From: a virus
Lineage: Duplodnaviria; Heunggongvirae; Uroviricota; Caudoviricetes
Length of the DNA stretch: 5,799 nucleotides
Strand: one strand, 5' to 3'
Virus record (IMG/VR): IMGVR_UViG_2698536681_000012
The position numbers and the translations under genes were made by a program. The notes under the pieces are model-generated. The model was not told where the DNA came from, searched no databases, and saw only the letters and a list, made by a program, of their open reading frames with translations. Positions 1 to 5,799 of this stretch are shown here, piece after piece; position 1 is the first letter of the stretch; each line of letters starts with the position of its first letter.

Positions 1-4
1 CGAA

Positions 5-250
5 TTACCGTCTTATATCACTGGCGCTGACATAGCGGTACCCTTCACGCCAGACATGGTTTAACGCTCTGCATGCTGCGGCAATAATGTCCCGGCTGTC
101 CTGTGTGGGCAATGGAAGCTTTTCCACAGCGGCATTGCTGTAACAGGGTTCTTTTACTGCAAAGGGGGATGTCCGTACAAATGTCGTCACCTGCCGGCAA
201 TACTGACGCTCCCCACGTAGTTTCTCTGCGGCCCGCTCTGCATACTGAAC
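5..250 (-). CDS. umuC: Y-family translesion DNA polymerase subunit (UmuC/MucB/ImpB family), partial; probably truncated or decayed
   Basis: Minus-strand translation VQYAERAAEKLRGERQYCRQVTTFVRTSPFAVKEPCYSNAAVEKLPLPTQDSRDIIAAACRALNHVWREGYRY aligns with E. coli UmuC around residues 265-340 (...SYAARAAEKLRSEHQYCRFISTFIKTSPFALNEPYYGNSASVKLLTPTQDSRDIIAATRSLDAIWQAGHRY..., recalled from memory). After YRY the similarity is lost (VSASDIRR) and a TAA stop follows at 5-7, about 70 codons before a full-length UmuC would end. The 5' part is hidden in the N-run 251-812. Confidence 0.8.
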   Translation of the reverse strand, partial: VQYAERAAEKLRGERQYCRQVTTFVRTSPFAVKEPCYSNAAVEKLPLPTQDSRDIIAAACRALNHVWREGYRYVSASDIRR

Positions 251-813
251 NNNNNNNNNNNNNNNNNNNNNNNNNNNNNNNNNNNNNNNNNNNNNNNNNN
301 NNNNNNNNNNNNNNNNNNNNNNNNNNNNNNNNNNNNNNNNNNNNNNNNNNNNNNNNNNNNNNNNNNNNNNNNNNNNNNNNNNNNNNNNNNNNNNNNNNNN
401 NNNNNNNNNNNNNNNNNNNNNNNNNNNNNNNNNNNNNNNNNNNNNNNNNNNNNNNNNNNNNNNNNNNNNNNNNNTTTNNNNNNNNNNNNNNNNNNNNNNN
501 NNNNNNNNNNNNNNNNNNNNNNNNNNNNNNNNNNNNNNNNNNNNNNNNNNNNNNNNNNNNNNNNNNNNNNNNNNNNNNNNNNNNNNNNNNNNNNNNNNNN
601 NNNNNNNNNNNNNNNNNNNNNNNNNNNNNNNNNNNNNNNNNNNNNNNNNNNNNNNNNNNNNNNNNNNNNNNNNNNNNNNNNNNNNNNNNNNNNNNNNNNN
701 NNNNNNNNNNNNNNNNNNNNNNNNNNNNNNNNNNNNNNNNNNNNNNNNNNNNNNNNNNNNNNNNNNNNNNNNNNNNNNNNNNNNNNNNNNNNNNNNNNNN
801 NNNNNNNNNNNNA

Positions 814-1089
814 GATGTTTTCCGGATACAGTGTGCGGAACTCCGGGCTGTCTGAAACCGGCTCCAGTGCCGGGCGTGGGCGCAACAGCAGTCGTTTGAC
901 GGTGAACTCACCGTCGATCTCAGCGATAACGATGTCCCCGTGTTGTGGTTTTTCGGCCCTGTCCACTACCAGCAGATCACCATTCTGCACGCCAGCCTGG
1001 TTCATCGATTCACCGCTGGCGCGCAGAAAGAAGGTGGCTGCAGGTCTGCTGATGCAATAGCTGTTCAGATCCAGTTCCTGCTCAGCATA
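814..1089 (-). CDS. umuD: UmuD/MucA/ImpA-like LexA-family S24 autopeptidase (polymerase V accessory subunit), internal fragment; both ends hidden in N-runs
   Basis: Minus-strand translation YAEQELDLNSYCISRPAATFFLRASGESMNQAGVQNGDLLVVDRAEKPQHGDIVIAEIDGEFTVKRLLLRPRPALEPVSDSPEFRTLYPENI matches E. coli UmuD residues ~32-123 (from memory), including the catalytic Ser in ASGESM and the Lys in FTVKRL. It lies upstream of the UmuC-like fragment on the same strand. Confidence 0.85.
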
Positions 1090-1328
1090 NNNNNNNNNNN
1101 NNNNNNNNNNNNNNNNNNNNNNNNNNNNNNNNNNNNNNNNNNNNNNNNNNNNNNNNNNNNNNNNNNNNNNNNNNNNNNNNNNNNNNNNNNNNNNNNNNNN
1201 NNNNNNNNNNNNNNNNNNNNNNNNNNNNNNNNNNNNNNNNNNNNNNNNNNNNNNNNNNNNNNNNNNNNNNNNNNNNNNNNNNNNNNNNNNNNNNNNNNNN
1301 NNNNNNNNNNNNNNNNNNNNNNNNNNNN

Positions 1329-1387
1329 GTGCCTGATTTGAGGTTTTTTGTGCTCTGGCGGTCGAAAAGAATTTCAATGCGGATCAT
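1329..1387 (-). CDS. N-terminal 19 codons of a small gene preceding the umuD-like gene (position and SOS control resemble impC of impCAB operons); rest hidden in N-run
   Basis: Minus-strand ATG (plus 1385-1387) is preceded by GGGAGA about 7 nt upstream and translates MIRIEILFDRQSTKNLKSG. It sits immediately downstream of the LexA box and promoter. I cannot verify identity to ImpC from memory. Confidence 0.5.
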
Positions 1388-1411
1388 GTTCTCATCTCCC
1401 TTTTCTTTATG

Positions 1412-1427
1412 CTGTATGTTTATACAG
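1412..1427 (-). promoter_or_regulatory. LexA operator (SOS box), canonical 16-bp CTGT-N8-ACAG
   Basis: Plus strand CTGTATGTTTATACAG is a perfect match to the CTGT-N8-ACAG architecture with an AT-rich core. It lies between the -10 element and the RBS of the minus-strand small gene, the classic arrangement for umuDC-type operons. Confidence 0.8.
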
Positions 1428-1428
1428 T

Positions 1429-1458
1429 ATTCTAATAACTGAATCCGCACACAGTCAA
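1429..1458 (-). promoter_or_regulatory. sigma70-type promoter for the minus-strand SOS operon (-35 TTGACT, 18-nt spacer, -10 TAGAAT)
   Basis: Reverse complement of 1453-1458 is TTGACT and of 1429-1434 is TAGAAT, with an 18-nt spacer. The LexA box abuts the -10 element. Confidence 0.6.
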
Positions 1459-1796
1459 ATGTCATNNNNNNNNNNNNNNNNNNNNNNNNNNNNNNNNNNN
1501 NNNNNNNNNNNNNNNNNNNNNNNNNNNNNNNNNNNNNNNNNNNNNNNNNNNNNNNNNNNNNNNNNNNNNNNNNNNNNNNNNNNNNNNNNNNNNNNNNNNN
1601 NNNNNNNNNNNNNNNNNNNNNNNNNNNNNNNNNNNNNNNNNNNNNNNNNNNNNNNNNNNNNNNNNNNNNNNNNNNNNNNNNNNNNNNNNNNNNNNNNNNN
1701 NNNNNNNNNNNNNNNNNNNNNNNNNNNNNNNNNNNNNNNNNNNNNNNNNNNNNNNNNNNNNNNNNNNNNNNNNNNNNNNNNNNNNNNNTTCTTTTG

Positions 1797-1814
1797 CTGT
1801 ATATATATATACAG
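1797..1814 (-). promoter_or_regulatory. LexA-box-like palindrome with non-canonical spacing, CTGT-(AT)5-ACAG, 18 bp
   Basis: CTGTATATATATATACAG has the conserved CTGT/ACAG half-sites but 10 nt between them instead of 8. It is followed by the same -10 and -35 hexamers (plus 1816-1821 and 1840-1845) as the first copy. Function is uncertain because LexA binding is spacing sensitive. Confidence 0.4.
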
Positions 1815-1852
1815 TATTCTAATAACTGAATCCGCACACAGTCAAATGTCAT
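1797..1852. repeat. Direct repeat copy 2 (LexA-like box plus promoter module), about 385-387 nt from copy 1
   Basis: Identical 38-mer plus a box variant; see copy 1. Confidence 0.85.
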
Positions 1853-1899
1853 TGTTCTGACTAAAAAACGCTCAATTCTCTGAGGGTATGGCTGTATGC

Positions 1900-2140
1900 C
1901 TGCTGTGGAGTGCTGTGTCCAGCTTATCCACAGCATTTTGTGCACGGTTCTGTGGACAAAATACCTGGTTACCCAGGCCGTGCCGGCACGTTAACCGGGC
2001 TGCATCCGATGCAAGTGTGTCGCTGTCGCCGGCCTCCTCACCCGGTCACGTTTCGTCGTTCCTCCTCCACGCGCTGCGGCTTCGGGGCCGCACCTGCATT
2101 CGTATGCGGTCGCCCGGTAACAGGTGCGGCACGGCCTGAT
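1900..2140 (+). promoter_or_regulatory. GC-rich region with nested inverted repeats (long imperfect hairpin) upstream of the plus-strand operon; candidate single-strand promoter (Frpo/ssi-like) or other structured leader
   Basis: 1974-1985 CAGGCCGTGCCG is the exact reverse complement of 2127-2138 CGGCACGGCCTG. The flanks pair imperfectly (GTTAACCGGG near 1990-1999 against CCCGGTAAC near 2112-2120; TGCATCCGATGCA near 2001-2013 against GCATTCGTATGC near 2095-2106). Local hairpins are at 1903-1933 (CTGTGGA/TCCACAG), 1964-1977 (CCTGG-TTAC-CCAGG), 1979-1990 (palindrome CGTGCCGGCACG) and 2076-2091. The region has no convincing ORF with an RBS and ends at the RBS of the gene starting at 2169. Confidence 0.4.
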
Positions 2141-2168
2141 GGAGGCCGCATGTGAGAGGAGAATTCCC

Positions 2169-2622
2169 ATGCCAAACTGGTGCTCGAATCGTATGTATTT
2201 TTCTGGTGAACCGGCACAGATCGCTGAGATTAAACGACTGGCCAGCGGTGCAGTTACACCGCTTTATCGCCGCGCCACAAATGAAGGTATTCAGCTGTTT
2301 CTGGCCGGAAGTGCCGGACTTCTGCAGATCACTGAAAATATCCGCTCTGAGCAGTGCCCCGGAGTGACGGCTGCCGGACGTGGTGCTGTATCACCGGAAA
2401 ATATCGCGTTCACCCGCTGGCTGACACACCTGCAGAACGGTGTACTGCTGGATGAGCAAAACTGCCTGATGCTGCATGAACTCTGGCTGCAGAGCGGTAC
2501 TGGACAGCGTCGCTGGGAAGAGTTACCGGATGATGTCAGGGAAACTATCACTGTGCATTTCACCGCAAAAAGAGGTGACTGGTGTGGCTTCTGGAGTAAC
2601 GAGGATGTATCGGTGTGGTGGA
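2169..2622 (+). CDS. Hypothetical protein, paralogue A (N-terminal 151 codons visible; continues into N-run)
   Basis: ATG at 2169 with a strong RBS GAGAGGAG (2154-2161, 7-nt spacing). Open frame with enterobacterial-like codon usage, translating MPNWCSNRMYFSGEPAQIAEIKRLASGAVTPLYRRATNEGIQLFLAGSAGLLQITENIRSEQCPG... I do not recognise the family. Confidence 0.8.
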
Positions 2623-3055
2623 NNNNNNNNNNNNNNNNNNNNNNNNNNNNNNNNNNNNNNNNNNNNNNNNNNNNNNNNNNNNNNNNNNNNNNNNNNNNNN
2701 NNNNNNNNNNNNNNNNNNNNNNNNNNNNNNNNNNNNNNNNNNNNNNNNNNNNNNNNNNNNNNNNNNNNNNNNNNNNNNNNNNNNNNNNNNNNNNNNNNNN
2801 NNNNNNNNNNNNNNNNNNNNNNNNNNNNNNNNNNNNNNNNNNNNNNNNNNNNNNNNNNNNNNNNNNNNNNNNNNNNNNNNNNNNNNNNNNNNNNNNNNNN
2901 NNNNNNNNNNNNNNNNNNNNNNNNNNNNNNNNNNNNNNNNNNNNNNNNNNNNNNNNNNNNNNNNNNNNNNNNNNNNNNNNNNNNNNNNNNNNNNNNNNNN
3001 NNNNNNNNNNNNNNNNNNNNNNNNNNNNNNNNNNNNNNNNNNNNNNNNNNNNNNN

Positions 3056-3178
3056 TGGCCAGTGGTGCCGTCACACCGTTTTATCGCCGCGCCACAAATG
3101 AAGGTATTCAGCTGTTTCTGGCCGGAAGTGCCGGACTTCTGCAGACCACTGAAGATGTGTGGTTTGAACCGTGCCCCG
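3056..3178 (+). CDS. Hypothetical protein, paralogue B (internal fragment homologous to paralogue A residues ~25-64); both ends in N-runs
   Basis: 3080-3145 is 66 nt identical to 2263-2328, with about 85% identity over about 110 nt. In-frame translation ASGAVTPFYRRATNEGIQLFLAGSAGLLQTTEDVWFEPCP parallels paralogue A. The copy offset of 817 nt places a start near 2986, inside the N-run. Confidence 0.65.
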
Positions 3179-3475
3179 NNNNNNNNNNNNNNNNNNNNNN
3201 NNNNNNNNNNNNNNNNNNNNNNNNNNNNNNNNNNNNNNNNNNNNNNNNNNNNNNNNNNNNNNNNNNNNNNNNNNNNNNNNNNNNNNNNNNNNNNNNNNNN
3301 NNNNNNNNNNNNNNNNNNNNNNNNNNNNNNNNNNNNNNNNNNNNNNNNNNNNNNNNNNNNNNNNNNNNNNNNNNNNNNNNNNNNNNNNNNNNNNNNNNNN
3401 NNNNNNNNNNNNNNNNNNNNNNNNNNNNNNNNNNNNNNNNNNNNNNNNNNNNNNNNNNNNNNNNNNNNNNNNNNN

Positions 3476-3742
3476 TTCATTCAGGTTGATTTCGACACGC
3501 CGTGGTGTCAGCCGGAAAGCGACGTTATTGCAGAATTAAGCCGCCGTTTCAGCTGCACGCTGGAGCACTGGTATGCCGAACAGGGCTGTGATTTCTGTGG
3601 CTGGCAGTTGTATGAGCGCGGAGAGCTCGTTGATGTGCTGTGGGGGGAACTGGAATGGTCTTCCCCGACAGATGATGATGAGCTGCCGGAAGTCACCGGA
3701 CCTGCGTGGATAATCGACAATGTGGCGCATTATGGCGGATGA
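3476..3742 (+). CDS. C-terminal 88 codons of a hypothetical Cys-containing protein with an acidic tail (possibly the C-terminus of paralogue B, but in a different frame from 3056-3178)
   Basis: Open frame to TGA at 3740-3742, translating FIQVDFDTPWCQPESDVIAELSRRFSCTLEHWYAEQGCDFCGWQLYERGELVDVLWGELEWSSPTDDDELPEVTGPAWIIDNVAHYGG. Codon usage is good and the next gene starts 3 nt downstream. Confidence 0.7.
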   Translation, partial: FIQVDFDTPWCQPESDVIAELSRRFSCTLEHWYAEQGCDFCGWQLYERGELVDVLWGELEWSSPTDDDELPEVTGPAWIIDNVAHYGG

Positions 3743-3745
3743 AGT

Positions 3746-4954
3746 ATGACGGAGACGGGCGGGCAACCGCNNNNNNNNNNNNNNNNNNNNNNNNNNNNNN
3801 NNNNNNNNNNNNNNNNNNNNNNNNNNNNNNNNNNNNNNNNNNNNNNNNNNNNNNNNNNNNNNNNNNNNNNNNNNNNNNNNNNNNNNNNNNNNNNNNNNNN
3901 NNNNNNNNNNNNNNNNNNNNNNNNNNNNNNNNNNNNNNNNNNNNNNNNNNNNNNNNNNNNNNNNNNNNNNNNNNNNNNNNNNNNNNNNNNNNNNNNNNNN
4001 NNNNNNNNNNNNNNNNNNNNNNNNNNNNNNNNNNNNNNNNNNNNNNNNNNNNNNNNNNNNNNNNNNNNNNNNNGTCGGCCTGACCCGTTACCGGACGCGG
4101 TGAACAGCCCACAGGCAGCGGGGAACGGGCACCACAGGGGTGCCCTCCCGNNNNNNNNNNNNNNNNNNNNNNNNNNNNNNNNNNNNNNNNNNNNNNNNNN
4201 NNNNNNNNNNNNNNNNNNNNNNNNNNNNNNNNNNNNNNNNNNNNNNNNNNNNNNNNNNNNNNNNNNNNNNNNNNNNNNNNNNNNNNNNNNNNNNNNNNNN
4301 NNNNNNNNNNNNNNNNNNNNNNNNNNNNNNNNNNNNNNNNNNNNNNNNNNNNNNNNNNNNNNNNNNNNNNNNNNNNNNNNNNNNNNNNNNNNNNNNNNNN
4401 NNNNNNNNNNNNNNNNNNNNNNNNNNNNNNNNNNNNNNNNNNNNNNNNNNNNNNNNNNNNNNNNNNNNNNNNNNNNNNNNNNNNNNNNNNNNNNNNNNNN
4501 NNNNNNNNNNNNNNNNNNNTGGAAAAATGCGGGATTCAGCGTTGTTGGTCACCTGGTCTTCACCAAAAACTACACATCGAAGGCCGCATATGTGGGCTAT
4601 CGCCACGAATGCGCCTACATCCTGGCAAAAGGCCGTCCACGTCTGCCACAAAACCCGCTGCCGGACGTGCTGGGCTGGAAATATTCGGGCAATCGCCATC
4701 ACCCGACGGAAAAGCCCGTTACCAGCCTGCAACCGCTGATTGAGAACTTCACACACCCGAACGCAATTGTGCTGGACCCGTTTGCAGGCAGCGGCTCAAC
4801 CTGCGTCGCCGCCCTCCAGTCCGGACGCCGGTATATCGGTATCGAGCTGCTTGAGCAGTATCACCGTGCCGGGCAGCAACGCCTTGCCGCCGTGCAACGG
4901 GCCATGCAGCAGGGGGCCGCGAATGATGACTGGTTTATGCCGGAGGCTGCGTAA
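3746..4954 (+). CDS. DNA methyltransferase, beta-class N6-adenine/N4-cytosine type (PF01555-like); C-terminal catalytic region visible, N-terminal extent uncertain
   Basis: The visible C-terminal 144 codons (4520-4951) contain HPTEKP followed about 20 residues later by DPFAGSGST (the FxGxG AdoMet-binding motif), then RRYIGIE, an arrangement typical of beta-class amino-MTases such as CcrM. ATG at 3746 gives a 402-codon frame if the N-runs are length-faithful; the visible island 4074-4150 is open only in this frame. Alternatively the MTase starts inside the N-run 4151-4519 and 3746 begins a separate short gene. Confidence 0.8.
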   Translation: MTETGGQPXXXXXXXXXXXXXXXXXXXXXXXXXXXXXXXXXXXXXXXXXXXXXXXXXXXXXXXXXXXXXXXXXXXXXXXXXXXXXXXXXXXXXXXXXXXXXXXXXXXXXXRPDPLPDAVNSPQAAGNGHHRGALPXXXXXXXXXXXXXXXXXXXXXXXXXXXXXXXXXXXXXXXXXXXXXXXXXXXXXXXXXXXXXXXXXXXXXXXXXXXXXXXXXXXXXXXXXXXXXXXXXXXXXXXXXXXXXXXXXXXXXXXXXXXWKNAGFSVVGHLVFTKNYTSKAAYVGYRHECAYILAKGRPRLPQNPLPDVLGWKYSGNRHHPTEKPVTSLQPLIENFTHPNAIVLDPFAGSGSTCVAALQSGRRYIGIELLEQYHRAGQQRLAAVQRAMQQGAANDDWFMPEAA

Positions 4955-5176
4955 ATGAACTATGCAGGACACGAAAAACTGCGCGCCGAAGTGGCGGAGG
5001 TGGCCAATGCCATGTGCGACCTGCGTACAACCATGAATGAGATGGAGCAGCGGTACAGCTTTAATGCCGACACCCTGCCGGAACGTCTGGTGCGTCAGAC
5101 GCTGTTTCGCGCAAACCGCCTCCTGATGGAGGCATATACCGAAATTCTGGAACTGGAAGCGTGCTTCAAAGATTGA
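4955..5176 (+). CDS. Small hypothetical protein (73 aa), translationally coupled to the methyltransferase
   Basis: ATG at 4955 directly follows the MTase TAA (TAAATG at 4952-4957), with GGAGG 9 nt upstream. Fully visible ORF MNYAGHEKLRAEVAEVANAMCDLRTTMNEMEQRYSFNADTLPERLVRQTLFRANRLLMEAYTEILELEACFKD; stop TGA at 5174-5176. Predicted mostly helical. No recognised family. Confidence 0.7.
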   Translation: MNYAGHEKLRAEVAEVANAMCDLRTTMNEMEQRYSFNADTLPERLVRQTLFRANRLLMEAYTEILELEACFKD

Positions 5177-5189
5177 GAAGGAGACGAGA

Positions 5190-5242
5190 ATGTACGGAAC
5201 ATGCGAAACGCTATGCCGGGAGCTGGCAGTAAAGTATCCGGG
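5190..5242 (+). CDS. Start of a hypothetical gene (first 17 codons visible; continues into N-run)
   Basis: ATG at 5190 with RBS AAGGAG 8 nt upstream, 13 nt after the previous stop. Translates MYGTCETLCRELAVKYPG. Confidence 0.55.
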
Positions 5243-5487
5243 NNNNNNNNNNNNNNNNNNNNNNNNNNNNNNNNNNNNNNNNNNNNNNNNNNNNNNNNNN
5301 NNNNNNNNNNNNNNNNNNNNNNNNNNNNNNNNNNNNNNNNNNNNNNNNNNNNNNNNNNNNNNNNNNNNNNNNNNNNNNNNNNNNNNNNNNNNNNNNNNNN
5401 NNNNNNNNNNNNNNNNNNNNNNNNNNNNNNNNNNNNNNNNNNNNNNNNNNNNNNNNNNNNNNNNNNNNNNNNNNNNNNNNNNNNNNN

Positions 5488-5799
5488 GGCGTGGCGATGG
5501 AGATCATCAATAACGTGAGAGAAAACCGCCAGGTGACCGTCCCTGCTGAACTGCTGGCGTCCCTGATTCAGACCGCTGAACAGGCATTGTGGAANAAGAC
5601 GAAATCAGGGCAGTTCTTGATGCGGTGCACGATGCGGTACGCAGTGTCAGTTGCCGGGTGGCAGAAGATGCGCGGCGTATCAGGGCGGCGCTGACCACAA
5701 CCGGTCAGACGTTGCTGACCCGCCAGACGCGCCGCTTTCGCCTGGTTGTGAAGGAAAGCGATCACCCCTGCTGGCTCGATGAAGACGACGAAAACCTGC
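5488..5799 (+). CDS. Hypothetical protein, partial; apparent frame break at the ambiguous base 5595; runs off the window end
   Basis: 5488-5594 reads as coding in one frame (..[34 protein letters not shown]). From 5595 the protein-like frame is shifted by one ([68 protein letters not shown], open to the window end), while the original frame turns Arg/Gly/Trp-rich and stops at 5694. May be the same gene as 5190 or a separate one. Confidence 0.5.

Follow-up and report, generated by a model that had tools for sequence, protein, structure and literature searches.

The question raised by this locus is whether the non-coding interval between two divergent gene sets, at the outer end of an IncI1-type plasmid leading region (IncI1/IncF), works as a promoter while the DNA is still single-stranded. 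The window, by which we mean the whole 5,799-nucleotide stretch analysed here (IMG/VR virus record IMGVR_UViG_2698536681_000012), carries on its minus strand impB, impA(umuD) and impC with a LexA-box promoter. On the plus strand, from the ATG at 2169, it has a DUF1281 gene, further genes and an N6_N4 DNA methylase of the M.EcoGIX type that ends at 4954 (N6_N4_Mtase, E 5.1e-26 for 4520-4954). Its closest public match is pHUSEC41-1 (98.6%). The interval of interest (1900-2168, 269 nt) is widespread. It occurs in more than 4,400 PLSDB plasmid records, and among 5,426 complete E. coli genomes 3,046 have it, nearly always on a plasmid. An initial annotation had described it as non-coding, as ending at the ribosome binding site (RBS) of the first operon gene and as a candidate single-strand promoter of the Frpo/ssi kind. 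The first two points are borne out by the public annotations of near-identical plasmids, in which the interval is intergenic, and by the AGGAG at 2157-2161 in front of the DUF1281 start codon.

The direction of transfer can be deduced from related plasmids. In pESBL-EA11 and F the operon has the same orientation as klcA, ssb, psiB and ardA and is read towards oriT (in pESBL it is located ca. 17 kb from nikA/oriT), from which it follows that the minus strand of the window is the strand transferred by conjugation and the template of the operon. The ssi sequences, taken in transferred-strand orientation, map to the same strand as the element described below. By synteny, the interval is thus in the leading region, upstream of genes templated by the transferred strand.

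The most conspicuous trait of the interval is a long-range hairpin. The 12 nt at 1974-1985 (CAGGCCGTGCCG) are the exact reverse complement of 2127-2138 (CGGCACGGCCTG), with the arms 141 nt apart, as the initial annotation had noticed, and only one in 300 dinucleotide shuffles of 1860-2170 contained a perfect inverted repeat of at least 12 nt. The flanking imperfect complementarity that had also been described extends the arms to 27 nt (1974-2000 and 2112-2138, 78% complementarity). The nested structures were found as well, namely the 12-bp palindrome CGTGCCGGCACG at 1979-1990, an inverted repeat at 2087-2096/2121-2130 (10/10) and two small hairpins to the left of the main one (9/9 and 10/11 matched positions, see Table 1). 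Folded as single-stranded DNA, the fragment 1860-2170 reached -74.4 kcal/mol on the plus strand (z -6.5) and -71.4 kcal/mol on the minus strand (z -5.0), values that no shuffle equalled. A narrower interval (the equivalent of 1937-2192 in pHUSEC41-1) gave a z of only about -2.8 to -3.5, and in a 200-nt sliding fold scan of the pHUSEC41-1 leading region the class 1 ssi sites stood far above the hairpin, which was absent among the outliers. Stability alone is therefore insufficient for finding this hairpin. Taking the shuffles, the lower z in the narrow interval and the low rank in the scan together, we conclude that the structure at 1974-2138 is real, with only moderate stability. A terminator-like hairpin on the minus strand (1978-1963) was discarded, as one such site is about what chance would give (0.5 expected).

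Further evidence comes from diverged relatives. One genome per species was scanned with a 16-base degenerate pattern of the 3' arm, followed by a profile search, and 45 copies were found in 26 loci from Escherichia, Salmonella, Klebsiella, Yersinia pestis, Erwinia, Pantoea, Mixta, Atlantibacter, Acerihabitans, Dryocola, Intestinirhabdus and Apirhabdus. The pattern has many chance matches in GC-rich genomes, none of which was picked up by the profile. In the window, the family HMM matches the minus strand at 2136-1975 (E 1.5e-21), and this is the sole copy in the unmasked sequence. Where a locus contains several copies they are always on one strand, and the called start codons lie 23-38 nt from the end of the element, with an RBS in between and the gene on the opposite strand. 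The genes directly behind the copies code for N6_N4 methylases, KlcA/ArdB, ArdA and DUF1281 proteins.

For the alignment we used 33 non-redundant copies from Enterobacterales, 49-65% identical to the one in the window. RNAalifold found in them five nested stems with 31 pairs (30 of them kept by the window copy), and 34 alignment columns are invariant. Paired cells amount to 95.2%, compared with 86.7% in column shuffles (0/500 reach the observed value), and pairs with compensatory double changes number 15 against 7.5 in the shuffles, while sliding the 3' partners by 1-3 columns leaves only 33-46% of the cells paired. The compensatory changes are distributed over stem 1 (columns 6-16 with 243-253, three pairs), stem 2 (27-31/226-230, GC to CG in 5 copies plus AU/UA variants) and stem 3 (45-54 with 205-216, at 45/216, 46/215 and 53/206). 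The 3' arm of stem 1 (columns 244-251) is invariant or nearly so across the 33 copies. Part of the conservation, i.e., that of the 3' arm of stem 2, of TAnnnT and of CACGGC, was imposed by the retrieval pattern and the extraction rule; the 9 copies found by the HMM only also keep all three. The innermost part of the hairpin is variable, and the version in the window is the shortest of the family.

Several copies per leading region and a presence in many thousands of plasmids would also be expected from a neutral dispersed repeat, small and mobile or spread by recombination, whose palindromic shape has no function. Such a repeat, however, would not be held together by compensatory changes at the identities given above, nor would it keep a fixed position and orientation relative to the downstream start codon, together with conserved TTG, TAnnnT and CA motifs (see below), and we consider this explanation extremely unlikely.

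The same alignment indicates which strand folds. Among mismatched cells there are 32 G.T against 5 A.C, and in 33/33 copies the template strand is the more stable one (mean difference -7.8 kcal/mol). Since the copies are related, they do not amount to 33 separate trials, although the sign of the difference is the same throughout. The window copy itself shows a small difference of 2.1 kcal/mol (-49.4 vs. -47.3). One G.T wobble, at columns 50/212 opposite the first T of the -35-like hexamer, is found in 22 of the 33 copies and would become a C.A mismatch if the other strand folded. RNA made from the operon, which has the coding-strand sequence, is unable to use these wobbles, and the fold therefore belongs to the template strand. 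This is relevant for a second alternative, that the structure acts in duplex DNA or in RNA, as an operator or cruciform recognised by a regulator or as a 5' UTR leader under an ordinary promoter. The plus strand does fold well too, with the z given above, and the LexA-regulated impC promoter is only ca. 130 nt away. Nevertheless, a simple sigma-70 scan of the plus strand between 1789 and 2260 gave zero promoters, the only one detected being that of impC on the minus strand. Neither did a scan of the whole window with the Rfam covariance models (E <= 1) give any match. RNA structure cannot explain wobbles that fit only the template strand, which is the better folding one throughout, and there are family copies without impC nearby. 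All this makes an action in duplex DNA or RNA highly improbable.

What the template strand exposes when it folds is a set of promoter-like signals. TTG is present in 31-33 of the 33 copies and was used neither for retrieval nor for extraction, TAnnnT is found in 33/33 (including the 9 that the pattern did not retrieve), and the spacer between the hexamers is 15 nt in 32 of 33. Both hexamers belong to the 3' arm and are directed outwards from the hairpin, to the gene. In the window, TTGCAT and TAACGT match the consensus at 3/6 positions each, which is weak by duplex standards, and sigma-70 promoters do not typically have a spacer of 15 nt. In the family as a whole the -35 is mostly double-stranded, with a mean probability of being unpaired of 0.18, and about half of the -10 falls in an internal loop (0.48). 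In the window copy most of the -10 is paired (0.13), each arm having small bulges. Six bases past the -10 there is an invariant CA inside GGCACGGC, corresponding to C1982/A1981 in the window, and A1981 pairs with T2131 on the 5' arm. The 5' arm being the template, the RNA is predicted to begin with an A at plus-strand position 2131, or near it, and to run through a 38-nt leader to the ATG at 2169. The covarying fold, its specificity for the template strand and the hexamers pointing to the exit support the single-strand promoter reading independently of the published work. The parts of the element are listed in Table 1.

Table 1. Coordinates in the window of the hairpin element, its putative promoter signals and the adjoining features.
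Feature	Positions	Strand	Remarks
Core hairpin, very probably the class 3 (ssp3) ssDNA promoter	1974..2138	-	Folds on the template/transferred strand
Stem 1, 5' arm on transferred strand	2127..2138	-	Pairs 12/12 with 1974-1985
Stem 1, 3' arm (non-template)	1974..1985	-	Conserved GGCACGGC, invariant CA at predicted -1/+1
-10-like hexamer TAACGT	1988..1993	- (5'->3' from 1993 to 1988)	TAnnnT in 33/33 copies
Stem 2, 3' arm GCCCG	1996..2000	-	Pairs with 2112-2116
Stem 2, 5' arm CGGGC	2112..2116	-	Alignment and fold map
-35-like hexamer TTGCAT	2009..2014	- (2014 to 2009)	Inside stem 3, 15 nt upstream of the -10
Stem 3, 5' arm	2091..2098	-	Pairs with 2010-2017, making the -35 double-stranded
Hairpin inner part	2030..2090	-	Stems 4 and 5 and variable apical region
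Stem 4	2030-2032/2088-2090	-	Family alignment
Stem 5	2040-2044/2077-2081	-	Family alignment
Predicted transcription start (A)	2131..2131	+	7 nt past the -10, read across to the paired template base
Predicted 5' UTR, 38 nt	2131..2168	+	RBS AGGAG 2157-2161
First operon gene, DUF1281	2169..2621	+	ATG at 2169; Pfam DUF1281 E 3.4e-29
Two small hairpins with head-to-head DnaA boxes	1901..1962	.	1901-1909/1927-1935 and 1935-1945/1952-1962

Starting from the observed fold, its conservation and strand specificity, the conserved hexamers and the identity of the locus with a published one (see below), the following sequence of events can be proposed. During conjugation the minus strand of the window would enter the recipient as single-stranded DNA, and its bases 2138-1974 would fold back into the multi-stem hairpin, in which the 3' arm supplies the non-template TTGCAT-N15-TAACGT and the 5' arm the template, the stretch 2127-2138 serving for the first transcribed bases. 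The -35 would then lie within the duplex of stem 3 and the -10 in the imperfect, bulged stretch between stems 2 and 1. The sigma-70 RNA polymerase of the host may bind this pseudo-duplex, start near A2131 inside stem 1 and leave the hairpin at its base, reading the transferred strand through DUF1281 and the M.EcoGIX-type methylase to the genes behind them. Synthesis of the complementary strand would iron out the hairpin, and expression of the operon should stop, since in duplex DNA the same hexamers face impC and have a poor 15-bp spacer. That the polymerase uses precisely these hexamers and this start base, and that second-strand synthesis is the off switch, we infer from the model.

Part of this scheme has been described before. 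According to Wen et al. (NAR 2025, PMC12672017), donors were removed after mating and the RNA of pESBL transconjugants was sequenced, six operons were strongly induced early, hairpins were mined in the six upstream intergenic regions, and all six starts were mapped by 5' RACE and matched the hairpin predictions. One of the promoters, called class 3, is located before the pESBL M.EcoGIX operon; classes 2 and 3 are conserved in F, and the authors treat these two classes as unrelated. A later preprint (10.64898/2026.01.09.698686) names the elements ssp1, ssp2 and ssp3. There, ssp3 serves as a functioning ssDNA promoter with which the transcription of genes downstream was restored, its strength being similar to that of ssp2 and the replication-roadblock effect of the latter being absent. 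Earlier, a Frpo-type promoter upstream of the methylase gene had already been assumed (Fomenkov et al., 2020).

The element in the window is 99.4% identical over 173 nt to pESBL-EA11 (13273-13445 of sequence L003) and 93.9% identical over 734 nt to F, and the operon order DUF1281-hyp-methylase is seen in both plasmids. In pESBL the family HMM finds sites at 17101-17331 (before klcA), 24048-24278 (before ardA) and 13278-13439 (before DUF1281-hyp-methylase), which together with three class 1 sites reproduces, as 3 + 2 + 1, the scheme of Wen et al. (PMC12672017). Another place considered for the class 3 hairpin, the 77-bp gap immediately in front of the methylase gene, was rejected, as it has no structure beyond that of shuffles (z -0.02). 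The tally, the identities and the unstructured gap indicate that the window element is very probably the class 3 (ssp3) ssDNA promoter of IncI1/IncF leading regions, an equation based on our own mapping of the sites rather than on printed coordinates and made with high, though not complete, confidence. The window shares with class 3 the locus and position before the DUF1281-hyp-M.EcoGIX operon, a methylase and anti-defence operon, and a large predicted stem-loop in which the transferred strand rebuilds -35 and -10 boxes, as indicated here by the fold, TTG-N15-TAnnnT and covariation. Nothing substantive differs beyond a few base changes; the plasmid of the window has in addition a duplicated impC promoter region upstream and two tandem DUF1281 genes downstream. 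The promoter element itself was thus already published (2024-2025) and is known biology. The early expression of the operon postulated in the initial annotation finds support in the early induction reported for the 99.4% identical pESBL element (PMC12672017), with the provision that this induction in transconjugants and the mapped pESBL start come from the papers and not from the sequence of the window.

Next to the promoter there is a feature that has no counterpart in the flanks of the other family members. Four DnaA box matches (with one mismatch at most) are found in the whole window vs. 0.46 expected, and two of them, TTATCCACA at 1924-1932 (plus strand) and TTGTCCACA at 1951-1959 (minus strand), are arranged head-to-head, one in each of the two small hairpins. 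F and pHUSEC41-1 retain the two of them. In pESBL the second is replaced by TTATTCACA, a sequence that agrees with the consensus but weakens the hairpin. The A site of the ABC primosome is a hairpin on ssDNA whose stem holds a complete DnaA box in double-stranded form (PMC6127211), and one could imagine a composite module in which 1901-1962, immediately 3' of the promoter on the transferred strand, recruits DnaA and couples early transcription to strand conversion at the outer edge of the leading region. On single-stranded DNA, DnaA bound there would prime complementary-strand synthesis in the manner of the ABC primosome, and in the duplex it would gate both ssp3 and the divergent impC promoter. 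We think this unlikely, given that only about 6-7 of the 9 positions of the boxes are paired in the local hairpins and that one of the hairpins is unconserved in pESBL.

The adjoining DnaA boxes also bear on another possibility, that the hairpin is mainly a single-strand initiation signal and its transcript only a primer. There are precedents: Frpo was first found as a priming signal, and ssp1 transcripts prime conversion in vivo (10.64898/2026.01.09.698686). Against such a role as the main one, every family copy examined abuts an RBS and a start codon at the short distance given above, with the hexamers facing the gene, mRNA induction and mapped starts have been reported for the class 3 operon (PMC12672017), and ssp3 restored transcription of the genes downstream (10.64898/2026.01.09.698686). 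We therefore regard priming as a very unlikely main function, and retain the promoter as the preferred one. Priming and promoter roles are compatible with each other.

The initial annotation had also noted a repeat with a period of roughly 385 nt and had taken it as a sign that the masked segment 1466-1788 might hold a second hairpin. The repeat exists, with a period of 389 nt, but what is duplicated is the impC promoter/LexA-box region (1400-1465 and 1789-1852). A canonical 16-nt LexA box is found in the first copy, and an 18-nt palindrome, CTGTATATATATATACAG, in the second. In plasmids with the variant of copy 2, a dinI-like remnant adjoins it, and such a remnant most likely fills the masked segment as well, as far as can be judged by sequence comparison. 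Among the best matches that were inspected (pHUSEC41-1, pTB-nb2 and pFORC44_1, with one copy each) there was no plasmid with both copies. The masked bases themselves are unreadable, and a second hairpin among them is unlikely.

The interest of single-strand promoters is that, in the first seconds after entry and while the plasmid is not yet double-stranded, they turn on genes for anti-restriction, a methylase and SOS inhibition, and this early expression is a large part of how resistance plasmids get past host defences. The switch described here is carried by thousands of sequenced plasmids of E. coli, Salmonella, Shigella and Klebsiella. To the published picture we add only the covariation at the level of the family, the strand test and the DnaA boxes. 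The covariation includes the observation that classes 2 and 3 share one covarying architecture in at least 12 genera of Enterobacterales, a modest addition. The signature TTG-N15-TAnnnT-N6-CA could be used for annotating such promoters and for designing mutants.

It remains to place the element among the known hairpin promoters. Frpo of F and ssi1-3 of ColIb-P9 are hairpin promoters active only in ssDNA, and they make up class 1 (Masai & Arai 1997; Bates et al. 1999; Nasim et al. 2004, cited after later work). Like them, the window element is a leading-region hairpin on the transferred strand that appears to mimic a duplex promoter for the RNA polymerase of the host, is directed at genes for which that strand is the template and would be silenced by second-strand synthesis. 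Yet when we carried out the alignment that the initial annotation had proposed, blastn (word 7, E <= 0.01) with F Frpo/ssiD, ssiE and ColIb-P9 ssi1-3 gave no match in the window, and neither did the class 1 HMM (E <= 10), while the same class 1 queries match 3 sites in pESBL and 2 in F. Class 1 elements are longer (ca. 330 nt) and much more stable (z -7 to -10, compared with about -3 to -5), and their A/T-rich GCAAAAnTTTTTG core is absent here. Membership in the Frpo/ssi sequence family, the repeat of ca. 330 nt, was accordingly rejected, and the element is better seen as an analogue of class 1. The Frpo/ssi-like promoter of the annotation hence holds for the function, to which the published locus, the covariation, the strand and the hexamers all point, and fails for the sequence family.

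The situation is different for class 2 (ssp2), found before klcA/ardB and ardA. With it the window element shares the blocks GCCGTG.., CCGGGCG, GCAGGGGCG, AAGCCGCA, CGGGTGA, CTTGCAT, GCCCGGnTAnnnT and GGCACGGC, as well as stems 1-5, the 15-nt spacer and the fold on the template strand. Class 2 copies are of ca. 236 nt (173 nt in the window), due to an extra inner arm of ca. 60 nt. Neither this long inner arm nor the position before klcA or ardA is found in the window, where the gene downstream is DUF1281, and the synthesis of the complementary strand is stalled by ssp2 but reportedly not by ssp3 (10.64898/2026.01.09.698686). The direct similarity of the window to pESBL class 2 is low (blastn 74% over 73 nt, E 4e-4; nhmmer E 8.4), but intermediate copies, reached with E values down to 7e-5 from the window alone, link the two classes. 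One HMM, one alignment with its 34 invariant columns and one covarying structure accommodate both, and by sequence the class 2 promoters of pESBL and F (klcA, ardA) belong to the family of the window element, the 3' arm in this link being biased by the retrieval pattern.

Samuel et al. (Nature 2024, PMC11541004) listed the five known sequences and thirteen computational candidates. Three of the latter, Frpo'4, Frpo*1 and Frpo*3 (Supplementary file 4 of PMC11541004), align with the minus strand of the window over the whole core; they are computational candidates only, from an insect-gut metagenome, and two of them are of low certainty. Their identity to the window is 54-57%, and in an alignment of all four sequences 77 columns are invariant. 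Near-identical copies of these candidates are present in Apirhabdus and Ca. Erwinia dacicola.

A more distant likeness is found in the early-gene promoters of phage N4, in which a DNA hairpin, assisted by SSB, is also the promoter. In N4 the hairpins are short, are extruded from supercoiled duplex DNA and are read by a phage-encoded polymerase, whereas the window element would be read by the sigma-70 holoenzyme of the host on transferred single-stranded DNA.

The promoter hairpin of the class 3 element (ssp3), on the minus (transferred) strand ahead of the DUF1281-methylase operon, is adjoined by two small hairpins, each holding a DnaA box, and the two boxes are oriented head-to-head (coordinates of all features are collected in the table). 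F and pHUSEC41-1 have both boxes as well, and so does pESBL, where box 2 reads TTATTCACA and retains its fit to the consensus. A terminator-like hairpin was also found, starting 3 nt past the position at which the promoter hexamers, in duplex form, would start leftward transcription.

Features beside the promoter hairpin, in the downstream operon and in related promoters
Feature	Sequence	Coordinates	Strand	Remarks
DnaA box 1	window	1924-1932	+	TTATCCACA, perfect match
DnaA box 2	window	1951-1959	-	TTGTCCACA, 1 mismatch
Terminator-like hairpin	window	1963-1978	minus	GCCTGGGTAACCAGGT then ATTTTGT; one such site is about the chance expectation
impC promoter copy 1	window	1400-1465		canonical LexA box CTGTATGTTTATACAG
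impC promoter copy 2	window	1789-1852		18-nt palindrome CTGTATATATATATACAG
DUF1281 N-terminal repeat	window	2241-2330, 3056-3145		ca. 90% identity
Published class 2 promoters (before klcA and ardA)	pESBL (L003)	17101-17331, 24048-24278		
Published class 2 promoter	F (L005)	7485-7715		
Class 2 copies	pHUSEC41-1 (L004)	4655-4885, 11605-11835		20-nt spacer
Family copy	Candidatus Pantoea communis (L085)	6603-6887		3' arm gone

The impC promoter region is present twice as a direct repeat with a period of 389 nt, the stretch that separates the copies being masked in the window, and near-identical public plasmids carry one copy only. In copy 2 the CTGT and ACAG halves lie 2 bases further apart, so that LexA control there may differ from that of copy 1.

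Downstream, the window has two DUF1281 paralogues in tandem, with their N-terminal coding stretch repeated; at the same place only one DUF1281 gene is found in each of pESBL, pHUSEC41-1 and F. Further along, one mechanical ORF of 402 aa (3746-4954) crosses masked DNA into the methylase domain and could encode a fused or longer methylase. In pESBL the counterpart of this stretch is divided between a hypothetical gene of 103 aa and a methylase of 227 aa, separated by a gap of 77 bp.

The family copy from Candidatus Pantoea communis, in which the 5' arm and the inner part are intact while the 3' arm is missing together with the -35 and -10 hexamers, looks like a decayed promoter. The class 2 (ssp2) copies of pHUSEC41-1 are a natural spacer variant, with 20 nt instead of 15 between TTGCAT and the -10 (TACGAT) and a 5' arm altered to match. 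Class 2 and class 3 promoters were regarded as unrelated (Wen et al., NAR 2025, PMC12672017); however, the class 2 promoters of pESBL and F have a core sequence and stems in common with the class 3 element.

Follow-up and report, generated by a model that had tools for sequence, protein, structure and literature searches.

A DUF1281 gene in a conjugative plasmid leading region whose apparent tandem duplication is most likely a product of draft scaffolding

The leading region of the IncI1 plasmid pESBL-EA11 (NC_018659.1) contains, in order, a dinI-like gene on the minus strand, a hairpin-forming intergenic region of ~390 nt, a DUF1281 gene, a small open reading frame (ORF), a methylase gene, a YubE-like ORF and DUF1380. 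The methylase of pESBL-EA11 is M.EcoGIX, which methylates the entering single strand and thereby shields the plasmid from restriction (Fomenkov et al. 2020, PMC7736820). A ‘class 3’ single-stranded DNA (ssDNA) hairpin promoter lies 5′ of the M.EcoGIX operon in pESBL, with its start located by 5′ RACE and transcription from ssDNA in the recipient demonstrated by RNA-seq and 5′ RACE (Wen et al. 2025, PMC12672017), and the operon is one of six in the pESBL leading region that are strongly induced within 15 minutes of transfer (PMC12672017). The DUF1281/Api92-like proteins encoded on plasmids go by the gene names YubB, YccB, YfdA, YfaB and YafB; they form a leading-region family of 1,949 members that is listed as uncharacterised (Samuel et al. 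2024, PMC11541004, supplementary file 3).

BLAST searches against PLSDB and complete Escherichia coli genomes place the 5,799-nt stretch analyzed here (the window) in the leading region of IncI1/IncI-gamma/IncK/IncB-O-type conjugative plasmids. Its minus strand encodes a Y-family polymerase, a umuD-like and a dinI-like gene, and its plus strand encodes DUF1281, a small ORF, a DNA methylase, a YubE-like ORF and DUF1380 genes. The locus is very widespread, matching ~4,900 PLSDB plasmids and 3,070 of 5,426 complete E. coli genomes. The window has the pESBL-EA11 gene order, a synteny common to pESBL-EA11 and ten other loci, and its segments are 94-100% identical to that plasmid. The DUF1281 gene lies on the same strand as the M.EcoGIX-type methylase and upstream of it, downstream of a hairpin-forming intergenic region that adjoins impCAB/umuDC-like genes. 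The methylase is annotated as ‘DNA methylase’ with a length of 684 nt in six of the related loci (L001-L005 and L014; 94-99.9% identity); in the window, its start is masked by a run of Ns that is 92 nt longer than in the references. The window differs from pESBL-EA11 in having an additional 123-nt allelic fragment, a 62-nt allelic overlap and wrong gap lengths, and we attribute all of these differences to assembly. The features on which the analysis turns are as follows.

1415-1465, no strand assigned: first copy of a second apparent duplication, comprising the dinI-like gene's promoter and LexA box; allele of the pESBL-EA11 type
1802-1852, no strand assigned: second copy of that apparent duplication, L002-type allele; a 323-N run lies between the copies
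1967-2146, plus strand: long imperfect hairpin of ~180 nt on the transferred strand, upstream of DUF1281; arms 1974-2000 and 2112-2138
2169-2622, plus strand: 5′ part of the DUF1281 gene, codons 1-151, beginning MPNWCSNRMYFSG...; PF06924
2623-3055, no strand assigned: run of 433 Ns; compared with every reference, it conceals a non-colinear jump of -384 nt
3056-3178, plus strand: additional piece of 123 nt, corresponding to codons 24-63 in a second allele of the gene; the allele is of the IncI-gamma/K1 type found in pFORC44_1
3179-3475, no strand assigned: run of 297 Ns; 467 nt in all references, a 170-nt shortfall
3476-3742, plus strand: 3′ portion of DUF1281, running from codon 221 through codon 308 to the stop; ferredoxin-like DUF1281_C domain and acidic tail
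4179-4954, plus strand: M.EcoGIX-type single-strand DNA methylase gene in the same operon as DUF1281; visible part 4520-4954

The gene combines Pfam DUF1281 (PF06924) with DUF1281_C (PF18406) and is Api92-like (Protein Data Bank (PDB) 2IJR). The first-pass annotation had not recognized the family; that point is now settled, and what stands of it is that the family, although known, is functionally uncharacterised. The PF06924 profile scores 102.1 bits over 2169-2621 (gathering cut-off of 27.3; profile positions 1-115), and PF18406 scores 55.2 bits over 3476-3742 (cut-off of 22.8). The window gene belongs to the group defined by the Api92 fold, which offers no catalytic clue. An alignment of 39 homologues shows conservation of an MPNWCxNR N-terminus and of EINGFNG and DFDTxWxPP motifs; the window gene has MPNWCSNRM at 2169 and DFDTPWCQP at ~3488, and the EINGFNG region falls under Ns. 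At 50% identity, only 209 clusters among 1.84 billion representatives belong to this small family. No NCBIfam model matched, PHROGs returned only families of unknown function, and our search of the literature on ‘DUF1281’ and ‘Api92’ found no functional study. We also considered the leading-region protein HerB/YfjB as a possible identity for this gene and ruled it out, as HerB is a 652-aa ParB-like CTPase (PMC13370423). Many plasmids carry a single-copy gene to which the 5′ part is 98.1-98.7% identical; the 3′ part is 98-99.7% identical to the references, and the visible allele falls inside the normal allelic variation of DUF1281/Api92-like genes.

What sets the window apart is a direct repeat of 123 nt (2239-2361 and 3056-3178; 89% identity) that encloses an exact 66-nt run, 2263-2328 matching 3080-3145, with 13 mismatches among the 57 flanking bases. 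The first-pass annotation had described this tract, identical at its core and diverging on both sides, and we see it directly. Both copies match Pfam DUF1281 from profile position 1 to position 34 or beyond (for 3058-3177, 31.1 bits against the cut-off of 27.3, positions 1-34), and on these matches the repeat is true homology and not chance. The same annotation had pointed to a frame difference, which is likewise present: 3058-3177 is in frame 1 and 3476-3742 in frame 2, across a run of 297 Ns, or 3 × 99. It had also counted two operon genes here, a count that the visible sequence does not bear out. There is one N-terminal part (amino acids 1-151), one C-terminal part (amino acids 221-308) and one extra fragment of 40 codons (amino acids 24-63). 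Taken at face value, the N-runs leave gene A 364 nt of room against the 473 needed and gene B 757 against 927, so that neither ‘gene’ reaches full length because there is too little room between the visible parts.

The closest relatives carry the DUF1281 locus in single copy. This is the case in seven complete plasmids, two metagenome contigs and two genome contigs (L001-L010 and L014), in which the gene is 927 nt long (903 nt where a record annotates it from the second ATG). More distant homologues (29-42% identity; L016-L020) are likewise single copy, and no tandem DUF1281 pair occurs in any of 18 gap-free related loci. Across PLSDB, the 123-nt segment is found in 4,773 places in 4,711 records, so that at most 1.3% of records (62 or fewer) have a second copy anywhere in the record.

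The only tandem look-alike that we met is joined by Ns. In a Shigella sonnei scaffold (GCA_001258255.1, CXFL01000028.1; L015), a truncated DUF1281 gene is followed by a full one, together with three methylase-YubE units, and the repeat copies are 96.7-97% identical. Each repeat junction coincides exactly with Ns: one N at 4367, a block of 21 at 7143-7163 and one more N at 8540. The scaffold resembles the window in showing the same locus, with diverged copies in succession and junctions on N characters; it differs in that longer N-runs (297-433) form the joins in the window, and only 123 nt are repeated there, against 765 nt in L015. The top database protein, a 250-aa S. sonnei entry (P0002), is itself a chimera whose tail is the translated upstream hairpin region. 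N-joined chimeras of this kind already contaminate public protein databases.

We compared the spacing of the window's segments with that in 11 reference loci, which agree with one another to within a few nucleotides. The inter-segment distances in these 11 references are 856, 294, -62, -384, 467, 250/251, 277/278, 157 and 492-500 nt; in the window they are 562, 239, 323, 433, 297, 303, 369, 245 and 1, and none of the nine matches. The seven N-runs that can be compared directly differ from the references by -499 to +385 nt. Every reference puts position 3056 384 nt upstream of 2622. Read at face value, the N-runs would frameshift the methylase (+92; a gene conserved at 99.9%), the umuD/dinI-like pair (-55) and DUF1380 (+88). 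The Ns behave as scaffold gaps of estimated size, because all nine lengths are off and conserved genes would otherwise be frameshifted; they are gaps of unreliable length and not length-preserving masks. This bears out one way out of the frame discrepancy that the first-pass annotation had allowed for, namely that the masked length is not faithful. More generally, the lengths of N-runs in draft scaffolds are unfit for arguments about reading frame.

Restoring the reference distances also restores the gene. Joining 2169-2622 to 3476-3742 through 206 reference nucleotides yields an intact ORF of 927 nt and 308 amino acids, and with 467 nt in place of 297, 3058-3177 is in frame with 3476-3742. 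The apparent frame shift arises because the 297-N run is 170 nt short of 467 (170 mod 3 = 2), which removes the grounds for a frameshifted or recoded second paralogue.

Two further observations concern the gaps. A 3-nt island, ‘ttt’, at 475-477 sits within one N-run and fits the scaffold-gap picture. At 5595, one lone N takes the place of some 500 nt present in all top plasmid hits; we considered a real deletion at this point and rejected it, as all top hits split there with ~500 nt between the pieces and there is no informative microhomology.

The two repeat copies correspond to two alleles that circulate as single-copy genes. At least 30 PLSDB plasmids among the matches listed carry a single-copy gene that agrees with the fragment 3056-3178 at 100% identity, and 97 PLSDB records reach ≥99%; the fragment is 100% identical to L002, which carries the pFORC44_1-type allele, and 90% identical to L001 and L003. 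At each of the 13 variant sites, its counterpart, 2239-2361, has the base of the L004/L001-type allele. The second apparent duplication follows the same pattern: 1329-1465 is 100% identical to the L014 or pESBL-EA11 type, and the L002-type segment 1789-1852 shares 62-63 nt with it on every reference. The window's two non-colinear jumps both cross N-runs, and at each of them two distinct natural alleles of a single site are brought together. By sequence identity, each repeat copy is assigned to its allele.

The alleles along 2169-2622 form a mosaic of L002-type and L004-type sites. For 1789-2622, the best match in PLSDB and the complete E. coli genomes is 98.7% identical, and the exact mosaic is absent from PLSDB. 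We rejected this mosaic as proof of chimeric assembly, given that independent metagenome contigs (L006 and L007) show this local mosaic as well. Allele mosaics like that of 1789-2622 arise naturally too.

The 66-nt core can be placed against the same background. It corresponds to the invariant alignment columns 476-541 between the single-copy alleles of L002 and those of L001, L003, L004 and L005, among which it ranks only as the third- to fifth-longest identical run, longer ones measuring 86, 104, 188 and 208 nt. The aligned copies, when examined for a gene-conversion tract, gave a 66-nt run that was not above the background between matching single-copy alleles. Judged on these alignments, the identity tract is ordinary inter-allelic conservation.

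We consider it highly probable that the window holds one real DUF1281 gene and that a 123-nt contig of a second allele was scaffolded into a gap of mis-estimated length, the pair 1415-1465 and 1802-1852 having the same origin. Both the way in which the scaffold was joined and the presence of mixed alleles in the sample are inferred. The sample of origin would have carried more than one allele of the locus, either on co-resident related plasmids or in a mixture of strains. The 123-nt contig of the second allele would have been placed inside the gap within the DUF1281 gene, where it would mimic the start of a second tandem copy. The 66-nt ‘core’ would then be a stretch in which the two natural alleles happen not to differ, and the frame discrepancy would come from 297 Ns standing for 467 real bases. 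Tandem paralogues with a conversion tract and a frameshift are most likely not a real feature of this DNA.

Co-resident alleles are common: 3,919 matching records are distributed over 3,070 complete E. coli genomes, with up to seven places per genome. In the isolate MOD1-EC7003, two alleles lie on two contigs of different coverage, one of which ends inside the gene, and many database entries for the DUF1281 family are ‘partial’ proteins at contig ends. Where diverged repeats flank N-runs in samples with multiple plasmids, they are usually allelic contigs.

Several observations stand as counterpoints to an assembly artefact. An allele-specific 60-mer had no exact match in genome or viral contigs and matched, among metagenome contigs, just two others that carry the locus in single copy. 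Up to 62 PLSDB records have a second copy of the 123-nt segment somewhere. The repeat junctions lie under the Ns at 2623-3055 and 3179-3475. The 123-nt fragment has only 7-8 nt of flank past its outermost variant sites, unlike a simple de Bruijn bubble arm.

The alternative that survives best is a real heteroallelic partial tandem duplication, produced by recombination of co-resident plasmids, in which a truncated copy is followed by an internally deleted or frameshifted one; we regard it as unlikely. Inter-plasmid recombination would yield copies from different lineages, as seen here, natural allele mosaics show that recombination in the DUF1281 gene is frequent, and truncated, internally deleted and frameshifted DUF1281 variants occur in public data (P0026, P0029, P0031, P0047 and P0087). 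However, adjacent duplications of 387 and 817 nt would have to arise independently, along with a deletion of 170 nt and six more indels in genes that are otherwise 98-100% conserved, all of them under Ns. The arrangement is found in no gap-free relative, and the junctions of its sole look-alike are on Ns. That the source replicon itself has such a duplication at the head of the M.EcoGIX operon, derived from two co-resident IncI-complex plasmids, is likewise unlikely; if true, it would be a snapshot of rapid turnover in an early-expressed leading-region gene.

The explanation offered by the first-pass annotation is very improbable; it had proposed a pair of older paralogues in tandem, with either a recent tract of gene conversion or strong selective constraint on the YRRATNEGIQLFLAGSAGLLQ motif. 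The 66-nt identity is exact, and the motif, which opens the Pfam DUF1281 domain, is moderately conserved down to Api92 and its relatives (27-57% identity). Single-copy genes on different plasmids nevertheless share the same invariant tract, which is not their longest, and nucleotide identity that extends to synonymous sites is the mark of alleles with a recent common ancestor and not of protein constraint. Each copy is identical or nearly identical to a circulating allele, with no sign of divergence within one genome. Two complete ORFs are not found in one contiguous sequence in the window, and the absence of a tandem pair from the 18 gap-free loci also speaks against this account. The differing frames on either side of the 297-N run could suggest that a second DUF1281 copy is a pseudogene or undergoes programmed frameshifting or recoding. 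This is scarcely credible, as the shortfall against all 11 references accounts for the difference, no shift site is visible and the family is read in a single frame everywhere else.

With the window read as containing one gene of known family and uncharacterised function in a well-described operon, its setting can be considered. No known RNA family was found in the window by Rfam at E ≤ 1. The DNA fold of 1940-2168 has an energy of -52.6 kcal/mol (z = -2.64), the hairpin occupies the same position as in pESBL-EA11, and DUF1281 is the first ORF after it. By analogy with pESBL, the hairpin is probably the ssDNA promoter of the M.EcoGIX operon. The DUF1281 gene would be transcribed from this promoter on the incoming single strand, right after conjugative entry; its place as the first ORF past the hairpin suggests that the protein is probably made in the recipient ahead of complementary-strand synthesis. 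The real gene is of moderate interest; it belongs to a family with a solved structure and would be co-transcribed with an anti-restriction methylase right after conjugative entry. The most likely role of DUF1281, to which we give about an even chance, would be that of an establishment or anti-defence factor. In other elements, its conserved neighbours are anti-restriction genes, and the distant homologues lie next to either ArdC or ArdA, a ParB-like gene, PsiB and PsiA.

The promoter region of the dinI-like gene shows a second pseudo-duplication, that is, two natural alleles of one site placed apart, here on either side of a 323-N run. This and two further features of the window have the following positions.

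1415-1465 (in segment 1329-1465) and 1802-1852 (in segment 1789-1852): the two copies of the pseudo-duplication, comprising the promoter of the dinI-like gene and its LexA box
1967-2146, + strand: long imperfect hairpin, immediately 5' of the DUF1281 start codon
3739-4103: small ORF 3' of DUF1281, with two annotated starts, depending on the plasmid

The first copy is the allele of the IncI1 plasmid pESBL-EA11 (100%), the second is of the type found in reference locus L002, and the segments that hold them overlap by 62–63 nt on every reference. A canonical LexA box, CTGT-N8-ACAG (CTGTATGTTTATACAG), is present in the first copy (1412-1427). The second (1797-1814) has 2 nt more in its (TA) run than any of the five aligned references; this gives CTGT-N10-ACAG, which would disrupt the spacing of the LexA box. 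The two additional bases may have arisen in assembling or sequencing a TA repeat, or they may represent genuine regulatory variation.

N characters affect other parts of the window as well. The single N at 5595 stands in place of ~492-500 nt found in all references and thereby joins the DUF1380 gene to the next gene, creating a pseudo-ORF (5491-5694). Within a 562-position N-run, we also observed a 3-nt island, 'ttt' (475-477), which looks like partial filling of a scaffold gap rather than a deliberate mask. A public draft scaffold of Shigella sonnei (L015, GCA_001258255.1, CXFL01000028.1) contains at 3602-9544 a pseudo-tandem DUF1281 and three methylase–YubE units, with N characters at each join. 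The 250-aa 'DUF1281' protein deposited from it (P0002) is a chimera translated across a single N.

The hairpin upstream of DUF1281 matches no Rfam family; it probably corresponds to the 'class 3' single-stranded-DNA promoter that Wen et al. (2025) reported for the pESBL M.EcoGIX operon. Some DUF1281 alleles are annotated in RefSeq from the second ATG, giving 903 nt and an N-terminus of MHFSG or MYFSG. Because the conserved MPNWCSNR N-terminus is intact 5' of that start (L002 3931-3954 and, in a further reference locus, L003 2599-2622), the true gene is likely the 927-nt ORF. The small ORF that follows is annotated with starts in two frames, depending on the plasmid, at ATG 3739, which overlaps the DUF1281 stop, or at ATG 3746, and both versions end at a common stop (4101-4103), which points to a 1-nt indel between alleles (gap of 250 versus 251 nt).

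The more distantly related DUF1281 homologues (29-42% identity) each occur as a single copy. One (L016 2753-3700) adjoins the anti-restriction gene ArdC, and those of three other loci (L017-L019 6001-6930) adjoin another such gene, ArdA, after which come a ParB-like gene, PsiB and PsiA, which argues that the leading-region, anti-defence neighbourhood is conserved. This enterobacterial plasmid locus also occurs in a MAG with the label 'uncultured Oscillibacter sp.' (L009, CAAGJQ010000034.1), and a 497-nt piece of it, with 100% protein identity, occurs in an Acinetobacter idrijaensis assembly (L012, JQCU01000299.1); both occurrences probably result from mis-binning or contamination.

Follow-up and report, generated by a model that had tools for sequence, protein, structure and literature searches.

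What element does a compact run of mostly uncharacterised, same-strand genes belong to when it sits beside an SOS-mutagenesis operon, and how would its genes be expressed? The window analyzed here, a stretch of 5,799 nucleotides filed as a virus record, raised this question because an earlier note, made from the letters alone, had read positions 2169–5799 as a candidate establishment or anti-defence island of the kind found in plasmid leading regions. We find that, in a conjugative plasmid of IncI1/IncK/IncF type, the window forms the end of the leading region (the 'first-to-enter' segment) that is farthest from oriT. The array is very probably the distal part of the leading-region establishment/anti-restriction island common to IncI1, IncIgamma/K, IncK/Z and IncF plasmids. 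The locus has already been published, and what emerges is the published picture rather than a new candidate.

The array lies in the leading region of conjugative plasmids

We established the identity and architecture of the locus by comparison with plasmids. The search for the gene set that the earlier note had proposed returned at least 5000 plasmid records, most of them conjugative (4021 among the best 5000 are typed as such). In closed relatives the order runs from impCAB, on the opposite strand, through DUF1281, a structured spacer of ~385 nt, a methylase of M.EcoGIX type, YubE, DUF1380 and YchA to klcA … ssb … psiBA … ardA … oriT/nikAB, with the array oriented like ardA, psiB, ssb and klcA. 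Across closed relatives of four Inc types, 13–16 kb separate the array from oriT/nikAB (IncI) or oriT/traM (F). Because this gene order is that of the leading-region array, the anti-defence reading is right, and the synteny and the M.EcoGIX identity of the methylase both support it; in the closed relatives the array is not far from oriT, nor do its genes all belong to well-characterised housekeeping families.

At the other end lies the oppositely oriented, umuDC-like impCAB operon, the SOS-mutagenesis operon that the earlier note had placed there, whose readable fragments show 99–100% identity to imp of pESBL, L001 and L005. It is the outer boundary of the island, as described for umuCD homologues of leading-region islands (Samuel et al. 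2024). Segment by segment, the window is 94–100% identical to pESBL at the nucleotide level, and it is a mosaic of alleles, with an IncK/Z-like DUF1281 and an R64/L001-like methylase.

The segment methylase-YubE-DUF1380 occurs in 3347 of 5426 complete E. coli genomes (62%). A source off the plasmid, whether a chromosomal or integrated copy or a phage-plasmid copy, with no role in conjugation, would fit the 56 chromosomal places among the 4624 that these genomes hold and the existence of PHROG families for all of the uncharacterised genes. This origin is extremely improbable, given that the remaining 4568 places (99%) are on plasmids, that the best plasmid matches are mostly typed conjugative, and that the imp-DUF1281-methylase synteny in the window is the arrangement of the plasmid backbone. 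Several co-resident copies of the segment are common in complete E. coli genomes.

Table 1. Features of the window (positions counted from its first letter).
Feature	Position	Strand	Remarks
impB/impA/impC (Y-family polymerase, UmuD-like S24 peptidase, DinI-like)	1–1389	-	SOS-mutagenesis operon
imp readable fragments	1–250, 813–1089, 1329–1389	-	from translations
LexA box CTGTATGTTTATACAG, imp promoter	1412–1427	not assigned	pESBL/IncK allele
Second LexA box CTGT(AT)5ACAG	1797–1814		L002-type allele, one extra AT unit
E1, structured leader, three-stem hairpin	1969–2143	- (transferred strand)	from fold and covariation
E1 -35-like box TTGCAT	complement of 2009–2014	-	
E1 -10-like box TAACGT	complement of 1988–1993	-	in internal bubble
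SD GAGAGGAG	2153–2160		ahead of DUF1281
DUF1281 (Hp8/YfdA/YccB/YubB family), N-terminal 151 codons	2169–2622	+	remainder under Ns
Second copy of DUF1281 codons ~24–64	3056–3178	+	123 nt, 100% identical to L002-type plasmid
DUF1281 C-terminal ferredoxin-like domain (PF18406)	3476–3742	+	stop TGA 3740–3742
ORF101/103, 'hypothetical protein' in RefSeq relatives	3746–4103	+	first 8 and last 9 codons and stop readable
E2 readable arm, hairpin directly 5′ of methylase	4074–4150	-	class 3 ('ssp3') single-strand promoter
E2 outer-stem arm; small hairpin	4109–4119; 4127–4145	-	
Methylase, M.EcoGIX-type orphan beta-class N6-adenine DNA methyltransferase, C-terminal 144 codons and stop	4520–4954	+	
YubE/Hp9, 73 aa, complete	4955–5176	+	72/73 aa identical to pESBL Hp9
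DUF1380 (Hp10/YcgB/YfcB)	5190–5594	+	readable 5190–5242, 5488–5594; breaks off at N 5595
YchA/YffA (Hp11), internal fragment	5596–5799	+	codons ~113–179, frame from 5598

Some of the apparent genes are artefacts of draft assembly

Within 2169–5799, 1983 of 3631 bases are readable (45% N), and 48% of the whole window is N; most gene bodies, the catalytic motif of the methylase and most of E2 are therefore inferred from relatives. The lengths of the N runs are unreliable: distances across them are off by -294 to +647 nt relative to every closed relative, and the single N at 5595 stands for ~490 nt in all plasmid records inspected. Every readable coding fragment lies on the + strand, as the earlier note had it. 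In the closed relatives the true content over this span is five genes (DUF1281, methylase, YubE, DUF1380 and YchA) and one doubtful ORF; the earlier note's gene count was inflated by scaffold artefacts.

One such excess is the 'acidic Cys-containing protein', which is in fact the PF18406 domain at the C terminus of that one DUF1281 protein: its 88 residues align to the C terminus of pESBL Hp8, and in relatives DUF1281 has both PF06924 and PF18406. The N-terminal fragment is up to 97–98% identical to database DUF1281 proteins over the full query.

What the earlier note read as two paralogues is most likely a pair of alleles that the scaffolder joined one after the other. A genuine tandem duplication, which would make the island a structurally new variant with paired DUF1281 paralogues and a second imp promoter, is unlikely by comparison. 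Such a duplication would account for the non-identical copies of DUF1281 codons 24–64 (2239–2361 and 3056–3178) and of the LexA-box segment, which spans 63 nt and occurs at 1403–1465 and 1789–1851 with an N run (1466–1788) between, and a Shigella sonnei draft contig (L005) has two DUF1281 genes called in tandem. However, the second 'paralogue' is a single 123-nt fragment that maps to the same pESBL interval as the first copy and does not share the reading frame of the C-terminal piece, and every discontinuity falls inside an N run. The offset is 386 nt in one duplication and 817 nt in the other, and the extra length of 647 nt matches neither. The copies are alleles typical of different backbones (pESBL/IncK type and L002 type), and the closed plasmids that we opened have one imp-promoter segment and one DUF1281 gene each (frameshifted in F); in the top-ranked of ~4900 records, the three DUF1281 pieces fall within ~1334 nt, the length of one gene copy. 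The S. sonnei draft contains similar duplicates, with N at every boundary (positions 4367, 7143–7163, 8540 and 9945), with the methylase unit repeated three to four times in series, and its junction occurs as one contiguous piece in none of the matches listed. The frequency of multiple co-resident copies also speaks against a genuine duplication, as does that of truncated genes: in drafts, DUF1281 is very often truncated at contig ends.

The methylase and the genes downstream of it

The DNA methyltransferase recognized in the earlier note has an intact C terminus, in which 135 of 144 amino acids are identical to M.EcoGIX of pESBL. Its FAGSGS SAM-binding motif is readable, its DPPY motif is masked, and its relatives match PF01555, NF010253 and PDLC03228. 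The anti-defence biochemistry comes from the experiments of others, who have demonstrated methylase activity and its role against restriction, shown zygotic induction and mapped where class 3 transcription starts. Deleting M.EcoGIX lowered transfer into restriction-proficient recipients by up to 1000-fold, and the enzyme guards against EcoRI and EcoGIII in recipients (PMC4288162); it methylates single strands, acts in an orientation-dependent manner and is silent in established hosts (PMC7736820).

The overlap read at 4952–4957 is instead a TAA followed directly by an ATG, such that the methylase and YubE genes abut with a 0-nt spacer. The predicted small helical protein, YubE, is intact; it belongs to phrog_4830 (function not assigned), and its homologue in L005 is PF27407 YubE. 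The 13-nt junction 5176/5190 also stood, with TGA at 5174–5176 and AAGGAG ahead of the ATG of DUF1380, which we identified from the translations of its fragments and from relatives with PF07128. The translation of the YchA fragment matches pESBL YchA and phrog_8919 (function not assigned). We found no PDB relative of YubE, DUF1380 or YchA. In agreement with the remark that several families of such islands are uncharacterised, the supplement of Samuel et al. (2024) ranks DUF1281, DUF1380, YchA and the methylase among the families most enriched in leading regions, the non-methylase ones being uncharacterised. Any function of DUF1281, YubE, DUF1380 and YchA in the island is presumptive.

Two hairpins and at least two transcription units

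The 3-nt junction 3742/3746, downstream of DUF1281, is as described (TGA, then ATG). ORF101/103, which begins there, is 98% identical at the nucleotide level in six plasmids, in which single-base indels put the first ~40 codons into different frames and the annotated start alternates between two ATGs (window 3739 and 3746); it had no match in Pfam, PHROG, NCBIfam or PADLOC. Judged from its sequence, ORF101/103 is probably not a conserved protein-coding gene, and it lies over E2, the class 3 single-strand promoter published for the M.EcoGIX operon. The readable arm of E2 is 100% identical to pESBL, where the fold has z = -5.2, and one pair change in F is compensatory. E2 resembles no other element compared and is the sole segment between DUF1281 and klcA to pass the published -75 kcal/mol screen; no convincing -35/-10 boxes were found in it by eye. 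Its promoter activity and 5′ RACE start have been published (PMC12672017).

The 'structured leader' upstream of DUF1281, E1, was borne out: its fold has z = -4.4 and -5.3 against shuffles, and an inverted repeat was detected, with a basal stem that pairs 1974–1985 with 2127–2138. Only three columns in ~220 nt vary across IncI1, IncIgamma/K1, IncK2/Z and F. BLAST matched E1 solely to the two class 2 elements, to which both arms align. Among 11 elements of the family from six genera, 87% of cells are paired, compared with 35–40% in slid controls, and 14 pairs are doubly changed. The boxes TTGCAT-15 nt-TAAnnT are conserved on the transferred strand, oriented to read out towards the gene. In a Pantoea plasmid this element precedes a DUF1281 that is only 37–56% identical to the E. 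coli protein, and a methylase follows. On sequence and covariation, E1 is thus a diverged member of the class 2 (klcA/ardA, 'ssp2') family of single-strand promoters, a kinship that is the modest new point of this analysis. Transcription is predicted to start at ~2128–2134.

Because the class 3 promoter sits between DUF1281 and the methylase, the region comprises at least two transcription units; the single co-transcribed operon of the earlier note was too simple, with DUF1281 behind a class-2-like hairpin of its own. During conjugation, the - strand of the window, from which all + strand island genes are transcribed, would enter the recipient in single-stranded form, and long imperfect hairpins in it would rebuild promoter-like duplexes for host RNA polymerase. 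Such promoters would be usable while the DNA is single-stranded, and would therefore give a brief burst of expression before complementary-strand synthesis. E2 would drive methylase-YubE-DUF1380-YchA, and the methylase would place m6A on the incoming strand at relaxed SAY sites, pre-empting recipient restriction enzymes; DUF1281 would be expressed from the putative promoter E1, and the island ends at the LexA-controlled impCAB operon.

A single conventional operon, read from a double-stranded promoter between imp and DUF1281, perhaps with SOS regulation through the shared LexA box and with the leader as a 5′-UTR element of the mRNA, is very improbable. The divergent intergenic region does contain a LexA box, the genes from the methylase onwards are closely packed (junctions of 0 and 13 nt), and the + strand of the leader (mRNA sense) folds as well as the - strand, with a wobble-asymmetry test not telling folding in transferred DNA from folding in mRNA. 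Yet between impC and the methylase no sigma-70-like promoter was found on the + strand (the one match to the consensus is the promoter of imp, on the - strand), no Rfam family matched, and the 385-nt structured spacer with its own promoter sets DUF1281 apart from the methylase. The outward-reading boxes on the transferred strand and the silence of M.EcoGIX in established hosts also argue against it. Moreover, the published induction is specific to transconjugants and decays once the DNA is double-stranded, with the start mapped from the hairpin 5′ of M.EcoGIX.

For E1, the two-unit model deserves some caution. Its folding energy, -70.5, falls just short of the published -75 kcal/mol threshold. 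The operon list in the published account comprises six operons, induced up to ~500-fold from single-stranded DNA promoters, with class 3 5′ of M.EcoGIX. Because that list, in Wen et al., does not mention the gene upstream of M.EcoGIX, E1 may be a weak or inactive promoter.

Comparison with known systems

The closest known system is the M.EcoGIX operon of pESBL (IncI1, E. coli O104:H4), equivalent to yfbB of R64 and yfeA of F. Relatives share its gene order (impCAB, Hp8, spacer, methylase, Hp9, Hp10, Hp11/YchA, KlcA), gene lengths and spacers, whereas the window is a half-masked allele mosaic with duplications of scaffold type and 490 nt hidden in a gap.

DpnA, of the pneumococcal DpnII system, methylates incoming single-stranded DNA, which thereby survives restriction. 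Like the methylase, to which it is related in sequence (PDB 5HEK / 5HFJ, E ~5e-12), it is a small beta-class N6-adenine enzyme, but it belongs to a restriction-modification cassette, recognizes GATC and serves natural transformation, whereas M.EcoGIX is an orphan of relaxed SAY specificity that serves conjugation. For DUF1281 the counterpart is Api92, presumably encoded on a Yersinia pathogenicity island. Api92 (PDB 2IJR) matches the DUF1281 of a close relative with E = 2e-43 over 254 residues and has the same two-domain Pfam architecture.

With the class 1 promoters (Frpo of F; ssi1-3 of ColIb-P9) E1 and E2 share the principle of a transferred-strand hairpin as promoter; in sequence, no similarity of either to the same plasmid's three class 1 repeats was detected. 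With the class 2 promoters 5′ of klcA and ardA in pESBL, E1 shares both hairpin arms, the three-stem layout, the arm lengths, a -10-like hexamer in an internal bubble, the spaced boxes and the GCGGCTTC motif. It differs in a central loop that is ~70 nt shorter, in ~72–74% identity on the conserved arm and in a -10 of TAACGT rather than TAAGAT, and its promoter is a predicted one.

These findings follow publications on M.EcoGIX (2014 and 2020), umuCD-bounded leading-region islands (2024) and single-strand promoters (2025). The window holds no anti-CRISPR or toxin-antitoxin gene of the islands of Samuel et al. (Nature 2024). It otherwise shows no essential difference from them: it lies between oriT and an oppositely oriented umuDC-like operon, has the T-strand as template of all genes, combines an orphan methylase with leading-region-enriched families and is among the most abundant instances of the class.

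The array lies in the leading region of conjugative plasmids

Searching for the gene set across plasmids, as the earlier note had suggested, matched the window to plasmid records of Escherichia, Salmonella, Klebsiella and Shigella, at least 5000 in number; of the best 5000, 4021 were typed as conjugative. We compared closed relatives of four backbone types, namely IncIgamma/K1 (L001 and L002), IncI1 (pESBL-EA11, L003; hereafter pESBL), IncK2/Z (L004) and the F plasmid (L006). In these relatives partition genes are followed by impB-impA-impC (a umuDC-like SOS operon on the opposite strand, missing from L002 and F), DUF1281, a stretch of ~385 nt, a 227-aa methylase, the 73-aa YubE, DUF1380, the 258-aa YchA/YffA, the KlcA/ArdB antirestriction protein, ssb, a ParB-like gene, psiB, psiA and ardA, and then by oriT and nikAB (traM in F), which places oriT downstream of the array in all four backbones. 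In L001, ardA, psiBA, ssb and klcA lie within the 13–16 kb that separate the array from nikA/oriT, and the oppositely oriented impCAB adjoins its far, DUF1281 side, in agreement with the SOS mutagenesis operon that had been recognized beside it. The leading-region layout was the same in pESBL, IncK2/Z and F (the window itself is without oriT).

Samuel et al. described anti-defence islands in leading regions, with oriT and oppositely oriented umuCD homologues as their limits (PMC11541004). The array has the features of such an island: it sits between oriT and the backbone, in the ~15–30 kb that are transferred first and that often end at umuDC homologues; its genes are co-oriented with ardA, psiB and ssb and point to oriT, as known leading-region genes all do, with the transferred strand as template; and it includes a gene with demonstrated anti-defence function, the methylase. 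The imp genes run opposite to the leading-region genes, as do 90% of umu homologues (PMC11541004). The proposal of a plasmid leading-region anti-restriction island was thus supported, and the observation behind it was partly confirmed. Because the readable part of the methylase is identical to M.EcoGIX, the pESBL methylase, at 135 of 144 residues (93.8%) and YubE is identical to its pESBL counterpart (Hp9) at 72 of 73, that interpretation is correct, yet it is also the published picture. Earlier work on the locus was done in pESBL, and the gene table published for that plasmid lists identical genes, lengths and spacers (PMC4288162).

This is a known locus and a very frequent one. Among 5426 complete E. 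coli genomes, 3347 (~62%) carry the methylase-YubE-DUF1380 segment, in up to seven copies per genome, and 4568 of its 4624 places are on plasmids. The locus helps IncI, IncK and IncF resistance plasmids establish in restriction-proficient hosts; as this importance has already been recognized and studied experimentally, our finding adds no new system.

Coordinates of features in the window and in related sequences
Feature	Sequence	Coordinates	Remark
N runs	window	251–812, 1090–1328, 1466–1788, 2623–3055, 3179–3475, 3771–4073, 4151–4519, 5243–5487	plus single N at 5595
Second imp LexA box	window	1797–1814	CTGT-(AT)5-ACAG
Leader hairpin E1	window	1969–2143	transferred (-) strand
E1 basal stem	window	1974–1985 paired with 2127–2138	
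E1 inverted repeat	window	1974–2000 / 2112–2138	27 nt
DUF1281 fragments	window	2169–2622; 3476–3742	align to pESBL Hp8 (308 aa)
DUF1281 interval, first copy	window	2239–2361	
DUF1281 interval, second copy	window	3056–3178	123 nt
~100-aa RefSeq 'hypothetical protein' (ORF101/103)	window; L003; L001; L006	3739/3746–4103; 3895–4206; 23022–23333; 7785–8090	overlies class 3 hairpin
Readable arm of hairpin E2	window	4074–4150	100% identical to pESBL
ORF reading through Ns	window	3746–4954	402 aa, artefact
DUF1281 (yfdA) of F	L006	6811–7781	frameshifted, two ORFs
DUF1281 pair and serial copies	L005	3792–10544	Shigella sonnei draft
Promoter-class regions	L001	25585–25995, 32481–32941, 27079–27846, 33443–34211, 36689–37036	
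F-type E1 left arm	L074	~2279–2302	Alicyclobacillus fastidiosus plasmid unnamed3

Apparent duplications and fusions in the window

Readable bases make up 3030 of the 5799 positions of the window and 1983 of the 3631 in the region 2169–5799, the remainder being N (48% of the window). None of the N-run spans agrees with the closed relatives, from which they differ by -294 and -55 nt in the interior of the imp operon, +386 nt from one copy of an imp promoter segment to the other, +647 nt within DUF1281, and +52, +92 and +88 nt downstream of DUF1281. Since the run lengths mismatch every closed relative, they are uninformative, and ORFs that cross Ns are artefacts. At the single N at 5595, the interior of DUF1380 runs into that of YchA, although these two points are ~490 nt apart in all plasmid records inspected; the resulting fusion is out of frame, and its junction had no exact match in species-representative genomes.

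Two of the genes that had been counted in the array resolve into pieces of DUF1281. The supposed acidic Cys-containing protein is the C-terminal PF18406 domain of DUF1281, and the DUF1281 proteins of L001 and L002 contain both PF06924 (N-terminal, E = 1e-46) and PF18406 (ferredoxin-like, C-terminal, E = 1e-15). The supposed pair of paralogues most likely falls away as well, the second copy being a short fragment of the same pESBL interval as the first. This fragment is 100% identical to the L002-type allele, and the first copy is nearest to IncK2/Z-type plasmids. A 63-nt imp promoter segment likewise occurs in two versions, the pESBL/IncK allele and an L002-type allele. A genuine duplication, which the repeated segments would by themselves suggest, seems unlikely to us: all junctions are hidden within Ns, the offsets are inconsistent (386 nt for the imp promoter segment versus 817 nt for DUF1281, with the 647 nt of extra length in DUF1281 fitting neither), the second copy and the C-terminal piece are in different frames, and each closed plasmid that we opened has one DUF1281 copy (frameshifted in F). 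Most likely, a scaffolder strung together in series the alleles of co-resident plasmids, and the window indeed looks like a short-read scaffold across a multi-copy plasmid region. The second imp LexA box has a 10-nt spacer, compared with the usual 8, and one AT unit more than that of L002; the longer spacer, if real, might weaken LexA binding.

A similar arrangement was found in an independent Shigella sonnei draft contig (CXFL01000028.1, L005). There a truncated DUF1281 precedes a full one, and 3–4 units of methylase-YubE-short ORF then follow in series; Ns, single or in runs, mark every boundary. These repeats, too, are probably alleles of co-resident plasmids scaffolded in series, and among the matches listed the duplication junction was not found in one piece in closed plasmids. 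Draft assemblies of this multi-copy leading region can mimic paralogues and gene fusions, and scaffolding of the L005 type yields fused or truncated 'proteins' in public databases (e.g. P0002). Searching with the DUF1281 protein returned almost only 'partial' proteins, in clusters of 1248 and 1786, and the gene is very frequently cut at the ends of draft contigs.

The methylase operon probably starts at a hairpin downstream of DUF1281

Wen et al. report that six pESBL operons rise by ~500-fold at most within 15 min in transconjugants, and that this induction comes from hairpin promoters that work only in single-stranded DNA (PMC12672017). They distinguish three classes: ssi1-3/Frpo make up class 1, the elements 5′ of klcA and ardA form class 2, and the unique hairpin that lies 5′ of M.EcoGIX is class 3; starts were mapped by 5′RACE, and classes 2 and 3 are conserved in F (PMC12672017). 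A 2026 preprint calls these promoters ssp1-3. As a side observation, the promoter classes can be recovered in L001 by sequence alone: the regions upstream of klcA and ardA share 94% identity (class 2), and three repeats of the ssi/Frpo type match one another at ~80% (class 1).

The earlier note had described the array as a single co-transcribed operon with a 3-nt gene junction at 3742/3746. The ORF on the downstream side of this junction corresponds to ORF101/103, a ~100-aa protein annotated between DUF1281 and the methylase, whose annotated starts alternate between ATGs at window positions 3739 and 3746. From the DUF1281 stop to the methylase start the sequence is 98% identical across six plasmids, and in the six compared, single-base indels shift the frame of the first ~40 codons of this ORF between plasmids. 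ORF101/103 matched no family in Pfam, PHROG, NCBIfam or PADLOC, and ORF103 matched nothing in PDB. Between pESBL and F, the spacer (95.4% identity) and the leader of DUF1281 (95.8%) have diverged less than DUF1281 (93.4%) and the methylase (87.4%). On the transferred strand the spacer folds into a long hairpin (E2, z = -5.2), and in F one pair of a small hairpin beside the ribosome-binding site of the methylase shows a compensatory change. The ~100-aa 'hypothetical protein' is probably a spurious gene call on the promoter hairpin.

We replicated the published screen on pESBL (RNAfold with DNA parameters, 300-nt windows, 10-nt steps and a threshold of -75 kcal/mol), obtaining minima of -84.8 kcal/mol at the klcA promoter, -101.1 kcal/mol in the ssb region and -91.4 kcal/mol in the E2 stretch. 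E2 was the sole segment from DUF1281 to klcA that passed, and it resembles no other element of the plasmid, in keeping with the report of class 3 as a unique hairpin (PMC12672017). On these two grounds we assigned it to class 3, and we infer that the E2 stretch is the published class 3 promoter, with coordinates from the replicated screen. Inspection of E2 by eye for -35 and -10 boxes yielded no convincing assignment. With E2 taken as the class 3 promoter, no gene-to-gene junction lies at 3742/3746 and the methylase operon begins downstream of DUF1281, so that the array no longer reads as one operon. At 4952–4957 the methylase and YubE are directly contiguous; the overlap that had been described there is not present, as TAA and ATG simply abut.

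The leader of DUF1281 belongs to the class 2 hairpin family

The structured leader that had been reported in front of the array was borne out, with folding far above that of shuffled sequence on both strands (z = -4.4 and -5.3). Across IncI1, IncIgamma/K1, IncK2/Z and F, the core of this element (E1) has 3 variable columns in about 220 nt. The hairpin is fully conserved upstream of the frameshifted yfdA of F, which hints at a role independent of the protein.

Within the 45-kb locus, E1 matched only two elements, those of class 2 upstream of klcA and ardA (72–74% identity over 71–73 nt, E = 4e-6 and 6e-5), to which both of its arms align. Neither E1 nor E2 matched the class 1 repeats of L001, and a scan of the window and pESBL with Rfam returned no family. 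Covariation could not be assessed within E. coli-type plasmids, where more than 5000 records are at least 90% identical and divergence is too small. We therefore used diverged members, found by scanning species-representative genomes for the motif shared by the arms, a scan whose 93 matches were mostly chance occurrences in GC-rich genomes. The diverged members sit 210–290 nt upstream of klcA (Erwinia amylovora, E. typographi, Ca. E. dacicola, Entomohabitans and Klebsiella grimontii, with KlcA identity down to 36%), of ardA (E. typographi, with ArdA 56% identical) or of DUF1281 (a Pantoea plasmid, with DUF1281 37–56% identical and then a methylase 70% identical). Of the two plasmids of Pantoea sp. 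App145, pAPP145_3 carries the E1-like hairpin upstream of the diverged DUF1281 and methylase; pAPP145_2 has the left-arm motif alone, with weak folding and no recognizable gene downstream, and may hold a decayed copy. The left arm of the F-type E1 is also present in an Alicyclobacillus fastidiosus plasmid, where it ends at GTCGAC and is followed by GAGCTCGCGAGCTC; this looks like a remnant of an F-derived cloning vector or contamination rather than native plasmid sequence.

Arm-only constructs of eleven elements aligned nearly without gaps (one 1-column adjustment). We tested a structure of three stems and 38 pairs, defined on one member, the class 2 reference; the members are related by descent. 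Paired cells amounted to 87%, versus 35–40% in controls with slid partners; 14 of the 38 pairs had changed on both sides, versus 2–8 in the same controls; and the covariation score was 0.307, versus at most 0.087, neither the pairing nor the score being attained in any of 500 shuffles. Every member carries, on the transferred strand, TTGC(A/G)(T/A) (TCGACT in Pantoea), exactly 15 nt, and TAAnnT, the latter in an internal bubble and the boxes oriented so as to read outward from the hairpin to the gene. In E1 the boxes are TTGCAT-15 nt-TAACGT, aligned column for column with TTGCAT-15-TAAGAT in class 2. The last T of the -10 box is invariant even though the search pattern left it free, and the 15-nt spacer is shorter than the sigma-70 optimum. 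On the + strand, a scan for sigma-70 promoters found none. Together, the homology to class 2, the covarying stems and the boxes place E1, as judged from sequence and predicted folding, in the class 2 hairpin family. A test of wobble asymmetry on the E1 family did not discriminate between folding of the DNA strand and of mRNA.

Two further details of the alignment can be recorded. The first is a mismatch inside the -35-like box, at columns 46/78 of the class-2-like alignment (window 2014 and its right-arm partner): it reads as A.C on the + strand and as a G.T wobble on the transferred strand, and it is conserved in 10 of the 11 elements. The second is the motif GCGGCTTC near the loop, which nearly all class-2-like members share; 10 of 11 have GGCTTC, and in Pantoea it is shifted.

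The gene behind E1 is absent from the accessible text of Wen et al., where six operons are named (PMC12672017). In our replicated screen E1 reached -70.5 kcal/mol, below the cut-off of -75 kcal/mol, and was hence not selected. We tentatively raise the possibility, which we consider rather doubtful, that E1 might be a seventh, unlisted single-strand promoter of the IncI/IncF leading region, a short-looped form of class 2 ranging from Escherichia to Pantoea. If it were, it would be absent from the published screen only by this narrow shortfall in folding energy. E1 would then give DUF1281 its own zygotic expression or, because it is intact in F despite the frameshifted gene, act as a priming or roadblock site, and DUF1281, YubE, DUF1380 and YchA would count as establishment or anti-defence effectors yet to be described. 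Of all the points made here, only the assignment of the DUF1281 leader to the class 2 family may be new.

Proteins of the array and their relation to known systems

DUF1281, YubE, DUF1380 and YchA are among the most abundant leading-region families. In the supplement of Samuel et al., YchA/YffA (family 6), DUF1380 (7), the methylase (8) and DUF1281 (27) appear among the largest families enriched in leading regions, and the YchA/YffA, DUF1380 and DUF1281 families are labelled uncharacterised (PMC11541004). In PHROG, PADLOC and NCBIfam, DUF1281, YubE, DUF1380 and YchA had nothing beyond families of unknown function, and YubE, DUF1380 and YchA had no relatives in PDB. The structure of one DUF1281 homologue, api92, has been solved (2IJR, E = 2e-43), but no function is assigned to it; an AlphaFold2 model of DUF1281 from a 14-sequence alignment had a mean pLDDT of 38 and was unusable.

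The DNA methyltransferase named in the earlier note is the one member of the array that PADLOC recognizes. Enzymes of the M.EcoGIX type have a beta-class N6_N4 domain, a DPPY catalytic motif, an FxGxG SAM motif and a length of about 227 aa. The SAM motif is readable in the window as FAGSGS and the DPPY region is masked by Ns; in the relatives, PF01555 and NF010253 span the full-length protein. The methylase is an orphan, its neighbours in the relatives being the structured spacer, YubE, DUF1380 and YchA, with no cognate restriction endonuclease adjoining. M.EcoGIX, named YfbB in R64 and YfeA in F, is required for efficient entry into restricting hosts, its deletion causing up to 1000-fold less transfer into EcoRI- or EcoGIII-proficient recipients (PMC4288162). 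The pESBL enzyme modifies single strands with m6A, SAY being its relaxed sequence context. In established hosts it is silent, and it is protective only if its gene is on the entering strand (PMC7736820).

Relatives of the methylase with solved structures include DpnA. In the pneumococcus, DpnA methylates the single-stranded DNA that comes in during transformation, which makes it a functional parallel to the M.EcoGIX-type methylase rather than a close relative.

Follow-up and report, generated by a model that had tools for sequence, protein, structure and literature searches.

The window analysed here, a stretch of 5,799 nucleotides of which 48% are N and 3030 are readable bases, is, as judged from its sequence, a piece of the leading region of an IncI1/IncF-type plasmid. 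All visible segments can be placed, without change of order or orientation, on pESBL-EA11 of E. coli O104:H4 and on other IncI1/IncI-gamma and IncF plasmids, whose hosts are Escherichia, Salmonella, Klebsiella and Shigella. One end of the window (positions 1..1387, minus strand) carries the divergent SOS mutagenesis operon impC-impA-impB, which was recognised by annotation and mapping in the references and which forms the distal boundary of the leading region. Its visible parts belong to the DinI-like impC (1329-1387, with the start codon on the complement of 1385-1387; PF06183 on the reference), to impA/umuD (813-1089; PF00717, E=2.6e-19) and, by annotation and mapping, to impB, which encodes a umuC-type Y-family polymerase (32-250); the minus-strand order in the references is impB, impA/umuD, impC. 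The plus strand of the references continues with DUF1281, a small ORF, a gene annotated as "DNA methylase", a 73-aa ORF, DUF1380, a 258-aa ORF and KlcA/ArdB, followed by ssb, a parB-like gene, psiB, psiA and ardA.

The first gene of the plus-strand block in the window is the DUF1281/DUF1281_C gene (Hp8 of pESBL; 2169..3742), identified by PF06924 (E=3.4e-29) and PF18406 (E=7e-15), with its stop codon at 3740-3742. After the small ORF (3746..4103) and the methyltransferase (MTase) gene, both discussed below, comes Hp9 (4955..5176), a function-unknown protein of 73 aa that is identical to WP_001104881.1 of the reference plasmid L002 and whose variable columns, 12/7/33 at the three codon positions, give a clear coding signature. 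It is followed by a DUF1380 family gene (Hp10 of pESBL; 5190..5594, of which 5190-5242 and 5488-5594 are visible; the reference protein matches PF07128 with E=2.5e-52) and, according to the mapping to references, by the internal part of a YchA-like 258-aa gene (Hp11 of pESBL; 5596..5799), all on the plus strand. The MTase gene thus lies on the strand of klcA, ssb, psiB, psiA and ardA. In pESBL-EA11, where the gene of the MTase M.EcoGIX occupies 54782-55465, nikA/oriT are found beyond ardA at about 70.4 kb. As the MTase gene lies at 54.8 kb, about 15 kb of the DNA transferred first precede it, and the transferred strand is its template.

The MTase gene encodes an orphan beta-class m6A DNA MTase, of which the C-terminal 144 codons and the stop codon (TAA, 4952-4954) are visible at 4520..4954 on the plus strand. 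The first-pass annotation had reported a beta-class amino-MTase with HPTEKP and DPFAGSGST ending at 4954 and had proposed to classify its family, and the profile search bears this out: PF01555 (N6_N4_Mtase) matches the visible 144 codons (4520-4951) with 92.4 bits (E=5.1e-26) and the full-length reference protein with 136.4 bits (E=1.8e-39), both above the cutoff of 26.7 bits. HPTEKP and then motif I, DPFAGSGST, can be read directly within 4520-4954. Motif IV, DPPY, and the start codon of the window's MTase fall inside the N-run 4151-4519; in 8/8 reference homologs, among them the one identical over the visible part, DPPY stands at residues 27-30 and FAGSG at residue 171. Flank mapping to L002 (4150 corresponds to 12380 and 4520 to 12658, and the MTase begins at 12409) indicates that this plus-strand N-run, 4151..4519, masks the 83 N-terminal MTase codons, DPPY among them, together with the ~28 nt of 5' leader directly before the gene. 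It is 369 nt long, whereas the same stretch measures 277 nt in the reference plasmids, an excess of 92 nt.

The limits that had been assigned to the gene have to be revised. An ORF spanning 3746-4954 (402 codons) crosses the two N-runs 3771-4073 and 4151-4519, the Ns being translated as X, and the MTase gene measures 684 nt (227 aa) in 8/8 reference plasmids; the 402-codon ORF is an artefact of the masked sequence and not a real gene. The 3-nt junction that had been ascribed to the MTase is actually that between the DUF1281 stop codon (3740-3742) and the ATG of the small ORF at 3746. The downstream junction had been described as overlapping; the MTase stop and the ATG of Hp9 abut there instead (TAA-ATG, 4952-4957).

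Over the visible fragment the window's MTase is identical to WP_000086147.1 (144/144 aa) and shares 135/144 aa (93.8%) with M.EcoGIX (WP_000086153.1), and the two proteins agree at 215/227 aa (94.7%) when WP_000086147.1 is taken at full length; this reference also scores 497.5 bits with the NCBIfam subfamily NF010253 (cutoff 244). M.EcoGIX and the reference allele are alike in their length of 227 aa and in the succession DPPY...HPTEKP...DPFAGSGST and differ by 12 aa substitutions; the window's gene has the neighbours of M.EcoGIX on both sides and its strand relative to oriT, and the N-terminal third of the window's copy is masked. Variable columns in the MTase gene of eight plasmids are distributed as 24/16/94 over codon positions 1/2/3, a pattern that reveals purifying selection. 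We are highly confident that the window's MTase is the ortholog of M.EcoGIX, a single-strand-specific N6-adenine orphan MTase of IncI1/IncF leading regions. This family is named YfbB in R64 and YfeA in F, and M.BceJIII is a relative of M.EcoGIX.

The closest solved structures are CcrM (6pbd, E=8e-16) and M.RsrI (1eg2, 1.5e-13), and the structure matches, which also include small "DpnA" enzymes, extend mainly over the SAM-binding C-terminal part. CcrM and M.RsrI belong to the same Pfam family and share the motif order IV before I, but they are larger, have the defined duplex targets GANTC and GAATTC, act as housekeeping or restriction-modification (R-M) enzymes, are not driven by ssDNA promoters and show distant similarity outside the SAM-binding C-terminal region. 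The PDB chains named DpnA (5hek/5hfj) match over the C-terminal ~65 residues only (E about 1e-11). DpnA of the Streptococcus pneumoniae DpnII system acts on single strands and shields DNA taken up by transformation. It resembles M.EcoGIX in that both are beta-class m6A MTases of small size (about 230-270 aa), have a minimal region for target recognition and work on incoming ssDNA, so that the resynthesised duplex escapes restriction; however, it is host-encoded, part of an R-M locus and GATC-specific, and its route of uptake is transformation and not conjugation. Orphan or promiscuous MTases of phages (M.EcoGII, phage Dam-like enzymes) are a further parallel, as they are carried by mobile elements without a cognate endonuclease, have broad specificity and an anti-restriction role and are silent outside entry or development of the element (PMC7736820; PMC11541004), whereas they act on both strands of duplex DNA and belong to other sequence subfamilies.

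Whether the window's own copy is intact is the main residual uncertainty, and it could be disrupted. The lengths of the N-runs deviate from the distances in every reference plasmid by -499 to +817 nt, so that reading frames are not transferable across them. The stretch 1403-1465 is repeated at 1789-1851, and the N-terminal segment of DUF1281 is present twice, in different alleles (2237-2359 and 3056-3178), in a space (2169..3742) too short for two full copies of the gene. Moreover, the best-matching plasmid lineage changes from segment to segment. At 5595 one n takes the place of about 500 nt that every plasmid compared has there. We considered the junction 5594/5596 as a natural deletion variant and rejected this, as 804-811 nt separate the flanking pieces in the best-matching plasmids listed, which indicates a collapsed gap. 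The window has the appearance of a mosaic in which different alleles were wrongly scaffolded together, with uncertain linkage of the parts, and it is plausibly a scaffold of short contigs from several related plasmids that shared one host. Up to seven copies of the MTase gene occur in E. coli genomes, and several copies per genome lead to tangled short-read assemblies. These features would fit a copy that is broken or chimeric, be it a pseudogene or the product of an assembly that joined co-resident plasmids, with no functional MTase as drawn. We nevertheless judge this unlikely, given that the visible 435 nt of the gene show no interruption and agree at 100% with an intact allele that is widespread and that the visible segments keep the order and orientation of the references.

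The MTase is an orphan, its cognate restriction endonuclease being absent. The first-pass annotation had described a co-oriented multi-gene block without an endonuclease-like neighbour, and we can confirm this: Pfam, PADLOC and NCBIfam detected no nuclease, restriction enzyme or defence family among the neighbours and the long antisense ORFs. It had also left room for a restriction gene hidden in an N-run and had proposed a search of the masked flanks for nuclease motifs. The search of the reference neighbours and long antisense ORFs returned no nuclease family, and the masked space offers no place for such a gene. The N-runs around the MTase measure 303, 369 and 245 nt and correspond to 250, 277 and 157 nt of fully annotated sequence in the references, so that no more than about 92 nt beside the MTase are left unexplained; in the plasmids with which the flanks are colinear, the stretches hidden here span 157-278 nt and are fully accounted for. 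The same gene order is kept, with no nuclease family, in at least 5000 plasmids.

One might still take the enzyme for the modification half of a Type II R-M system, with the endonuclease masked or among the unannotated small neighbours. The top PADLOC models for the MTase are indeed labelled "Type II methyltransferase", profile searches often miss restriction enzymes because of their divergence, and Hp9, the small ORF and the YchA-like protein had no match in Pfam, PADLOC or NCBIfam. Scans of two long antisense ORFs gave no match either. Against this stand the small size of the N-runs and the conserved gene order, as well as the behaviour of the ortholog. Deletion of M.EcoGIX left plasmid stability and host growth unaffected, and transposon insertions were neutral (PMC4288162), which is incompatible with the protective half of an active R-M pair. 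Besides, a degenerate target (SAY), partial methylation of one strand and the lack of vegetative expression (PMC7736820) do not fit such a role. We consider the Type II reading largely refuted and its remaining probability close to negligible.

The small ORF upstream of the MTase, annotated as "hypothetical protein" and comprising 101-103 codons in the references, is visible only at 3746-3770 and 4074-4103; it extends on the plus strand from the ATG at 3746 to the TGA at 4101-4103, in a frame that differs from that of the 402-codon ORF, and its stop codon precedes the MTase start by about 75 nt in the references. Its variable columns are spread evenly over the codon positions (14/16/16), a 1-nt indel shifts its frame between plasmids, and a Klebsiella plasmid lacks its 5' end and retains the hairpin described below. 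Absence of codon bias, a frame-shifting indel, loss of the 5' end with the hairpin kept and absence of a family match together suggest that the small ORF is probably not a protein gene but a non-coding part of a structured ssDNA-promoter region 5' of the MTase. The earlier annotation of pESBL treated the same stretch as intergenic (PMC4288162). The PGAP "hypothetical protein" at this position is probably a structured non-coding promoter region.

This structured region, which we call hairpin (b), spans ~220 nt (L002 12128-12350) and covers the 3' two-thirds of the small ORF and the MTase leader. Only its MTase-proximal arm, the 5' (template) arm on the transferred strand, is visible (4074..4150, minus strand), including CCCACAGGCAGC at 4109-4120. 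A small GC hairpin (4121-4149) stands there as well, directly 5' of the ribosome-binding site of the MTase. The DNA fold of L002:12090-12410 on the minus strand has -96.9 kcal/mol and z=-6.25, so that the region has a marked propensity to form a hairpin. The arm 4074-4150 is 100% identical in the reference plasmids L001, L002 and L004 and likewise in pESBL, where a structured region also lies 5' of M.EcoGIX. A search by eye for a sigma-70 -35/-10 pair in hairpin (b) gave none that was convincing, and an Rfam scan of the window returned no family. Expression studies assigned to M.EcoGIX a promoter of a distinct "class 3", whose start site is mapped only in pESBL (PMC12672017), and hairpin (b) likely represents this published ssDNA promoter.

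Another structure lies at the beginning of the plus-strand block. Hairpin (a) is an imperfect hairpin of 162 nt on the transferred strand (1977..2138, minus strand), 30 nt upstream of the DUF1281 ATG, with fold z-scores of -5.0 on the minus and -6.5 on the plus strand. BLAST and alignment revealed that both arms are homologous to those of the hairpins that precede klcA/ardB and ardA, and the klcA and ardA hairpins have been characterised as class 2 promoters (PMC12672017). The hexamers TTGCAT-N15-TAACGT of hairpin (a) correspond to TTGCAT-N15-TAAGAT upstream of klcA, with three of six consensus matches in both TTGCAT and TAACGT. RNAalifold with the klcA/ardA hairpins gave a positive (unfavourable) covariation term, with the 5' arm misplaced in the alignment, and column-matched individual folds shared only 6-10 pairs, none of them compensatory, owing to register shifts. 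A literature search on the function of DUF1281 found nothing. We tentatively propose, at clearly less than even odds for the two parts taken together, that hairpin (a) may be a further, unlisted ssDNA promoter of the class 2 type, paralogous to those of klcA and ardA, and that Hp9 may be an uncharacterised anti-defence or MTase-accessory protein. If this is true for hairpin (a), DUF1281 would be a zygotically induced establishment gene.

Beyond what could be read from the window and its references, methylation of adenine in SAY, strand specificity, zygotic induction and protection against restriction have been reported in the literature for the ortholog, which is 93.8% identical over the fragment, and we infer that the window's allele would behave like M.EcoGIX. 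Knockout of M.EcoGIX reduced the transfer of pESBL into recipients expressing EcoGIII or EcoRI by up to 1000-fold (PMC4288162). Inversion of oriT mimicked the knockout, with loss of protection (PMC7736820), which implies that the enzyme is made in the recipient from the entering strand. M.EcoGIX is promiscuous: on PolI-dependent replicons it modifies a single strand, where about 40% of the SAY sites carry m6A (PMC7736820); one-strand m6A at SAY has been demonstrated only for M.EcoGIX and M.BceJIII (PMC7736820). In RNA-seq of early transconjugants, six leading-region operons were strongly and transiently induced. M.EcoGIX is among them, with strong induction 15 min after transfer, and each of the six operons has a hairpin ssDNA promoter with a start mapped by 5'-RACE (PMC12672017). 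Furthermore, orphan MTases are among the most enriched families of leading regions (PMC11541004).

Applied to the window, these data suggest the following sequence of events. The transferred strand, which is the minus strand of the window and the template of the MTase, would enter the recipient from oriT about 15 kb away. The large hairpin in the entering strand would act as promoter, being recognised by the host RNA polymerase in its single-stranded form only, and the MTase would be made transiently in the new host. It would then methylate SAY adenines on the entering strand during synthesis of the complementary strand, reportedly with DNA polymerase I, and the resulting hemimethylated duplex would be partly shielded from many different restriction enzymes. 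With the change of the plasmid to the double-stranded form, the promoter would be lost and the MTase gene would fall silent. The first-pass view of an orphan MTase by which a conjugative element counters host restriction is in this respect upheld by the orthology to M.EcoGIX, by synteny and by the knockout phenotype (PMC4288162). Its idea that DNA is methylated beforehand in the donor is not, as the ortholog is expressed in the recipient and methylates the entering strand (PMC7736820; PMC12672017).

A different role would be that of a housekeeping or regulatory orphan like Dam or CcrM, which acts on double-stranded plasmid or host DNA and controls replication or expression. The presence of CcrM among the closest solved structures points in this direction, as does the observation that M.EcoGIX suppresses replication of M13 and influences how many copies of PolI-dependent plasmids are kept (PMC7736820). 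However, the ortholog is silent in normal growth, with chromosomal methylation not detected (PMC7736820), its induction is transient and occurs only after transfer (PMC12672017), and its genetic phenotype is restriction evasion (PMC4288162). The MTase gene also sits among those for ArdA, KlcA/ArdB, PsiB and SSB. Taken together, a housekeeping role appears very improbable, and we favour the establishment role during conjugation.

The MTase is an already known and very common element, and nothing about it looks new. Its DNA was found in at least 5000 plasmids of PLSDB, about 80% of the 5000 best-scoring records being predicted conjugative. Of 5426 complete E. coli genomes, 3341 (62%) carry DNA homologous to it, with an identity of at least about 80%, and 4536 of the 4591 places where it occurs in them are on plasmids. 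Its role has been known since 2015-2020, and the occurrence in this window adds nothing new to it; the technical lesson of the window is that ORFs translated across N-runs are untrustworthy. For the Enterobacteriaceae, the significance of this gene family is that it helps resistance plasmids to establish themselves in restriction-proficient hosts.

The window has the look of a mosaic put together by faulty scaffolding, and reading frames and distances across its Ns are therefore untrustworthy. Its N-runs (251-812, 1090-1328, 1466-1788, 2623-3055, 3179-3475, 3771-4073, 4151-4519, 5243-5487 and 5595) agree in length with none of the reference plasmids (differences of -499 to +817 nt), a lone 'ttt' stands within an N-run at 475-477, and some visible stretches are duplicates of one another. 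The best-matching plasmid lineage also differs between neighbouring segments: 813-1089 and 1329-1465 are 100% identical to pESBL-EA11 (pESBL), the plasmid carrying M.EcoGIX, and 3056-3178 is 100% identical to pFORC44_1. The match to impB/umuC begins at base 32 and is not continued by bases 1-31, for which the sole similarity found is a weak one of 26 nt at another place in L002, the plasmid used for mapping coordinates; another contig junction or a rearrangement is probable at this end.

Upstream of the divergent impCAB operon, two palindromic LexA (SOS) boxes were found, at 1412-1427 and 1797-1814. One box, CTGTATGTTTATACAG, has the canonical spacing, CTG-N10-CAG, and the second copy, CTGTATATATATATACAG, has acquired N12 spacing via a (TA) expansion. 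About 62 nt around the box are present twice (1403-1465 equals 1789-1851), with an N-run between the copies.

The plus-strand gene block opens with a DUF1281/DUF1281_C gene (2169-3742; 300 aa in the references). Next to the methyltransferase (MTase) gene, it is widely kept in IncI and IncF plasmids; it is split by IS21 in pUM146 and missing from a Klebsiella IncF plasmid, and a literature search found no function for DUF1281. An imperfect hairpin of 162 nt (1977-2138, minus strand; DNA fold z=-5.0) precedes its ATG at 2169. Both arms show homology to hairpins that precede klcA/ardB and ardA, the 'class 2' ssDNA promoters of PMC12672017, and the 3' arm carries TTGCAT-N15-TAACGT. The hairpin, which is not among the six promoters listed in the accessible text of that paper, may be a further single-strand promoter driving DUF1281.

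Between DUF1281 and the MTase, PGAP annotates a 'hypothetical protein' at 3746-4103 (visible at 3746-3770 and 4074-4103; 12022-12333 in L002). Codon-position bias is absent here (14/16/16 variable columns at positions 1/2/3), a 1-nt indel between plasmids changes the frame, and a hairpin with z=-6.25 overlaps the ORF; this stretch is likely to be a non-coding ssDNA-promoter region wrongly annotated as a protein gene. Just 5' of the MTase ribosome-binding site lies a small GC hairpin (GGGCACC...GGTGCCC, 4121-4149). In the alignment of reference plasmids L001-L009, its 11-nt unit GGTGCCCTCCC is triplicated in L006 and deleted in L005, and the hairpin is thus a leader element of variable length.

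The ORF following the MTase, named Hp9 in pESBL (4955-5176, 73 aa), starts with an ATG abutting the MTase stop codon. Searches against Pfam, PADLOC and NCBIfam gave no match for Hp9. It is kept in all eight plasmids compared, with a coding signature of 12/7/33 variable columns, and could represent an anti-defence or accessory protein.
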